From the NCBI GenBank assembly GCA_963813075.1, contig CAWEXU010000004.1, positions 224,001-288,000 on the forward strand: DNA of 64,000 nucleotides, given 5' to 3'. Below the pieces are notes generated by a model, which was not told where the DNA came from, ran no database searches, and worked only from the letters and a program-made list of their open reading frames with translations. This document shows positions 1-64,000 of the stretch, piece after piece. Source of the stretch: Methanotrichaceae archaeon. GTDB lineage: Archaea > Halobacteriota > Methanosarcinia > Methanotrichales > Methanotrichaceae. The translations under genes and the position numbers were made by a program. Each line of letters begins with the position of its first letter. The stretch's first letter is position 1.

Positions 1-562
1 CGACCTTTCCACTGGATAAGCTGGAGATGACCTTTGGGATCAGGAAATCGGATCTTTGACCAGGCCCATAGACATTGAATGGCCTGAGGATTACGCATTT
101 TATTCCAAAATCATCGTGATATGATTTGCATAGCTCTTCTCCAATCAGCTTGCTCCTTGAATAGGGATTGGTTGGATCTGTGCAATGCTTTTCATCCACA
201 GGCAGATATTGCGGCTGTCCGTAAACATATGAGCTAGCATATATTATTTTATCGATGTCATTCCGCCGGCAAGTCTCCAGTATGTTTAATGTGCCAAGAA
301 CATTTGTCTCATAGGTCGCATGCGGATTTTCATAGGATGAATTCACGGACGTCTTGGCTGCCAGATGATATATCATATCTATGTCGCCAAGCTGGTCTAT
401 CTTCCCCCTGATCAGATCCTTATTCCTGATGTCCAGGCGATTGCCATTGAGGTCCTTTAGCAGTATCAGCTCTGAATTCAGCTCTTTTAGAGCATTGACC
501 AGATGTCTGCCTACGAATCCATTCTCCCCGGTTATTGATATTCTTTTTTCGCTAAGTCCCAT
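1..562 (-). CDS. NAD-dependent epimerase/dehydratase (extended SDR), truncated by window edge
   Basis: Not in ORF track; my translation from ATG 562: MGLSEKRISITGENGFVGRHL...IYHLAAKTSV...YASSYVYG...PYSRSK...LRPFNVYGPGQ (GxxGxxG-like and YxxxK motifs). Confidence 0.9.
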   Translation of the reverse strand, partial: MGLSEKRISITGENGFVGRHLVNALKELNSELILLKDLNGNRLDIRNKDLIRGKIDQLGDIDMIYHLAAKTSVNSSYENPHATYETNVLGTLNILETCRRNDIDKIIYASSYVYGQPQYLPVDEKHCTDPTNPYSRSKLIGEELCKSYHDDFGIKCVILRPFNVYGPGQRSDFLIPKVISSLSSGKV

Positions 563-1274
563 CTATGCTAACCCCTAGCTCGCGATATATTTTCTGAATA
601 TCCTCATTGGCCCGGTCATAATCATCCGGTCTGCCGATATCCAGCCAATAGCCCTCATGAATAAAGCCATTAACCGTTTCCCCATCGGCCAACAATCTCT
701 TCATCAAGTCCGGTATATCTAAATATTCATTTGAAGGTATATATTTCAGCACGCGCTCATTAAATGCGTAAACACCCATGCTTACCAGGTAATCGATCCT
801 GGGCTTTTCAGTGTAGCCAATGAGCCTTCGGTCAGAATCCAGATTAACTACGCCAAAATCGATGTCAACGTGTCTTCGATTGAGAGCTATGGTCGCTATT
901 GACCCTGTTCTCTTATGGAATGCCAGAAATTCCGAAAAATCCAGGCTTGTCAGGACATCTCCATTCATCACCAGGAAATCATCTTTCAGCTCATTTTTCA
1001 ATAGACCCAATCCGCCGGCCGTTCCAAGCTTCGTCTCCTCTCTTGAGTATTCTATCTTCAAGCCGTACTTGCTGCCGCTATTGAAGAAGGCCATTATCAA
1101 CTCTGCCAGGTGTCCGACTGCCATGGTGATCTCATCAAAGCCTTTGGCCTTCAATTGCCTGATGATTATCTCCAGGATTGGTGACTCGCCAATGGGCATC
1201 AGCGGCTTGGGAAATACGGTGGTATAGGGCCTCAGCCTCGTGCCCAACCCTCCCGCAAGGATTACAGCTTTCAT
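552..1274 (-). CDS. Sugar-phosphate nucleotidyltransferase (NTP_transferase family)
   Basis: LAGGLGTRLRPYT..PKPL, LGTAG, NGD, EKP, WLDIGRPDDY motifs. Confidence 0.92.
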   Translation of the reverse strand: MKAVILAGGLGTRLRPYTTVFPKPLMPIGESPILEIIIRQLKAKGFDEITMAVGHLAELIMAFFNSGSKYGLKIEYSREETKLGTAGGLGLLKNELKDDFLVMNGDVLTSLDFSEFLAFHKRTGSIATIALNRRHVDIDFGVVNLDSDRRLIGYTEKPRIDYLVSMGVYAFNERVLKYIPSNEYLDIPDLMKRLLADGETVNGFIHEGYWLDIGRPDDYDRANEDIQKIYRELGVSIDGT

Positions 1275-1281
1275 TTTTCTC

Positions 1282-2271
1282 CTAGCATTTAACTAATTTA
1301 ATCAAATTTTTATTCGCACGGACCCATTCTATTGTCTCCTGCAGGCCTTCATCTAAAGAGACTTGCGGACCCCAGTTCAGCAATCTCCTGGCTTTTGCAT
1401 TGTCGCACCACAATCTCTGTACCTCACTCTTTTGTGGCCTGACTCGCGAGGAATCCTGGATTATATCGATCTTCTTATCCAATAAGGACGAGATCTTCCC
1501 GGCCAGGTCACCCATGGACACCTCAAAATTCGATCCGATATTGATGACCTCTCCAATCGACCTATCTGATTCTGCTACTTTGATAAATCCATTTACGGTA
1601 TCTTTGACATAGGTATAATCGCGGGTAGGGAACAGGGATCCCAATTTTATGGTCTCTTGCTGTATGGCTTGAGTGATGATGGTAGGGATTATCGCTCTCG
1701 TAGACTGCCTGGGCCCATATGTATTAAAAGGTCTGATTGTTGCCACAGGAAGGTCAAAAGCACAGTAGAAGCTCTCCGCTATTTTATCCGCCCCGATCTT
1801 GCTGGCAGAGTAGGGAGATTGACCCTGCAGTGGGTGTTTTTCATCTATTGGAACATATAATGCCGTGCCATATACCTCGCTGGATGATGTATGGACGATC
1901 TTCTCCACACCCAGATCTCTTGCTGCCGTTAGCACATTTAATGTACTTGATATATTATTTTCTATAGTATCTCTGGGCCTATTGTATGAGTAAGGAATAG
2001 AGATCAATGATCCAAGATGAAATATAACATCAACATCTTTAGCCGCGCCAAGTACTGCATCGTAATCCTTAAGGTCTCCTGAAACGATCTGGAGGGAATC
2101 AAGCATATGTCGTGGGAGTATCTCCAGCAATCCCCAATCATTCCTCGAGTTGTATCTCAAAAAGCCTTTTACTTCAGCGCCCAGATCAACGAGGCGCTCA
2201 ATCAGATGGCTCCCTATAAAGCCTCCGGCTCCTGTAACTAATACTTTCTTTTTGCTCCAGTGATAGTCCAT
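1282..2271 (-). CDS. NDP-sugar 4,6-dehydratase / NAD-dependent epimerase (LegB-like)
   Basis: TGAGGFIGSHL, HTSSSEVYG, QSPYSASK, RPFNTYGPRQS, SEVQRL motifs. Confidence 0.9.
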   Translation of the reverse strand: MDYHWSKKKVLVTGAGGFIGSHLIERLVDLGAEVKGFLRYNSRNDWGLLEILPRHMLDSLQIVSGDLKDYDAVLGAAKDVDVIFHLGSLISIPYSYNRPRDTIENNISSTLNVLTAARDLGVEKIVHTSSSEVYGTALYVPIDEKHPLQGQSPYSASKIGADKIAESFYCAFDLPVATIRPFNTYGPRQSTRAIIPTIITQAIQQETIKLGSLFPTRDYTYVKDTVNGFIKVAESDRSIGEVINIGSNFEVSMGDLAGKISSLLDKKIDIIQDSSRVRPQKSEVQRLWCDNAKARRLLNWGPQVSLDEGLQETIEWVRANKNLIKLVKC

Positions 2272-2451
2272 TCTATAGCCTCTAGTTTATTCATTATCTA
2301 AACTATATAGTCTCACTATATATTCTTACTATATATCTCACTAAATTATCCTTTGATGGCAATCTCATTTTCCATAGGCAATATTTATAGCCTCTGTGTA
2401 CGCCCTCAGCTAGCGATTATCCTTGACGGCAACCATATCTCGTGCTCAGTA

Positions 2452-2485
2452 ATCGGGCCTTTATGGATATCGGGCCTTTATGGAT
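2452..2485. repeat. Perfect 17-bp tandem duplication (atcgggcctttatggat x2)
   Basis: Read directly in the intergenic sequence. Confidence 0.85.
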
Positions 2486-2544
2486 ATTATAGTTGTGAAC
2501 CAAAGATCGAAACATATTTGTCGCTCAAAATAAGCCTTAACACG

Positions 2545-4074
2545 TCAAATATTGGTTTGCATCTTTTTTGCATAAATAAAAACTTTTTCAGAATTTAAAA
2601 TTTTATTTATTTTTTCATTATTTTCTAATAAATGCTCGTTGACCTTCCAGGGCACAATCTGGATCCAATTACCGACATTTAAAGCATTTAAATCGTTATT
2701 TATTATAAAATAATCATTGGAGCTATATTCTGTTCTTTTTATGAGAAAAGCTACATCATTTTCATCCAATGTTTGAAAATTCTGAGTTCTGTAGGACATG
2801 ATATAGTAATTCTTCGTCAGCTCATCGCTTCTCATCTGAGTTCCGCTTGTCTCTTCTTTGCACCAAGATAATGGCAGACTAAGATAATTGAATTTATCTA
2901 AATCTTTATTGGAAAGGTCCTCATTATATATCAAGATGTGATAGATGGGATTCATGGCCAATAGGATGATTATCCCAGCAATTGCCCATTTTTTTATAGA
3001 TCCGCCATTGCCGTACATCCAGGCTATGCTGAAGACGGCAGGATAATAAAAAAAACCGATTTCCACATGCCCTATCATGAGGCGAATTACCGCCCAAATC
3101 ACCATTGACGAGAGTATTGATATTATAAATATTGAGTGTATTTTATATCGAGTGTTGACTGAAGTTATGAAATGAATTAAAAACAGCGTAAGAAAAACCA
3201 GAAGAATGCCATATTTAACATAGCCATAGTAGGTAATGGATTGGGGATAATGAAGATATATATCTCTTAGAATATTATCCTGAGCATTGGCGGAAAAATA
3301 GGATAGCACGAATTTATCCAGTACAGACAGTGTAAATGAATCTGAAGATTTTAATGCATTAATAAAATTATTGTAAACAAATTCTGTAAGCCCCAGCTCG
3401 GCAATGATCAGCAAAATCAATAATTTTATCGATTGATGCTGTCGGTAATCCAGATTATTTCTGCTTAAATGCGCGGGATTATTAAATATCATTGAGTAGA
3501 TTATAAATGACGATAAAAATAGCAGATAAGTGAAAATCACGTCATATGATGTAAATACCAGAGAAATTCCTACGATCACTGCCAGCAGATGATATTGCCA
3601 GACAGATCTATCTTTGCCGGAAAAGATCAATAAGAATAATATCAATAAAGCGAAATATAATATACTGCCTATACCATGCGGCCAGAAAAAGATCCTTTGG
3701 GTGCCAGTGAATCCCGTTGTCAACTCAGTAATCGAGATTAAGCTCGCTAAAAAATAGCTATTGGAAATTTTCAGCAATAAGACAAAGAAAAGCACAGTAT
3801 AGGGGATCAGTTGGATTGGAGAAAATAATAAAAAACGGCTGCTTTCGCCCAGCATCAGTGCCAGCTCAGAACCCAATAAGTGGAAAGAGGGAACGGTATT
3901 TCTATATGCATCCAGCAAGAATCCTTTTTCCATCGTTTCATCTATTGCGCTTATTTGAAGCGGCGCAAAAGCATCTATTGAGCTGTTAAAATGCAGGAGA
4001 ATATAAATGTAAGATACTGCAAACGCAATGATATATATCTTTTTAATTCTCATATCACGAAAAGCGATTGGCAT
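2545..4074 (-). CDS. Polytopic membrane protein of a glycosylation cluster (Wzy/GT-C-like, function uncertain)
   Basis: 509 aa, about 10-12 hydrophobic segments, AT-rich, flanked by glycosyltransferases. Confidence 0.65.
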   Translation of the reverse strand: MPIAFRDMRIKKIYIIAFAVSYIYILLHFNSSIDAFAPLQISAIDETMEKGFLLDAYRNTVPSFHLLGSELALMLGESSRFLLFSPIQLIPYTVLFFVLLLKISNSYFLASLISITELTTGFTGTQRIFFWPHGIGSILYFALLILFLLIFSGKDRSVWQYHLLAVIVGISLVFTSYDVIFTYLLFLSSFIIYSMIFNNPAHLSRNNLDYRQHQSIKLLILLIIAELGLTEFVYNNFINALKSSDSFTLSVLDKFVLSYFSANAQDNILRDIYLHYPQSITYYGYVKYGILLVFLTLFLIHFITSVNTRYKIHSIFIISILSSMVIWAVIRLMIGHVEIGFFYYPAVFSIAWMYGNGGSIKKWAIAGIIILLAMNPIYHILIYNEDLSNKDLDKFNYLSLPLSWCKEETSGTQMRSDELTKNYYIMSYRTQNFQTLDENDVAFLIKRTEYSSNDYFIINNDLNALNVGNWIQIVPWKVNEHLLENNEKINKILNSEKVFIYAKKMQTNI

Positions 4075-4164
4075 ATATCAAACACGATTTATCTATTCAA
4101 TCTGCTGCCCCCAATCGAGGGGCACTTATCTATCATGAGCACTTATCTATTTCGGGCACTCATT

Positions 4165-5238
4165 TTAATCAACCGGATTATGCAGCAGTCGATCTGATAT
4201 CTGCAGCAGTCTGTTCTCGATCCGTTTCTGATATGACGTTCTTACGGCCTTAAGGCAGGCGTAATTCCAAATATATATCATATTGCACAGCCTTATAATC
4301 AGGACGTCCAATTTATATCTTGTTAACTGATCATCCGGGATCTTATCATATAAGGAACCAATGAGCAGGTGGGAATTTCCTTTAACCGGCGTGATTTCAT
4401 CGGTAAGGCCGTGTACCATCGCCAGTATTTTATTGTATAAATATTCCACACCCCCCCTTGATGCATAGCCAAAGGTCAGCATTTCTGTAAGCAAAAGGGA
4501 TGGACTGAGAAGGAGGAGACAATTGGTGGAGAGGTATTTTCTCAATATCGTGTATCTTCCCTTCTCCAGGTAATATAATTTTTTAGGAGTCATCTTTAAT
4601 ATGTAATCATGCTTGACCACCGATAAAGGAGTATACAGGATTTTAAATCCATTCAGATTGGCTCTCCAGGAAAGATCGGCATCTTCATTGTACATGAAAA
4701 ATCTTCTGTCAAACCCCCCCAGGCTCAAATAGTGATCCCGTCTTATGGCAAATGAACAGCCAGAGATGCCGCTAATTCGCTTTTTGCAGGATTGCATGTC
4801 TGAAGCATCACCCAATCCCCTGGTAAATGAGAGGCCTGAAAAATGATTTATGGCACCACAGGTGTTTATAATGTCGCCGTTATAGGTTAATATCTTGGGC
4901 GTGGTGATGATTTTGTCGGTATTTTTTAAGGGCTTGATAAGCTCTCTGAGCCACCCCTCTTCCACAATTGTATCCGGATTGAGTATCACGATGTACTCGC
5001 CAATGGCATGTTTTACTCCCTCATTATTTCCGGCCCCGTAGCCTGCATTTTCCCCATTCTCAATCAATCTGACATGAGGATATTTATTTTTTAATATATT
5101 GCAACTGTTATCTGTAGAATTATTATCAACAGCAACGATCTCATGAGGATAATCTTGTTTCATTATAGAATCGATACATGCTTCAATATAACGGCCGCTA
5201 TTGTAAAGAACGACAATTACGCTGGCTAATTCATCCAT
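4165..5238 (-). CDS. Glycosyltransferase family 2
   Basis: VDNNSTD, NAGYGAGNN, LNPD, FFMYNEDADL motifs. Confidence 0.92.
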   Translation of the reverse strand: MDELASVIVVLYNSGRYIEACIDSIMKQDYPHEIVAVDNNSTDNSCNILKNKYPHVRLIENGENAGYGAGNNEGVKHAIGEYIVILNPDTIVEEGWLRELIKPLKNTDKIITTPKILTYNGDIINTCGAINHFSGLSFTRGLGDASDMQSCKKRISGISGCSFAIRRDHYLSLGGFDRRFFMYNEDADLSWRANLNGFKILYTPLSVVKHDYILKMTPKKLYYLEKGRYTILRKYLSTNCLLLLSPSLLLTEMLTFGYASRGGVEYLYNKILAMVHGLTDEITPVKGNSHLLIGSLYDKIPDDQLTRYKLDVLIIRLCNMIYIWNYACLKAVRTSYQKRIENRLLQISDRLLHNPVD

Positions 5239-5283
5239 ATGTCCGGTATACCTCCTTGTGTATCTTTCTTTTTTGTATTGTTT

Positions 5284-6219
5284 TCAATTATTCCCCTCCG
5301 TAACTCCTCCTCCCTGTGCCAGTAGCTCCCTTTTGAACTCGTGCATAACCCGCGACAGTATATGCAGAATCATTCCTGTGAGCGCCAGGAAAGATCCAAG
5401 CAGCATCAGCAAAATCATTAGCAGCGTTGGGCCGTACTGCAGGCTACCGCCGTGAGCAAACGTCCTGAGGAACTCCAGTGCCATCAGTATTCCCGCCCCC
5501 GCCATCAGAGATCCTGGGAGGGTGAAATAGATGAGCGGTTTTCGCAACTGCATGTCGTGCAGGACATTAAAAAGAACCCGAAGTCCATGGACCACAGGGT
5601 TTTCTGATGAGCCATTCACATCGTAGCGCACCCCGATCTCCACCTCCTGGATGCGCAGGCCTGCAGCAGCGGCGTCGGCCAGCATCTCGCTCTCTATGGC
5701 CAGGCCCTTCTGCTCGAAACGGAATATTCCTTTGGTCCGACCGGCAAAAGCCCTGAATCCGCTCTGGGTATCGGTTATTGAGAGGCCGCAACCTATGTTG
5801 GTGGCCAGGTCAAGCACCTTCTGGCCCATGCGACGGTATACTGGCGTATCTTTCTTATTCCCGTTCAGGTAGCGGCTGCCGTTGACCATATCCGCATCAC
5901 CCTCTAAAATGGGACTCACCAGGCGAGGGATGTCCTCAGGGTCATGCTGTCCGTCGGTATCTATAGTGACAATAACCGCATCGCCGTTGAGGGAAGCAAA
6001 ACCAGTCTTCAGAGCCGCACCCTTTCCAAGGTTCATCTCATGGCGCAGCACCTGAGCACCTGCCAGGGCGGCAACCTCTGCCGTGCGGTCCATGCTGCCG
6101 TCATCTATCACTATTACCCGGTCTGCGTATTTGAGTGTGCGCAGGACAATGCTGCCTATTGACACCTCCTCGTTGTAGGCCGGCAATATGGCTGTAATCT
6201 CCCCCACCAAACTCTCCAC
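5284..6219 (-). CDS. GT2 DPM1-like polyprenol-phosphate glycosyltransferase with 2 C-terminal TM helices
   Basis: PAYNEE, IDDGSMD, GKGAA, DTDGQHDP, DTQSGFRA motifs. Confidence 0.9.
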   Translation of the reverse strand: MESLVGEITAILPAYNEEVSIGSIVLRTLKYADRVIVIDDGSMDRTAEVAALAGAQVLRHEMNLGKGAALKTGFASLNGDAVIVTIDTDGQHDPEDIPRLVSPILEGDADMVNGSRYLNGNKKDTPVYRRMGQKVLDLATNIGCGLSITDTQSGFRAFAGRTKGIFRFEQKGLAIESEMLADAAAAGLRIQEVEIGVRYDVNGSSENPVVHGLRVLFNVLHDMQLRKPLIYFTLPGSLMAGAGILMALEFLRTFAHGGSLQYGPTLLMILLMLLGSFLALTGMILHILSRVMHEFKRELLAQGGGVTEGNN

Positions 6220-6472
6220 CCCACTCCTGCTATGTAATAATAAAATGGACCATTCCTGTATAGTGATTCGACCAATAAATCCTGCAAATATTTAGCAGCA
6301 TAATCAGCAAACTATTGCAGGTCCAAAGGCATATAAAAACGCTTTGGATATCATTTTCTATAGCATACGCTATGGGGCCAGTGCCTCCTATCATGCATCA
6401 ATTCAGCTACTGGCCAGATCACGATACTGATTCGATGTAGACATTGATATTTTGCAATTTTAAGAAAAAAAA

Positions 6473-7639
6473 TTACGCTTCTGCCTCGCCCATAAGCCTG
6501 TCCACCAACCATTCGGGCTCGAACTTCACCAGGTCGGGATAGGTCTGTCCCACGCCAAGGAAGAGCACCGGCTTGCCGGTTATATAAGCAATGGATATGG
6601 CAGATCCGCCTTTGGCATCGGCATCGGTCTTGGTGAGGATCGATCCATCGATGGGCACTGACTCATTGAAAAGGCGAGCCCTTTCCACGGCATCGTTGCC
6701 TGCTATTGCCTCATCCACGAATATCAATAGATCTGGATTGGTGACCCGGACGATCTTTCTCATCTGATCCATGAGGTTGATGTTGGTGTGCAGCCTCCCG
6801 GCGGTGTCTGCCAAGACGACATCTTTGTTATGAGCCCGAGCATACTCGATGGCATCGAAGATAACTGCTGCCGGATCTCCGCCCGTCTTGTGCTTGACCA
6901 CCTTCAGACCCAGGTTCCCGCCGTGCACCTCCAATTGTTCAATGGCTCCCGCCCGGAAGGTATCGCCAGCGGCAAGGACTACTGAGTAGCTCTGATCCAG
7001 GAGGTACTTGGCCACCTTGGCGATGCTGGTCGTCTTGCCGGTGCCGTTCACACCCACGAACAGTATCTTGACCGGCTTATCCTTCGTCCGGATGAACTCA
7101 TCGAAGTCCAGGTAGTTCCTGGATAGAAGTCTTATCAGCGCATTTCTGAGCGAGTCCTCCGCCAGCTGGCCGGTGTCCGCACCGATCTTCCTTTTCTTCC
7201 CAACAAGATCGGACTTGACCTCTCTTACGATCTCCTCGGCCACCGGAAGGGCGACATCGCTTTCCATGAGGGCCATCTCCAGCGCCCACATGGGCTCTTC
7301 CAGGTCCTTCTCCTCTAAGATTATCTCCTGTTCGAAGACCAGTGTCTTGGCCTTCTGTAAAAATGAGAACCTGCCTTTTTTGTTTTTGGCCTCTCCATTG
7401 CCAGAGGGTTGGGCCAGGGGCCCGTTTTGCAAAGAGCTCGAGGATGCTGCCTTTTGGGGTTCCTCTGATTTCGAATCCTTCTTGCCAGCAGCTGGGGCCT
7501 CCAATGCAGGCCTTTCTTCAGCTTTAATCTCCTCGGGACCCGGTTCTCTTTTCGCTCCCGAGGCCGAGACCTTCTCTGCGATCTTTGTGGATAAGGCCTC
7601 CTTATAGCTCGCGAGCTTCTCCTTAAACCGGTTAAACAA
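6473..7639 (-). CDS. ftsY: Signal recognition particle receptor FtsY
   Basis: GVNGTGKTT, DTFRAGA, DTAGR, TKxD, GVGQ motifs; likely TTG start at 7639 (ORF extends to 7663). Confidence 0.97.
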   Translation of the reverse strand: MFNRFKEKLASYKEALSTKIAEKVSASGAKREPGPEEIKAEERPALEAPAAGKKDSKSEEPQKAASSSSLQNGPLAQPSGNGEAKNKKGRFSFLQKAKTLVFEQEIILEEKDLEEPMWALEMALMESDVALPVAEEIVREVKSDLVGKKRKIGADTGQLAEDSLRNALIRLLSRNYLDFDEFIRTKDKPVKILFVGVNGTGKTTSIAKVAKYLLDQSYSVVLAAGDTFRAGAIEQLEVHGGNLGLKVVKHKTGGDPAAVIFDAIEYARAHNKDVVLADTAGRLHTNINLMDQMRKIVRVTNPDLLIFVDEAIAGNDAVERARLFNESVPIDGSILTKTDADAKGGSAISIAYITGKPVLFLGVGQTYPDLVKFEPEWLVDRLMGEAEA

Positions 7640-8084
7640 CCCCTTCGCTCTCCTGTCCGCCAAGGCGGCTTTCGTACTGCTGCATTATGCCCTGGATCTT
7701 CTGCATCTCCTGATCGATCTTGGCGAGCACTTCAGTTAGCTTTTTTGAGCCATCGAGCACCTCATTCTTCCGCAGCTTAAGTATCTCTTTGGCCTCAGCC
7801 GGGCTCTTTTCTATGCTCACGCCCGCCCCGACGTTCAGAACTACATTCTCCCTGGAGGCGAGTTTGCCGTGGATGAACGACCCAGAGCCTATGGGGACCA
7901 GGATCTCCTGACCAACCTCCGCCTCCTCCAGTGTCTCAACTGCACCCAGAGCCCTTTCCAGACCCTGAGCAGCGATTTGAGTCAGGCCGAGCTGGTGAGA
8001 GATTTCGTCCGCCTGGGCCTGGTACTGCTCATATGCGGCCAGGAGCCTTCTGATCTCCTCCTCGCTCCCAGGAGAGCTACTCAA
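7632..8084 (-). CDS. pfdA: Prefoldin subunit alpha
   Basis: Coiled coils flanking EILVPIGSG..VLNVGAGVSIEK hairpins; conserved position. Confidence 0.95.
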   Translation of the reverse strand: MSSSPGSEEEIRRLLAAYEQYQAQADEISHQLGLTQIAAQGLERALGAVETLEEAEVGQEILVPIGSGSFIHGKLASRENVVLNVGAGVSIEKSPAEAKEILKLRKNEVLDGSKKLTEVLAKIDQEMQKIQGIMQQYESRLGGQESEGVV

Positions 8085-8265
8085 CTGTCTTCACCTCGTC
8101 TATCTTGATGAGGTCTCTTTTCAGACCGTGTTGACTGCCCATCAGGGAGTAGACTGTATTTACGGCATTCTTCTCGTTCTGGCTATCCACTACCTTGCTG
8201 AAAGGAAGCCAGGTCTTGCCGATAAGCCCTCCCTTATATCTCCCTTTAATCTCAAAATTGCTCAT
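8077..8265 (-). CDS. rpl18a: 50S ribosomal protein eL20 (L18Ae/LX)
   Basis: FSK..YSLMGSQHGLKRDLIKIDEV; between IF-6 and prefoldin. Confidence 0.92.
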   Translation of the reverse strand: MSNFEIKGRYKGGLIGKTWLPFSKVVDSQNEKNAVNTVYSLMGSQHGLKRDLIKIDEVKTVE

Positions 8266-8280
8266 GATTTTTCACCTCTA

Positions 8281-8952
8281 TTACGCCAGGAAATCCAATG
8301 CATCCTCAATTCGACCCAGCTCCGGGCCGGTGGTCTCGTCTCCTGCGAAGTAGCCGAAGCTGTTCGCCAGCAGACCTGAGCCCACCAGAGGCGAGCCGAG
8401 GTTAACTGTGCCCACGTCTACAGGCAGTTCGAATAGCTCTTCCAGCATAGCTATCTCCTCCTCCGATACCCGGGGGTGGACGAGAAGGCCTTTATTGGTG
8501 GCAACGCCAGCCATACCCACAGTCTTCAGGCCGCCTATGGTGCCCTTTTGCACCTTAACTCCCAGGGTCTCCTCTATTGTCTGGCAGGCTCTGGAGGAGA
8601 GGCCGGGATGAACCAGGGCTGCCGTGTCATTGGCTAAGATGACATTGCCGGCGGCATTGATCCTGGCAGGCAGCCTGGAGACCTTTCCGTGCTGGCGGAG
8701 GATCTTCAGGTCTTCGACATTGGCATGGCGGCTGACCACGAATCCACTTTTATTAGCAGATATAAGCGAGCCTATCACCGAGCCGATGCCAGCCGGAACA
8801 CATACCGCCAATACATGAAGCCCTTCCTCTAAAGCTGCAATGTCCTCAGCTCCGACCTGTTCTGGCAGCAGGAGCACATCATCTGTGCAGCGGGCGAATA
8901 CACCCACCAGGCTGCTGCCAGCAATCTTGGTCCTCTTAACTCTTACCGGCAA
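8281..8952 (-). CDS. eif6: Translation initiation factor aIF-6
   Basis: GNVILAND, LVHP, GTVNLGSPLVGSG, TTGPELGRIEDAL. Confidence 0.96.
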   Translation of the reverse strand: MPVRVKRTKIAGSSLVGVFARCTDDVLLLPEQVGAEDIAALEEGLHVLAVCVPAGIGSVIGSLISANKSGFVVSRHANVEDLKILRQHGKVSRLPARINAAGNVILANDTAALVHPGLSSRACQTIEETLGVKVQKGTIGGLKTVGMAGVATNKGLLVHPRVSEEEIAMLEELFELPVDVGTVNLGSPLVGSGLLANSFGYFAGDETTGPELGRIEDALDFLA

Positions 8953-9208
8953 ATTCTGCTTCCACTCCGCCGTCTTCGAATTTGACCGCCCGTACTCTTA
9001 CCCGCCGGGGTGGCTTCATATCCCCTCTTGCCCAGATCACCTGGTTTAAGCCGGGGTCGATCTTTACATCCTTTGCGGGGGTTTTCATATGCCGGGCAAG
9101 GTAATTCCTAATCTCTGTCATGGCCCGGTTGGACCTTCTGTAAATAGGAACGCATTTCACAATACCCAGAGGTATGGTGTAAACTCTCTCTGTGTCCGCC
9201 ATTGTCAT
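8936..9208 (-). CDS. rpl31e: 50S ribosomal protein eL31
   Basis: [31 protein letters not shown]. Confidence 0.96.
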
Positions 9209-9357
9209 CTCTCTAGACTGCTTCTTCGCCAATGTCTTCTCTTGGGGTGAGCGACTACCTTCCTCATGGTCTTGACTATGACCCAGGATGGGACCCTACG
9301 ATTCTGATTGAATGCTTTGGCAAGCCTGATCTTCTTGCCCTTTAATTTCTTGGACAA
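9205..9357 (-). CDS. rpl39e: 50S ribosomal protein eL39
   Basis: Below ORF-track cutoff; translated from TTG 9357: [55 protein letters not shown] upstream. Confidence 0.95.
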
Positions 9358-9952
9358 ATCTCTTCCTCCGAATTACTCTCGTGTGCGTATGATTGGAGGG
9401 GAAGATCCTGTCGACCTCCCTTCCGCCGTGCCTCTCTTTTAGCGCATATCTCAGGCCCACCTCAAAGTCTGAGGCAGGATGCTTCTCGGAGAGCTCCTCC
9501 TCGAAGTCCAAATAGCGCGAGGCCATGGCCCGGATGGCTCTTCCACCCAGTCCCGCCAGCGGTCTTAAGTATTGCACATGCAACCGGTCTTCCAGGCTTC
9601 GGATAGCGCCGAAATCCATCTTGGGGGCGCGATCATCTCTTCTTGTTCCATCCGCCACAAATTCGCACTCTTTTGCTATTGTCTCTACTGCAATGGGATG
9701 AATATAATTGAGAGCATCATTGGGATAGCCCGTGGACTGCAATATCTCCAGGGCTCTATTCAGGACATCCTCGCTATAGACCATTCTTCTCAGGGGATAT
9801 CCCAACTCTCCCGCTACATCTCGTGCTCTCATCCAGGAATCGTCGTGGCCAAAGCTGAAATTCACCAGCTCTATCTCCTCGAAGAATGGCTCGAGCAAAA
9901 GGGCCGCCAGACTGCTATCTTTTCCGCCGGAGAACAGGACTGCAACCTTCAT
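9296..9952 (-). CDS. Conserved archaeal PP-loop ATPase (COG2117-like)
   Basis: [11 protein letters not shown]-loop, DGTRRDDR; conserved position between PDCD5-like gene and eL39. Confidence 0.85.
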
Positions 9953-9974
9953 ATATCGACCGATTCCGAGAACT

Positions 9975-10316
9975 TCATCTTCTGGTTATGTTTATATCTC
10001 TCTTCTTGGGCTGGGCCTGAGTGAGTATCGCCTTTAGCTGCTCGTCAGTGATCGCGCCTCTCAGCCTGCCGCTTTGTGCAAGCATGATGAGCTGGGCCTC
10101 GATCTGGGAGACGAACTCAGGCCTGGTCATGCGAATGGCATTCATCCTTTCGCGAGCCTCGGGAGTGAGGATAGTCCTCATTAAGGCCGCCTTCTTGGCC
10201 TCCATCTCCTGCTGGGCCTGCTCCTGCTGAACGGCAGCCATTTGTGAATCCGACTGCTGTCTTTGGATCTGCTCCAGCCTCTTTCGTCTCAGTTCTGCAA
10301 GCTCATCATCAGCCAT
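9975..10316 (-). CDS. PDCD5-like DNA-binding protein
   Basis: [37 protein letters not shown]. Confidence 0.95.
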
Positions 10317-10330
10317 TGTTTGATTCCTCC

Positions 10331-10798
10331 TTATGCTGTCGATTCTGCGGCTGGTTCGGATGCGGGTGCAATTGAAGCCTCTTTTTGGCTGGCCACCTTA
10401 TGGGCTATGCCGTCGAGGAATGCCTGGCCCTCTGGGGTCATCTGGCGTCCCTTCTTCAGCTTCTTAACCAGGCCTGCCTTCTCCAGCTGCTGCAGGGATT
10501 CTCTTACCACCGAGCCGCTGCCCTTGGCAAAGGCCCCGGTAGCCACTCCCTTGCGCTTCTTTCCGCCGTAGAATGTTCTGAGCCGGGATACTCCCACAGG
10601 CCCATCGATATATATTCTGCGCAGAATGGATGCCGACCTCACGAACCACCAGTCTGGATTGGTGGGTGGCATCTCCCTATTTACCCCAGTCTTGGCAAAT
10701 TCAGCCCAAACAGGCGGCTGGACCTTGCCCGCTGCCTTCAGCTCTAAAGCTGCGGCGGCTATCAAGTCATGGGGAGGTACGTCGTAAACAGTTGTCAA
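10331..10798 (-). CDS. rps19e: 30S ribosomal protein eS19
   Basis: [35 protein letters not shown]. Confidence 0.97.
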
Positions 10799-10852
10799 TT
10801 TTTCAATCCTCCGAGATGATAAGGAACAAACCAGAACCCTTACGCCAAAACA

Positions 10853-10869
10853 AGTATAAATGCTTTTTC
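10853..10869 (-). promoter_or_regulatory. Putative archaeal promoter (BRE + TATA) of the eS19 operon
   Basis: Minus strand GAAAAAGCATTTATACT about 55 bp upstream of eS19. Confidence 0.6.
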
Positions 10870-11222
10870 AAGGTTTTTCTGCCCCCGGCATCTGAGCAAT
10901 GCTCAGTAGGGCGAGATTCATCAGGCTTTTCATCGATATCCGTCTTATGGTTATCGTCTTTTAAGCGGTGTTGCCAGGGCAGAAAAGGTGCTTGTACCCT
11001 GAGACTGACCCGTCAGGAGGATTCTCTTTAAGTTCGATGAAAATTTGCAGATTTGCATACCTGTTGGTGATGATATCGGTTTTCGTCTGGAAAGCGAGCG
11101 GATAAGTGGCCATAAAGTTCTTATTTTTTGAGATCATTGGAGCAGCCACTAATATCAAAAAATCAAATAAAGGTGTATAAAGCAAATGGGATTAATGTCT
11201 TCTCAGGCCAGCCCGGAAAATT

Positions 11223-12917
11223 GTGGATAGCATGATTTGGGATCTGCTTATTGCGGTGGTTCCAGCCGTAATCCTATTCCTTTACGGCATTGAGAACTTC
11301 TCGGAGGAGGTCCGGCATGTAGCCGGCGAACGCTTCCGAACCACTCTGCAGAAGGCGACGAGAACCTCTCTTCGTGGTGCACTCGCCGGTGCCGTGGTCA
11401 CCGCCCTGATCCAGTCCAGCACCGCCACCACCATCATCGCCGTAGGCCTGGTGAACGCGGGAGCGATCTCCTTTCTGGCATCACTGGGCCTCGTCATCGG
11501 TGCCAATGTGGGCACCACCCTGACTGCGCAGCTGGTCGCCTTCAAGCTGACTGCATTTGCCCCGTTGATCGTCATCGCCGGGTTCATGCTGAGCCTGATT
11601 CGCAGCCCTTATAGAGCCTATGGAAAGCCGGTATTCTATTTCGGCCTGGTGTTCTACAGCCTCAACCTGATCTCTTCTGTAGTCGCTCCCCTGCAGGATG
11701 ATCCTGAGGTCCTCTCATTGCTCTCCATGACGGACGATGTCCTGATAGCAATTGTCATCGGCTTTATCATCACAAACCTATTCCAGTCCAGCTCGGTCAC
11801 CACTGGTCTAATCGTGGTCATGGCCCAAAGCGGCCTGATCACCGCCGCTCAGGCCATTCCGGTTCTGCTGGGAGCCAATATCGGCACTTCAACCACCGGC
11901 CTCGTGGTATCCCTGAGCATGAACACCGCCGCCAAGCGCACCGCCACTGCCCAGTTCCTCTTCAATTTCCTTGGCGTCCTGCTCTTTTTGCCCTTCATAG
12001 ACAGCTTCTCCCTGCTTATCGAGGGCATAGGGGGCACAGCCGCCCAGCAGGTGGCCAATGCCCATCTAATTTTCAACTTCACCTGTGCCGCGATCTTTCT
12101 GCTGGCCATAAAGCCCTTCAGCAGCCTGATCATGCACATCCTGCCCCAAAAGGATGGGGAGATAGTCTTTGTCACCGAGCACATCACCTCCAAGCTGCCG
12201 GATGACATCCCTCTTGCGGAGTCTTTAGTGGAACGGGAGATCGTGCATATGCTCAGCATCTGCAAGGATATCTTCGATAGCACCCTGAAGGTGGCTGAGG
12301 GGAGCACCGATATGTGCTCGAGAATTGCCCATTTGCGGGACTACGTCGATTATCTGCGCACGCAGGTCATGTCTGCAATCCTCATTCTGACCAATCGTGA
12401 CATCTCCGTGGAAGAGGCGGCTCATGTTGCCATTCTGGCAAGGGTCGCCGATCTGGCCACCCTGATGGCCCATCGGATGACCTCCATGGCCAGGAGCTTC
12501 GAGCAGATGAACGAGAAGAAAATCGCCCTATCCCCGGAATCCCTGAAGGGAATCGAGGACATGGCCGCCCCCTGCAGGGAAAATATCCAGTTACTTATGA
12601 ACGTATTTCCCCAGATGCCGGAGTATATCGACAGAAAGATGCGCTCCAATGACGAGCAGCTCCGCCAGGTGCTCAACTGGCACTACAAGACTTACCTCAT
12701 TCGCCTGGTGGCGAAGAGCACATCTGGCGGCATATTCTCCGAGATCCTCTTCTCCTTCGAGAGGATAGGATCCATCATAAGAGAGCTGAGGAAGACCTCA
12801 AAGACAATGGGAATTCCAGCATCTGCCGTCCATATGCCTGATCTGATCGATCCCAACCATGAAAACGGCATTGAAAGCGACGCCATAGAGAGCGACCCTG
12901 AGCATCGGCTTGTTTAG
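11223..12917 (+). CDS. Na+/phosphate cotransporter (NptA/YjbB family) with PhoU-like C-terminus
   Basis: Two QSS(T/S) repeats with GANVGTT/GANIGTS, AHLIFN. Confidence 0.92.
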   Translation: MDSMIWDLLIAVVPAVILFLYGIENFSEEVRHVAGERFRTTLQKATRTSLRGALAGAVVTALIQSSTATTIIAVGLVNAGAISFLASLGLVIGANVGTTLTAQLVAFKLTAFAPLIVIAGFMLSLIRSPYRAYGKPVFYFGLVFYSLNLISSVVAPLQDDPEVLSLLSMTDDVLIAIVIGFIITNLFQSSSVTTGLIVVMAQSGLITAAQAIPVLLGANIGTSTTGLVVSLSMNTAAKRTATAQFLFNFLGVLLFLPFIDSFSLLIEGIGGTAAQQVANAHLIFNFTCAAIFLLAIKPFSSLIMHILPQKDGEIVFVTEHITSKLPDDIPLAESLVEREIVHMLSICKDIFDSTLKVAEGSTDMCSRIAHLRDYVDYLRTQVMSAILILTNRDISVEEAAHVAILARVADLATLMAHRMTSMARSFEQMNEKKIALSPESLKGIEDMAAPCRENIQLLMNVFPQMPEYIDRKMRSNDEQLRQVLNWHYKTYLIRLVAKSTSGGIFSEILFSFERIGSIIRELRKTSKTMGIPASAVHMPDLIDPNHENGIESDAIESDPEHRLV

Positions 12918-14200
12918 AGGTTCCGCATCAATGCCGCGGTAATCAGCAGCAAGGCTATAGGTATCACATATTTTGTGAGGTTGCGAAGAATTCTGAGCCA
13001 CCCATCCGAGAGATGGACCTGGCCAGCCAGTATATCGTCATCCGTCAGCCATCTGAAGGTTATGGCTACCAGCAGAGCGGCAATGGGAAGTCCGATCGTC
13101 CCCACAGTCACATCCAGGAGGTCCAGGATCCTTGATCCATACAGGCTCAGGTCAAAAGAGCTGTAGCTCAGGGCAGAGGGGGTGCCCGCGACCGCCAGGA
13201 GGATCATCAGAAAGATGCTCGCTTTTCTTCTGCTGGCACCGGTCTGGCCCATGATGGCAGCCACATTCATCTCCATCATGGATATCGCCGAGGTCAGGGC
13301 GGCAGAGAAGAGAAGAGCGAAGAAGGCCACGGAGAAGATCTGGCCGTAAGGCATCAGTTCAAATGCTCTGGGCAGGGTGGAGAAGGCAAGCTCTGCTCCT
13401 GAGGCCGGCTCCAGGCCGAAGGTGAAGACCAGCGAGAAGATGGCTATACCTGCCAGCATAGCGGCCAGAAGATCGGAGAAGGTGATGATCAACGCTGACT
13501 GCGGTATATTCATATCATCCTCCAGGTAGGCGCCATAGGTGATGAGAATGCCCATGCCTACTGACAGGGAGAAGAATGCCTGGCCCAATGCGGCGCTCCA
13601 TACTTCCGGACGGCTGAGCAGGGAATAATCCGGCCGGAGAAAGAAGTCCATGCCGGGGCGAAATCCGGGGAGGCTCAGGCAGAATATGGCTAAAGCCACT
13701 AAAATGAGGAAAGCGAACGGGATCATAACCGATACGATCTTCTCAATTCCAGCTTTCACCCCCAGGCTCACAATCAATCCAGTGGCAAAAACTGAGATCA
13801 GGAAATAGGCAATCGGCTGCAGCGTTGAGCTGAAGGCAGAAAAGGTGACCTCGATATTCAGAAGAGAGAAGACCAGATATGCCAGGGTCCAGCCCATTAT
13901 GACCAGGTAGTAGCTCAGTATCAAGAGGACTATCAGGCAGATCAGCCAGCCGATGACCTCAAACTTTTTTCCGGCCCGGCCAAAGGAGGCGACCAGATTT
14001 CTCCTCCAGTGCCTTCCCACCGCCATCTCCAGGATCATTAAAGGGACGGCGAGGCCCAATACGGCCAAAAAATAGGGGATTAGATAGGCTCCGCCTCCAT
14101 TCTGTCCCACCACCATTGGGAAGCGCCAGATATTGCCTATGCCCACCGCGGACCCTATGGCGGCCAGGACGAAGACCAGGCGAGAAGACCATCTATCCAA
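12914..14200 (-). CDS. Sodium-dependent transporter, SNF/NSS family
   Basis: WSSRLVFVLAAIGSAVGIGNIWRFP, GGGAYLIPY, GQAFFSLSVG. Confidence 0.95.
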   Translation of the reverse strand: MDRWSSRLVFVLAAIGSAVGIGNIWRFPMVVGQNGGGAYLIPYFLAVLGLAVPLMILEMAVGRHWRRNLVASFGRAGKKFEVIGWLICLIVLLILSYYLVIMGWTLAYLVFSLLNIEVTFSAFSSTLQPIAYFLISVFATGLIVSLGVKAGIEKIVSVMIPFAFLILVALAIFCLSLPGFRPGMDFFLRPDYSLLSRPEVWSAALGQAFFSLSVGMGILITYGAYLEDDMNIPQSALIITFSDLLAAMLAGIAIFSLVFTFGLEPASGAELAFSTLPRAFELMPYGQIFSVAFFALLFSAALTSAISMMEMNVAAIMGQTGASRRKASIFLMILLAVAGTPSALSYSSFDLSLYGSRILDLLDVTVGTIGLPIAALLVAITFRWLTDDDILAGQVHLSDGWLRILRNLTKYVIPIALLLITAALMRNL

Positions 14201-14208
14201 TTCTTTAA

Positions 14209-15084
14209 TCAGGCCTTCTTTTCTGCTCTAACTATCAGAACAGGACGGTTGGCGATCCTGGCGGTCTCATAGGTCGTGCTGCCGACAACCATCTGCTCCA
14301 GCCAGCCGGCACCGTGGGAGCTCATGGCGATCAATGATGCATCTTCGCTGTCTGCCAGAGAGCTGATCTCATGCGGTGCATCTCCCGCCTTGACATGGGC
14401 TACAACCTTCAGGCCTGGCCTCTCAATCTCCTTGACGATAGAGTTGAGCTTGCTGCCAGCCTCCCGGACGGCAGCATCGATCTGCTCGTCGCTCTCACCG
14501 CTGGATACGACATAGACCAGTCCGATCTCGCCCACCTCTTTCATGCCTTTGATGACGGATATCGCTTGCTTTGCGGGATCTGAGAAGTCGGTGGGGCAAA
14601 TGACCCTGGTAAAGAGACTCCTGCAGAACCGGCCCAGGTCATCTCCCTCCAGGACCTTGTATCGCATTATCAAAAGATCGGTTTTCCCATAGCGCAGGAC
14701 ATCGCGGGAGACGCTCCCCAGGAATAGGCCGCTTATCCGTCCTTTTCCCCGCGCCCCCACCATTATCAGTGTGGCATTCTCCTCATCTGCTACCCTCTGG
14801 ATGGTCCTGGCGATACTTCCCTCCATTATCGTCTCCACCCTGGTTTTCACATCGATCCGCAGGGCTTCTAGGTAGCGTTTCTGCTCTTCGATCTTCTTCG
14901 TGGCTTCAGCGACCTCGGCAGCCGGGTCCCATACTCGCTCCACGGTCTTTCTCTGAATCACATGCAAAAGCACCACAGCCTTCTCGCCGGGGAGCTCGGC
15001 TATGCACTCAAGCAAGTTCTGCGAATACCTGGAAAAGTCGGTTGGAATAAGAATTCTCTTGAACATAATGGCATTTAGGCTCAA
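14209..15084 (-). CDS. Universal stress protein, tandem USP domains
   Basis: ILIPTDFS..GARG..GSVS and PTDFS..SHG..GSTT. Confidence 0.93.
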   Translation of the reverse strand: MSLNAIMFKRILIPTDFSRYSQNLLECIAELPGEKAVVLLHVIQRKTVERVWDPAAEVAEATKKIEEQKRYLEALRIDVKTRVETIMEGSIARTIQRVADEENATLIMVGARGKGRISGLFLGSVSRDVLRYGKTDLLIMRYKVLEGDDLGRFCRSLFTRVICPTDFSDPAKQAISVIKGMKEVGEIGLVYVVSSGESDEQIDAAVREAGSKLNSIVKEIERPGLKVVAHVKAGDAPHEISSLADSEDASLIAMSSHGAGWLEQMVVGSTTYETARIANRPVLIVRAEKKA

Positions 15085-15163
15085 CAGTTTATCAATGTAG
15101 TGGTGTTATGTGTAGTGGTATTAAGTGGAAGCCTTATTATCAGGGAACTTGAACTGATTGAGC

Positions 15164-16090
15164 ATGTTCGTGAAGAGGCATGTGCTCAGCATGCGAGAGT
15201 TTTCCAAAGAGGAGATCGATTCCGTCCTGGACCTTGCCCAGTCCCTGGAGCCCCTGGCTCGGGGCAAGAAGAGCAGTATGCTCGCCGGCCGGATTTTGGC
15301 TCTCCTCTTCTTCGAGCCCTCAACCAGAACCCGAATGTCCTTTGAAACCGCGATGAAAAGGCTGGGAGGAAGCGTGATCAACCTCGGTCCGGCAGAAGGC
15401 AGCTCCATCTCCAAGGGCGAGTCGCTGGCGGATACCGTCCGGGTGATAGGGGGCTACGCTGATGCCCTGGTCATCCGCCATCCCAAGGAGGGCTCAGCCC
15501 GTCTGGCCTCCCAGTTCTCGCCTGTGCCGGTTCTCAACGCCGGGGACGGGGCGGGTCACCACCCCACCCAGACCCTGCTGGACCTGTATACCATCAGAAA
15601 GGAGAGCCGCCTGGAGAATTTGCATATCGCCCTGGTTGGCGATCTGAAGTACGGCCGCACCGTCCATTCTCTGGCTTATGCCCTCTCCCTTTATGGAGCA
15701 GACATCACCCTGGTATCGCCACCCACCCTGAGGATGCCCGATCCCATCAAGACCGACCTTTCCAGCAAGGGCACCATTGTGCGCGAGACATCAGACCTGG
15801 GAGAGGTGATAGACCATGTGGATGTGCTCTATATGACCCGCATCCAGAAAGAGAGGTTCCCTGACCCGGTGGAGTACCAGAAGGTGGCCAGCAGCTACCG
15901 TATCACCCCGGAATCCTTAGCCGGCTCGCAGGAGAATCTGATCATCATGCACCCCCTTCCCCGGGTGGATGAGATCGCCCCCTCGGTTGATGATACGGCA
16001 CATGCTCGCTACTTCCAGCAGTCCTTTTACGGGGTCCCGGTGAGAATGGCTCTATTGAAGATGCTCCTTGAAGGTGATCAGGTTGACTGA
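15164..16090 (+). CDS. pyrB: Aspartate carbamoyltransferase catalytic subunit
   Basis: FFEPSTRTRMSF, HPTQTLLD, GDLKYGRTVHS, HPLPR. Confidence 0.98.
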   Translation: MFVKRHVLSMREFSKEEIDSVLDLAQSLEPLARGKKSSMLAGRILALLFFEPSTRTRMSFETAMKRLGGSVINLGPAEGSSISKGESLADTVRVIGGYADALVIRHPKEGSARLASQFSPVPVLNAGDGAGHHPTQTLLDLYTIRKESRLENLHIALVGDLKYGRTVHSLAYALSLYGADITLVSPPTLRMPDPIKTDLSSKGTIVRETSDLGEVIDHVDVLYMTRIQKERFPDPVEYQKVASSYRITPESLAGSQENLIIMHPLPRVDEIAPSVDDTAHARYFQQSFYGVPVRMALLKMLLEGDQVD

Positions 16091-16571
16091 ATTGGATAGA
16101 ATTAAGGAAGAGCCCCGAGGGCTGCGGGTAAAGCCCATCAATAATGGGACGGTGATCGACCACATCGCCGGCGGCCAGGCGTTGAACGTCCTCAAGATCC
16201 TGGGCATATCCGGCACCACTGACGCCACGGTTTCCGTGGTGATGAATGTCGAGAGCAAGAAGCTGGGCAAGAAGGATATAGTCAAGGTCGAGGACCGGGA
16301 GCTGCGAGAGGAGGAACTGAACCGGATCGCTCTGATCGCTCCGGCAGCTTCCATCAATATCATCCGCAACTGCAAGGTGATTGAGAAGAGGCCGGTGGAT
16401 CTGCCCGATGAGATAGTGGGCGTGGTGCGCTGCCAGAATCCCAACTGCATATCCAATACCTATGAGCCGATAAAATCCCGAATGCTGGTCAAGGCCAAAA
16501 ATCCGGTGTCTCTCCGCTGCCTTTACTGCGAGCAGCCCCTCACCGAGAGCATAGCAGAATACTTGATCTGA
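16083..16571 (+). CDS. pyrI: Aspartate carbamoyltransferase regulatory subunit
   Basis: GTVIDHI, KKDIVKVE, CQNPNC..CLYC zinc site; start chosen after GGTGAT (ORF from 16068). Confidence 0.97.
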   Translation: MTELDRIKEEPRGLRVKPINNGTVIDHIAGGQALNVLKILGISGTTDATVSVVMNVESKKLGKKDIVKVEDRELREEELNRIALIAPAASINIIRNCKVIEKRPVDLPDEIVGVVRCQNPNCISNTYEPIKSRMLVKAKNPVSLRCLYCEQPLTESIAEYLI

Positions 16572-16686
16572 GGAGAGAGAGTTAGCGGTCTGAGACGGTT
16601 GGGGATGCGAAAGTATAAGATAGGATCGGGCAAAAAAAGGCCCCAGGTTGAGAACAAGGCTTCGCAATATCAGGATGGATATAGAT

Positions 16687-17469
16687 ATGACAGTTAAAAT
16701 TGGCGATTTCATCAGAATTGACTATACAGAGTACGTTGATGGCCAGGCAATAGCCACCACCGATAAGGATATGGCTACCGAAAAGGGAATTTTCAGCGAG
16801 GAGATCCAGTACGGCCCCCACCTGGTGGTGTTGGGAGCAGGTCAGCTGGTCAAAGGCTTTGAGGATGACCTGATCGGCAAGGAGATAGGCTACACAGGAA
16901 GGGTGGAGCTGGGACCGGAGAACGCCTTCGGACTGCATGACCCCAAGAATATCGAGATGGTGCCGCTGAACCGGTTCAAGGAGGAAAGACCTGTTCCCGG
17001 AATGCGGGTGGGAATGGAAAACCGGACGGGAATCGTCACCAGGGTGATCGGCAGAAAGGTGAGCGTAGACTTCAACCATCCTCTGGCAGGAAGGACCGTG
17101 GTCTACGAGTACACCATAAGAGAAATGGTCGAGGACCAGATCGAGAGGCTAAAAGCCCTCATCAAGACCTTTGGCCGGATGGATCTGGAGGCGGAGATAA
17201 AGGATGAGGTGGCGGTGATAACCGTCCCCTGGGAGTTGAGCTATTATAAAGAGTGGCTTATGATCCGGCGCGGCCTGGCAGATATGATCATCCAGCATCT
17301 GGGCATGAAAGAGGTTCACTATATCGAGAAGCATACCGGAGAGAAGGTCAGAGCTGAGCTCATCTCGCCCCCAGGAAAAGAGGCAGAGGCAGGATCCGAG
17401 GTGCCCTCTGATATGGAATCCAAGCCTGATGAGTCGGATTCTACCTTAGAGGATACAAAAGCGGTCTGA
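16687..17469 (+). CDS. Long-type archaeal FKBP peptidyl-prolyl isomerase (SlyD-like)
   Basis: GAGQLVKGFE, PENAFG, VDFNHPLAG. Confidence 0.93.
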   Translation: MTVKIGDFIRIDYTEYVDGQAIATTDKDMATEKGIFSEEIQYGPHLVVLGAGQLVKGFEDDLIGKEIGYTGRVELGPENAFGLHDPKNIEMVPLNRFKEERPVPGMRVGMENRTGIVTRVIGRKVSVDFNHPLAGRTVVYEYTIREMVEDQIERLKALIKTFGRMDLEAEIKDEVAVITVPWELSYYKEWLMIRRGLADMIIQHLGMKEVHYIEKHTGEKVRAELISPPGKEAEAGSEVPSDMESKPDESDSTLEDTKAV

Positions 17470-17539
17470 GAAGAAGAGAAGAAAACATTTTTTTTTCAGA
17501 GCCTCGACCCAAATGATCTGCATCTTATCGAGGCGAGAT

Positions 17540-17641
17540 GCCCGGCGGCAATTTTTCCTGCCGGGCCCATCACCTTATGCCCGCACCCAGATATGTCTCT
17601 TGAGATAGCTCCCTGGTTTTTTTATTTTTTTTTTATTTTTA
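17540..17641. terminator. Hairpin plus T-tract between convergent genes
   Basis: gcccggc...gccgggc stem near 17540-17567 and long T-run near 17617-17640. Confidence 0.5.
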
Positions 17642-17670
17642 TATTCGTAATGAGTATTCGTGGTGTGTAT

Positions 17671-18126
17671 CTAGCGGAAGAACATTCCGCCAGGGTACGA
17701 TGACCAGGACCAGCTGCTCGAGTAGTAGTACGTGGTCGAGCCCAGTCCGTAGACATTCACTGCCCACCAGGGGTCGTAAACCACCGGATCGTAGTATGCC
17801 ACGGGAGTGGTTACCACGGGGGTTGTTACCACTGGAGCGGTATATGTGTAGACGGGAGAGTAGGTCTGGTAATAGTAGGCCGGATAGTAGTAGGTCGGGT
17901 AGTAGCTGTAGGTATAGGTCGGATAGTAGCTGTAGGTGTAGTAGTATCCTCCCGGGTTGAGCCAGTCGTAGAAACCGCCATAGTCATGATGATCATAACC
18001 ATCAGATGGTTTTCCGTGATGAGGATATCCGTCCTGACCCTCAAAGGCTGCCCCTACGGCGACCAAGAGTCCCAATGCGAGCACTGTCAATATCAACTTG
18101 ATTGCTTTTATTTCTGATTCCTCCAT
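17671..18126 (-). CDS. Secreted Tyr/Thr/Pro-rich low-complexity protein
   Basis: Signal-like N-terminus (LILTVLALGLLVAVGAA), about 31 Tyr in 151 aa, internal repeats. Confidence 0.7.
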   Translation of the reverse strand: MEESEIKAIKLILTVLALGLLVAVGAAFEGQDGYPHHGKPSDGYDHHDYGGFYDWLNPGGYYYTYSYYPTYTYSYYPTYYYPAYYYQTYSPVYTYTAPVVTTPVVTTPVAYYDPVVYDPWWAVNVYGLGSTTYYYSSSWSWSSYPGGMFFR

Positions 18127-18452
18127 AGATCCTGTTCCCCAGCTAAATATTAAAAGGTGATTTTTATGTAGATATCACCTAGCGTCTATATGACTCCTCC
18201 ATGAACCTACTGATAACGAACTGAACCTTTTTCGGGATGATTCATGGGGTATGAAATAAAAAAATATAATATCATAACGATATCATGCGGCATGGTTTTC
18301 ATCGGCTGCAGTGATGCTCCTTGCCGGGATATAGATCCACTCCCTGGGATGATCCAGGAGATTTTTCGATATCTATCGACCTGGCGGCTGCATCGCGAAG
18401 GTTCATAAAAATTATATCAGTTTTAACGCTGTTATCTAATTGTGCGCGCCGG

Positions 18453-19073
18453 TCATTTTTCAGGCACTTCTATATGGAGGGTGTTCAGCATATCCCGGAT
18501 GACCTCCCAGGGGAAGGTGGATATGACCCGGCAGTCGGTCTTTCCTCGGTAGACCCCGTCCTCATATTCTCTGCCATCGGGAGAGTAGCTGGCTGCGACG
18601 ATGAGATCACCCTCCTCATACTGCCCCCCGCCCAGGTCCTGCCTCTCGAAGCGGAAGTTGCCCAGCACCCCCGGCTTTCCATCGATCAGAGGCTGATAGA
18701 TGACTGGCTCGTCCGCTCCTGCATTCACCAGTGCGTCCCAGACGATATACGCATTGGCGGTTTTATTGGCGAGCATCGGCACATCATATCGGGTGAGCAT
18801 GAGGAAGATGAAGTGATCACTGCTGTCCACAGTCAGGTTGTATCGGCTGAAATTGATACCCTGCAAGGTGGCTCCCTGGGTGGGAGCTTCAACCACCACG
18901 GTGTAGTCCTCAGTGGTATTCATATCAAATGAGACATTGTAGGGGCCCACCGGTCCGTATTCATGAGCCGCATAGGCAGAAGAAGCCAGCTGTAGCATCA
19001 GGAGAAGGGCGAGATAGAGCAGCTTTCGTCCCCCATGAATCTCTCGTGCCGCCATCATCATTAAGAAGCCCAA
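18453..19073 (-). CDS. Secreted hypothetical protein
   Basis: Signal peptide ending SAYA, several NxS/T sequons, host-like codon usage. Confidence 0.75.
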   Translation of the reverse strand: MGFLMMMAAREIHGGRKLLYLALLLMLQLASSAYAAHEYGPVGPYNVSFDMNTTEDYTVVVEAPTQGATLQGINFSRYNLTVDSSDHFIFLMLTRYDVPMLANKTANAYIVWDALVNAGADEPVIYQPLIDGKPGVLGNFRFERQDLGGGQYEEGDLIVAASYSPDGREYEDGVYRGKTDCRVISTFPWEVIRDMLNTLHIEVPEK

Positions 19074-19208
19074 TTCTCCAGGGACCCATTTTATCCTTTT
19101 GGTGGGGGACAGCAGCCTTTGGTGCCTGAACGCTTCATCATGCCAGTCATTGAATCGATCCTGAAAATACTGTAAGGCCGGGCCACACAGAAAAAAAGAT
19201 GGGGGCGA

Positions 19209-20787
19209 TCAACTGTATGCGGGCAGATCGAGCAGCCTGGGATCGATGAGCGCCCGGCCCACAGTGAAGTGGTACAGGTCCTGATACCCGAAGCCTGAGA
19301 GGCCGAGCATGCGGTGCACTGCATCATCGAAAAAGCAGCCTATGCCGCATCCCCTAAAGCCCGTCGCCTCGCTTGACAGGTACAGCGCCTGGCCGATCAT
19401 GCCGCATTCCCAGTAGAGCCGGGAGTAAAACCAGGGACCATACTCCTCAATAGGCTCTTTAAACGCGGATATCATGGCGGCAGCAAAGCATCCGTCCGAT
19501 GCGATATCCTGCCGGCAGGAGGACTCTTTCGCTGCCAGACGAGCGTCGCCCTGGGCGAGCTGGTAGAGCTCAAGGCCCGGTGGCATGCGCGATGGCCTCA
19601 CCCAGAGGAAGTCCGGGTCCATTGCCCCTTTTAGACTCTCTTTTGCCTTCCCGTCCCGCAGGAGGATGTACAGCCCCCGATCCATCTCCTCCACCCGGTG
19701 GACGAAGAGCACTGGATTGACCTGCGGCCTCCAGGGAAGGCCGGGCTTTGCCCGCTCGGGCAGGGTCGCCTTCAGTATGGCCTGAAAGCTATCCAGTGGC
19801 ATCGTGGCCCCTCCGTCCATGGCCTGCGCGCTGCGTCTCCGGCGAAGGAGGTGGCAGTATTCCCGGGATAGATCTATTGAGGCATCGAAATCTACTTCTC
19901 GAGAGTAGACTTTCCTGGTGTGAGGCTTTTTCGCCGCCTCGCTTGCCATATCGATCTCCTCCCAGGGAACGATGGCCTGGCTCAGGATATTGGGTCGAAG
20001 GGATAGGGGCTCGGTCTCAAGATCTCTGATGGAGTCCAGGCTCTCCAGTCTCGTGGGGAGTACCATCGCAGAATAAGGCAAGCATCAGGTCGGGGCGCTC
20101 TTTTCCCGCGAGGCCATCTATCAATTTATCCGGCCCATTCCATAGAATCCTGGCCAGCTCATCTGTGCCCATATCATCCTCTAAGGATAGGGTCCAGCCC
20201 AGGCATCGAGCCGATTCGCCTGTCGCGGCCAGAGCATGACCCAGATCAAGCATGCAGTAGCGAAAGGCCCTTGCCCCATACTTCCAGGACTCGCGCCAGT
20301 AGATTGAGGTGAAGACGAGCAAAAGGGTGCCCGAAGGGAGGTGAAGCGACTGCCAGCTCTCCTTTTTTATTCCGGCCAGATGCTCCAGGGAATGATCCTT
20401 CGGTTGGTAGTGATAAACGCCTGGGGAGAGGTCAAGTTCCCCGTCCCCTCCGGCTAAAAGATAGCACTCCGTGGGATGGAGGTTGCCGCTGGAGGGATTG
20501 ACCCTTAATGTCCATTCTGAGCCGGCGACGGCTTTCCTGCCGGAGAGGGCCAGGCTCTCGAAGAAGAAGCGGGAGAGGGTTTCTCTGTTCAGAGGGTACG
20601 GCCTGCCCGTGGCAGCAATCCCTTCGAACCCCAGGCGGTCGAGAGCTATCCGCCCCGACCCCTCATAGCTGCGGAAGGGATCGGGCTGATTTGCCCAGTC
20701 CATCCTCCCCGGACTGCGAGCCATTCGATTGGGCTGGTGCTTGGTCTCCTGATGATAAGCTATTATCCTTTCCAGTGCGCCGGACAT
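19209..20787 (-). CDS. SagB/ThcOx-family (tandem nitroreductase) protein, split by a frameshift near 20030-20065
   Basis: 5' ORF: YHQETKH, LRVNPSSGNLHPTECY, RESWKYGARAFRYC; 3' ORF: RRRRSA, CRQDIA, LYWECGMIGQ, GIGCFFDD, LYHFTVG. Confidence 0.85.
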
Positions 20788-20817
20788 AGAATTTTCCCCC
20801 CATATCCTAAGTCAAAT

Positions 20818-21636
20818 TCAGCCGTCCCGGGGATAAGACCCCAGGACCTTTACCATTCCCGCTTTGGCCCTGATTTTCTCCAGGGCGTCTAAAACCAGGC
20901 TGTTATCCTGATGCCCTTCCAGGTCGATATAGAAGTAATAGTCTCCCAGACCTTTCCGGCTGGGCCTGGACTCGATTCTTGTCAGGTTTATGCCCCGTTC
21001 GGCGAACTCCTGCAATATGGAGTAAAGAGCTCCCGGCCGGTCCCTGGCCAGGTAGATGATAAGCGAGGTCTTGTCCCTGCCCGTGGCCGGGGGGATCTGC
21101 CGTCCGGCCACGATGAATCGTGTGACGTTTTCTTTCACATCCTGCACATCCCTGGCCAGGACGCGCAGGCCGTACCTTTCTGCAGCCCCTGCATCGGCTA
21201 TTGCCGCCATCTCTCCAAACTCCTGGGCCAGGCGGGCGGCATGGCTGGTCGATCCCGTGGTCCTGATCTCCGCTCCGGGATAATGCTCTCTTAAGAACTG
21301 GCGGCACTGGGCCAGAGCCTGGGGATGGGAGAGGATGACCTTTATCTCACCCTCACCCCGGCCCACCAGGCAGTGCCTCACCGGAACTCGAACCTCCCCC
21401 ACGATCACCACATTCAGCTGCAGGAGGAGGTCGTTGACCACCGTGACCGCTCCTTCCAGGCTGTTTTCCAGGGGGACGATTCCATAGTCCAGGTGGCCCT
21501 CTTCCACCGCCTGCAGGACCCCGTCAAAGTCCTTGAAATAATTCAGGCTCACCGATGGCATGCCCTCCGACCAGATCAAAGCCGCCTTCTCCGAGTAGGT
21601 CCCCTCCGGGCCGAGAACTCCGATCCTCGTTTTCAA
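20818..21636 (-). CDS. pheA: Prephenate dehydratase
   Basis: LGPEGTYSE, PLENSLEG, SHPQALAQC, TRF, NLTRIESRP (ACT domain). Confidence 0.97.
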   Translation of the reverse strand: MKTRIGVLGPEGTYSEKAALIWSEGMPSVSLNYFKDFDGVLQAVEEGHLDYGIVPLENSLEGAVTVVNDLLLQLNVVIVGEVRVPVRHCLVGRGEGEIKVILSHPQALAQCRQFLREHYPGAEIRTTGSTSHAARLAQEFGEMAAIADAGAAERYGLRVLARDVQDVKENVTRFIVAGRQIPPATGRDKTSLIIYLARDRPGALYSILQEFAERGINLTRIESRPSRKGLGDYYFYIDLEGHQDNSLVLDALEKIRAKAGMVKVLGSYPRDG

Positions 21637-22904
21637 GCACCCTCCGATCCCTTATCCTCCAGCTCTTGGATCAGCTCTGCCGCCCGGTCCACATTGATCC
21701 TCCGCTCTGCAGCCATGCGGGCGGCGACAAGCTCAATGAGGTCGCACTTCGCCCCCGCCTGAACAGCCACATTGCGGGCATGCAAAGACATATGTCCCCT
21801 TTGAATTCCCTCTGAGGCCAGAGCCCGGAGGGCGGCAAAGTTCTGGCAGAGTCCCACGGCAGCGATGATGCGGGAGAGATGGTCTGCGCTCTTCACCGCG
21901 AGGATCTTAACTGCGGTCCTGGCCACCGGATGGACCCGGGTCGCTCCTCCCACCAGCCCCACTGCCACAGGAAGCTCGATTGTCCCCACCAGGTCACCAT
22001 CCCTGTTCCTCTCGTACCTGGTCAAAGACATGTAGCGGCCAGTGTGTGAGGCATAGGAATGGGCTCCCGCCTCCACCGCACGGGTATCGTTTCCGGTGGC
22101 TAAAACCACCGCCGTCACCCCGTTCATGATCCCCTTGTTGTGGGTGGCTGCTCGATAGGGATCGACCACCGCCAGCTCTGCCGCCAGGATGATGCCGTCC
22201 ACCACCTCCGGCCCGCCGATATCCTCTGCCTTGAATACCGCTTTAGCCCTGGCTAAACGGAGGTCCGCCAGATTGGAGATGATTCTGAGATAGACCCTGC
22301 CCCCGGTTATCTGCTCTATCCTGGGAGCCAGAGCCTCGGCCATGGTGTTGACCGCATTCGCCCCCATGGCATCCCGGCAGTCGACTATCAGATGAGTGAC
22401 GACCATCGGCCCCAGCCGGGAATCGATGACATGAACCTCGATGTCCTTGACCCCACCACCGTACTTGACGAGCATTGGATCCAATTCATTGGCCATCGCC
22501 ATCAGCTCATCCTTATGGAGGAGGATGGCCTGTCGAGCGGCGAAAGGCTCATGGATTCCTGTGGCCTGGATCTGGGCGCGCATCACCGGCCCGGTGCTGG
22601 AGGTGAGAAAGCCTCCTCCTCCCCGAGCCATGCGGGCGCCGTTGCTCGCGGCAGCTATCACCGAGGGCTCCTCAGTGGCCATCGGTATGAGGACCTCCTG
22701 GCCATCGATTAGGAAGTTGGTAGCGACTCCCAGGGGCACCTGGAACATCCCGATTACATTCTCCACCATCTTCTCCGCCTGATCCAGGACCAGGCCTCTC
22801 TCAACCATAGAGATCTCCTCTGATCCGATTGCCGCCTGCTCTGCCACAGCCTTGAGCCTCTCATTGGGTGGAAGCTTGTAGAACCCTGATATTCTGGAAG
22901 TCAT
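21633..22904 (-). CDS. mvaA: HMG-CoA reductase, class II
   Basis: ENVIG, PMATEEPSVIAA, DAMGANAVNT, RAATHNKG, GIQRGHMSLHA. Confidence 0.93.
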   Translation of the reverse strand: MTSRISGFYKLPPNERLKAVAEQAAIGSEEISMVERGLVLDQAEKMVENVIGMFQVPLGVATNFLIDGQEVLIPMATEEPSVIAAASNGARMARGGGGFLTSSTGPVMRAQIQATGIHEPFAARQAILLHKDELMAMANELDPMLVKYGGGVKDIEVHVIDSRLGPMVVTHLIVDCRDAMGANAVNTMAEALAPRIEQITGGRVYLRIISNLADLRLARAKAVFKAEDIGGPEVVDGIILAAELAVVDPYRAATHNKGIMNGVTAVVLATGNDTRAVEAGAHSYASHTGRYMSLTRYERNRDGDLVGTIELPVAVGLVGGATRVHPVARTAVKILAVKSADHLSRIIAAVGLCQNFAALRALASEGIQRGHMSLHARNVAVQAGAKCDLIELVAARMAAERRINVDRAAELIQELEDKGSEGA

Positions 22905-22970
22905 CGTTATCAGAGATATGAAAGCACTGGGAAGGGAAAAACTTTATTCCCATAGTTAAGATTGGATCTG

Positions 22971-24023
22971 ATGAGCGACATCAAATCATTGCTGGAAAAA
23001 TTGAGCAACGCACACGGCATATCCGGATGGGAAGGGTCGGTGCAGAAGATTGTAGAGGAAGAGATCTCTCCATACGTGGATGAGGTGAGGGTGGACAGGC
23101 TGGGCAACCTTATCGCCACTAAAAAAGGCGAGGCCCCCTCGATTATGATCGATGCCCATGCGGATGAGATCGGGCTTATGGTAAAGCAGATAGATGAGAA
23201 GGGATTCATCCGTTTCATTCGTATTGGCGGCTGGTTTGACCAGACCCTGCTCAACCAGAGGGTGATCATCCATACCAGCTCCGGCCCGGTGGTGGGAGTG
23301 ATTGGCTCAAAGCCTCCTCATGTGATGAAGGATGAGGACCGAAAGAAGGTGGTGGAGGCCAGGGATATGTTCATCGATGTCGGCTGCACCAACCAGGAAG
23401 AGGTCGAGGCGCTGGGTATCCTGCCTGGCACTCCCATATCCATAGATCGAGAGTTTGCCCCACTGCAGGGAGATATTGTTACCGGCAAGGCCTTCGACAA
23501 CCGCGCCGGCCTGGTCATGATGATCGAGGCCCTGAAGAGAACAAAATCAAAGTCCACCATCTATGCCGTGGCTGCGGTGCAGGAGGAGGTGGGATTGAAG
23601 GGAGCGAAGATAGCTGCTTTCGGCCTGGACCCGGATATCGCCATCGCTTCTGATGTGACCATACCCGGCGACCACCCGGGGATCGAGAAGAAGGACGCGC
23701 CGATAGAGATGGGAATGGGCCCGGTGCTGGTCTTGGCCGATGGCTCAGGAAGGGGATTGATTGCCCCACCCCAGGTGATCGAGTGGCTGGTGGGCACGGC
23801 CAAGGAGTTCAATATTCCAGTGCAGCTTGAGGCCTCGGACGGCGGGACGACAGATGCCACTGCCATCCACCTCACCCGATCCGGGATTCCTACCGGGGTG
23901 ATCAGCGTGGCCACCCGCTACATCCATTCCCCGGTAGAGGTGCTGAACTTAAAGGATATAGACCGGGCAGCAGAGCTGATGGCCAGAAGCCTGGAGACGG
24001 CATCCAGATACTTTAAAGAATGA
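22971..24023 (+). CDS. M42 family aminopeptidase (TET-like)
   Basis: AHADEIG, GKAFDNRAG, QEEVGLKGA, GGTTDA, RYIHSP. Confidence 0.95.
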   Translation: MSDIKSLLEKLSNAHGISGWEGSVQKIVEEEISPYVDEVRVDRLGNLIATKKGEAPSIMIDAHADEIGLMVKQIDEKGFIRFIRIGGWFDQTLLNQRVIIHTSSGPVVGVIGSKPPHVMKDEDRKKVVEARDMFIDVGCTNQEEVEALGILPGTPISIDREFAPLQGDIVTGKAFDNRAGLVMMIEALKRTKSKSTIYAVAAVQEEVGLKGAKIAAFGLDPDIAIASDVTIPGDHPGIEKKDAPIEMGMGPVLVLADGSGRGLIAPPQVIEWLVGTAKEFNIPVQLEASDGGTTDATAIHLTRSGIPTGVISVATRYIHSPVEVLNLKDIDRAAELMARSLETASRYFKE

Positions 24024-24144
24024 GGTTCTGCCGCTGGAGTCGGCTCAACCTTTTTATCATTAATTTTTTTTTCAATTTTTAGGTTTAAAAGATAGCATTC
24101 TTTTATTAAAAAATATATCTTTCTTTGATCAAATTTCAGATAGA

Positions 24145-24172
24145 AAAAAGTTATCACCGGAGTGACCCGGTG
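24145..24172 (-). terminator. Hairpin followed by U-tract ending the USP/microprotein transcript
   Basis: CACCGG-N6-CCGGTG at 24155-24172 followed on the minus strand by ATAACTTTTTT. Confidence 0.55.
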
Positions 24173-24192
24173 GCCTTCCTAATGAAGGGTTT

Positions 24193-24303
24193 TTAGCTTG
24201 AGCCGATAAGGCTAATCACTAAGTAACCCAGGACTACACCCACCACGAATACTATGGCAAACGAGGTGTAGAGCAAGGGCATTCCCAATACGAGAGCTTC
24301 CAT
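24193..24303 (-). CDS. Predicted 36-aa single-pass membrane microprotein
   Basis: MEALVLGMPLLYTSFAIVFVVGVVLGYLVISLIGSS; ATG 5 nt after the USP stop. Confidence 0.65.
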   Translation of the reverse strand: MEALVLGMPLLYTSFAIVFVVGVVLGYLVISLIGSS

Positions 24304-24308
24304 TCAGA

Positions 24309-24740
24309 TCATCTCACTACCAGGACAGGAGTCGTGGCCCAGTAAAGAACCTTCTGTGCAACGCTTCCGATCAATAGCTTCGTGGCACCGGACTCACCGT
24401 GGCTTCCCACGACGATCAGGTCGGCCTTCTCTGCTCCAGCTGTATCTATGATTGCGGTTGCGGGTGCGCCGATTCTCACTACGCTGTCAACATTTATACC
24501 CATAGAGGAACCCATGGATTTGAGCTCATCTACCGCTTTCTCTCCTGCAGCCTTCAGCCTGGCCTCGACGTCCTTTCTCTCCGATCCAAGCTGGCGAACG
24601 GCGCTTGCAATAACAACTTCATTGACTACGTTGAGCGCTATGACCTGAGCACCTAGCGCCTTTGCGAGCTCCATGCCCTCCTTAGCGGCTGCTTTAGATT
24701 TTTCTGAGCCGTCTGTGGCGATCAAAATCCGCTTGTACAT
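24309..24740 (-). CDS. Universal stress protein (single domain)
   Basis: MYKRILIATDGS..DLIVVGSHG..LIGSVAQKV..PVLVVR. Confidence 0.95.
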   Translation of the reverse strand: MYKRILIATDGSEKSKAAAKEGMELAKALGAQVIALNVVNEVVIASAVRQLGSERKDVEARLKAAGEKAVDELKSMGSSMGINVDSVVRIGAPATAIIDTAGAEKADLIVVGSHGESGATKLLIGSVAQKVLYWATTPVLVVR

Positions 24741-24786
24741 CCTATCCCACCTTTGCGCCGTTATCTCACTGACATCGTATAAATAG

Positions 24787-25176
24787 CTATCTTCCCGATT
24801 CCAGAATTCTAATAGCCAGCAGCGCCGCATTCTCCCCGTTGTCGATCCCCACACATGCTACGGGGACGCCAGGGGGCATTTGAACAATGGAGAGAAGCGC
24901 ATCCAGGCCACCCAGCTTCGCGCTAACCGGAACCCCTATCACTGGACGGCAGGTCCTGGAGGCGATGACCCCGGGCAGAGCGGCAGAAAGACCGGCTACA
25001 GCGATAAAGACGCGCGCTTCGCTTCCTGATAAATATTTTTCCAGCTCCAGGGGATCTCTATGGGCGGATAGCACCCTGTGCTCAGAGGAGAATCCCTGAT
25101 CCATTAGCTTTCTTTGGATCCTGTCCACAATCGGCTGATCCGAGGTGGACCCCGATATCACAGCAATATCAACCAT
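24787..25176 (-). CDS. purE: AIR carboxylase / N5-CAIR mutase PurE
   Basis: [39 protein letters not shown]. Confidence 0.95.
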
Positions 25177-25220
25177 AGCTGCTCCCAATTCGTTGAATTT
25201 CACCCATAATCGATTTGGCT

Positions 25221-25529
25221 CTAGCTCTGATTCTCGCCCTGCAGCTCTTGCTGCTTTTGGGTGCTCATTCTGATCAATATCTCATAAATGTTTTTTATGG
25301 CACCAGCATCCAGATTTCTCTCTGTGGCCAGGTCCATCGCCCTCCTCAAGACCCTGTCCTCCTGATCTGGATCTCGGATCGGCCTTTTCTCTTTTCTCTT
25401 GACCTCGAAGATCTTTTTGGTGATTCCAATGCGCTTATCGATGAGTTCTATTATGCTTTTGTCGATCTCTTCGATTTCCATCCTGTAATCATTCAGATCG
25501 GTCAAATAACTCGCCCTCTGGATGCGCAT
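25221..25529 (-). CDS. aroQ: Chorismate mutase (AroQ type)
   Basis: [21 protein letters not shown]; next to shikimate kinase. Confidence 0.9.
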
Positions 25530-26359
25530 CTGTTAATTGCTTTCGTTCTTATCACTCTTCCGCCCAACCCCTTCCAGGAATCTTCAAGCCCATCCATCTT
25601 ATCCTCATCGATCAATGCCGCATAAGAGGGGCCGGTTCCAGAGAGGCTGGCCCCTTTTGCCCCCTTCTCCAGGGCCAGTATCAGGGGCTCAGAGGAAAGG
25701 CCCAAAGCGGCACAATAGGCCAGGCCGTTCAGGGTCATGGCCCGGCCATAGTCGCCCTGCATGGCCAGGTTGAAGGCCAGATCCGCCATAGGGGCAATGA
25801 CCCGGGACCGGGAGATATCAGTGTCACGAGAGAAGATCCTCTCATCAGGAACCAGGAGCATAACACTGCAAGAGAACTCATCCCTGCGAAGGAGGGACAT
25901 TTCGCGATTGTCAGTCACCACCACTCCGCCGAGCATTGAGGCCAGAGCATCGTCCAGAGCGCCGGTTATAGTGACCCCCACCTCTCTTGCCGCCTCAACT
26001 CCGATTCTGGCCGCACTCACCAGATCCATATCCACGTCAAGTGCATCCAGAGTTGCCAGGACCACCGCATTGGCAGCGGCGCTGCTGCTCTTCAGGCCGC
26101 TAGCTACCGGAATCTGGCTGGCAGTCCTCACCAGGCCCCCGAATTCAAGGCCCAGATGCTCCAGCACCCTCTCCACACAGCGTTCAATCAAACGGGTGTC
26201 CATACCCGGTACATCCCCTCTGATGCCAGGAGATCCGTCCAGCTCCACCTCCGCCCGGGTTATGAGGTCTATGGCAAAGGCGGAACCCTTCCAGGTTGCC
26301 ACGGCATTGAGGATGGAGGCGGCACCATTTGACCATCCATATCCTTTATTTTTCATCAT
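25502..26359 (-). CDS. aroK: Archaeal shikimate kinase (GHMP family)
   Basis: IPVASGLKSSSAA, TITGALDDA, LSGTGP. Confidence 0.95.
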   Translation of the reverse strand: MMKNKGYGWSNGAASILNAVATWKGSAFAIDLITRAEVELDGSPGIRGDVPGMDTRLIERCVERVLEHLGLEFGGLVRTASQIPVASGLKSSSAAANAVVLATLDALDVDMDLVSAARIGVEAAREVGVTITGALDDALASMLGGVVVTDNREMSLLRRDEFSCSVMLLVPDERIFSRDTDISRSRVIAPMADLAFNLAMQGDYGRAMTLNGLAYCAALGLSSEPLILALEKGAKGASLSGTGPSYAALIDEDKMDGLEDSWKGLGGRVIRTKAINRCASRGRVI

Positions 26360-26368
26360 AAGCCCCGA

Positions 26369-26418
26369 TATTCAGATGCTATTCAGACATGCTATTCAGA
26401 CCTGCTATTCAGCCCTGC
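26369..26418. repeat. Four imperfect tandem 11-13 bp repeats (tattcag..tgc)
   Basis: tattcagatgc, tattcagacatgc, tattcagacctgc, tattcagccctgc. Confidence 0.8.
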
Positions 26419-26933
26419 TCTATCTCGAAGATCTTCCTGAGCTTTTCCAATTCCGTAACAAACTGCATCTCACCCTCCCTGGTGTACCTGGCAATTATCT
26501 TATCCAGATACTCCAGCTCGCTGATGGATGAGACGAATGCCGGCTGGTAGCACCCCAACTCCACCAGAGGCAGCACCAGAACACCTCCTTTGCTCGTCAT
26601 CTCTTCCAGCCCTTTTACCACCACCACGAAGTTGAAGCTCTTATATCCCAGGCCGCGGGCGATGTTCTTGGCGAAGCTGTTCATCTGCTGCACTCTCCTA
26701 GAGGAGAGATCCTTATAGGCGGCAGGCGAATCCTTGTACTCGATGAACATGATGGAGTCATCCGACCATAAAATTGCATCATACTCCACCACAGCGATCG
26801 ATCTTCTCATCGCCACCACATTGAAAAGGACTCCGCGACACCAGTTTATGTTGAGGTGAATTCTGAAGTCCGCCTCAGTCAGCGGAGTGTTCCTGGGCTT
26901 CAGAATGTAGGGGTCGCTTGACAGTTCGATCAT
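26409..26933 (-). CDS. Hypothetical protein with PD-(D/E)XK nuclease-like motif
   Basis: TEADF..EYDAILW..FIEYKDS..QQM pattern. Confidence 0.6.
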   Translation of the reverse strand: MIELSSDPYILKPRNTPLTEADFRIHLNINWCRGVLFNVVAMRRSIAVVEYDAILWSDDSIMFIEYKDSPAAYKDLSSRRVQQMNSFAKNIARGLGYKSFNFVVVVKGLEEMTSKGGVLVLPLVELGCYQPAFVSSISELEYLDKIIARYTREGEMQFVTELEKLRKIFEIEQG

Positions 26934-27019
26934 ACTGGTTCCTCCACTCTTTTACTAAATGGACTTTTCCGCGGATAATGCCGCCTCACCATCCGGGCCG
27001 TCTGCCATGAGGGCGGCAC

Positions 27020-28180
27020 CTAACCCCGGAGAAGATTTATAACCAGGTCAGAGATGGTCCGGGGGCGAATCATTGCTACTTTTGCCCCGGCATAGACCGC
27101 TTTTTTCAAAAATGGTCCTTTGGAGACGAGCCCCTTCCCGGAAAGGCCAGCAATCAGCCGCTCTATCTCCTCATCCTTCATCTGGCCGAGGGTGAGAAGT
27201 GATGAGCGGCCCATGCGGTACTGCCAGTAAAACTCCCGGTTCCACTGCCGCACATAATCATATAGAGCGCTGCGTGATATGTCATCTTTTAAGACGGCCT
27301 GGGCGGCCACTGTGCCGCAGATGGTGCCGGCACGCATGCTATAAGCCAGGCCGCTCTGGCCGGCAGCCCCGCCGGTGACCATCAGGGAGTCGGCCACCAT
27401 CTCGCCCGGCATGACGCAAATGGGGTCGCCCCCTCTTCTCACAGACAATATCTTCAGCTGGTCGATGTTCCGGTATATAGAGGCCTTATGGGCCTTGAAG
27501 AGCCCTAAGAATCTATCGAAGAATGGCTGCACATTCTGGCCCTGGCCGCGCACGAAAACCCCAATTGTTGCCAGGTTGCCGCCGGCGGGCGAGAACGTGG
27601 CTTTCCAGCCCGGTGCCATGCTTCCAATCCAGTACTGGAAGAACATCTCATCTCCCAGGTAGGGATATTCGACATCAGCTTCCACTGCCCAGGCTATATC
27701 CTCCGGGTGGCGCATGGGCAAAAGGCCTGCTTTCTCCGAGAGGCGGGACTGGACCCCAGAGGCATCTATCACCACTCGCGCATGAATCTCCTCTCCAATC
27801 AGTCTCAATCTCATTCCGCCCTCATCTTTGCGGAGGCTCTGGACCTCACCGGAGAGAAGCGCCACTCCTGCCTTTTCTGCCAGGCGGAGGTAGTGGCTGT
27901 CGAAGGCCTCCCGGTCGATGAAGTAGCCTTTGGCAGGAACGGTGACCCCCCGGCCAGTGGGGCTGAGAATGCGCATGCCTTCCAGCTCTTTTTTGAGGAG
28001 GCAGTCCTTGATCTTGACGCCGGAGACGGAGGCCATTCCCTCGAAGAGGGTATTTGCATCATGATGCAGGCTGCCCAGATTCCTGTCCACCAGCATAACA
28101 TTCGCCCCTCCATAAGCAGCAGATGTCGCAGCCATCATACCGGCAGACGAGGCGCCCACCACCAGTACATCGCACTTCAC
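27020..28180 (-). CDS. Geranylgeranyl reductase-family FAD oxidoreductase
   Basis: DVLVVGASSAG, IDREAFD, VIDASG, GGAAG (degenerate GDAAG). Confidence 0.85.
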   Translation of the reverse strand: MKCDVLVVGASSAGMMAATSAAYGGANVMLVDRNLGSLHHDANTLFEGMASVSGVKIKDCLLKKELEGMRILSPTGRGVTVPAKGYFIDREAFDSHYLRLAEKAGVALLSGEVQSLRKDEGGMRLRLIGEEIHARVVIDASGVQSRLSEKAGLLPMRHPEDIAWAVEADVEYPYLGDEMFFQYWIGSMAPGWKATFSPAGGNLATIGVFVRGQGQNVQPFFDRFLGLFKAHKASIYRNIDQLKILSVRRGGDPICVMPGEMVADSLMVTGGAAGQSGLAYSMRAGTICGTVAAQAVLKDDISRSALYDYVRQWNREFYWQYRMGRSSLLTLGQMKDEEIERLIAGLSGKGLVSKGPFLKKAVYAGAKVAMIRPRTISDLVINLLRG

Positions 28181-28268
28181 AAAAAGAGGTTAAGCCTTCA
28201 GGTGAGATGAACCTTTCCCGATAGAAAATAGAAAGCGAAGCCAGAATGAAGATCTGGCTATAACTGAA

Positions 28269-28676
28269 TCAGGCGGTGATCTTGGTCCTGGCTATATACT
28301 TGATCAGCTCCGGGCCGAGTCTGGCCTTCTTCTGAATCTGGCTTGCCACCTCGTCCATGCTAGCGCCGCTGGCTGCAAGAGACCTGATCTCCTCAATGGT
28401 GGTATCATCCACGGTGAAGTACTCATCCAGGTCTTTTCTGTGTCCCCAGACATCGCCCTCTAATAGCTCGATGCCCTGCATATCAAGGAAAACCTGAATG
28501 GCATTGGACATGGTCTTGCGGTAGGAGGGTGGCACCTGAATCATTCTGAGTCGTGGGCATCTCTGCATCAAGTTGAGAAAATCTACATTGCTTGCCCTGA
28601 AAGCCAGATGGACTGTCTTCTCATTTGGATTGAGGTTTGGTATCTCGTTTCTGGCGCTGACAACTCTGAGTCTCAT
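28269..28676 (-). CDS. DUF1699 family protein
   Basis: MRLRVVSARNEI..VHLAFRASN..LLEGDVWGHRKDLDEYF. Confidence 0.85.
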   Translation of the reverse strand: MRLRVVSARNEIPNLNPNEKTVHLAFRASNVDFLNLMQRCPRLRMIQVPPSYRKTMSNAIQVFLDMQGIELLEGDVWGHRKDLDEYFTVDDTTIEEIRSLAASGASMDEVASQIQKKARLGPELIKYIARTKITA

Positions 28677-29184
28677 CTTTTATCACTCCAATCTTAAAAA
28701 CGCATTAGTATTATTAATAGACACTTTCGCTGTACACTTCTGTACAAATCGATTTCAAGAGACCTTAATAGCGGCAAAAATTTAGTTCATCTGTTCTTTT
28801 GAGCTGGTGGGGTAGAGGATTTTCTCTTCCTACTACCAATGTCGAATAGGCCGGGGTTCAGGACAAAACTACTCATAAAAGATATCAGGAGTCATACTGA
28901 TTCGCTTTGCGATAAGTTCTGCCAGCCTATTGGAGGATACTGGAAATCAATTCTCAAAAAAAGGTTTTCAAGCAACAACTAGCAAAGAAAAATTATGTAA
29001 ATGTGCCGGGAGGGGCAAAATTTAGTTATTCAATGAGATTTTTAGGACTTCACAGCTGAAAAAATCAGGCATCGCGATCTCATGAAAGCTCTTGATTATC
29101 ATCAACCAGCCAGAACTTCGATCGATGCCATTGATTCATTAGGCGAAGGGATTTTAAAGAGGGACCAATTAAGAGGTGATCTTT

Positions 29185-30891
29185 ATGGGCAGGGTAATGC
29201 TTACGGAAACGGTTTTTAGAGATGCTCATCAGTCTCTGCTGGCCACCAGAATGAGGACCAGGGATATGCTACCCATCGCAGAGCAGATGGACCAGGTCGG
29301 CTTCTTCTCCCTGGAGGTGTGGGGAGGAGCTACATTCGATACTTGCATACGCTATCTGAATGAAGATCCCTGGGAGAGGCTGAGGGCTCTTAAGAAAGCC
29401 ATGCCTAACACCCCGATGCAGATGCTGCTTCGCGGGCAGAACCTGGTTGGTTACAGGCATTATGCAGATGATATAGTGGACAGATTTGTGGAGAAGGCAG
29501 CAAAGAATGGTGTCGACATCTTCAGGATTTTTGATGCGGTCAATGATATACGAAATATGGAGCGATCGATAAAAGCGGCCAAGAAGATGGACCGGCACGT
29601 CCAGGCCGGAATCAGCTACACCATCAGCCCCGTGCACAGCAATGAGCAATTTGCACAATTCGCCGTCCAGCTGGCAGAGCTTGGATGCGACTCCATCTGC
29701 ATCAAGGACATGGCCGGGCTGATCACCCCCAAAAATGCCTATGACCTCATCCGGACAATCAAAAAGGAGGTCAACCTCCCGGTGAACCTGCACACCCACT
29801 GCACCAGCGGCATGGCCCAGATGAGCTACTTCCATGCCTGCCAGGCAGGGGCGGATATACTGGATGTGGCCATGTCTCCTCTCTCCGGCGGCAGCTCACA
29901 GCCGGCCACAGAGAGCCTGGTGGCTGCTCTGCAGGGCACACCCTATGATACCGGCCTGGATCTGGAGCTTTTGACTGAGATCAAGAGATACTTCGAACGG
30001 ATCATGGAGATCTATGCCCCCGTATTCAACCCCATCTCCGCCCGGGTGGACACCAATGTCCTTGCTTATCAGGTTCCGGGCGGCATGCTCTCCAACCTGG
30101 TCAGCCAGCTAAATGAGCAGAAGGCCATGGACAAGTACGAAGAGGTGCTGGCGGAGATACCCAGGGTGCGCAAGGATTTGGGATATCCACCCCTGGTCAC
30201 CCCCACCAGCCAGATCGTCGGCACTCAGGCGGTCTTGAATGTGGTCACCGGCGATCGCTACAAGATGGTTCCCAAAGAGGTCAAGGACTATGTCAAGGGA
30301 CTGTATGGAAAGTCGCCCGCCATGATCGACCCCAAGGTGAGGATCAAGGTCCTGTGCGATGAGGATGCTGTCACGGTGCGGCCTGCAGACCTGTTGCCGC
30401 CGGAGTATGAGTCGGCGAGAAAGGCGGTCGACGCCCTGGGCCTGGCCAGACAGGAGGAGGATTACCTCACCTATGCCCTCTATCCTCAGGTGGCTCTGAA
30501 GTTCCTCAAAGGAGCGGCAGTCGAGGAGCCCCTGGTCAAAAAAGAGATGGTATCGGACCTGAGCGCTTCCCTCAAGGGCGAGCCCATGGCCCTCAATGTC
30601 GAGATCGATGGCGAGGCTTATCTGGTCAAGGTGGCCCCGGCGGGCATGACCATTCAGGAGGCCCAGCCCAAGGCTCCCACGGATGGGGTGACCGTTCCCA
30701 TGCAGGGTGTGGTCATCCGCTATGTGGTCAAGAAGGGCGATAAGGTGACCAAAGGAGATCCAGTAGCCGTCCTGGAAGCGATGAAGATGGAGCAGAATAT
30801 CCTGGCCAATAAAGATGGCAAGGTAAAAGAGGTGTACGTCAAAGAGGGCACCACAGTCGCTCCCGGCGATGTCTTGATATCCATTGAGTAG
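29185..30891 (+). CDS. pycB: Pyruvate carboxylase subunit B / oxaloacetate decarboxylase alpha-like
   Basis: RDAHQSL, WGGATFD, IKDMAG, HTH metal motif, VPGGM, EAMKME biotinyl lysine. Confidence 0.93.
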   Translation: MGRVMLTETVFRDAHQSLLATRMRTRDMLPIAEQMDQVGFFSLEVWGGATFDTCIRYLNEDPWERLRALKKAMPNTPMQMLLRGQNLVGYRHYADDIVDRFVEKAAKNGVDIFRIFDAVNDIRNMERSIKAAKKMDRHVQAGISYTISPVHSNEQFAQFAVQLAELGCDSICIKDMAGLITPKNAYDLIRTIKKEVNLPVNLHTHCTSGMAQMSYFHACQAGADILDVAMSPLSGGSSQPATESLVAALQGTPYDTGLDLELLTEIKRYFERIMEIYAPVFNPISARVDTNVLAYQVPGGMLSNLVSQLNEQKAMDKYEEVLAEIPRVRKDLGYPPLVTPTSQIVGTQAVLNVVTGDRYKMVPKEVKDYVKGLYGKSPAMIDPKVRIKVLCDEDAVTVRPADLLPPEYESARKAVDALGLARQEEDYLTYALYPQVALKFLKGAAVEEPLVKKEMVSDLSASLKGEPMALNVEIDGEAYLVKVAPAGMTIQEAQPKAPTDGVTVPMQGVVIRYVVKKGDKVTKGDPVAVLEAMKMEQNILANKDGKVKEVYVKEGTTVAPGDVLISIE

Positions 30892-30919
30892 ATCATCCCG
30901 GATCAAAGAGGTATGCAAT

Positions 30920-31796
30920 TTGACAGTTAAGAGAGAACAGGTGCTCATCGAGGCTCTGCCTTACATTCGGGAGTTCTACGATTCCATCATGGTCTTCAAG
31001 ATCGGCGGCTCGATCATGTCCGATACTGCGGTGCTTGAGGATTTCATCCAGGATGTGGTGCTATTGCGCTACATAGGCATTCATCCCATCATCGTTCACG
31101 GCGGGGGCCCCGAGATCTCTCAGGCCATGGAGAAGTTCGGCAAGAAGGCGGAGTTCGTGGGTGGCCTGCGCGTGACCGACCGGGAGACGCTGGGCATAGC
31201 CAGGATGGTGCTCCTCGGCAACATCAATGCAGAGCTTGTCAACCTTATCGGCAAGCATGGAGGCAAAGGCATCGGCCTATCCGGCCAGGACGGCATGTTC
31301 CTGAAGGCCCGGAAGAAGGCTCTGCAGATGGTGGAAGGAAAGGAGCCCGTGGATCTGGGATTTGTGGGTGATGTGGAGAAGGTGGACCCCGAGATCCTGA
31401 TGATCATGGCCGGAAAGGGCTACATCCCGGTTATATCCCCCATTGCCGCCGATGGACCAGGGAAATAACTTCAATGTCAATGCCGACACTGCAGCCGGAG
31501 CGGTGGCCATAGCCATGAGGGCGAAGAAGTTCTTCTCCATCACCGATGTGGAGGGGGTGCGCATGAACCCGGATGATCCGGCGAGCGTCATCTCCGAGTT
31601 TCCTGCGTCGGACTTCGGCCGGCTGGTGGCGGAGGGGATAATCAAGGGGGGAATGATCCCCAAGGTTGAGGCATGTGTATCTGTGGTGCGGGGCGGAGTG
31701 GAAAAGGCGCACATAATCGACGGCAGAAAGCACCATGCCATCCTGCTGGAACTGCTTACCACTGAAGGCATAGGGACCATGATCAGCAGAAGCTGA
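30920..31796 (+). CDS. argB: Acetylglutamate kinase, split by a +1 frameshift near 31455
   Basis: EALPYI, KIGG, VHGGGP, GLRVTD, GFVG in the first frame; NVNADTAA, TDV, GGMIPKV, IIDGR in the second. Confidence 0.93.
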
Positions 31797-31922
31797 AATT
31801 GAAAGGGAATTTCAGCAATAAAGGGCTATTCAATGATGGCAGGTTGCTGCCCATCCTCCCTTTATTGACATATTGAGATGCTGTTTTATACTCTTCTGCC
31901 CACTCGATCATTCTTTCAGCCG

Positions 31923-32372
31923 TCAAGGGCCTGGCAATGAATCGCCCTCGTGGCCCTCATCCACCGCCGGCTTTGCCTCCTCAGGGCTGATTTTCCCGGT
32001 CTTCACCCAGTAGTCCTTGATGGCGGCATGCAGGGCATCTGCTCCCAGGTTTGAGCAGTGCATCTTCTGGGGCGGCAGTCCCCCCAACTCCTGGGCCACA
32101 TCATTGCGGCTTATCTTGATCGCCTCATCCAGGCTCTTATCCTTCGCCATCTCAGTTATCATGCTGCTCACTGCTATGGCTGAGCCGCAGCCGAATGTCC
32201 TGAATTTGATATCAGCTATCCGGTCGTCCTTGACATTGATGAATATCTCCATGAGGTCTCCGCAAACGGGATTTCCCACTTTTCCATAGCCGTCCGGATT
32301 CTCTATCACCCCCACATTACGAGGGTTCATGAAGTGGTCCATCACCGTCTCATTGTAGCCTATCTGTGCCAT
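31923..32372 (-). CDS. iscU: Fe-S cluster scaffold IscU/NifU
   Basis: DHFMNPRNVG, NPVCGD, FGCGSA, KMHCSNL. Confidence 0.96.
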   Translation of the reverse strand: MAQIGYNETVMDHFMNPRNVGVIENPDGYGKVGNPVCGDLMEIFINVKDDRIADIKFRTFGCGSAIAVSSMITEMAKDKSLDEAIKISRNDVAQELGGLPPQKMHCSNLGADALHAAIKDYWVKTGKISPEEAKPAVDEGHEGDSLPGP

Positions 32373-32408
32373 TTACATATCACCTTTTATCATAATGAGA
32401 TTTATTTA

Positions 32409-32921
32409 TTAAAATGACTGGACGATCATCCAGCCCAGGTAAGCGTTGATGATCATAAGAGCAATGGTCAGCCGCCCGGACCATCTATGAATTGCCCGCA
32501 GCCTCATATCTCTCTTCTTGAGCTGGATGAATCCCATAATTGGAGTGAAAAGTACCATCATAGAGACCAATATGCCGATATAGGCATGCGGTCCTGCGGG
32601 GGGAGCGAAGCCCGAACTGGCGGTGACCATATAGACAGCCACCATGATCCCGGATATCGTTAATGCCGACCCGGTGATCCCCAGGGTCTTATGGGCCTTC
32701 AGCCACCATCTCCTCCCTTTCATATACCTCGCACAGATCATTCCTGCGGATAGGAGGAGGAGGCCGGAGGATACCAGGAAGGCATGGAAAGGATACAGCA
32801 GCATAATCTTATCGGTGAACACTTCCGCCCCGCTGGCCGGGGAGAGAAATAGCAGGGCTGCAGTCACAGTCAATGCATCTGCCAGCCTCAGCTTCCCGGT
32901 ATGGATGGCTTTTCCGTACAT
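32409..32921 (-). CDS. Cytochrome b561-like membrane protein
   Basis: Four His on TM helices: PFHA, WLKAHK, PHAYIG, IHRWSGR. Confidence 0.75.
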   Translation of the reverse strand: MYGKAIHTGKLRLADALTVTAALLFLSPASGAEVFTDKIMLLYPFHAFLVSSGLLLLSAGMICARYMKGRRWWLKAHKTLGITGSALTISGIMVAVYMVTASSGFAPPAGPHAYIGILVSMMVLFTPIMGFIQLKKRDMRLRAIHRWSGRLTIALMIINAYLGWMIVQSF

Positions 32922-33122
32922 GGTGGCCTCTATTTCAGATATGCTACATAAAATATCTCATTGCTCGGGGATGATTTAAGCAAGAGCTTATGAGGCAGCG
33001 GCCATGCGAGGGGCTTTATACAATCAAAGACAAATATAGGTCCAGAATTAAGGAAAAACGCATTGCTAAAAATAAATAACTGTATTAATATAATTTATAA
33101 TATATCATATATGGAGGATCTG

Positions 33123-34802
33123 ATGGAAGACTTCTCTATTCTCATCGGAGGAATTGCCGGTGACGGCATAAACGAGGCGGGGCTGACCGCCGCCCGGCTC
33201 ATGAGCCGCCTGGGCTATCGCATATTCATGTACTACGACTATCCCTCTCTGATCAGAGGGGGGCACAACTTCTCCATCGTCCGGGCCTCCTCTCAGAGGA
33301 TCGGGGTCTCGAGGGATGAGGTGGACCTGCTCATTGCCCTCAATCAGGATACTATTGATAGGCATGCCGATCGCCTCAAGGAGGGCTCGATTATCATCTA
33401 TGATGCAGATAAGGTGAAGGGAAAGGTCCCGGCAGAGAAGAGCTGCGCCATTCCCGTCACTGAGATTCTGAAGGAAGAGGGAGCCATGCCGGTGATGAAG
33501 AACAGTTGCATTCTGGGGGCCTTCTGCCGCACCACGGGCATCGCCTGGCCGGTGATAGAAGAGGTCTTGAGAAAGCATATTCCAAAGAAGATCGATCTGA
33601 ACCTGAGGGTCGCCCGCCGGGGATACGATGCCGCCAGCGAGTTCTGCCAGATCGATAAGCTTGAGAGCAGCCCTGAGCCGATCATCTCCGGCAACCAGGC
33701 CATCAGCCTGGGCCTGATCCGGGCGGGACTGAGTGCCTATGTGGCCTATCCCATGACCCCCTCCTCCTCCATCTTGGACAGCATGGCCCAGTGGTCAGAG
33801 GAGTTCGGCCTGAAGGTGGTCCATCCGGAGAGCGAGATCGCTGTGATCCTGATGGCAGAGGGATTCGCCTATGCCGGAGTCCGGGCAGCAGTAGGCACAT
33901 CTGGGGGAGGGTTCTGTCTCATGACCGAGGCCCTCAGCCTGGCGGGGATGGCGGAGATCCCCCTGGCCATCGTCATGGCCCAGAGGACCGGGCCCTCCAC
34001 CGGCCTTCCCACTTACACCGCTCAGGGCGACCTGCATTTTGTGATCAATGCCGGCCAGGGGGAGTTTCCCCGGTTGGTGGTCGCGCCAGGGGACGCAGAA
34101 GATGCCTATATCTGGTCCGCCGCTGCCCTGAACCTGGCCTGGAAATATCAGATTCCCGCATTCATACTCTCGGACAAGATCGTCAGCGAGAGCCAGTATA
34201 GCTTCGATCTGGGGCAGGCAGAAAAGGCAGAACTCCTCAATCCGCCATTGCTCTGGGATGGGCAGGGTGGGTATCATCGCTACCGGCTGTCTGACAACGG
34301 CATCTCTCCTCTGGCCTATCCCCCTCAGAAGGGGCAGGTGATAAAGGCGGACAGCTATGTGCATGATGCTGCAGGCATAACCACTGAGGACGCTCAGATA
34401 ACCAGGGAGATGAGCGAGAAAAGAATGCATAAAGCTCAATCCCTGGCCAGAGAGCTGGAGGGTTATGAGACGGTGAAGGTCTTAGGAGACCGTAATGGCA
34501 AGACCTGCCTTCTCTGCTGGGGCTCGAACAAGGGAGTATGCCGGGAGGTGGCAGAAAGTCAAGCCAATCGCGGGATAAGAGTGGTTCAGGTGCTGGTCCT
34601 CTGGCCGTTCCCCGAGCAGAGGCTGAAAGAAGCCCTCCGGGGCGTGGATAGGTTGATTGATGTGGAATGCAATGTCACCGGCCAGCTGGCAACTTTATGC
34701 CGCCAGTATGGCATCAATGTCGATGAGATGATCCTGAAGTACGATGGAAGGCCATTTTCTCTGAACGATCTTTCCATTGAGCTGGAAAGGAGGGGAGCAT
34801 GA
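33123..34802 (+). CDS. 2-oxoacid:ferredoxin oxidoreductase alpha subunit (gamma-alpha fusion)
   Basis: GGIAGDG, PSLIRGGHN, YPMTP, ESEIA, TSGGGF, QRTGPSTGLPT. Confidence 0.95.
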   Translation: MEDFSILIGGIAGDGINEAGLTAARLMSRLGYRIFMYYDYPSLIRGGHNFSIVRASSQRIGVSRDEVDLLIALNQDTIDRHADRLKEGSIIIYDADKVKGKVPAEKSCAIPVTEILKEEGAMPVMKNSCILGAFCRTTGIAWPVIEEVLRKHIPKKIDLNLRVARRGYDAASEFCQIDKLESSPEPIISGNQAISLGLIRAGLSAYVAYPMTPSSSILDSMAQWSEEFGLKVVHPESEIAVILMAEGFAYAGVRAAVGTSGGGFCLMTEALSLAGMAEIPLAIVMAQRTGPSTGLPTYTAQGDLHFVINAGQGEFPRLVVAPGDAEDAYIWSAAALNLAWKYQIPAFILSDKIVSESQYSFDLGQAEKAELLNPPLLWDGQGGYHRYRLSDNGISPLAYPPQKGQVIKADSYVHDAAGITTEDAQITREMSEKRMHKAQSLARELEGYETVKVLGDRNGKTCLLCWGSNKGVCREVAESQANRGIRVVQVLVLWPFPEQRLKEALRGVDRLIDVECNVTGQLATLCRQYGINVDEMILKYDGRPFSLNDLSIELERRGA

Positions 34803-35653
34803 AACCTCAGGAGCTATCCACCACTGCCCGCAACACCTGGTGTCCGGGCTGCGGGAACTTCTCCATCCTCAGCGCAATGAAAGCCGTCCTCGCCCGGATG
34901 GACGGGGAAGGCTACCCCATAGAGAACACCGTCCTGGTCTCGGGCATCGGCTGCCACGGCAAGATCGTGGACTACCTGAATGTGAACAGCTTTTATTCCA
35001 TCCACGGCCGGACCATTCCCGTTGCTACAGGCATAAAGCTGGCCAACCCGGATCTGAATGTGATCTGCTTCTCGGGAGACGGCGACAGCCTGGCTGAGGG
35101 CCTGGACCATCTGATCTTCGCCGCCAAGAGGAATGTCGACATAACCCTGATTTTGCATGACAACCGGGTCTACGGCCTGACCACCGGCCAGTACACCCCC
35201 ACCTCACCATACGGTTTCCGGGGCAAGTCCACGCCCGCGGGATCCATCGAGCAGCCCCTGAACCCCCTGGAACTGATGCTATCATCCGGTGCCACATTCC
35301 TCGCCCGGGGATACACTCATGGGATCGAACTGCTTCAGACCCTCTTTCAGGAGGCGATTATGCATAAAGGCTTCTCAATAGTGGATGTCCTCCAGGTCTG
35401 TGTCTCTTACTTCAATATGTATGAGAGCTACAATAAGAGAACCTATACAGTTGAGGGAAACGATACCGGAAGCTTTGAGCAGGCCCAGAAGATCATACGC
35501 AGCTGGAGATATGACGACTCCGAGGCACCCATTCCCCTGGGCAAGTTCTATCAGGTCAATCTTCCTCGATTTGATCAGGCTTACAGTCAGATCAATCCGG
35601 AGCTTTCGGGCAGAGAGGATAAGATCAAAACCAAGCTGGAAAGTTTCATCTAG
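34799..35653 (+). CDS. 2-oxoacid:ferredoxin oxidoreductase beta subunit
   Basis: [29 protein letters not shown]. Confidence 0.95.
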
Positions 35654-35688
35654 CTAAAGGGCACAAAGCAAATGTGGGTGAAAAGGAA

Positions 35689-35850
35689 ATGGACAAATAT
35701 GTATGCACTGTCTGCGGGTACATCTACGATCCAGAGAAAGGAGATTCAGCCTCAGGCATAGCTGCAGGTACGGCATTCGAGGACCTGCCCGATGACTGGA
35801 CCTGCCCGGAGTGCGGCGTGGGAAAAGAATTGTTCAATAAGGTGGAGTAG
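35689..35850 (+). CDS. rub: Rubredoxin
   Basis: Below ORF cutoff; [39 protein letters not shown] (53 aa). Confidence 0.97.
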
Positions 35851-35894
35851 ATTCGGGAAATCAGCGAGTTAAAGCTGCTTATGAGGATCGATCT

Positions 35895-36422
35895 ATGCTC
35901 AGCGAAAGGATGAATGAGGCCCTGAATGTCCAGGCAAATAGAGAGCTATACTCCTCATATCTGTATCTCTCCATGTCCTACTACTTTCAGTCAGCCGGCT
36001 TTAAGGGTTTTTCCAGCTGGATGAGAGTTCAGGCAGGAGAAGAGCTGGTCCACACCATGAAATTGCTGGACTATGTGGCTGCCTCCGGCGGAAAGGCGAA
36101 GATGCTCGCCGTGGAGGCACCACAGCAGAGATGGGAGTCGACCCCGCAGGCATTCCAGCATGTCTGGGACCATGAGAGGGCGGTGACCAGGATGATTCAT
36201 GACCTGGTTGCAGTGGCCGAGAGCGAATCGGACACATCGACGAGGAAATTTTTGCAGTGGTATGTGGACGAGCAGGTGGAAGAGGAAGAATCCTCAGACG
36301 GCGTCCTGAAAAAGGTGCTGGCTGCCGGAAGCGATCCTGAAGCCCTCCGGGCAGCGGATGAGGAAATCGGCAGGAGGGGCTTCAAGTTCCCTCGCGGATT
36401 CCAGATGTTTCCCCCGGCCTGA
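35895..36422 (+). CDS. ftnA: Non-heme ferritin
   Basis: QANRELYSSYLYLSMS, EELVH, HE, FLQWYVDEQVEEE ferroxidase residues. Confidence 0.95.
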   Translation: MLSERMNEALNVQANRELYSSYLYLSMSYYFQSAGFKGFSSWMRVQAGEELVHTMKLLDYVAASGGKAKMLAVEAPQQRWESTPQAFQHVWDHERAVTRMIHDLVAVAESESDTSTRKFLQWYVDEQVEEEESSDGVLKKVLAAGSDPEALRAADEEIGRRGFKFPRGFQMFPPA

Positions 36423-36506
36423 TTCTGCCGCGGCATAAGGGCAAATGGTAGAAGGGAGGGCCCTTGAGCCCTCTAATCACAATTTTAAACGAACTTTTTT
36501 TGCCGC

Positions 36507-36953
36507 TTACATAAGCTCGGGGTGATTCATGGGGTCGACGACGTGCCAGGTGTCGCCTTCCAGGCCCTCACCACGAACGTCGCCTGCGCTGCTGTCGCCG
36601 GAGTAAAGGTACAGTGGCCAGTCCTTGAAAGTCGTCTGTTTTGATCCGTCCTCTCTCTTTATGCTGTCGAAGTTGATGAAGTTGAGGCTTTCAGGCAGGA
36701 TCGGATCCTCCACATAAAATGGCTGCCAGGTGGCGGCACATTCATCATTGCAGGTGCTCATTCCCAGGGATTCGCTATCATTTAAGTGGTAGTATAGAGT
36801 AAAACCGGTCTCGTTTACCAGATAGCTCCCCAGAAATTTATCCTCGGAGATATTCACGCTATAGTTCTTATTGTTCTCATCCTCTGCCAGGGCATTGATG
36901 AAAAGAAGAGATATGCACATCAGCATAAATGCAACCATTCGGCTTTTTGACAT
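36507..36953 (-). CDS. Secreted COG4315-like protein (Lipoprotein_15 repeats)
   Basis: GFTLYY..D..STCNDECAATWQP and QTTFKDWPLYLYSGD..G..WHV; signal peptide. Confidence 0.85.
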   Translation of the reverse strand: MSKSRMVAFMLMCISLLFINALAEDENNKNYSVNISEDKFLGSYLVNETGFTLYYHLNDSESLGMSTCNDECAATWQPFYVEDPILPESLNFINFDSIKREDGSKQTTFKDWPLYLYSGDSSAGDVRGEGLEGDTWHVVDPMNHPELM

Positions 36954-37005
36954 GTGTTTCACCTTCAAGCGCAATATTCATTCTGATAATAAAGCTTGCC
37001 CGTGC

Positions 37006-37024
37006 GAAAGAAAGGTCTATAAAA
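37006..37024 (+). promoter_or_regulatory. Putative BRE-TATA promoter of the tgt-yhhQ operon (probably leaderless)
   Basis: gaaagaaaggtcTATAAAA ending 22 nt before ATG 37047. Confidence 0.55.
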
Positions 37025-37046
37025 CCCGGGTCACCCCTAACGAGAA

Positions 37047-38402
37047 ATGAACGGATTTTCCTTTGAGGTACTGGACCGGGATCCAGAGAGCAATGCTCGG
37101 GCAGGGCTGATAAAAACCCGCCGGGGCGATATCCAGACCCCCTATCTGGTGCCTGTGGCCACATTGGGCAGCGTGCGCGCTCTGAACTCAGATGACCTTG
37201 CATCTCTTGGGGTCTCCTGTGCCCTGGCCAACACCTATCACCTTCACCTCAAGCCGGGGGACGAGCTGATCGGTGGTCTGGGGGGGCTGCATAAGTTCAT
37301 GGGATTCTCTGGACCCCTCTTCACCGACTCGGGCGGCTTCCAGGCTTTTTCCCTTGGCTTTGGCAGAGAGCATAATATCGCCAAGATCGGCAACATCTTC
37401 CCTCAAGAGCTTTCCTCCTTTCCAGGAGATGAAGACTGCCGGCAAGGCGGCAATAATCCGTGCGAAAAAGAGCCAGAAAACGAGATTTATAGACTGAACT
37501 ACAGAAACAGCTACGGAGGAAAGGCAGCCAGGGGTAATGACGACTCTTATAAGGCCAGCGGAAAGGGGCAGAAGAGTGCCAGGAAGGAGAACCTGACGAA
37601 GATCACAGACGAGGGCATCTCTTTCAAGTCCATGGCCGACGGGGCCTGGCATTTCCTGGATGCTGAAAGGTCGATGAGAATCCAGTCCAACCTGGGCTCG
37701 GATATCATCATGGCCTTTGACGAGTGCACCTCACCTCTGTCAGACTACGACTACACCAAAAAAGCGATGTACAGGACTCACGACTGGGCGTCGGAGTCCA
37801 TCCGCCATCATGACAGGAGCCAGGCCATCTACGGCATCATCCAGGGAGGATGGTTTGAGGACCTGAGGCGCATCAGCACCGACTTCGTCGTCTCCCAGCC
37901 TTTTGACGGCATAGCCATCGGCGGATCTCTGGGGAACAGCAAGCAGGATATGCATCAGGTCCTGGACTGGACAATTCATAAGCTGGACGACCGGCCGAGG
38001 CACCTATTGGGGATAGGGGAGATAGATGACATCTTCGAATGCGTGGCCAGGGGAATTGATACCTTCGACTGCGTCTCACCCACCAGGATCGCCCGCAGGG
38101 GAAGTCTCCTCCTATCGCCCCAGTCCGGCGGATCATTGAAAAACAAGTTCCACCTGAACATAAAGTCCGCAAGGTTCAAAGATGACGGCCTGCCCATTGA
38201 CCCGGTCTGCTCCTGCCCGACCTGCCGTACCTATTCCCGGGCCTATCTCCGCCATCTTTACATTGCGGGAGAGCTCTCGTACTTCCGCCTGGCGACGCTG
38301 CATAACCTCCATTTCATGCTCCGCCTGATGGAAGAGATAAGGGAGAGCATAAGAAGTGGCGGCTTTTGGGAGCTTAAGGACAGATGGCTGAAAGGGATTT
38401 AG
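37047..38402 (+). CDS. tgt: Bacterial-type tRNA-guanine(34) transglycosylase
   Basis: LANTYHL, FTDSGGFQ, MAFDEC, GIIQGG, AIGGSLG, RHLLGIG, DTFDCVSPTRIARRG, CSCPTC and HNL zinc site; no PUA domain. Confidence 0.93.
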   Translation: MNGFSFEVLDRDPESNARAGLIKTRRGDIQTPYLVPVATLGSVRALNSDDLASLGVSCALANTYHLHLKPGDELIGGLGGLHKFMGFSGPLFTDSGGFQAFSLGFGREHNIAKIGNIFPQELSSFPGDEDCRQGGNNPCEKEPENEIYRLNYRNSYGGKAARGNDDSYKASGKGQKSARKENLTKITDEGISFKSMADGAWHFLDAERSMRIQSNLGSDIIMAFDECTSPLSDYDYTKKAMYRTHDWASESIRHHDRSQAIYGIIQGGWFEDLRRISTDFVVSQPFDGIAIGGSLGNSKQDMHQVLDWTIHKLDDRPRHLLGIGEIDDIFECVARGIDTFDCVSPTRIARRGSLLLSPQSGGSLKNKFHLNIKSARFKDDGLPIDPVCSCPTCRTYSRAYLRHLYIAGELSYFRLATLHNLHFMLRLMEEIRESIRSGGFWELKDRWLKGI

Positions 38403-39127
38403 CGGCAGATATTCCGGGGCAGAAGGGATCTACATTCGCAGGAGGACGGCTGAGGATCGACAAAACCCAGGCCACCATAATCCTCTGCGGCCTGTACCTC
38501 TTCTATTCCCTGGCCGGAAACATCGCTGCCACCAAGGTCACGTCCTTCGGCAGCCTGGTCATGGATGCCGGCTTCATCTATTCTCTGACCTTCACCTGGA
38601 GAGACCTGATCCACAAGCAGTTGGGGGAGAAGGCGGCCCTCACCACCATCTGGCTGGCGGCGGGCTTGAATCTGCTTGTTGCCATCTATTTTCAGTTTGT
38701 GGTCCTCCTGCCCGCTCAGACGGACTGGGCAAATAGCGGCGGACAGGCGGCCTGGACATTTCTTTTCGGGATCCTGGACAGCACCGGCCAGGGCTGGCAG
38801 TCGGTCTTTTCCCTGCAGATGAGAATCGTTCTCGCCTCCATTCTCACCGCTCTCCTGGCGGAGCTGATCGACACCAGAGTCTACCGCATCTGGACCCGGG
38901 GGAGACGCAAAAACTGGCCCCAGTGGACGCGAGTCTTCGCCTCCAATGCCGTATCCATTCCCTTAGACAGCCTCCTCTTTCCGGTGATCGCCTTTATGGG
39001 AATCGTGGGGGCAGAGGGGCTGGTGCAGATGATCTGGACCAATATACTGGTCAAGGCAGCGATCACCCTCCTGTTCTTCTGGACGATCTACCTGGTACCA
39101 GAGAAGCCGATCTACCTGGATCGCTGA
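38384..39127 (+). CDS. yhhQ: Queuosine precursor transporter (YhhQ/VUT, COG1738)
   Basis: NIAATKV, YSLTFTWRDLIHKQLG, RIVLASI.A.L.AELID..VY, R..ASNAVSIPLDSLLF..IAF; overlaps tgt by 19 nt. Confidence 0.88.
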   Translation: MAERDLAADIPGQKGSTFAGGRLRIDKTQATIILCGLYLFYSLAGNIAATKVTSFGSLVMDAGFIYSLTFTWRDLIHKQLGEKAALTTIWLAAGLNLLVAIYFQFVVLLPAQTDWANSGGQAAWTFLFGILDSTGQGWQSVFSLQMRIVLASILTALLAELIDTRVYRIWTRGRRKNWPQWTRVFASNAVSIPLDSLLFPVIAFMGIVGAEGLVQMIWTNILVKAAITLLFFWTIYLVPEKPIYLDR

Positions 39128-39166
39128 ATGCCGGCTCGAAGAGAGGGGGGCAGAGAAAAAAGGATT

Positions 39167-39970
39167 TCAAAACTCGAAGATCACCTCATCCTGGTCAAGG
39201 ATTGTCCCTCTTTCATCGGTTACGCTTGCCTCTATGGTATAGGTCCCTGGAGTAAGCTCAGACTCATTGTCTATTGGCACACTGAAAAACCATTTGCCAT
39301 CCGGCAGCAGTGCGCTGCCACTCTGCTGGGATGCCGATCCAACCGTCTCCCCTTCTTGAGTCCTTAAAGCCAAATTCACCATGGGCTTGAAATGGTAGTT
39401 GCCGGTGTTCTCAAACCTGAGGTTAACCATTGCGTCATCACCAGACTTTGACGCCTTCAGATCGCTGATCACCCCGGTCGTTACGATCTCGCTGCCTGAG
39501 ATCCGGAGCAGGACAGGAACCTGGATCGCTGTCAAGATCCTGACATTCTTATTTCCCTCCACCGGATTTAAAGTCTTCAATATAACCAGAGCATACCTGC
39601 CACCCGATCCCGCATCCGCAGGAATATCCGCCACCACCAGAAACTTCTTTGATTCGCCCGGTTGAATCTCGAGTTCATTCGGAGTCACTGTCAAATACTC
39701 TCTGGCAGAATACGGTCCAGTATCCTCTTTTGGCCCTATCTGGATATTCGAGCCATTCTCGTTCATGGAATATCCATATACCTCTGCGTTAATATTAAGC
39801 GGAAAAGCATCTTTTTCAAGTGATACGACAATCTCATGGCCGGTCTCCTGGCCGGGCAATACATCATCCTCGAAGATCGCCCCGCTTACCTTGACGCCGG
39901 AACAAGGCGCAAGAAAAAGCGATAAAGCCAGGAGCGAGAGTATGGCCAATTCTGCTTTAACTAGCCTCAT
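39167..39970 (-). CDS. Secreted two-Ig-domain protein (PapD-chaperone/DUF916-like)
   Basis: Signal peptide; LTVTPNELEIQPGESK..IPADAGSGGRYALV and FENTGNYH..LTPGTYTIEA. Confidence 0.7.
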   Translation of the reverse strand: MRLVKAELAILSLLALSLFLAPCSGVKVSGAIFEDDVLPGQETGHEIVVSLEKDAFPLNINAEVYGYSMNENGSNIQIGPKEDTGPYSAREYLTVTPNELEIQPGESKKFLVVADIPADAGSGGRYALVILKTLNPVEGNKNVRILTAIQVPVLLRISGSEIVTTGVISDLKASKSGDDAMVNLRFENTGNYHFKPMVNLALRTQEGETVGSASQQSGSALLPDGKWFFSVPIDNESELTPGTYTIEASVTDERGTILDQDEVIFEF

Positions 39971-40016
39971 ATGTTCATCTCCTATTTTGTAAAAAAAAAA
40001 TAAATTTCAATATGGA

Positions 40017-40529
40017 TCAGCGCGGAGAAATCGTATAGGTTAGCATGATATAGTAATCTCCATCCTTTTCATTTCCGGCTACCTGCTGTGAATACGGGAC
40101 CACCACCGGTTCAGACGAAGCTGGCGCCTTGCCCAGAGGTTCTATCATAACCGGCCCGGAGCTGAGATCACCTATGCCCTCGACGACAAAGGGATTCGTC
40201 AATTTTTTAAATCCTTTTGCGTCATCATCACCACCAGACCTAATCGGTCCGTCATTCATATAGCCTTTGAAAGGAAGAAGAGAACTCTCATCCTCAACCG
40301 ACAGTTTCCAATCAGCATTAGCAGTGACATATATTATATCTTGACACTCTGCGGTATCACCTCTTACCAGTTGCAGGCCATCGCACCCTGATTCTATTGA
40401 TATTTCCAGCTCCACCGGGGCGACACTACCATCGGGAGTGCTCCAGGCATTGTAATCAGCAGCTGCAATTCCAATCAGACAAGCGGCAGCGAAAATAGCC
40501 ACTATCCCTAAACAACCGACTTTGCTCAT
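40017..40529 (-). CDS. Secreted beta-rich protein, pilin/WxL-like candidate
   Basis: Signal peptide (..GIAAA), Cys pair, VTANADWKLSV, terminal GDYYIMLTYTISP strand. Confidence 0.65.
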   Translation of the reverse strand: MSKVGCLGIVAIFAAACLIGIAAADYNAWSTPDGSVAPVELEISIESGCDGLQLVRGDTAECQDIIYVTANADWKLSVEDESSLLPFKGYMNDGPIRSGGDDDAKGFKKLTNPFVVEGIGDLSSGPVMIEPLGKAPASSEPVVVPYSQQVAGNEKDGDYYIMLTYTISPR

Positions 40530-41055
40530 TTACAAACCCACCTTTATTGTAACATATACGTTGTTTTGTTAATTAAGATATAAAAACATTTCTCTTTTTT
40601 TTAATTAGTTTCTCAGGTCTAGTTCGGCTCATCTGATCCAAATTGCCTGTTGTATCCTTCGAATGTCATTCAATTCATTAATTTTAAAACAGAAAAATTG
40701 CTAATTAAAACTTTTTACAGACTTTAATATGAGGGGGCGCAAAAAATCCACAATACCAATTTTATCAAAAATTCAAAAAATATATTTATTATGTTTATTT
40801 ATTACGACTTTTGGATCGACATCGGTGATCAATGCTCATCTTATATTGCACACACAAATTCTTTAAACAAAACGCGATCCACAAAGGAGATGAGTGTACA
40901 GCCCTGACTGATGAATTAGATGCAGTACTCAAGTTACCAAAAACCGTTTGAACCGAAGGATTATCTTCATGCTGCCGTAGGCAGAGTTGCACCTAATAGT
41001 CAGATGCAATCGCCCTACAAAACTGGCAGACACCTATAGCAAGGAAGATTAGTCC

Positions 41056-41480
41056 ATGAACCGATCTAATTGCCTCATATATATCTCTGTGGGCCTGATT
41101 ATGGCGGCAATTTTCGCCTGCCCATCTCTTGCCGCACAGACGGATGATTCTAATGGATATCATGCCAGTGAAATTGACGGTATCTCAGATAGGACACGGA
41201 CAAAGATGGCGATCCAACATCATCACCGTGGAATCAGGGCCGAATAATTCCGATCAAAATCGTCGAGAAGGCTCTCCAATGGATCGCAGATAACTGAACC
41301 GGCCCTTGGGAAGGATAAAGCTCGTTTCTATAGAACAGGTGGACTGGCCCAACTCATGCCGGGGGGTGTACGAAGAAGACATGGCTTGCCTATTGGTTAT
41401 CACTCCCGGATACAGGCGTGATATTAAGTGCGGGGGAGGAGGAGTACGGATCTACACACAAATTTGAATGCGAACATTAT
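41056..41480 (+). pseudogene. Fragmented gene for a secreted Cys-containing protein
   Basis: Signal-peptide ORF 41056-41247, then across frames IKLVSIEQVDWPNSCRGVYEEDMACLLVITPGYR / VILSAGEEEY. Confidence 0.55.
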
Positions 41481-41590
41481 CTTCATGGCCCAGTAGGTAG
41501 ATTCAGCCGTAAGGTGGATTCGGCCCACTTCTTTTGCGGCTCGGCCCGATGGCTCTATTTAGCAAGTTCGAGGCAGAATCAGGAGAATAC

Positions 41591-42439
41591 ATGGTTGTTA
41601 TGATCGACCCGCAAAGAGACATCGACTGGAATGAGGTCTGGATGAGCCAGATGAAGCAGAGCCGGGAATCCAGCCCGGGCAGGGATTGCGCCTGTATCTG
41701 GAGCAGTCGGGAGAGCGCCCTTCGGTTCTGGATTATGTGCCAGAAGGAGCAGAGCAGGATCCAGAGAACCATTTGGGAGACGGATATCACTGAAAAGTCA
41801 CGGGTGCTGGATATCGGCGCCGGCCCCGGCACCCTGGCCATACCATTTGCCAAAAAGGCGGCACATGTCACAGCAGTGGAGCCTGCGGATGGGATGTGCA
41901 CCGTCATGAGAGAGAAGATGGCCGAGTTTGGCCTGGACAATATCAACATCGTCCAGAAGCGCTGGGAGGAGGTGGAGGTCTCCTGTGATCTTGAGCCCCC
42001 CTATGATGTGGTGGTAGCCTCCTTCTCCCTGGGTATGCCGGACATCCGGGATGCTATCGAGAAGATGATCCAGGCCTCATCCAGATATGTCTACCTCTAC
42101 CATTTCGCTGGAATGAGCACCTGGGGCAATATGTGGAAGGAGCTCTGGCCCAGGCTGCATGGGCGGGATTATATCTCAGGTCCCATGAGCGATGTGCTCT
42201 ACAATGTCCTCTACCAGATGGGCATCTATCCAAATATCACCACCTTCAGAATGAAGCATGATCAACGCTACGCTACCCTGGACGAGGCCGTGGCGGAGCT
42301 GGCCCCCCAGGCCCAGGCAAAGACAGAAGAGCAGAAGGCTGTGCTGCGAGAGTATCTGGAGAAGGCGATGAAATGGGAGGATGGAGCATTTGTGCTCTCT
42401 GGCTCTTCGATCCGGGTGAAGATGTGGTGGGAGAAGTAG
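41591..42439 (+). CDS. Class I SAM-dependent methyltransferase
   Basis: VLDIGAGPG, TAVEP, YDVVVASFS; AGGAG before ATG 41591. Confidence 0.92.
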   Translation: MVVMIDPQRDIDWNEVWMSQMKQSRESSPGRDCACIWSSRESALRFWIMCQKEQSRIQRTIWETDITEKSRVLDIGAGPGTLAIPFAKKAAHVTAVEPADGMCTVMREKMAEFGLDNINIVQKRWEEVEVSCDLEPPYDVVVASFSLGMPDIRDAIEKMIQASSRYVYLYHFAGMSTWGNMWKELWPRLHGRDYISGPMSDVLYNVLYQMGIYPNITTFRMKHDQRYATLDEAVAELAPQAQAKTEEQKAVLREYLEKAMKWEDGAFVLSGSSIRVKMWWEK

Positions 42440-42548
42440 CCAGGTGACGGAAAAAAAGAAAATAAAAATGAAAAGGGACAGGAATAAAGAAAAGGAAAAC
42501 GGGCCCGGAAAGGTCGCAGCGGAAGCTTGAAAAGCCAATCCCGTCCAG

Positions 42549-42582
42549 AGTGGCTATGTCTTATTAGTGGCTATGTCTTATA
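42549..42582. repeat. 17-bp tandem duplication (agtggctatgtcttat[t/a] x2)
   Basis: Read directly; the second copy runs into a TATA-like tract. Confidence 0.85.
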
Positions 42583-42631
42583 TATCTCTGCATCGAATGG
42601 GATATGAATAAATCCAATAAACACTTGGGGG

Positions 42632-43982
42632 ATGCCTATTAAAGCCGGTCTTGTCTTACTCATATTGATCGCTTTAGCGATCTCGGTTCCGATTCTCGGA
42701 TGTGCCAGCAGAAGAATACTCAGCTGATTATTGGAGCCAAAAGGGAATGGAATCCCTGAATAATGGCTCATATTCAGCGGCGGCAGAGTCTTTCAATAAA
42801 TCGATCCAGCTTGATGGATCAAATGCCACTGCCTGGATGAATTTGGGCCTGGCATTGACCAGCCAGGGCCTGCATGACGAGGGGCTCAACGCTTATAATC
42901 GGTCCATAGAGATGGATCCCGCTCTGGCTGAGGCCTGGCATCGCAAGGGGATTCTCCTTGCCCGTATGATGAGGTTTGATGAGGCCATTGAGGCTTTCTC
43001 AAAAGCCGCAGATCTGGAGCCTCGGGCTGCTTTGCCCTGGTATAACAAGGGGCTTGCCCTGGCCAACCTCGGCCGGTACAATGAGTCCCTTCTCGCTCTG
43101 GATAATGCCACTGATCTTGATCAGGATCTCCCCGGAGCATGGTATGCTAAGGCCCTGATACTTACCGAACTGGGAAGAAATAACGAATCTATAGAGGCAT
43201 TGAAAAGAACAGTCGAGCTTGAACCGGAGTATGTTGACGCATGGTACAATATGGGCCTGGTGCTCACCAATTCCGGAAGATATGACGAGGCTCTGGATGC
43301 TTTTGGCCGGGCAATCGAGCTGAATCCTGCCGATGTCCGGGCCTGGATGGGCAAGGGAGATGTACTCATGGCCAGGGGAAGATTCAACGAATCGATATCT
43401 GCATATGATGGCGCCATTTTGGCGGCATCAAACCAATCCGCTCCCTGGGGAGGGAAAGCTCTGGCATACCTGGGCCTGAACAACTCCAGCGCATCCCTTG
43501 CCATGATCGATAAGGCCATTGAAATCGACCCCGAAAATGCCAGGTACTGGATCAGCAAAGGCTCGATTTACAGGGGGATGGGCAATTATAATGAGTCCGT
43601 GGCAGCTTTCCAGAAAGCAGTCCAGATAGATCCAGGCTGTGCACCATGCTGGAATGTTCTGGGACTGGCTTTAGCCAGGCAGGAGAATCATACCGGAGCC
43701 TTGGCTGCTTATGACAGAGCGATAGAGATTGATCCCGGCTACCTCGACCCCTGGAATAACAAGGGGATCTCCCTGGTGAAGGGATTTGCCGATCTGGAAG
43801 AGGCGATCGAATGCTTCGAGAGAGCGATAGAGATCAATCCGGACCGGATGCAGTCTTATGTCAATTTGGCCAATGTCCTCAATCTGACCAATCGAACTGA
43901 GGAAGCGGATATGGCCATGCAGAAGGCCACCATCCTGGGATACCGGGCGGATCCCGCCCCAATCCCTTCTCAGGCAACCTGA
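42632..43982 (+). CDS. Secreted/lipoprotein TPR-repeat protein, frameshift near 42707
   Basis: About 11 TPR repeats (AW..KG..L...GR..EA...F.KA...P); signal MPIKAGLVLLILIALAISVPILGC lies in another frame from ATG 42632. Confidence 0.88.
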
Positions 43983-44037
43983 GTTGAAGCCCGAAAATAG
44001 CCCCGAAGAATGCTTGTATCAGTTATGAGGAGCTGAA

Positions 44038-44976
44038 TTGATCGACCTATTCTGGCAGACTCTGGATGGGACTGTCTATACCATGAGCACCGTATTTCTG
44101 ATGCTCTTTCTCACCGGTATCATGAATGAGATGGGGCTCTTTCAGAGGTTCTCATATCTGGCCAAACCCCTGGTCTCAGTGTCCCGTCTGCCTGCCGCTT
44201 CAGCCTCCACCTTTGTGGTGGGCCTGGGATCGGCACTGGCAGCAAATGCCATGACGGCAAGGCTACGGCATGAGGGGCAATTGAGCGATCGGCAGGCCTT
44301 CCTCTCCGCCCTGATGAACACCGTCCCGGTCTATTTCAGAGAGCTTTTCACCTATCAACTGGCATTTGTAGTTCCGGTGCTGGGCCTTTATGTGGGTGGA
44401 GCCTATGCTATTGTCTCTGTGGCTACAGGATTGATCAAGCTCTTGATCGTCATAATCCTGGGCAGAGCCTATCTGGCAGGTGAGGCAATCTCCTCAATAA
44501 ATCCTCCTCTAGCCAAAAAGGAGAAGAGCATAATAGATGCGGCAAGGAAATCTCTGAATGGACAGAAAAAGCTGTTTATTCGGATCGGATCGCTTTACTT
44601 TGTCATGACATTTATCGTTCTATATTTGAACGCGGAGGGAATACTGCAATCGCTGAACGTGACGCCTCTTGCCAGCATCTTCAGGATCCCGGCAGAGACC
44701 GTAATCCCTCTGACCATTTATGTGGCCAACCCCAAAGCGGGAATTGTCCTTCTTGGCCCATTGATTCAGAATGGCGGAATATCGGAGCTGAAAGCCCTGA
44801 TGGTCCTGATGCTGGGAAGCATATTCATGCTGCCCGTCTTCTCCATAAGATCGACATTGCCCAACTATACAGCGATTTTCGGCATGAGGCTGGGCCTATC
44901 CCTGACCGCGGCATCAGCGGGCATCAGCGTACTGGTCCGGCTGCTTGTATTGGTGCTGCTGCTCCTTGCCTCTTGA
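44038..44976 (+). CDS. Membrane protein, nucleoside-recognition (Gate) domain-like
   Basis: About 8 TM segments, KPLVSVSRLP and PLASIFRIP repeats. Confidence 0.7.
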   Translation: MIDLFWQTLDGTVYTMSTVFLMLFLTGIMNEMGLFQRFSYLAKPLVSVSRLPAASASTFVVGLGSALAANAMTARLRHEGQLSDRQAFLSALMNTVPVYFRELFTYQLAFVVPVLGLYVGGAYAIVSVATGLIKLLIVIILGRAYLAGEAISSINPPLAKKEKSIIDAARKSLNGQKKLFIRIGSLYFVMTFIVLYLNAEGILQSLNVTPLASIFRIPAETVIPLTIYVANPKAGIVLLGPLIQNGGISELKALMVLMLGSIFMLPVFSIRSTLPNYTAIFGMRLGLSLTAASAGISVLVRLLVLVLLLLAS

Positions 44977-45108
44977 ATTGGATTTTCCTTCACTGGTAAT
45001 CGCTCCGCCAGTTTATCATGATAAAAAAGATCAAAAAGATCTTGCTATCTTCCTCCACCATCTTTGCTTCCCGAAACATCTTTATAATCACCTGGACAAT
45101 TAAAACCT

Positions 45109-45693
45109 ATGAGAGCTCACATTTTCCTTCTTCTGCTGGCCTTCCTTCTACTCCTGCCAGGCCAGGCAAATGCATCGTACTGGTTTCAGGTGATCGATAT
45201 CACACCGGTTGAAATGCTGCCAAATAGCGAGGCCAACTTCACAGTCTCGGTCAAGGGATTGGGCAGCGACAGGGCCTATGTGGAACTGGTCTTCAGGAAT
45301 GTATCTGAAGGGCTGACAATCACCTGCCCCAGGAAGATCCAGAACGTCTTCCCCCAGGGAGTGACCGATTATGATTGTATTGTAGCAGCGGGAGATCTTG
45401 TCCCCGGCAATTATTCCTTCGTGGCGGATGTGGTTGTTGCTGGTGCTCCTTCCGGAAAGATGACCGGCTATGTCAATATCATTGGAGGCAATGGCAATCA
45501 TGCCGCGGTGCCGGTGAGAGTTGATCAGGCAGCCCTGGAGGAGGCAGAAGACCTAGAAGAATCCGAAGAGCCTGGGACGGAACCTCTTGCCCAGCCCGAT
45601 CAGCCCGATGAGAGCGAGAAAAAGAGCCCCGCCCCTGGAGCTGTGGCCGCAAGCCTTGTCCTGATACTGGCCCTCTGGAGGATGAAGAGATAG
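45109..45693 (+). CDS. Cell-surface protein with PGF-CTERM-like sorting tail
   Basis: Signal peptide, Ig-like body, acidic Pro linker, KSPAPG + TM + RMKR tail. Confidence 0.75.
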   Translation: MRAHIFLLLLAFLLLLPGQANASYWFQVIDITPVEMLPNSEANFTVSVKGLGSDRAYVELVFRNVSEGLTITCPRKIQNVFPQGVTDYDCIVAAGDLVPGNYSFVADVVVAGAPSGKMTGYVNIIGGNGNHAAVPVRVDQAALEEAEDLEESEEPGTEPLAQPDQPDESEKKSPAPGAVAASLVLILALWRMKR

Positions 45694-45723
45694 GATATAA
45701 AGGCGCAAAGTAGGGGAAAGGCG

Positions 45724-45754
45724 AGCAGAGGAGTGCTAAAGCCCTCTGCTTTTA
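45724..45754. terminator. Hairpin between convergent genes
   Basis: AGCAGAGG..CCTCTGCT followed by T-run. Confidence 0.55.
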
Positions 45755-47014
45755 TTTGCCATATAGTTCTGCACTCTTTTTGGTCTGAGCATATACCTCG
45801 GCCGTCTGCCTGGCGATCCGGTCCCAGGTGAAATGCTCTAAAACCCTCTCTCTTCCCCTTCTTCCCATCTCCTTCAGCTCCTGGGGGGACATGGAAAGCA
45901 GTGGCTCAAGACCCCAGGCGAAAATGTCGGCCGCATCCTGGCCGTTCACATGGCAGCCGTTTGGATTCTCCCCGGATGATATGACGATCTCTCGCAGGCC
46001 GCTGACCCCACCAGCACCCACTACAACCGGCTTTTCCATGGCCATTGCCTCCAGAGCCACGATCCCGAAGGGCTCGTACTTGGAGGGGAATACCGCTATA
46101 TCGCAGGCGGCAAGATGGCAGATTCTCTCCTCCTCGGAGACGAACTGATAGCAGGTCTTCACTCGATCCTCCAGGCCCTTCCGAGAGATCATCTCATTCA
46201 CCTCCTCTTCCAGGTCTCCCTGGCCCAGGATCACCAGCTTAACCTTTGGATCCTCGATCAGTGCCATGGCCTCGACCAGTTCTACTGCACCCTTTACCGC
46301 AGTAAGCCGGCCAATAAAAAGGAGCATCCTTTCGTCATCAGCAATTCCATATCTTCTTCTTAAGGCCAGTCTTTCCTCGGGGCTGACCCGGTTGGGGTGG
46401 TACTTTTGAACATCGACACCGTTCCAGCAAACTCGGATCTTGTCGCTATCGAATCCCTGATCAACAAGATCCTCCTGCATAGCATAGCTCACAGTGATGA
46501 TCCTCTGAGCGGACTGTCCCGTCCGATGCTCAATGGTGGCTATGGTCCGGGACCCATTTCCCATTCCCCGGCCCCTTTCCGAGGAATGGATATGGAATAC
46601 GAGCGGCCGCTCTGTATTGCTGGCGGCAATCAGTCCGGCAATCCCGCTCAGCCAATCGTGGACCGCGATTATATCGAATTGTCTTCCGTTCTTTTTAATT
46701 AAATCTATAAGCTGGGAGGCAGCGATAATATTGTGGAGCAGGATCTCCGGTATTCCCCAGAGACGGAAGTTGCCAGGCAGCAATTCCAGCACTTCTGCCG
46801 GTATGTCTATTGCATTCGGTCTGAAAACCTCCACTCCATCTATATTCTCTTGGTTCTTTAGGGTTCCATCATTCAGGGTGAATACCGTAATCTCATGGCC
46901 CAGATCGGCCAGGGCAGGGCACATGTATTGAGCATATGTGCCCAATCCCCCTACTATTCTTGGAACATATTCCGGAACGATGTATGCAATCCTCAATCTC
47001 TTCACCTGTAGCAA
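45752..47014 (-). CDS. Glycosyltransferase family 4 (glycogen synthase-like)
   Basis: EYVP..VGGLG, HDW, FIGRL..KG, PSKYEPFGIVALEAMA. Confidence 0.92.
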   Translation of the reverse strand: MLQVKRLRIAYIVPEYVPRIVGGLGTYAQYMCPALADLGHEITVFTLNDGTLKNQENIDGVEVFRPNAIDIPAEVLELLPGNFRLWGIPEILLHNIIAASQLIDLIKKNGRQFDIIAVHDWLSGIAGLIAASNTERPLVFHIHSSERGRGMGNGSRTIATIEHRTGQSAQRIITVSYAMQEDLVDQGFDSDKIRVCWNGVDVQKYHPNRVSPEERLALRRRYGIADDERMLLFIGRLTAVKGAVELVEAMALIEDPKVKLVILGQGDLEEEVNEMISRKGLEDRVKTCYQFVSEEERICHLAACDIAVFPSKYEPFGIVALEAMAMEKPVVVGAGGVSGLREIVISSGENPNGCHVNGQDAADIFAWGLEPLLSMSPQELKEMGRRGRERVLEHFTWDRIARQTAEVYAQTKKSAELYGK

Positions 47015-47151
47015 CTGGCCTTCAAGTAGCCTGGCTCCATTGGCCGATCGAGGCTACCGATGGCTTAGCCTGGGCTTTCTTCGAGGTAAATATTCCTGTC
47101 GTCCCTCTCAGACCAAAAGCTCCATCAATCCCCTCTGCCATCCATTCTGCC

Positions 47152-48495
47152 ATGTCTATTCACCCCATGGAATTCAGATATGGCACAAAAGAGATGAAGG
47201 CCATCTGGGAAGAGGATTTCAGATTGCGCTGTCTCTTCCGGGTGGAGGCGGCCCTGGCTCAAGCAGAAGAGGAGCTGGGAATGATTCCCCAGGGAGCGGC
47301 AGAGGAGATCGCCCGGGCAGCAGAGGTCACCCTGCCCCAGAGGGCCAAGGAGATCGAGGATGAGATCGGCCATGACATGATGGCCACGGTGCTCGCCCTG
47401 GCCGAACAGAGCCCTAAATTCGGGGAATGGATCCACCTGGGGGCGACCTCCAATGATATCCTGGATACCGCCACCGGCCTGCAGATCAAGGCCTCCCTGG
47501 ATATCATGGAAGAGAAGCTGAAAAAGCTGCTCGCCCTTCTCCTGGATCTGGCCATGAAGAACAGGAATCTGGTCTGCGCCGGCCGGACGCACGGCCAGAT
47601 AGCGGTGCCCACCACCTACGGATTGAGGTTCGCCATCTGGGCCTCAGAGATAGGCCGCCATATCCAGAGGCTCCAGGAGCTGCGCCCCCGGGCGGCTGTG
47701 GGCAAGATGTCTGGTGCCGTGGGGACCCAGGCCGCCTACGGCCGGTTCGGCATGGAGATTCAGGAGAGAGTTATGCATCACCTGGAGCTGTTCGAGGTGG
47801 ATGTCTCCAACCAGGTGGTGCAGAGGGACCGGCATGCTGAGATGGTATGCTGGATGGCGCTCGTCGCCTCCACCCTGGACAAGATCTTCATCGAGATGAG
47901 AACTCTGCAGAGGACGGAGATCGCCGAGGTGGAGGAGGGCTTTGGCAAAAAGCAGGTGGGCTCGTCCACCATGCCCCACAAAAGAAATCCGATCAAGTCC
48001 GAGCAGATCTGCGGCCTGGCAAGAGTGGTGCGCGCGCAGCTCATTCCCGCCTTCGAGAACATTCCCCTGTGGGACGAACGCGACCTGACCAACAGCAGCT
48101 GCGAGCGGGTTGTCTTTCCGGAGGCCTTCATATTCACCGACCACATCCTCGCCCTGGCCATTCGCACTCTGACCAACATGCGCCTCCGGCCGGATAACAT
48201 CGAGCGGAACCTCATGCTCCTGCGCGGCCTGAACATGGCAGAGAACGTGATGGTGGAGCTGGCCAAAAAGGGGGTGGGCCGGCAGCAGGCCCATGAGATC
48301 ATGCGCCAGAGCAGCATGACCGCCTTCGAGGAGAAAAGAGAATTGAAGGATGTTCTCCTGGGGAACGAGACGGTTACAGGATGCCTGAAGCCCGAGGAGA
48401 TCAGCGCCCTGCTCGATCCCCATCAGTACATAGGCACGGCAATCCAGCAGGTGGAAAGGCTGAACGAGAAGCTGCAAAAGCTCTACCTGGATTGA
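47152..48495 (+). CDS. purB: Adenylosuccinate lyase
   Basis: HLGATSNDI, GRTHGQ, GSSTMPHKRNP; start at MSIHPMEFRY. Confidence 0.97.
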   Translation: MSIHPMEFRYGTKEMKAIWEEDFRLRCLFRVEAALAQAEEELGMIPQGAAEEIARAAEVTLPQRAKEIEDEIGHDMMATVLALAEQSPKFGEWIHLGATSNDILDTATGLQIKASLDIMEEKLKKLLALLLDLAMKNRNLVCAGRTHGQIAVPTTYGLRFAIWASEIGRHIQRLQELRPRAAVGKMSGAVGTQAAYGRFGMEIQERVMHHLELFEVDVSNQVVQRDRHAEMVCWMALVASTLDKIFIEMRTLQRTEIAEVEEGFGKKQVGSSTMPHKRNPIKSEQICGLARVVRAQLIPAFENIPLWDERDLTNSSCERVVFPEAFIFTDHILALAIRTLTNMRLRPDNIERNLMLLRGLNMAENVMVELAKKGVGRQQAHEIMRQSSMTAFEEKRELKDVLLGNETVTGCLKPEEISALLDPHQYIGTAIQQVERLNEKLQKLYLD

Positions 48496-48546
48496 TCGAG
48501 TGCGAGCAAGGCAGACCTGGGCCGGGAAGATTTGGGCGCAGATGCT

Positions 48547-49158
48547 ATGAGATCCGATAAGATGCTACCCAGGATCTTTCTCCTCAAGCCGGGATCGATC
48601 CTGCGGGACCAGGGGGGCAATATCCTGGACGCCCGCTCCTCAGTGACGCTGATTGAGAGCGAGAGGGGAAGGATCATAGTGGACAGCGGCCAGGCGGGGG
48701 ATGAGGAAGAGATACTGTTGGCTCTGGCCGATCTGGGGCTGGAGGGGTCGGATATCGACATAATTGTAAACACCCATTCCCATCCCGACCACTGTGCTAA
48801 CAACCGACTGTTTTCTCGGGCTACTAAGATATCTCCCAAGGATGGGGAAGAGCTCGCCCCCGGCGTTCGGGCCCTGGCCACCCCCGGCCACAGCCCGGAC
48901 AGCATCTCCCTGGTGGTCGATGCCGCCCCTCATCATATCGAGGACGGAATGGCAACGGCCTCTGGAATAGTGGTTATAGCGGGGGATGCCCTGCCCACTT
49001 TAGGCAACTTCCAAAAGAGGGTTCCTCCGGCACTGCACTACGATCGCGCCCTGGCGGTGACCAGCATGGATAGGATTATCGAGATTGCGGATATGGTCAT
49101 ACCCGGGCATGACCGGCCGTTTTCCGTTCGGGAGGAGATGCAAACACGGGTTCAATGA
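48547..49158 (+). CDS. Metallo-beta-lactamase fold hydrolase
   Basis: THSHPDHCAN, TPGHS, AGDA, IPGHD. Confidence 0.9.
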   Translation: MRSDKMLPRIFLLKPGSILRDQGGNILDARSSVTLIESERGRIIVDSGQAGDEEEILLALADLGLEGSDIDIIVNTHSHPDHCANNRLFSRATKISPKDGEELAPGVRALATPGHSPDSISLVVDAAPHHIEDGMATASGIVVIAGDALPTLGNFQKRVPPALHYDRALAVTSMDRIIEIADMVIPGHDRPFSVREEMQTRVQ

Positions 49159-49290
49159 GATCCTCCAGAGTGGCTCCAGGGATGGCCTCGGCATCGAACT
49201 TGGGCTGGGCTGGGCGCGGGAACTGGTGAAACTGTAGATCTCGCAGTCGCTCATCCTGTGCGCCGAGTTTCCCAGCTAAATAAAGTATCC
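49155..49290 (-). pseudogene. Relic resembling the Schlafen/AlbA_2 domain-linker region
   Basis: Removing one of three GCCCA repeats gives YFI*LGNSAHRMSDCEIYSFTSSRAQPKFDAEAIPGATLEDL. Confidence 0.5.
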
Positions 49291-49480
49291 TGCCGTCTGC
49301 TGGGTATCGGTGTGGGCGGCCTTGGCCCCCCGGAGTGAGCGGCGCAGGTCAGCGATGTGGTGGAGGATTGCGGGGTGTCCATCTGGGCAAAATCAATCAA
49401 ATAATCCGATCCCCACTGTCCAGAGTGTTTTCTTGAATCAGAGTCACATTTATATAAGTATTTGATCCTATTAAAAGAGA

Positions 49481-50360
49481 ATGTCTATCAGCCAGAGCGA
49501 CATCCGAGCACTTGTCCTCATTGCCGGATCCGAAGAGCCGGCAACTCCTCGCACCCTCCGAGATGGGCTGGACCTCCAGAGAGAGACAGTCTCCAGGCTC
49601 ATAACTCACCTTGTGCAGATGGGGCTGGTGGAGCGGCGCGGCCATGAAGTCATCCTGGCCAGCACTTCTCCGGCAGAGGCCTTTAAGCGGCTCTACTTCT
49701 CTCATCGGGCCTCTCCTCTGCCTAAGATTCTCTCCCTGCGCAGAGTAGAGCTGCTCGCCAGTCTGGACCGGACCCCCAGGAGCTTGGAGGTTCTGGCTGC
49801 AGGGACGGGCATATCCCAGCGATACCCTGTACAGCTATCTGAAAGGTTTCACCGGGGTAGGAGTTGTCAGCCGCACGAAGCGGGGCAAAGCCTACCTTTA
49901 CTCCTTCAACTTCAAACTCTGGACGGAACTCAAGGATTTCGTGACCGTGCTCCTGGAATACCATGTGCAGCGCCTCGTGCCCCGCGAGGCCCTGCTCATC
50001 AAGAGCTACGGGGACAGCGTGCTATTCAAGAGCATCCGCCCGCAGGACGCCACATTCACCTCATTTTCTGCCTACGAGGATTACGGGATAGAGCTTCTCC
50101 TGCGGGACAATTACTACACCCTGCCCAGGAGGGAGCTTTCCATACAGGAGGTCTTCATCCACTCCCTGGACTCAGCATGGGACTACTCCCAGAAGCTTTT
50201 TTGCGTGCTATTCTATCTAAAGAACAGGGATAAATTGGAAGCTATCGATCATCCCATGATGAAGGATCTGAAAGCAGTGTTGCAGGGAATGAATATTATC
50301 GGCTATCCAACCCTGGAAGACATCGAGGACAGGACGGATCTCTATGATATCAAGCTCTAA
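49481..50360 (+). CDS. Double winged-HTH protein (putative antitoxin/regulator), +1 frameshift at 49815-49817
   Basis: Removing one C joins LAAGTGISSDTLYSYLKGFTGVGVV.. to ORF 49941-50360, giving about 292 aa. Confidence 0.75.
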
Positions 50361-51042
50361 CAAGATCGCAAGGCGAGAGGAGATAAACGAGCTATTCGAG
50401 CAGCTAGGCGAGATTCTGGAAAAGAGGGTCGAAGCCCTGCTGATAGGCGGAGCGGTGATGCTGGAGCTGGGACTCAAAGACGCCACCAAGGATATCGATG
50501 TCGTCTGCAGGAGCGAGGAGGACAAGGAGAGGCTGCTTGCTGCGGCCAGAGTCCTGGGCTTTCAGATTGTCGGCCCGGAGAAGAGGCATGAGCGGCTGGG
50601 CGTAAACCGGTTGGCCGTGAAGGGCGGGCGTAATTTGGACATCTTCGCCGAGAGGATCTCATACAACTTTAATCTGTCCGAGGCCATGTGGCAGAGAGCT
50701 ACAAAGATCAGGTTCTTCGGCCATCTGGTGATTAGAAATGCATCCCTCGAGGACATCTTCATCATGAAGCTGATCGCCAACAGGCCGGGAGACGCCTCTG
50801 ACTGCTCCAAGCTTGTCCTTGCAGAACTGGACTTCGATGCGGTCTACCAGGAGATAGAGGCGCAGTACCGGAAGGAAGGTGAGTATGAACAGAATATCTG
50901 GGTTACCTATATCGAAGAGGGCATAGCCCGCCTGGAGGATAACGACCTGATCATTCCCATAGGCGACAAAATATCCCTGCTGGCCCACGAATATCACGAA
51001 AAATCTTCTCATAATTTAAATCTAATAAAGCGCCGAGGGTGA
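50344..51042 (+). CDS. DUF6036-like nucleotidyltransferase (AbiEii/MenT-related fold)
   Basis: LIGGAVM..G..ATKDIDVV, LDIF, EDIFIMKL..R.GD..D. Confidence 0.8.
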   Translation: MISSSNKIARREEINELFEQLGEILEKRVEALLIGGAVMLELGLKDATKDIDVVCRSEEDKERLLAAARVLGFQIVGPEKRHERLGVNRLAVKGGRNLDIFAERISYNFNLSEAMWQRATKIRFFGHLVIRNASLEDIFIMKLIANRPGDASDCSKLVLAELDFDAVYQEIEAQYRKEGEYEQNIWVTYIEEGIARLEDNDLIIPIGDKISLLAHEYHEKSSHNLNLIKRRG

Positions 51043-51130
51043 GATTCGAACTCACGAGACCCTTGCGAGTCACCAGCTATCCAGGAGAAACTCACTCCAG
51101 GCTGGCGCCCTACCGCTAGACGACCTCGGC
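51031..51130 (-). tRNA. tRNA-Ser(GGA) with a 16-nt intron at 37/38 (51079-51094)
   Basis: GCCGAGG/CCTCGGC acceptor stem, CCAGC/GCTGG anticodon stem, anticodon GGA at 51096-51098, long variable arm, TTCGAAT loop, bulge-helix-bulge intron. Confidence 0.95.
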
Positions 51131-51174
51131 ACAGTTTTGGATTTTGGGTTTTATCGCTTCGCTTTTGGTTTTGT

Positions 51175-52362
51175 CTAAGTGGAGCCGTCCCTTTCGGCCA
51201 GCTTCCACGCCTTCGGATAGGTGCCCGGCTCCATTATTACCCTTTCGGTCGCAGCCACAATTCCCGACTTTGAGGCCAGCATCTCCTCACTGGTCATATC
51301 CGCCTGGGCAATGGCCACTGCTTCTCCTTTTAGTGTAAACAGCGCCACGCCGTCGCCCCTATTGATATCCGTCTGCAGGCTTATCAGGCCCGGTGCGGCC
51401 AGGGGCGCGCCATGACATATGGCATCGACCGCATTGTCTGCTATCACCAGCCGGGGCAGATGGACCAGAGCCGCCTCCACTGGCAGAATCAACCGGCGAA
51501 GCAGGCTCTCATCCCCGCTCTCCAGATACCTTACATGGGCATCCATCAGCTGGTGCAGGGTGACCAGGGTTTCATCCTCGCGAAAAGGACCGGCCCTTGT
51601 CCGGCGCAGCTCTTCCATGTTCGCTCCCGTGCCCAGGGCCAGGCCGATATCAAAGCAGAGCTTTCTAATGTAGGTTCCAGCTTCGCAGCCCACCCTCATC
51701 AGCACATGCTGCTCTTCGATCTCCAGGATATCCAGATAGTATACGGTCCTGGTGCGCAGCTGCTTGACCACGGAGGACTTCAGGGGAGGCTTTTGCAGTA
51801 TGGGGCCGACAAACTGCCCGCAGACCTCGATGATCTGCTTTTTGGGCAGGGGCTTATGAACATGCATCAGACAGATGTACTCCTTTCCCGCCAGGAGAAG
51901 GGTATCCATAACTCTTGTTGCATCTCCCAGGAGAACAGGCAGGATGCCGGTCACCTTGGGATCGAGGGTGCCGCTATGCCCCGCCTTCTCGATCTCCAGA
52001 ATCCTCTTCACCCAGGCCACTATCTCGTGGCTGGTGGGCCCGGAGGTCTTGTCCAGATTGATCGCCCCTAAACGAAGGTGCATCTCCAGGCTTCTTTCGA
52101 GAGGCGGAGTGCCGTAAGCGGGATCGGTCTTGCCCTTCCTTTTCACCAGGATGGACCTTACCCTGTCCGATGGAAGAGCGCCCAGGCTGATAGCATCCTT
52201 GCCTTTTCCATTGAAAGATGATGAAGGCGATGAGGGCGATGAGCGGGATGGAGCAGAGGACGAATATCTCCGAGGCCCTTTTGAGGATTTATAGGGCGGC
52301 CTGGAGCTTCGATCTTCAGGCGGCGACGAACCCTCCTTTTTCGGCCTGTGGATCACTGACAC
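51175..52362 (-). CDS. cbf5: RNA-guided pseudouridine synthase Cbf5
   Basis: LDKTSGPTSH, GHSGTLDP, KEY, CEAGTYIR, ELRRT, C-terminal PUA. Confidence 0.97.
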   Translation of the reverse strand: MSVIHRPKKEGSSPPEDRSSRPPYKSSKGPRRYSSSAPSRSSPSSPSSSFNGKGKDAISLGALPSDRVRSILVKRKGKTDPAYGTPPLERSLEMHLRLGAINLDKTSGPTSHEIVAWVKRILEIEKAGHSGTLDPKVTGILPVLLGDATRVMDTLLLAGKEYICLMHVHKPLPKKQIIEVCGQFVGPILQKPPLKSSVVKQLRTRTVYYLDILEIEEQHVLMRVGCEAGTYIRKLCFDIGLALGTGANMEELRRTRAGPFREDETLVTLHQLMDAHVRYLESGDESLLRRLILPVEAALVHLPRLVIADNAVDAICHGAPLAAPGLISLQTDINRGDGVALFTLKGEAVAIAQADMTSEEMLASKSGIVAATERVIMEPGTYPKAWKLAERDGST

Positions 52363-52877
52363 TGCCTTGACCTCGCTGCCTCCAGCACAATGGCTAAAGT
52401 TACTGCCTCATTAAACCGGCCCGTATCCACCACCAGATCGTACACTGTAAGGTCATTGATATCAATATTATAGTACTTTTTGTACCTGCGAGCCTCGCTC
52501 TCCTCTCGCTGCCGCGTCTCCTGCAAGGCGTCCTCCAGCAGCTTTGACTCTCGCTTGCATATCCGCTCCGCTCTCGTCCTCAGATCGGTCTTCAGCAAAA
52601 CCTTCAGATCGGCATCCAGGAGATGGCCGGACAGCCTCCCCTCGAAGACCCCCTGTCCCTCTTTGGCTAAAGACCTCTGGGCGTCATCGATGAGATAGTC
52701 GATCTCCGGACCCTTCTCTGCCATGCGGTTCATCTCCTTGACGGAAATGTTCTTCTCGCTGGCGATCTTGCGAAAAAGCTCCCCAGAGTTGACCCAGGAG
52801 AGGCCAAGCTGGGCAGCGAGGGCCCTTGCCAGGGTGGTGGTTCCCGTGCCCGGCGAGCCGCTAATGGTGACTATCAT
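52353..52877 (-). CDS. cmk: Cytidylate kinase (archaeal)
   Basis: ITISGSPGTGTTT, EGRLSG, RYKKYYNID. Confidence 0.93.
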   Translation of the reverse strand: MIVTISGSPGTGTTTLARALAAQLGLSWVNSGELFRKIASEKNISVKEMNRMAEKGPEIDYLIDDAQRSLAKEGQGVFEGRLSGHLLDADLKVLLKTDLRTRAERICKRESKLLEDALQETRQREESEARRYKKYYNIDINDLTVYDLVVDTGRFNEAVTLAIVLEAARSRQCQ

Positions 52878-52887
52878 ATTATCATCT

Positions 52888-53496
52888 TCAGCTCATGCTC
52901 CCTATGTCCAGAGCCTTTCTGATGATCTGCGATACAGGCAATGAGCAGACGAAATACCAGTAGAACCAGTAGAGGATCGGCCCTAAAACCATATCGTTTA
53001 TATTATGCGTCCCCCAGAAGGGGAAGGTCATGCTAATTGCACCGGCGTTATGAATGTAGAAATATATCCACATGAACAGGGGAATGGATATGATGCCGAT
53101 GTAGAGCATGGGTTTGAACTGCATCTGCATCATCTTGCCCTGCTCTGAGACCATCTTCATCTGCTCAGTCTGCAAAGATTGAATCTTGGCCTGATCACCA
53201 GCCAGCTGAGCGGCCTTCATATTGGTCTGCAGAGATCTCATCTTCTCCTGCTGGCGGCGCATAAAATCCCAGTCCATGGTGTACTTCTGAACCAGGCTGG
53301 CATAAAGGCCGGTTATGGCCGCCAGGATGAAGAGGATAACCGGAAAGGACAGCCCCGTTCCTGGCAGCCATCCCAGCAAGAGGTTCATGACCTCTCCTAA
53401 TAGATTCCTATAATCCTCGATCATCACCCCGAAAAAAAGGAGGATGCCCAGGACTAGGGCTGCTCTATCGAGCGTACTGGACATGGATCGATTCAT
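52888..53496 (-). CDS. DUF106 / EMC3-TMCO1 (Oxa1 superfamily) membrane protein
   Basis: TM + coiled coil + QFKPM..WFYWYFVCS; conserved position after secY. Confidence 0.92.
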   Translation of the reverse strand: MNRSMSSTLDRAALVLGILLFFGVMIEDYRNLLGEVMNLLLGWLPGTGLSFPVILFILAAITGLYASLVQKYTMDWDFMRRQQEKMRSLQTNMKAAQLAGDQAKIQSLQTEQMKMVSEQGKMMQMQFKPMLYIGIISIPLFMWIYFYIHNAGAISMTFPFWGTHNINDMVLGPILYWFYWYFVCSLPVSQIIRKALDIGSMS

Positions 53497-55106
53497 GCGG
53501 AAGCTCCAAAGAACTTCTGCATCATCGGGTACATCTCCTGAATCTGCTCACTGGCTATCTGCTCATACAGCCTGTATACTATGCTCACCGCCAAAAGCAG
53601 ACCGGTACCACCAGCACCACCCAGTGTTCCCAGGAGGCTGGCAATCAGGGTCAGGACCCCAATGATCACTCCGCCGATCACAGTTACCTTTGGAATGTAC
53701 CGCTCCATCAGCTTCTCAATGGAGGCGGGGTTTCTCCTGTAGCCAGGAACCTGCAATCCAGAGTTATGGATCTTGGCAGCGACGCTCTTGGGCCCCATTC
53801 CGGTGGTTTCAATCCAGAATATGGCGAACAGAATGCCGCCGATGATCAGGAAAGCAGAGTCTGTGAGCACATGCAAGAGGATCTGCCAGCCGGCTATGGG
53901 CGAGAATCCAAGTTCCGTCATCCCTGCGGTGGAGGTGGTCACCATGCTGGGAATCCAGTCACTCGGCCCACCGATGGGTGAGAGGTAATACATGAGCCCC
54001 GACACCGGCTGGGGAGACGATCCGCTGATGGCCGCACCGGAGGCAGAATCAAACTGGGACTGGGATATGAAATTGCCCAGGAGGCTGGAGTAGCCGGTGT
54101 AGACCGTGGTCACTCCCTCGCCGGTTACAGTAGCGGAGGAGACTGTTCCAAGCCTGGACGAAAGCAATGCCCCCAGCATCTCGATGTTGGCCTGAATGGC
54201 CCTCACCAGAATCATGGGAAGGACTGATGCATAGACCAGCTTCACCGGGAAGCGGCCTCTAGCACCGCGCACCCGGCTGTGAGCCAGAGGTATCTCAATT
54301 CTTGTCGACTCCACCAGCACGACCAGCAATATGATCAGAATGGTGGATATCAGAGCCAGAATTCCGCCGGTGATGAAGATGAACCGCAGGCCCTCAGAGG
54401 TGAAGAGAGTATCAAAGCTGATCAGTTGCAGCCTGATGATATCAATCCACTTGGGAATGATCCCTACAGAGAGTCCGGCGTCGCCAGTTGCCGGATTGAT
54501 CAGACCGGTGACCAGCTGCTGGCTGATTCCCGCCACGATGAACAGGCCCACGCCCGATCCTACGCCCCACTTGGATACTACCTCATCCATATAGACGATA
54601 AGAGAGCCGCCTATAAAGACCTGGATAAATATTAATAAAGATATTACGCCCAGGGAGACGCCTAAAGCGCTCGCAACATTTGCATCTGGCAATAGATAGC
54701 CGCCCAGAACCTGGGGCAAGCCCTCCACTGCCACCATCAGAAAGACCAGAGCCTTTTGCGTGCCCTGATAGATGGCCTGATCCCGGGGGTCGCTCAGGTT
54801 AAGCTTGATTATATCCGCGCCCACCAGAAGCTGAAGCACAATGGATGCCGTAACGATTGGGCCGATACCCAAAAGCATCATCGTTCCGAAGGACCCGGCA
54901 AAAAAGGCACGATACGAGCTGAAAAGATCTATAGATGCTGCGGAAAGCCCAAAGAGGGGTATATTTCCAAGGATGAAATACAGGAGCAGTATGGCAAGAG
55001 TCCAGGTTAGCTTTCTCTTAAAATGGACGTGCCCTGTGGGCCGCTCCACCGATGGGAGCCGGCGCACAAAGGGCTCTATCGCATAAAAGAAACTCTGCTG
55101 GTTCAT
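53493..55106 (-). CDS. secY: Preprotein translocase SecY
   Basis: LGIGPIVTASIVLQLL, KWGVGSGVGLFI, YASVLP, RYIP, GTGLLLAV. Confidence 0.98.
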   Translation of the reverse strand: MNQQSFFYAIEPFVRRLPSVERPTGHVHFKRKLTWTLAILLLYFILGNIPLFGLSAASIDLFSSYRAFFAGSFGTMMLLGIGPIVTASIVLQLLVGADIIKLNLSDPRDQAIYQGTQKALVFLMVAVEGLPQVLGGYLLPDANVASALGVSLGVISLLIFIQVFIGGSLIVYMDEVVSKWGVGSGVGLFIVAGISQQLVTGLINPATGDAGLSVGIIPKWIDIIRLQLISFDTLFTSEGLRFIFITGGILALISTILIILLVVLVESTRIEIPLAHSRVRGARGRFPVKLVYASVLPMILVRAIQANIEMLGALLSSRLGTVSSATVTGEGVTTVYTGYSSLLGNFISQSQFDSASGAAISGSSPQPVSGLMYYLSPIGGPSDWIPSMVTTSTAGMTELGFSPIAGWQILLHVLTDSAFLIIGGILFAIFWIETTGMGPKSVAAKIHNSGLQVPGYRRNPASIEKLMERYIPKVTVIGGVIIGVLTLIASLLGTLGGAGGTGLLLAVSIVYRLYEQIASEQIQEMYPMMQKFFGASA

Positions 55107-55480
55107 ACCACTACTGCCTGACCACCAGCAGCCTCGATCTTGCTCTTAGCCGTGGCGGTGAATCCCAAAGCCTTAACCTCCAGCTTCCGGGTTACCCTGC
55201 CTCGTCCGAGAACCTTCAATTCATTGATCTCAACCTTGCCGTCCGGGCCGGCCAGCTGATCCAGCTCATCGACATTGACCACATCGATCTCCTCGGCCAG
55301 GGGCAGCCGGACGAAACCGTGCTTGCCCATATCGGTGCCCAGAAGTATGGATCGCATGAAGTGATGCTTGCATTTGCCTGAATCTCCACGGCCGCCGCGG
55401 GTTCCCCCTCCGCGCATATTCTTGTGCTTGCCGTGGTAGGTCCTGTGACCTCTCTTTTCTTTGGTCTTTGGTCTAACCAT
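55103..55480 (-). CDS. rpl15: 50S ribosomal protein uL15
   Basis: RGGGTRGGRG, GKHGF, KVLGRG, KIEAAGG. Confidence 0.96.
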   Translation of the reverse strand: MVRPKTKEKRGHRTYHGKHKNMRGGGTRGGRGDSGKCKHHFMRSILLGTDMGKHGFVRLPLAEEIDVVNVDELDQLAGPDGKVEINELKVLGRGRVTRKLEVKALGFTATAKSKIEAAGGQAVVV

Positions 55481-55486
55481 TTTTCT

Positions 55487-55942
55487 CTACCTCATCCTCT
55501 TGATAAGATCCGCTAAATCCTGGTGGAATCCCAGATCCCCACCCTGTTGTGCGGTCTTCTTGGTAGTCCTTAAGCCCTTCCGAGCAGGGTGCAGCCTGAA
55601 GAGGGGCTTGATTTGCAGATCTTTCAGACTGGCAGAGCCGGAGTTGATGGCTTCAGCCAGTTCCTTAAAAGATGAGTAAGGTGTGTTCTCCTTTAAATAC
55701 TGCTCTGTCAGGCGGCGGTTAGCGCTAAGCCTGCCTCTTCTTTCTAAGAGCATGGCAAGAGTATCATCATCTATCTTGCCCCAGGCCACATAGTCCTTGA
55801 CCTTCTGGATCATACCCCGGTAATGGGGGTCTTCTTTGACCACCACGCAGTGGTTGACCCTATGAACATGGAGCATCGCCAGGGTATCCTTGATCTCTGG
55901 CCTGACGTTCACCTCACCTCTCAATCTCACTATGGCAAACAT
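55487..55942 (-). CDS. rpl30p: 50S ribosomal protein uL30
   Basis: AIVRLRG, KVKDYVAWG, FRLHPARKG. Confidence 0.96.
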   Translation of the reverse strand: MFAIVRLRGEVNVRPEIKDTLAMLHVHRVNHCVVVKEDPHYRGMIQKVKDYVAWGKIDDDTLAMLLERRGRLSANRRLTEQYLKENTPYSSFKELAEAINSGSASLKDLQIKPLFRLHPARKGLRTTKKTAQQGGDLGFHQDLADLIKRMR

Positions 55943-55944
55943 AT

Positions 55945-56568
55945 TCAGGTCCTCACTGTTATGGTGTTTATGAGCGCATTATATGTCGCTTTAGCGAAGT
56001 TGATGGTGGTCCTGGTGGAGCCTGCCGTCCTGGTCCAGACGTCCTTGATCCCGGCCATGTCCATGACCTTCTTGCTCGTATCTCCAGCAGCTATGCCCAG
56101 GCCGCGAGGCGCGGGGATGAGCACTACCCGGACGCTTCCGGACTCGCCCACCACCTGATAGGGCACAGTGTGAGGCTGGCCGCAACCGCATTCCCAACTG
56201 CCGCAGCCCCGGTTCACCTTCATGATGTTCCTCTTGGCGTTATCGATACCCTTTTTGATGGCTTTTCCCACCTGGACATCCTTTCCCTCGCCAAGGCCAA
56301 TGTAGCCGTCTCTGTTGCCCACAATGACTGTGGTCCTGAACTTGACCCTCCTTCCGGAGTCAGTCATCCTCTGAACCATATTGATATCCAGAACCTCGTC
56401 CTCTAGCCCTGGTATGAGCGCATCTATCAGTCCTGCCTCTTTTATGGGCAGGCCGGATGCGATGGCCTCATCGAAAGTGGTTACCTGCCCCTCGAAGACC
56501 AGCTTTCCCAGCCTGGTCTTGGGGATCCACTCCTCTTGGTAGAAATCGCGTTTCTTCTTCTGATCCAT
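55945..56568 (-). CDS. rps5: 30S ribosomal protein uS5
   Basis: [33 protein letters not shown]. Confidence 0.97.
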
Positions 56569-56572
56569 ACAC

Positions 56573-57091
56573 TCACCCCAGTATCTTCTCCCTGGCAGCC
56601 TCGAACTGGGCTACAGTGTCATTTCCTTTGTAGCTTTTAATGTGCTCGCCTCGGATCCTCTCCTCATCCGGGAAGATCTCGGGGCTGTGGGGCACATCCA
56701 CTCCGGCATCTACAACCCCTTTTATGGCGGCGTAGATCCTGTTTCCTTTGGTGGAGGCATGCAGCCCAATGTCTGGTATTCCTCCGTCCACCCCCAGAGC
56801 GAGCATCTTCTTGCCGAAGAGCAGGCCTGTCAGGTATGCTGCCGGCAGATTGCCAACAGCGGTAGAGAATCCAAAGTCTCTAAGCTCCCGTGAGTTCACT
56901 GTCAGAAGGGTCTTGTCTCCTTCCAGCTCTGCCACAACCAACTGCAGAGTGGTGCTGGCATTGCTCTTCCTGACTACAACTCTCGGTCTCTTGGATAAGA
57001 GTAGCTTATATCTTACATGATAGTTGGTCCTGCCCTCTTTCCTTCTTCGGAGGGGGACCTTATATCTTGGTCCTGTTGCCAAGTCACTCAC
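56573..57091 (-). CDS. rpl18: 50S ribosomal protein uL18
   Basis: [27 protein letters not shown]. Confidence 0.97.
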
Positions 57092-57545
57092 CCCGGGCGA
57101 GGCTCTTGGCCTTAATATAGGAGTTCATATGCGCAGTGCTCCTGTACTCGCCGCCTTTCGATTTGCGATATAGCAGGCGGTATGCATGCCGGTCAATCTG
57201 GCCGGAATCCCGCAATTCCCTGAGCCTCTTTCGGAGAGCCCGAATCTTGGTCATCCACAGCTCTTTTCTTGGGCTTCGAGCACCCTTGGCTCCCCTCCGG
57301 TGTCCATGCCCCTTACAGTGTCCATAGGCTCTCTTGAGATTCTTGGCCCGGATTCTGCCCCGGCTGTTGCCTTTCTTTGGCTTGGCCTTGATGTTGCCCT
57401 CGCTGATCTGAGAGCGGATATCTTCCCGGGTGATGGCATCGCTCAAAGTTCCTGCCACCTCGGGATCGGGGTTGATCCAGACCCGGCTTTCGCCGATCTT
57501 CAGCTCAGAAGCCGCCAGACGACGCTGGGTAGTAAGTCCCGGCAT
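57084..57545 (-). CDS. rpl19e: 50S ribosomal protein eL19
   Basis: QRRLAA, RVWINP, AITREDIR, WMTKIRALR. Confidence 0.97.
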   Translation of the reverse strand: MPGLTTQRRLAASELKIGESRVWINPDPEVAGTLSDAITREDIRSQISEGNIKAKPKKGNSRGRIRAKNLKRAYGHCKGHGHRRGAKGARSPRKELWMTKIRALRKRLRELRDSGQIDRHAYRLLYRKSKGGEYRSTAHMNSYIKAKSLARGE

Positions 57546-57548
57546 ATT

Positions 57549-57923
57549 CTAGGCACCTCCTTTGGGATTGAGCACCTTCAGGCCCATCTCTGCAGCCTTG
57601 GACTGGATTTCCAGCCTCTTTTTCATGCCCACTGCGGAGGCTATGCGCACCGCGCAGCCTTCTGCACCGGCCAGCTCTGCCACATTGTTCACTCTGACCT
57701 CAGCCAGCCCGCTGGGATGATACCCCCTGACGGCGGTTGGGCTTCCATAGCCAGGTTTGACCGTCCTGCCTTTAGCAGCTATATGCTGCCGGAGCTTATT
57801 GTGCAGGCCGCGAGGCTTTCGCCAGCTGGTGGTAAGCTTCTTCTTTTTATGTGAATCATGAAAGTTGAACTCGGGCTTTTTGGACTTTTGCCTGGTTCTG
57901 ACTCTTAGCAATCTTTCTGCCAT
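57549..57923 (-). CDS. rpl32e: 50S ribosomal protein eL32
   Basis: KKPEF, WRKPRGLHNK, GYGSP, HPSG. Confidence 0.97.
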   Translation of the reverse strand: MAERLLRVRTRQKSKKPEFNFHDSHKKKKLTTSWRKPRGLHNKLRQHIAAKGRTVKPGYGSPTAVRGYHPSGLAEVRVNNVAELAGAEGCAVRIASAVGMKKRLEIQSKAAEMGLKVLNPKGGA

Positions 57924-57929
57924 CCGAAT

Positions 57930-58460
57930 TCACCTCTTTTCGGTCAGGTATACCCCATCCTGGAATATCCTGATATCGAAGCCATGCACCCTGGTCGCCT
58001 GCTCGATATTGGCCATGGTCTGGCCAACATGCTCCTTGTCGATGCCTGTTATCACGACTTCGTCTTTGCCTATCTCGACCTTGGTTCCTGGCAGAACCCG
58101 AGCAGATCGAGACTTCCTCTCGCCGAGGAAGTTGTTTATGATCAGCTCGTCGGAAGCGGCCTTGAGCTGGATGGGGAAGTGGGAGTACACGACCTTCATC
58201 CTGTACTCATATCCTTTTGTAACGCCAACAATCATGTTGTTTATGTGAGAGGCCAGCGTTCCCACCATTGCTCTGTGGCGCTTGCGATCGACCCTGGAAT
58301 TCACGACTACCTGAAGATCCTCTTTGCGAATCTCCAGATCGGGATAGGAGAGCGTCCGGGATATCTCGCCTTTCGGTCCCTTAACCGTGACGACATTCCT
58401 GTCCACGGAGACTGTAACTCCTTCCGGGATCTCTACCTGTCGCGCAATCTCTTTGACCAT
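57930..58460 (-). CDS. rpl6: 50S ribosomal protein uL6
   Basis: IPEGV, VKGPKG, YSHFP, NFLGE, RIFQDGVY; start at MVKEIA. Confidence 0.97.
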   Translation of the reverse strand: MVKEIARQVEIPEGVTVSVDRNVVTVKGPKGEISRTLSYPDLEIRKEDLQVVVNSRVDRKRHRAMVGTLASHINNMIVGVTKGYEYRMKVVYSHFPIQLKAASDELIINNFLGERKSRSARVLPGTKVEIGKDEVVITGIDKEHVGQTMANIEQATRVHGFDIRIFQDGVYLTEKR

Positions 58461-58468
58461 CAGACCAC

Positions 58469-58867
58469 CTAATATACATACGCCAGGAGCTGTCCGCCCA
58501 GGGACTGTGCTCTGGCATCGGAGTGGGCCATGACCCCTTTGTTGGTGCTCAGTATCAGCACCCCAAAGTTCTTGGCAGGGAGGAATCTCTTCTCCCACTT
58601 CTCCATCTCCGTAGCCTTGGTGGAAAACCGCGGCTTGATGACACCACAGCGGTTGATCCTCCCCAGGAGCTTTACCCGGAACATTCCTGACTTTCCATCA
58701 TCGATAAACTCAAACTCGCCGATGTATCCCCGATCCGCCATAACCTTCAGGGCCCTTCCTATGACCTTGGAGGCGGGATGGATGATACATTCAGGCTTGC
58801 CTACGCTCTCCGCATTCTTTATTACGGACATTGCATCGGCCAGTGGATCCAATAACACTGCAACCAC
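58469..58867 (-). CDS. rps8: 30S ribosomal protein uS8
   Basis: [33 protein letters not shown]. Confidence 0.97.
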
Positions 58868-59020
58868 CTACGAATACTTTTCAAATCCCATTTCAGGGGC
58901 GATCTCTCGGAAGCACTGCCGGCAAAGGTAAATACCGTACTTTCTTACCAGGCCGTTTTTGCGGCTGCAACGTTTGCAAACGTTAGCTCCTCTTCCATAG
59001 ACTCTCTTGCCTTTCTTCAT
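58868..59020 (-). CDS. rps14: 30S ribosomal protein uS14 (zinc-binding)
   Basis: Below ORF cutoff; [50 protein letters not shown]. Confidence 0.97.
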
Positions 59021-59532
59021 GCTGCCTCCAAGACCTCAATGCCGAACTTTTTCTTGACGAACTCCACAGTATCGCCTTTGCCCAGCCTCTGCCTGCCTGG
59101 CAGCTTCTTCTGGGCCACCCTTCGCCTGGCTATTCTATAGCCGGCCCTCTTCAGGGCTACGGATACATCCATGCCGAAGATTCCGATCTCCGGGTCATAT
59201 CTCATCCCTGGAAAGTCGGTGTGCTCCTCGATCCCGAAGGAGAAGTTGCCCTGCTCGTCAAACTGGCTTTTTCTCAGGCTGTTGCCCGCGGCTTTGAAGG
59301 CTAAGACCAGAAAGTCCTCTGCCGCCTTGCCCCGCAGGGTCAGCTTTGCCCCAATGGGCTCATTCTTTTTGATATTGAACGTGGGCAGAGTCTTTTTGGC
59401 CATAGAGCGGACTGGATGCTGATGGGTTATTGCCTTCATGATCGTCTCCGCGTTCACCAGCCTCTGGCCGCTCTCTCCTACCCCCACATGCACGACGACT
59501 TTGTCGATGCGGGGCTCGAGCATAACATTCAT
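59017..59532 (-). CDS. rpl5: 50S ribosomal protein uL5
   Basis: [37 protein letters not shown]. Confidence 0.97.
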
Positions 59533-60234
59533 CTGGTAGCCCCCAGCTTGATGACGGGACTGTCTGTTCCGATCATATAGACGTACTCCTCGATGGTCTC
59601 GAACTCCTTATCACCGGATATTATGACCCGGTTGGGCTGGGAGCTCTTCACCTTTATGATCTCCTTAATCATGCCCATCTGACCGCTATGCTTTCCGCCC
59701 ACGACCATGGCCAGGTTGCCGACCTTGAACTCGATCCGTTCGTCGATGCTCTTTTCCGGTATGGATAGGACCAGAGAGTCGCCCACCTTATAGTCGCCTT
59801 CGGCCAGCTTATTCGAGCCATCGGAGAGGTTGAGCTGCTGCTTGTTGCCCTTGAGGACGGTCTTGTTCTCAATCCGGGCCAGCTTTCTTGCTGCTCCCGG
59901 CTCAAGGAGGCTCAGATAGAACATCCCTTTCTCGTCTTTCAGCATTCTGTACTGCTGGTCAAGGAGTGGCAGGCCGATCACATCGAATATCCCTATAGGG
60001 AGCTTGTGGTCCTTCTGGGACTTGCCGTCCACCAGGACCTTGCCCTCATAAAGGACCCTTTTGGCCTCACGGGCATTATCAACCAGCTTGAGCATATCTC
60101 TGATCACCATCAAGAGAGGCATGCTCTCCTGAGATGAATGAGGGCCCCGGGCTGCTCTTGGCCACCCAAACGCTGGTCTTTCTGGCCACCGGCCAGCTAA
60201 CCGGGATAGTTAGTCTCTTCTGATGTCGGCTCAA
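59529..60234 (-). CDS. rps4e: 30S ribosomal protein eS4, +1 frameshift near 60142-60148
   Basis: N-terminus [22 protein letters not shown] from TTG 60234; PHSSQESMPLL continues in the next frame. Confidence 0.95.
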
Positions 60235-60589
60235 GCAGATCGCCTCTCGAATATTTTCTCCCTCTCTGCATCCTCAAGCTCGAGCTTGACGATAATCACA
60301 TTAGAGGGGTGAATGGTCCTGGGTACTTCAGTTCCATCGGCACGGTAGTTGCTCACTCCCGCCACCTTTATGGTGCATCTCTTGATATCTACATCCTCGA
60401 CTGCACCTTCAGTGCCGGCGTGATCTCCACGCACAACCTTCACTGTGTCTCCCTTGCGGATCTGGGCATTGCGCTTCTAAGCTCTTCACGCAGGGCCCGG
60501 CTCAAGGGTGCATGCATGTATTTTTGACGCCTGTGCAGCGGTGCGGTGTACCTCTCCTTCCGCTGCTTTCTGGGCTGTTTCGTAATCAT
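60231..60589 (-). CDS. rpl24: 50S ribosomal protein uL24, one base missing near 60479
   Basis: [20 protein letters not shown] then [18 protein letters not shown] in another frame. Confidence 0.95.
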
Positions 60590-60596
60590 AAAATCA

Positions 60597-60995
60597 TCAC
60601 ACAATTATGGATGCGGCTGAGGCTATCTTGCCGAACCTCTCCGCTACCTCACGGGCTACAGGTCCCTTGACCTCTGATCCCTTGGGCACGCCCTCATCGT
60701 CCACTATGACGGCGGCGTTATCCTCGAACTTCACTCTGAGGCCGTCGGGCCTGCGAAACTCCTTTCTCTGGCGGATGATGACTGCTTTGAAGATCTGCTT
60801 TCTCATATCAGGAGTTCCTTTTTTGACAGACACGATCACTGTATCCCCGATTCCTGCGCAGGGCTGTCTATTTTTCACGCCTCGGTAATTCTTTACCGCG
60901 ATTACGTGTAGCGTCCGCGCACCTGTATTGTCTACACAATCCAGGTATGCGCCAGTGTTGATCGCCCTTGGGATCTTGGCCTTCTGTCCTCTCAT
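60597..60995 (-). CDS. rpl14: 50S ribosomal protein uL14
   Basis: DNTGA, SVKKG, FEDNAAV, GPVAREV. Confidence 0.97.
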
Positions 60996-61321
60996 TTCAA
61001 GACCTCCACTACCACATAGGATTTGGTCTTGGAGAGGGGCCGACACTCCGCTATTTTGACACGATCTCCTACCTTGGCTTCAAGGCATGGAGGATTGTGC
61101 GCATGGATCTTGGACTGCCTCTTCTCAAATCGTTCATACTTCGTTGCTTTCTTTTCAAACTTGCGCATAACTACCACGGTGTTATCCATCTTGTCGCTGA
61201 CCACAGTGCAGCTAAAGACCTGGCCGCGTACAGGAAGGGTACCATGGAAGGGACACTTGGGATCGTCGCACTCCTTTTCCGGTGGGGCCACGTCCAGTCC
61301 GATATCCCTCATAATTTCCAC
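60992..61321 (-). CDS. rps17: 30S ribosomal protein uS17
   Basis: [27 protein letters not shown]. Confidence 0.97.
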
Positions 61322-61602
61322 CTCGTCTTTTGCATTCTCTTGCTTATTCTGTTCTCAGGCTGTGAGATCAAAACCGAGCCCGCGACCCTCGCCCTCTGGC
61401 CGTCAGGCAGGGTGAAGGTCAGGCTGGCATTCTTTTTTGGAATGCGCAAGACCTTGCGCTCCGTCTCCAAAAGGAATGTGTTTCGGGTTTCGTCCACAAT
61501 CCTTCCTTCAAGCCCGACGATACCTGGCTCGCTATTCGATTCGACCTGAACATCCAGGCCGATCAGCTCGTGCCTCGCCAGGTTCGCGGGGTTGAGTCTC
61601 AC
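61309..61602 (-). CDS. rnp1: Ribonuclease P protein Rpp29
   Basis: [23 protein letters not shown]. Confidence 0.95.
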
Positions 61603-61808
61603 TTCCTTCGCTCCGTCTGGACCGTCTTGATCCGGGCGATCGTCCTGCGGATGTCTTTGATTCTCCCCGGCTTCTCCGGGGCGCCACCGGCAGTGACAAC
61701 GCCTCTCTCGCGGATGAGCTCATTTTCGAGCTTATGCAGCTCCTCTGATATCTCTTCCGCATTCATGTTTCTGATCTCATCAATCTTGAAGATGGCCATT
61801 TGAATCAC
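61599..61808 (-). CDS. rpl29: 50S ribosomal protein uL29
   Basis: [27 protein letters not shown]. Confidence 0.96.
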
Positions 61809-62657
61809 TCATCCTTGACGACGGGCTCGCTATCGGTCCCCTCTTCTGTAAGGGGCTCGCTTTCTGGTGCGCTCTCGTCTACGGGAATGGGCGCTTCTTC
61901 CAGGGGTTCTGGCTTGACCTCTGCCGTCTCGGGCTCCGATTCCAGGAGCTGATCCAGGTCGCTCTTCTTCTCCTCCGCGGGTGCAGGTGCAGGAGCGGGG
62001 GCAGGAGCAGGGCGCGGCGGATGGTGTCGGTTCCGCTGCTGGTGCTGGTGCTGCTGGTGCAGCTGGAGCCTCAATCCGGAAGTCGTCAGGCAGCCGGACA
62101 TCCGGTGGGATGATCCTAACCTGGCAGCCGATGACTCCCAGCTTCTTTACCGCCACAGAGTAGCCTCTATCCACGAGGTCGATGGCCGGCTTGCCGGAAT
62201 GCTTGATGTAGCCGGAGATGAATTTCTCTGTTCGGGATCTGGGACCTGTTAGCTTTCCGCTGATCACTATCTCACAGCCTAAAGCCCCGGCGTCCATCAC
62301 CCTTCGCATCATGGACTGGCCTGCCTTCCGGAAGTACCATCCCCGTTCCAGGGATGATGCCAGACGGTTAGCCACCACTCTGCCGTTGAGGTCGCCCCGG
62401 CCCACATCCTGCACATCGATCTGGGGATTGTCCAGGTGGAACCTGCGGTCCAGGTCGCGGGTGATCTTGCGGATCAATTTTCCCCCTTTGCCTATGACCA
62501 TTCCCGGCTTTTCCGCATAGACGGTGATCTGGGTGCCCATGGGAGTACGGTTCATCTGCATGCCGCCGTATCCTGCTCTCTCCAGCTCATCAGCCAGATA
62601 CTCATTGACCAGGGCCTTGGTTATGCCCTCAGCCACGAACTTCTTCTCGACGGACAT
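61805..62657 (-). CDS. rps3: 30S ribosomal protein uS3 with Pro/Ala + acidic tail, frameshift near 62010-62022
   Basis: [44 protein letters not shown] tail in the second frame. Confidence 0.95.
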
Positions 62658-63124
62658 CAGCTCTTCACCTCGGTCAGGACCATCTCCACGGTCACCGTCT
62701 GGGTGTTCTTGGGGGTGGCTCTTCCCATGGCCCGGGGCATCCATCCCTGGATGGTCCTGCCCTTGAGAGTCCCGGCATGAAAGATCCTCAGTTTCTCGGA
62801 CTCCATGCCTTTGTACTCGCCATTGGCGATGGCATTGTCCAGGACCTTCAGGACCTCTTTTGCTGCCTTTTCGGGAAATCGTCCCGCATCCCAGCCTACC
62901 AGGCCATGCCTGTGGGCCACATTCCTGCTGTAGCGCTTGAAGGGGACCGCTTTCTTCAAAGCGATCACATCTTCCAGATAATCACGGGCACGGTTAGCCC
63001 GCATGCCTCTTAGCGTCCTGCAGATCTCACGGGCATGCTTAGGTGAGATGTGAAGCTCCATCCCCATGGCCCTTGATGAGCGTCCTGCAGGCGTAAGCGA
63101 ATAGTTCAATCTGCCCAATCTCAC
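62657..63124 (-). CDS. rpl22: 50S ribosomal protein uL22
   Basis: [32 protein letters not shown]. Confidence 0.97.
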
Positions 63125-63127
63125 ACC

Positions 63128-63547
63128 TCACTTCAGCGGCACGTACTTGCTTGATCTGGTAGCGCCCACACCTGCGGCTCCGTGCTGGACGCGACCTCGC
63201 GTCAGAGCGAACTCGCCGAAGAAGTGCCCGATCATCTCGGGCATGACCTCTACCTTCTCAAAGCTCTTGCCGTTATAGATCTCGATGTTCTTGCCCACCA
63301 TATCCGGCAGAATTATCATGTTCCGGATGTGGGTTCGAACTGAGTCTTTGTTCTTCAGGTTCGCCAGAAGATTCTTGTTCTCCTTGGCAAGACCTCTCTT
63401 GATTGATCTTCGCTGCCGCGCTGGGAACAACCCGGCAAGCTCCTCTATGCTTAACTTGGCGAGGTCGGCCATCTTCCGGCCCCGATACAAGAACTCTTCC
63501 TTCCTCTTTGGAAGCTTGGATCCTGCTTTTTTAGCCAAAATAATCAC
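63128..63547 (-). CDS. rps19p: 30S ribosomal protein uS19
   Basis: FLYRG, PARQRRS, RTHIRNM, MIGHFFGEF. Confidence 0.97.
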   Translation of the reverse strand: MIILAKKAGSKLPKRKEEFLYRGRKMADLAKLSIEELAGLFPARQRRSIKRGLAKENKNLLANLKNKDSVRTHIRNMIILPDMVGKNIEIYNGKSFEKVEVMPEMIGHFFGEFALTRGRVQHGAAGVGATRSSKYVPLK

Positions 63548-64000
63548 CTAGCGCTTACCGGTTCTCCGTGCGGCGATCGAGCCCACCTTTCGGCCGGGGG
63601 ATGTATTCCTGCTGACCGTCTTCGGCCTGCCGGGATGCTGACGGCCACCGCCACCGAAGGGATGGTCCACAGCGTTCATAGCTACCCCTCTGACCACCGG
63701 CCAGTTCTTGGGCTTGGAGCGGTACTTGAAGAAGCTTTTTCCTGCCTTGACCAGGGGCTTGTCCAGACGGCCGCCTCCGGCAACCACACCAATGGTGGCC
63801 ATGCACTTCGGGCTGAGCCATTTCATCTCACCGCTGGGGAGCTGGACCACCGTTTGGCTGCCATCGTGAGCTACGAGTATGGCACAGACTCCCGATGAAC
63901 GGGCGAACTGGCCGCCGTGACCTGGCTGCGACTCGACGTTGCAGATAGGTATGCCTTCAGGTATATCCGATAGGGGGAGAGTGTTTCCCGGCTCGATTGG
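63548..64000 (-). CDS. rpl2: 50S ribosomal protein uL2 (5' end outside window)
   Basis: GNTLPL, RSSG, LPSG, VRGVAMNAVDHPFGGG; open frame to the window edge. Confidence 0.97.
   Translation of the reverse strand, partial: PIEPGNTLPLSDIPEGIPICNVESQPGHGGQFARSSGVCAILVAHDGSQTVVQLPSGEMKWLSPKCMATIGVVAGGGRLDKPLVKAGKSFFKYRSKPKNWPVVRGVAMNAVDHPFGGGGRQHPGRPKTVSRNTSPGRKVGSIAARRTGKR

Follow-up and report, generated by a model that had tools for sequence, protein, structure and literature searches.

The window, i.e., the whole stretch of 64,000 nucleotides of Methanotrichaceae DNA that was analyzed, contains a gene pair encoding a bacterial-type tRNA-guanine transglycosylase (TGT) and a transporter of the QPTR/YhhQ family, with the 3′ end of tgt and the 5′ end of the transporter gene overlapping by 19 nt (Table 1). 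Both ORFs were found exactly as described in an earlier note on this DNA, as was every G34-type TGT motif listed there. The surroundings are archaeal, as that note had held, with archaeal-type uL30, uS5, uL14, uL22, uS19, S4e, and Cbf5 encoded on the contig within the window, and the similar base composition is borne out by GC3 values of 0.70 and 0.77 for the pair against a genome median of 0.68; the codon adaptation of the pair is ordinary for the genome, indicating native codon use. The 72-bp gap upstream of tgt is shared with a divergent gene and holds the BRE/TATA-like string reported earlier, which is near-identical in one related locus (L066). Of 51 distinct upstream regions, only 5 match a BRE/TATA pattern written post hoc, after the string had been seen, against a mean of 0.8 and a maximum of 4 in shuffled sequences, a weak sign of conservation and of a promoter role. 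The upstream neighbors of the pair are common to 8–10 related loci; the flanks vary, with the downstream 267-aa gene occurring in 1 of 65 loci (L044–L108). An Rfam scan detected no preQ1 riboswitch, its sole match being one tRNA, and a search of the ESM Atlas returned known families only. Among 21 sequencing runs screened for expression, none contained half of the query words; in the four that were compared, all made up of contigs, the pair is matched by short pieces of near-identical sequence and by contigs of ~87% identity that bridge tgt and the transporter gene, but the adjoining DNA is covered as well, so that these matches do not speak for transcription. Against six relatives, dN/dS is 0.04–0.11 for the TGT core and 0.10–0.17 for the transporter, and the pair is under purifying selection.

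Table 1. Features of the tgt–QPTR locus (positions in the window)
Feature	Position	Strand	Basis
BRE/TATA-like string GAAAGAAAGG-TCTATAAA, putative archaeal promoter	37006..37023	+	Sequence; TATA begins 31 nt before tgt ATG
tgt, bacterial-type tRNA-guanine(34) transglycosylase, GGSLG/insert subclass, 451 aa	37047..38402	+	TIGR00430, fold match, dN/dS
Asp94 (DSGGFQ), counterpart of the catalytic Asp102 in Z. mobilis TGT	37326..37328	+	Alignment
Insert after DSGGFQxxSLG, about residues 105–180, ~75 residues	37359..37586	+	Spacing, pLDDT
GGSLG pocket loop, residues 292–296	37920..37934	+	Alignment
Asp341 (FDCxxPTRxARxG), aligned to nucleophile Asp280	38067..38069	+	Alignment
Zinc site Cys388, Cys390, Cys393, His419 (CxCxxC-H)	38208..38303	+	Invariant in alignment
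QPTR/YhhQ (COG1738, VUT) transporter, 247 aa, divergent subtype tied to tgt	38384..39127	+	TIGR00697, PF02592, co-occurrence

The TGT passes the model for G34 enzymes (TIGR00430; 449.6 bits; cut-off, 306.75) and fails those for the G15-specific arcTGT/TgtA (TIGR00432; 113.9 bits; cut-off, 350) and the DNA-modifying TGT paralog DpdA (NF041059; 22.9 bits; cut-off, 200). These scores, together with the separate arcTGT gene in relatives, uphold the earlier assignment as a G34 TGT distinct from arcTGT. The C-terminal C1–C3/PUA domains are absent, for PUA as claimed earlier, PF01702 being the sole Pfam match, and both Pfam and the AlphaFold model (pLDDT, 77.8; below 50 for residues 99–180) indicate the TGT barrel fold; the predicted model matches Z. 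mobilis TGT with a TM-score of 0.90 over the target. Z. mobilis residue numbers were taken from alignments, in which we take Asp102 and Asp280 to be the catalytic positions and likewise assume the roles of Met260, Lys264, and Glu235. Further canonical positions are kept by alignment (D225, Q266, and G293 for Asp156, Gln203, and Gly230, respectively), and Met260 and Lys264 are replaced by Leu321 and Glu325 in the TGT of the window. All four GUN tRNAs (Asp, Asn, His, and Tyr) are encoded in the genome, each with U33–G34–U35, tRNA-Tyr and apparently also tRNA-Asn containing an intron; base exchange at G34 of these tRNAs is predicted.

The pocket sequence GGSLGNSK is one residue shorter than GGLAVGEPK of the E. 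coli enzyme, and lacks the Val233 side chain and Glu235. GGSLG and Cys158 are each kept in all 60 distinct full-length proteins of loci L044–L108, and GGSLG also in 32 of 32 from Archaeoglobaceae; among 119 relatives of P0149, a set with TGTs of Wolbachia and Holosporales, GGSLG is found in 115 and Cys158 in 117, the latter also being kept in the Wolbachia TGT. The Chlamydia enzyme presumably has GGSLG as well. The insert combines a short class-wide part with a hypervariable in-frame extension in Methanothrix: the spacing from DSGGxQ to FDEC is 53 residues in E. coli, 77–85 in other archaea and the nearest bacteria, 88–152 in Methanothrix-type loci, and 130 here. It is disordered in the AlphaFold model and adjoins the active site. 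Both the GGSLG pocket and the ~75-residue insert had been missed in the earlier note. GGSLG is the Anaplasma motif modeled at 4.0 Å from queuine, with room left for queuine, in Fig. S1 of PMC11570991, whose Table S2 counts Wolbachia and Holosporales among the TGT-only taxa; it is, however, no literal match to the queuine motif GG[LS][AS]G printed in the main text of that paper. Pocket residues alone can mislead, because the Val233Gly substitution in Z. mobilis TGT makes room without queuine turnover: the variant binds queuine without inserting it and retains its affinity for preQ1 (PMC3660597, available in part). Bartonella has tgt and QPTR, yet preQ1 is preferred there; its enzymes accept both preQ1 and queuine, with the pocket GGLAVG (available parts of PMC11570991).

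The second ORF scores above the cut-offs of TIGR00697 (60.9; cut-off, 50.95) and PF02592 (111.9), and encodes a multi-pass membrane protein with five hydrophobic 19-mers above 1.6. QPTR genes of any subtype are present in 94 of the 105 Methanotrichales genomes. With subtypes split by Pfam score band (≤117 versus ≥145 bits; sequence check on a subset), the subtype of the window occurs in 70 of the 76 genomes with tgt and in none of the 29 without, a co-occurrence to be read as a pattern and not as a statistic because relatives are not independent; in 68 of the 70, it lies directly downstream of tgt on the same strand. Other QPTR subtypes are found in 19 of the 29 tgt-less genomes, and a second QPTR clade, ~25% identical, also stands beside GGSLG tgt in other archaea; owing to long-branch warnings, the QPTR tree was used to separate subtypes only. 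The best matches in a plasmid collection share 31–33% identity with the transporter. Archaeal COG1738 proteins have been suggested to salvage preQ0 (PMC5372724), and a qng1-linked transporter moved preQ0 and preQ1 but not queuine (PMC11130926). For the QPTR of the window, we predict the import of free queuine.

The order was surveyed in all 105 Methanotrichales genomes, a bacterial-type TGT being called at E ≤ 1e-50. It was found in 76 genomes (74 above the cut-off), in 46 of the 64 high-quality genomes and 11 of the 16 genera, in 54 of the 58 other members of the source's genus, and in none of the 16 genomes of genus g21 in the same family. The closest named relatives, at 63–87% identity, are from Methanothrix/Methanotrichaceae. 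One genome (G020) lacks the transporter, and what is left of its tgt is a remnant of 99 residues next to a transposase-like ORF, which reads as a loss. The earlier proposal that this methanogen acquired the pair finds no support in that form: the pair is a family-level trait of a type common to ANME-1 and Archaeoglobaceae, with the nearest named bacterial TGTs at 41–47% identity, and is not a recent acquisition of the source strain. It is best read as old in Methanotrichaceae and inherited with losses. A separate arcTGT gene is present in 101 of the 105 genomes, including all 64 of high quality. The search for a separate arcTGT and ArcS suggested earlier gave a divided answer, since arcTGT is a gene of its own in these relatives and neither gene was found in the source assembly (31 contigs; 83% complete; 3.4% contamination). 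In G005 and G022, arcTGT and ArcS lie near DNA that is also missing from the source assembly, the missing stretch in G022 including the genes for ribosomal S4, S11, and S13. Because neighboring genes are missing too and the genome is 83% complete, the absence fits an assembly gap, and a loss of arcTGT by the strain was rejected as an explanation.

QueA was found in none of the 59 genomes of the source's genus in a genus-wide search. Across the 105 Methanotrichales genomes, QueF was detected in two, QueH in one (on a 1.7-kb contig), QueG in none above the cut-off (≤18 candidates scored per genome), and Qng1 in none, the same search detecting Qng1 in bacterial genomes. The look for queA, queG, queH, and queF proposed earlier thus gave a nearly uniform absence; because these genes are missing, preQ1 synthesis and the completion of preQ1-tRNA are impossible by known routes. 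Since Qng1 is absent from all 105 genomes, free queuine must be external. QueC is present in the source genome, so that endogenous preQ0 could compete with queuine. NAC/(NAC+NAU) is low in the source genome (0.43–0.48 versus 0.63–0.84 for other C/U pairs). The NAC deficit against 12 other C/U pairs is similar in 10 Methanotrichaceae with tgt (−0.28 to −1.19) and seven without (−0.66 to −0.88). When three pairs of the two-codon type serve as the reference, the deficit is somewhat larger with tgt (−0.69 to −1.34) than without (−0.62 to −0.88; ~40 kb per genome), five of the seven tgt-less controls belonging to one GC-rich genus. There is no clear effect of tgt on codon use.

Beyond the order, a bacterial-type TGT is present in 78 of 401 genomes sampled from the phylum; with the QueA/QueH/Tgt sets reported from 34 archaeal genomes including Methanosarcinales (available parts of PMC8204110, whose Table S5 holds four Methanomicrobia TGT rows), the few archaeal exceptions assumed earlier prove too low an estimate. 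In families f4, f5, and f8, all nine genomes have a TGT, and GGL[SC]IGE stands beside queA in all seven loci fetched. Every fetched locus of f1, f7 (46/75), f14 (7/39; four loci fetched), and f32 has GGSLG, and none of these GGSLG loci adjoins queA; f7 and f14 are Archaeoglobaceae and ANME-1, respectively, by their source names, and QueA was found in 0 of 92 in f7. Archaeoglobus fulgidus is reported in the curator's note to TIGR00430 to carry both TGT types. In a tree of 56 chosen rows (LG+C20), the insert-bearing class is split from the canonical TGTs with a support of 100/98. The Methanotrichaceae TGTs group with those of ANME-1 and one Bathyarchaeia bin (99/98), the group being extended by a Woesearchaeota protein and one further protein (100/99), and the f7/f32 clade branches as sister to this group with only 91/88. 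A single archaeal origin of the GGSLG TGT is possible. No close bacterial donor emerged, no bacterial TGT among the named loci exceeding 47% identity; the deep branches of the tree are unstarred, and neither a donor nor a direction of transfer is claimed. The f4, f5, and f8 TGTs branch with the canonical ones, pointing to a separate acquisition.

Four bacterial genomes whose TGT has an exact GGSLG were checked, and all four encode Qng1 (PF10343) 15–871 nt upstream on the same strand; one of them (G134) is unpublished, and the point also holds with G135–G137 alone. A fifth bacterial genome, with a GGFFG TGT, showed no Qng1. In G137, a canonical tgt stands next to queA and a second tgt, with GGSLG, next to qng1, and G135 has QueA matches with the GGSLG TGT as the only TGT found. 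Qng1 releases queuine (PMC9881137, in its available parts). The earlier note had left the substrate open between queuine and preQ; the pocket, the gene content, and the Qng1 linkage point to free queuine. Its reading of TGT and QPTR as a salvage pair is supported.

Altogether, the locus is real and family-wide, and probably a functional salvage pair made of known parts. With a probability of about 0.6, the pair would import queuine and insert it directly to give Q34 in tRNA-Asp, -Asn, -His, and -Tyr. Free queuine released by bacterial tRNA turnover in the community would be taken up by QPTR; the TGT would bind the U33–G34–U35 loop of the four tRNAs and exchange G34 for the whole queuine base, with the usual Asp341/Asp94 chemistry, so that Q34 may be reached without QueA, QueG, and QueH, and archaeosine at G15 would be made apart by arcTGT/ArcS from endogenous preQ0. 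In favor of direct queuine insertion are the G34-type profile with intact catalytic and zinc residues, the four GUN tRNAs, the lack of genes to make or finish preQ1, the clean archaeal split between GGL[SC]IGE beside queA and GGSLG without it, the occurrence of GGSLG in TGT-only bacteria (Table S2 and Fig. S1 of PMC11570991), the queuine-releasing Qng1 (PMC9881137) beside bacterial GGSLG TGTs, and a transporter subtype that tracks the TGT exactly, with the second QPTR clade likewise placed beside GGSLG tgt. Against it stand the lack of a literal match to GG[LS][AS]G, the binding of queuine without insertion by the Val233Gly enzyme, the retained Cys158 with Met260 and Lys264 replaced, the misleading gene content of Bartonella, the qng1-linked transporter of preQ0/preQ1, the GGSLG TGT of G135 found alongside QueA matches, and the absent Qng1, the possible competition from QueC-derived preQ0, and the lack of a clear codon effect.

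The main alternative is a rather unlikely one, in which preQ0 or preQ1, either self-made (preQ0) or imported, would be a dead-end product at G34, and QPTR would be a preQ0/preQ1 importer that may feed archaeosine. The presence of QueC, the universal Cys158, the missing Glu235, the Bartonella precedent, and the suggested preQ0 salvage by archaeal COG1738 proteins are all compatible with it; but an importer is of little use for a self-made base, and still the subtype is confined to genomes with the TGT, other QPTR subtypes occur in 19 of the 29 tgt-less genomes, Bartonella has GGLAVG and not GGSLG, and the bacterial kin are linked to Qng1. Broad specificity for queuine, preQ1, and preQ0, as in the Bartonella enzymes using both preQ1 and queuine, or maturation of preQ0/preQ1-34 by an unrecognized archaeal enzyme to Q or, for example, wobble archaeosine, appears improbable: ArcS, which converts preQ0-tRNA, is present in relatives and the class-specific insert adjoins the active site, but the variable flanks of the pair hold no candidate for a linked maturation gene.

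An enzyme acting elsewhere than G34, standing in for arcTGT at G15 in the source strain or modifying another nucleic acid, would account for Leu321 and Glu325, unlike the canonical enzyme, and for the arcTGT and ArcS not found in the assembly. We consider it very improbable, as that absence fits an assembly gap in an order with near-universal arcTGT, the scores are far under the TgtA and DpdA cut-offs, and the PUA domain is absent. The 31 contigs and 3.4% contamination of the assembly might raise the suspicion of a chimera, named earlier as a possible refutation, or of a recent non-functional transfer; this is refuted by complete relatives, since the same pair occurs in the single-contig genomes G019, G026, and G123, and the shared upstream neighbors, purifying selection, and native codon use speak against it as well.

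Queuosine is regarded as a modification of bacteria and eukaryotes, and we know of no demonstration of queuosine-34 in archaea so far. Methanothrix species are major acetoclastic methanogens with cultured members, living among Q-making bacteria. Archaea are said to be unable to make queuosine (available part of PMC5372724), and PMC13520502 mentions neither queuosine nor TGT. Publications were found neither on a QueA-less archaeal TGT type nor on queuosine with Methanothrix or Methanosaeta, most subscription literature being outside the search. That a single old, queuine-specific TGT subclass with an importer is common to Methanotrichaceae, ANME-1, and Archaeoglobaceae, and that these families carry true Q34 beside archaeosine 15, is in our judgment an even call. 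If true, queuine would pass from bacteria to archaea as a micronutrient in methanogenic communities, with uptake as in eukaryotes, and cultured species would break the rule that archaea lack Q. With this pair, it can be tested directly whether Q34 occurs in archaea; if it does, bacterial–archaeal partnerships would be found to include cross-feeding of a tRNA base, and GGSLG would become usable as a signature of queuine-inserting TGTs. The surprise is limited, as both parts belong to well-known families that NCBI already annotates, and it is the host that is unexpected.

Compared by description only, the pair resembles the Chlamydia trachomatis-type queuine salvage in having TGT and QPTR/YhhQ without QueA/G/H and possibly in an enlarged pocket with Gly at or near position 233 (available parts of PMC11570991, PMC11130926, and PMC12301720), whereas the host here is a free-living archaeon that makes archaeosine, the transporter is a divergent subtype, and Cys158 is kept where BL-TGTs have Leu (PMC12301720). 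The bacterial GGSLG TGTs (Anaplasma, Wolbachia, and Holosporales; the Qng1-linked Xenobia, Thermodesulfobacteriota, and an unclassified bacterium) share GGSLG, FDEC/LDEC, and the insert after DSGGxQ, and form one clade with the archaeal ones apart from the canonical TGTs (100/98, sampled rows); they differ in sequence (41–47% identity) and in their partner, Qng1 instead of QPTR, and their substrate is likewise only predicted. Canonical Tgt (E. coli and Z. mobilis) has the same predicted fold (TM-score, 0.90), catalytic Asp pair, zinc site, and Arg286/Arg289 equivalents, in contrast to GGSLG for GGLAVGE, Met260→Leu, Lys264→Glu, the insert, and a host without QueF/QueA/QueG. The archaeal QueA–QueH–Tgt sets of Castelle et al. 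2021 (available parts of PMC8204110) are likewise archaeal occurrences of a bacterial-type G34 TGT, with Methanosarcinales among the hosts, but are defined by QueA/QueH, and the comparable f4/f5/f8 loci have GGL[SC]IGE beside queA. With arcTGT/TgtA (TIGR00432), finally, the enzyme has the TGT superfamily in common at ~24–36% local identity, arcTGT being a separate gene in the relatives.

The insert in the bacterial-type tRNA-guanine(34) transglycosylase (TGT; window positions 37401-37580) has undergone in-frame expansion to many lengths across Methanothrix, by up to about 75 additional residues, and evolves fast (dN, 0.27-0.82, versus 0.05-0.14 for the core); in several copies it contains acidic strings with Cys. 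One genus member (G020), with a 93%-complete genome, lacks the transporter and retains only a truncated tgt remnant adjoining a transposase-like ORF (locus L202, 9515-9901). Several TGTs with the canonical pocket, including P0198, P0200, P0205, P0213, and P0222, are 650-685 residues long, having a fused part of ~300 additional C-terminal residues.

In the alignment, the DSGGFQ motif is replaced by DSAGFQ in the TGTs of loci L068 and L175/L086, the replacement being found in 7 of the 60 relatives (distinct full-length TGTs among L044-L108). In the tree of 56 chosen rows (LG+C20), the Methanotrichaceae TGTs enclose the ANME-1 copies and a copy from a Bathyarchaeia bin, and this nesting suggests either transfer between archaea or mis-binning (loci listed for the DSAGFQ and nested-copy observations: L068, L086, L174, L176, and L186).

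The window's subtype of the YhhQ/COG1738 transporter (QPTR) is substituted in some Methanotrichaceae (loci L080, L084, and L236; genomes G092 and G094) by another QPTR clade, common to Archaeoglobaceae and one Woesearchaeota bin. At locus L130 (G033:C187:18804-22016), a match resembling QueF, an enzyme of the preQ1-forming pathway, has a QPTR of the canonical type, an AAA_24 protein, and DUF669 as its neighbours; the locus resembles a virus or a mobile element with deazaguanine genes.

Elsewhere in the window, the end of an intron-containing tRNA-Ser(GGA) overlaps the final codons of a 232-aa ORF. Neither this ORF nor the preceding 250-aa ORF has an NCBIfam match at 1e-25, and the two may represent a small inserted pair, toxin-antitoxin-like or mobile.

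Features around the tRNA-Ser(GGA) gene (window positions)
Feature	Position	Strand	Remark
250-aa ORF	49481-50230		precedes 232-aa ORF
232-aa ORF	50344-51039		follows 250-aa ORF
tRNA-Ser(GGA)	51031-51130	-	intron-containing

The low-GC region at positions 1-6100 (0.36-0.45) is probably a surface-glycan island, its ORFs resembling sugar-nucleotide and glycosyltransferase genes.
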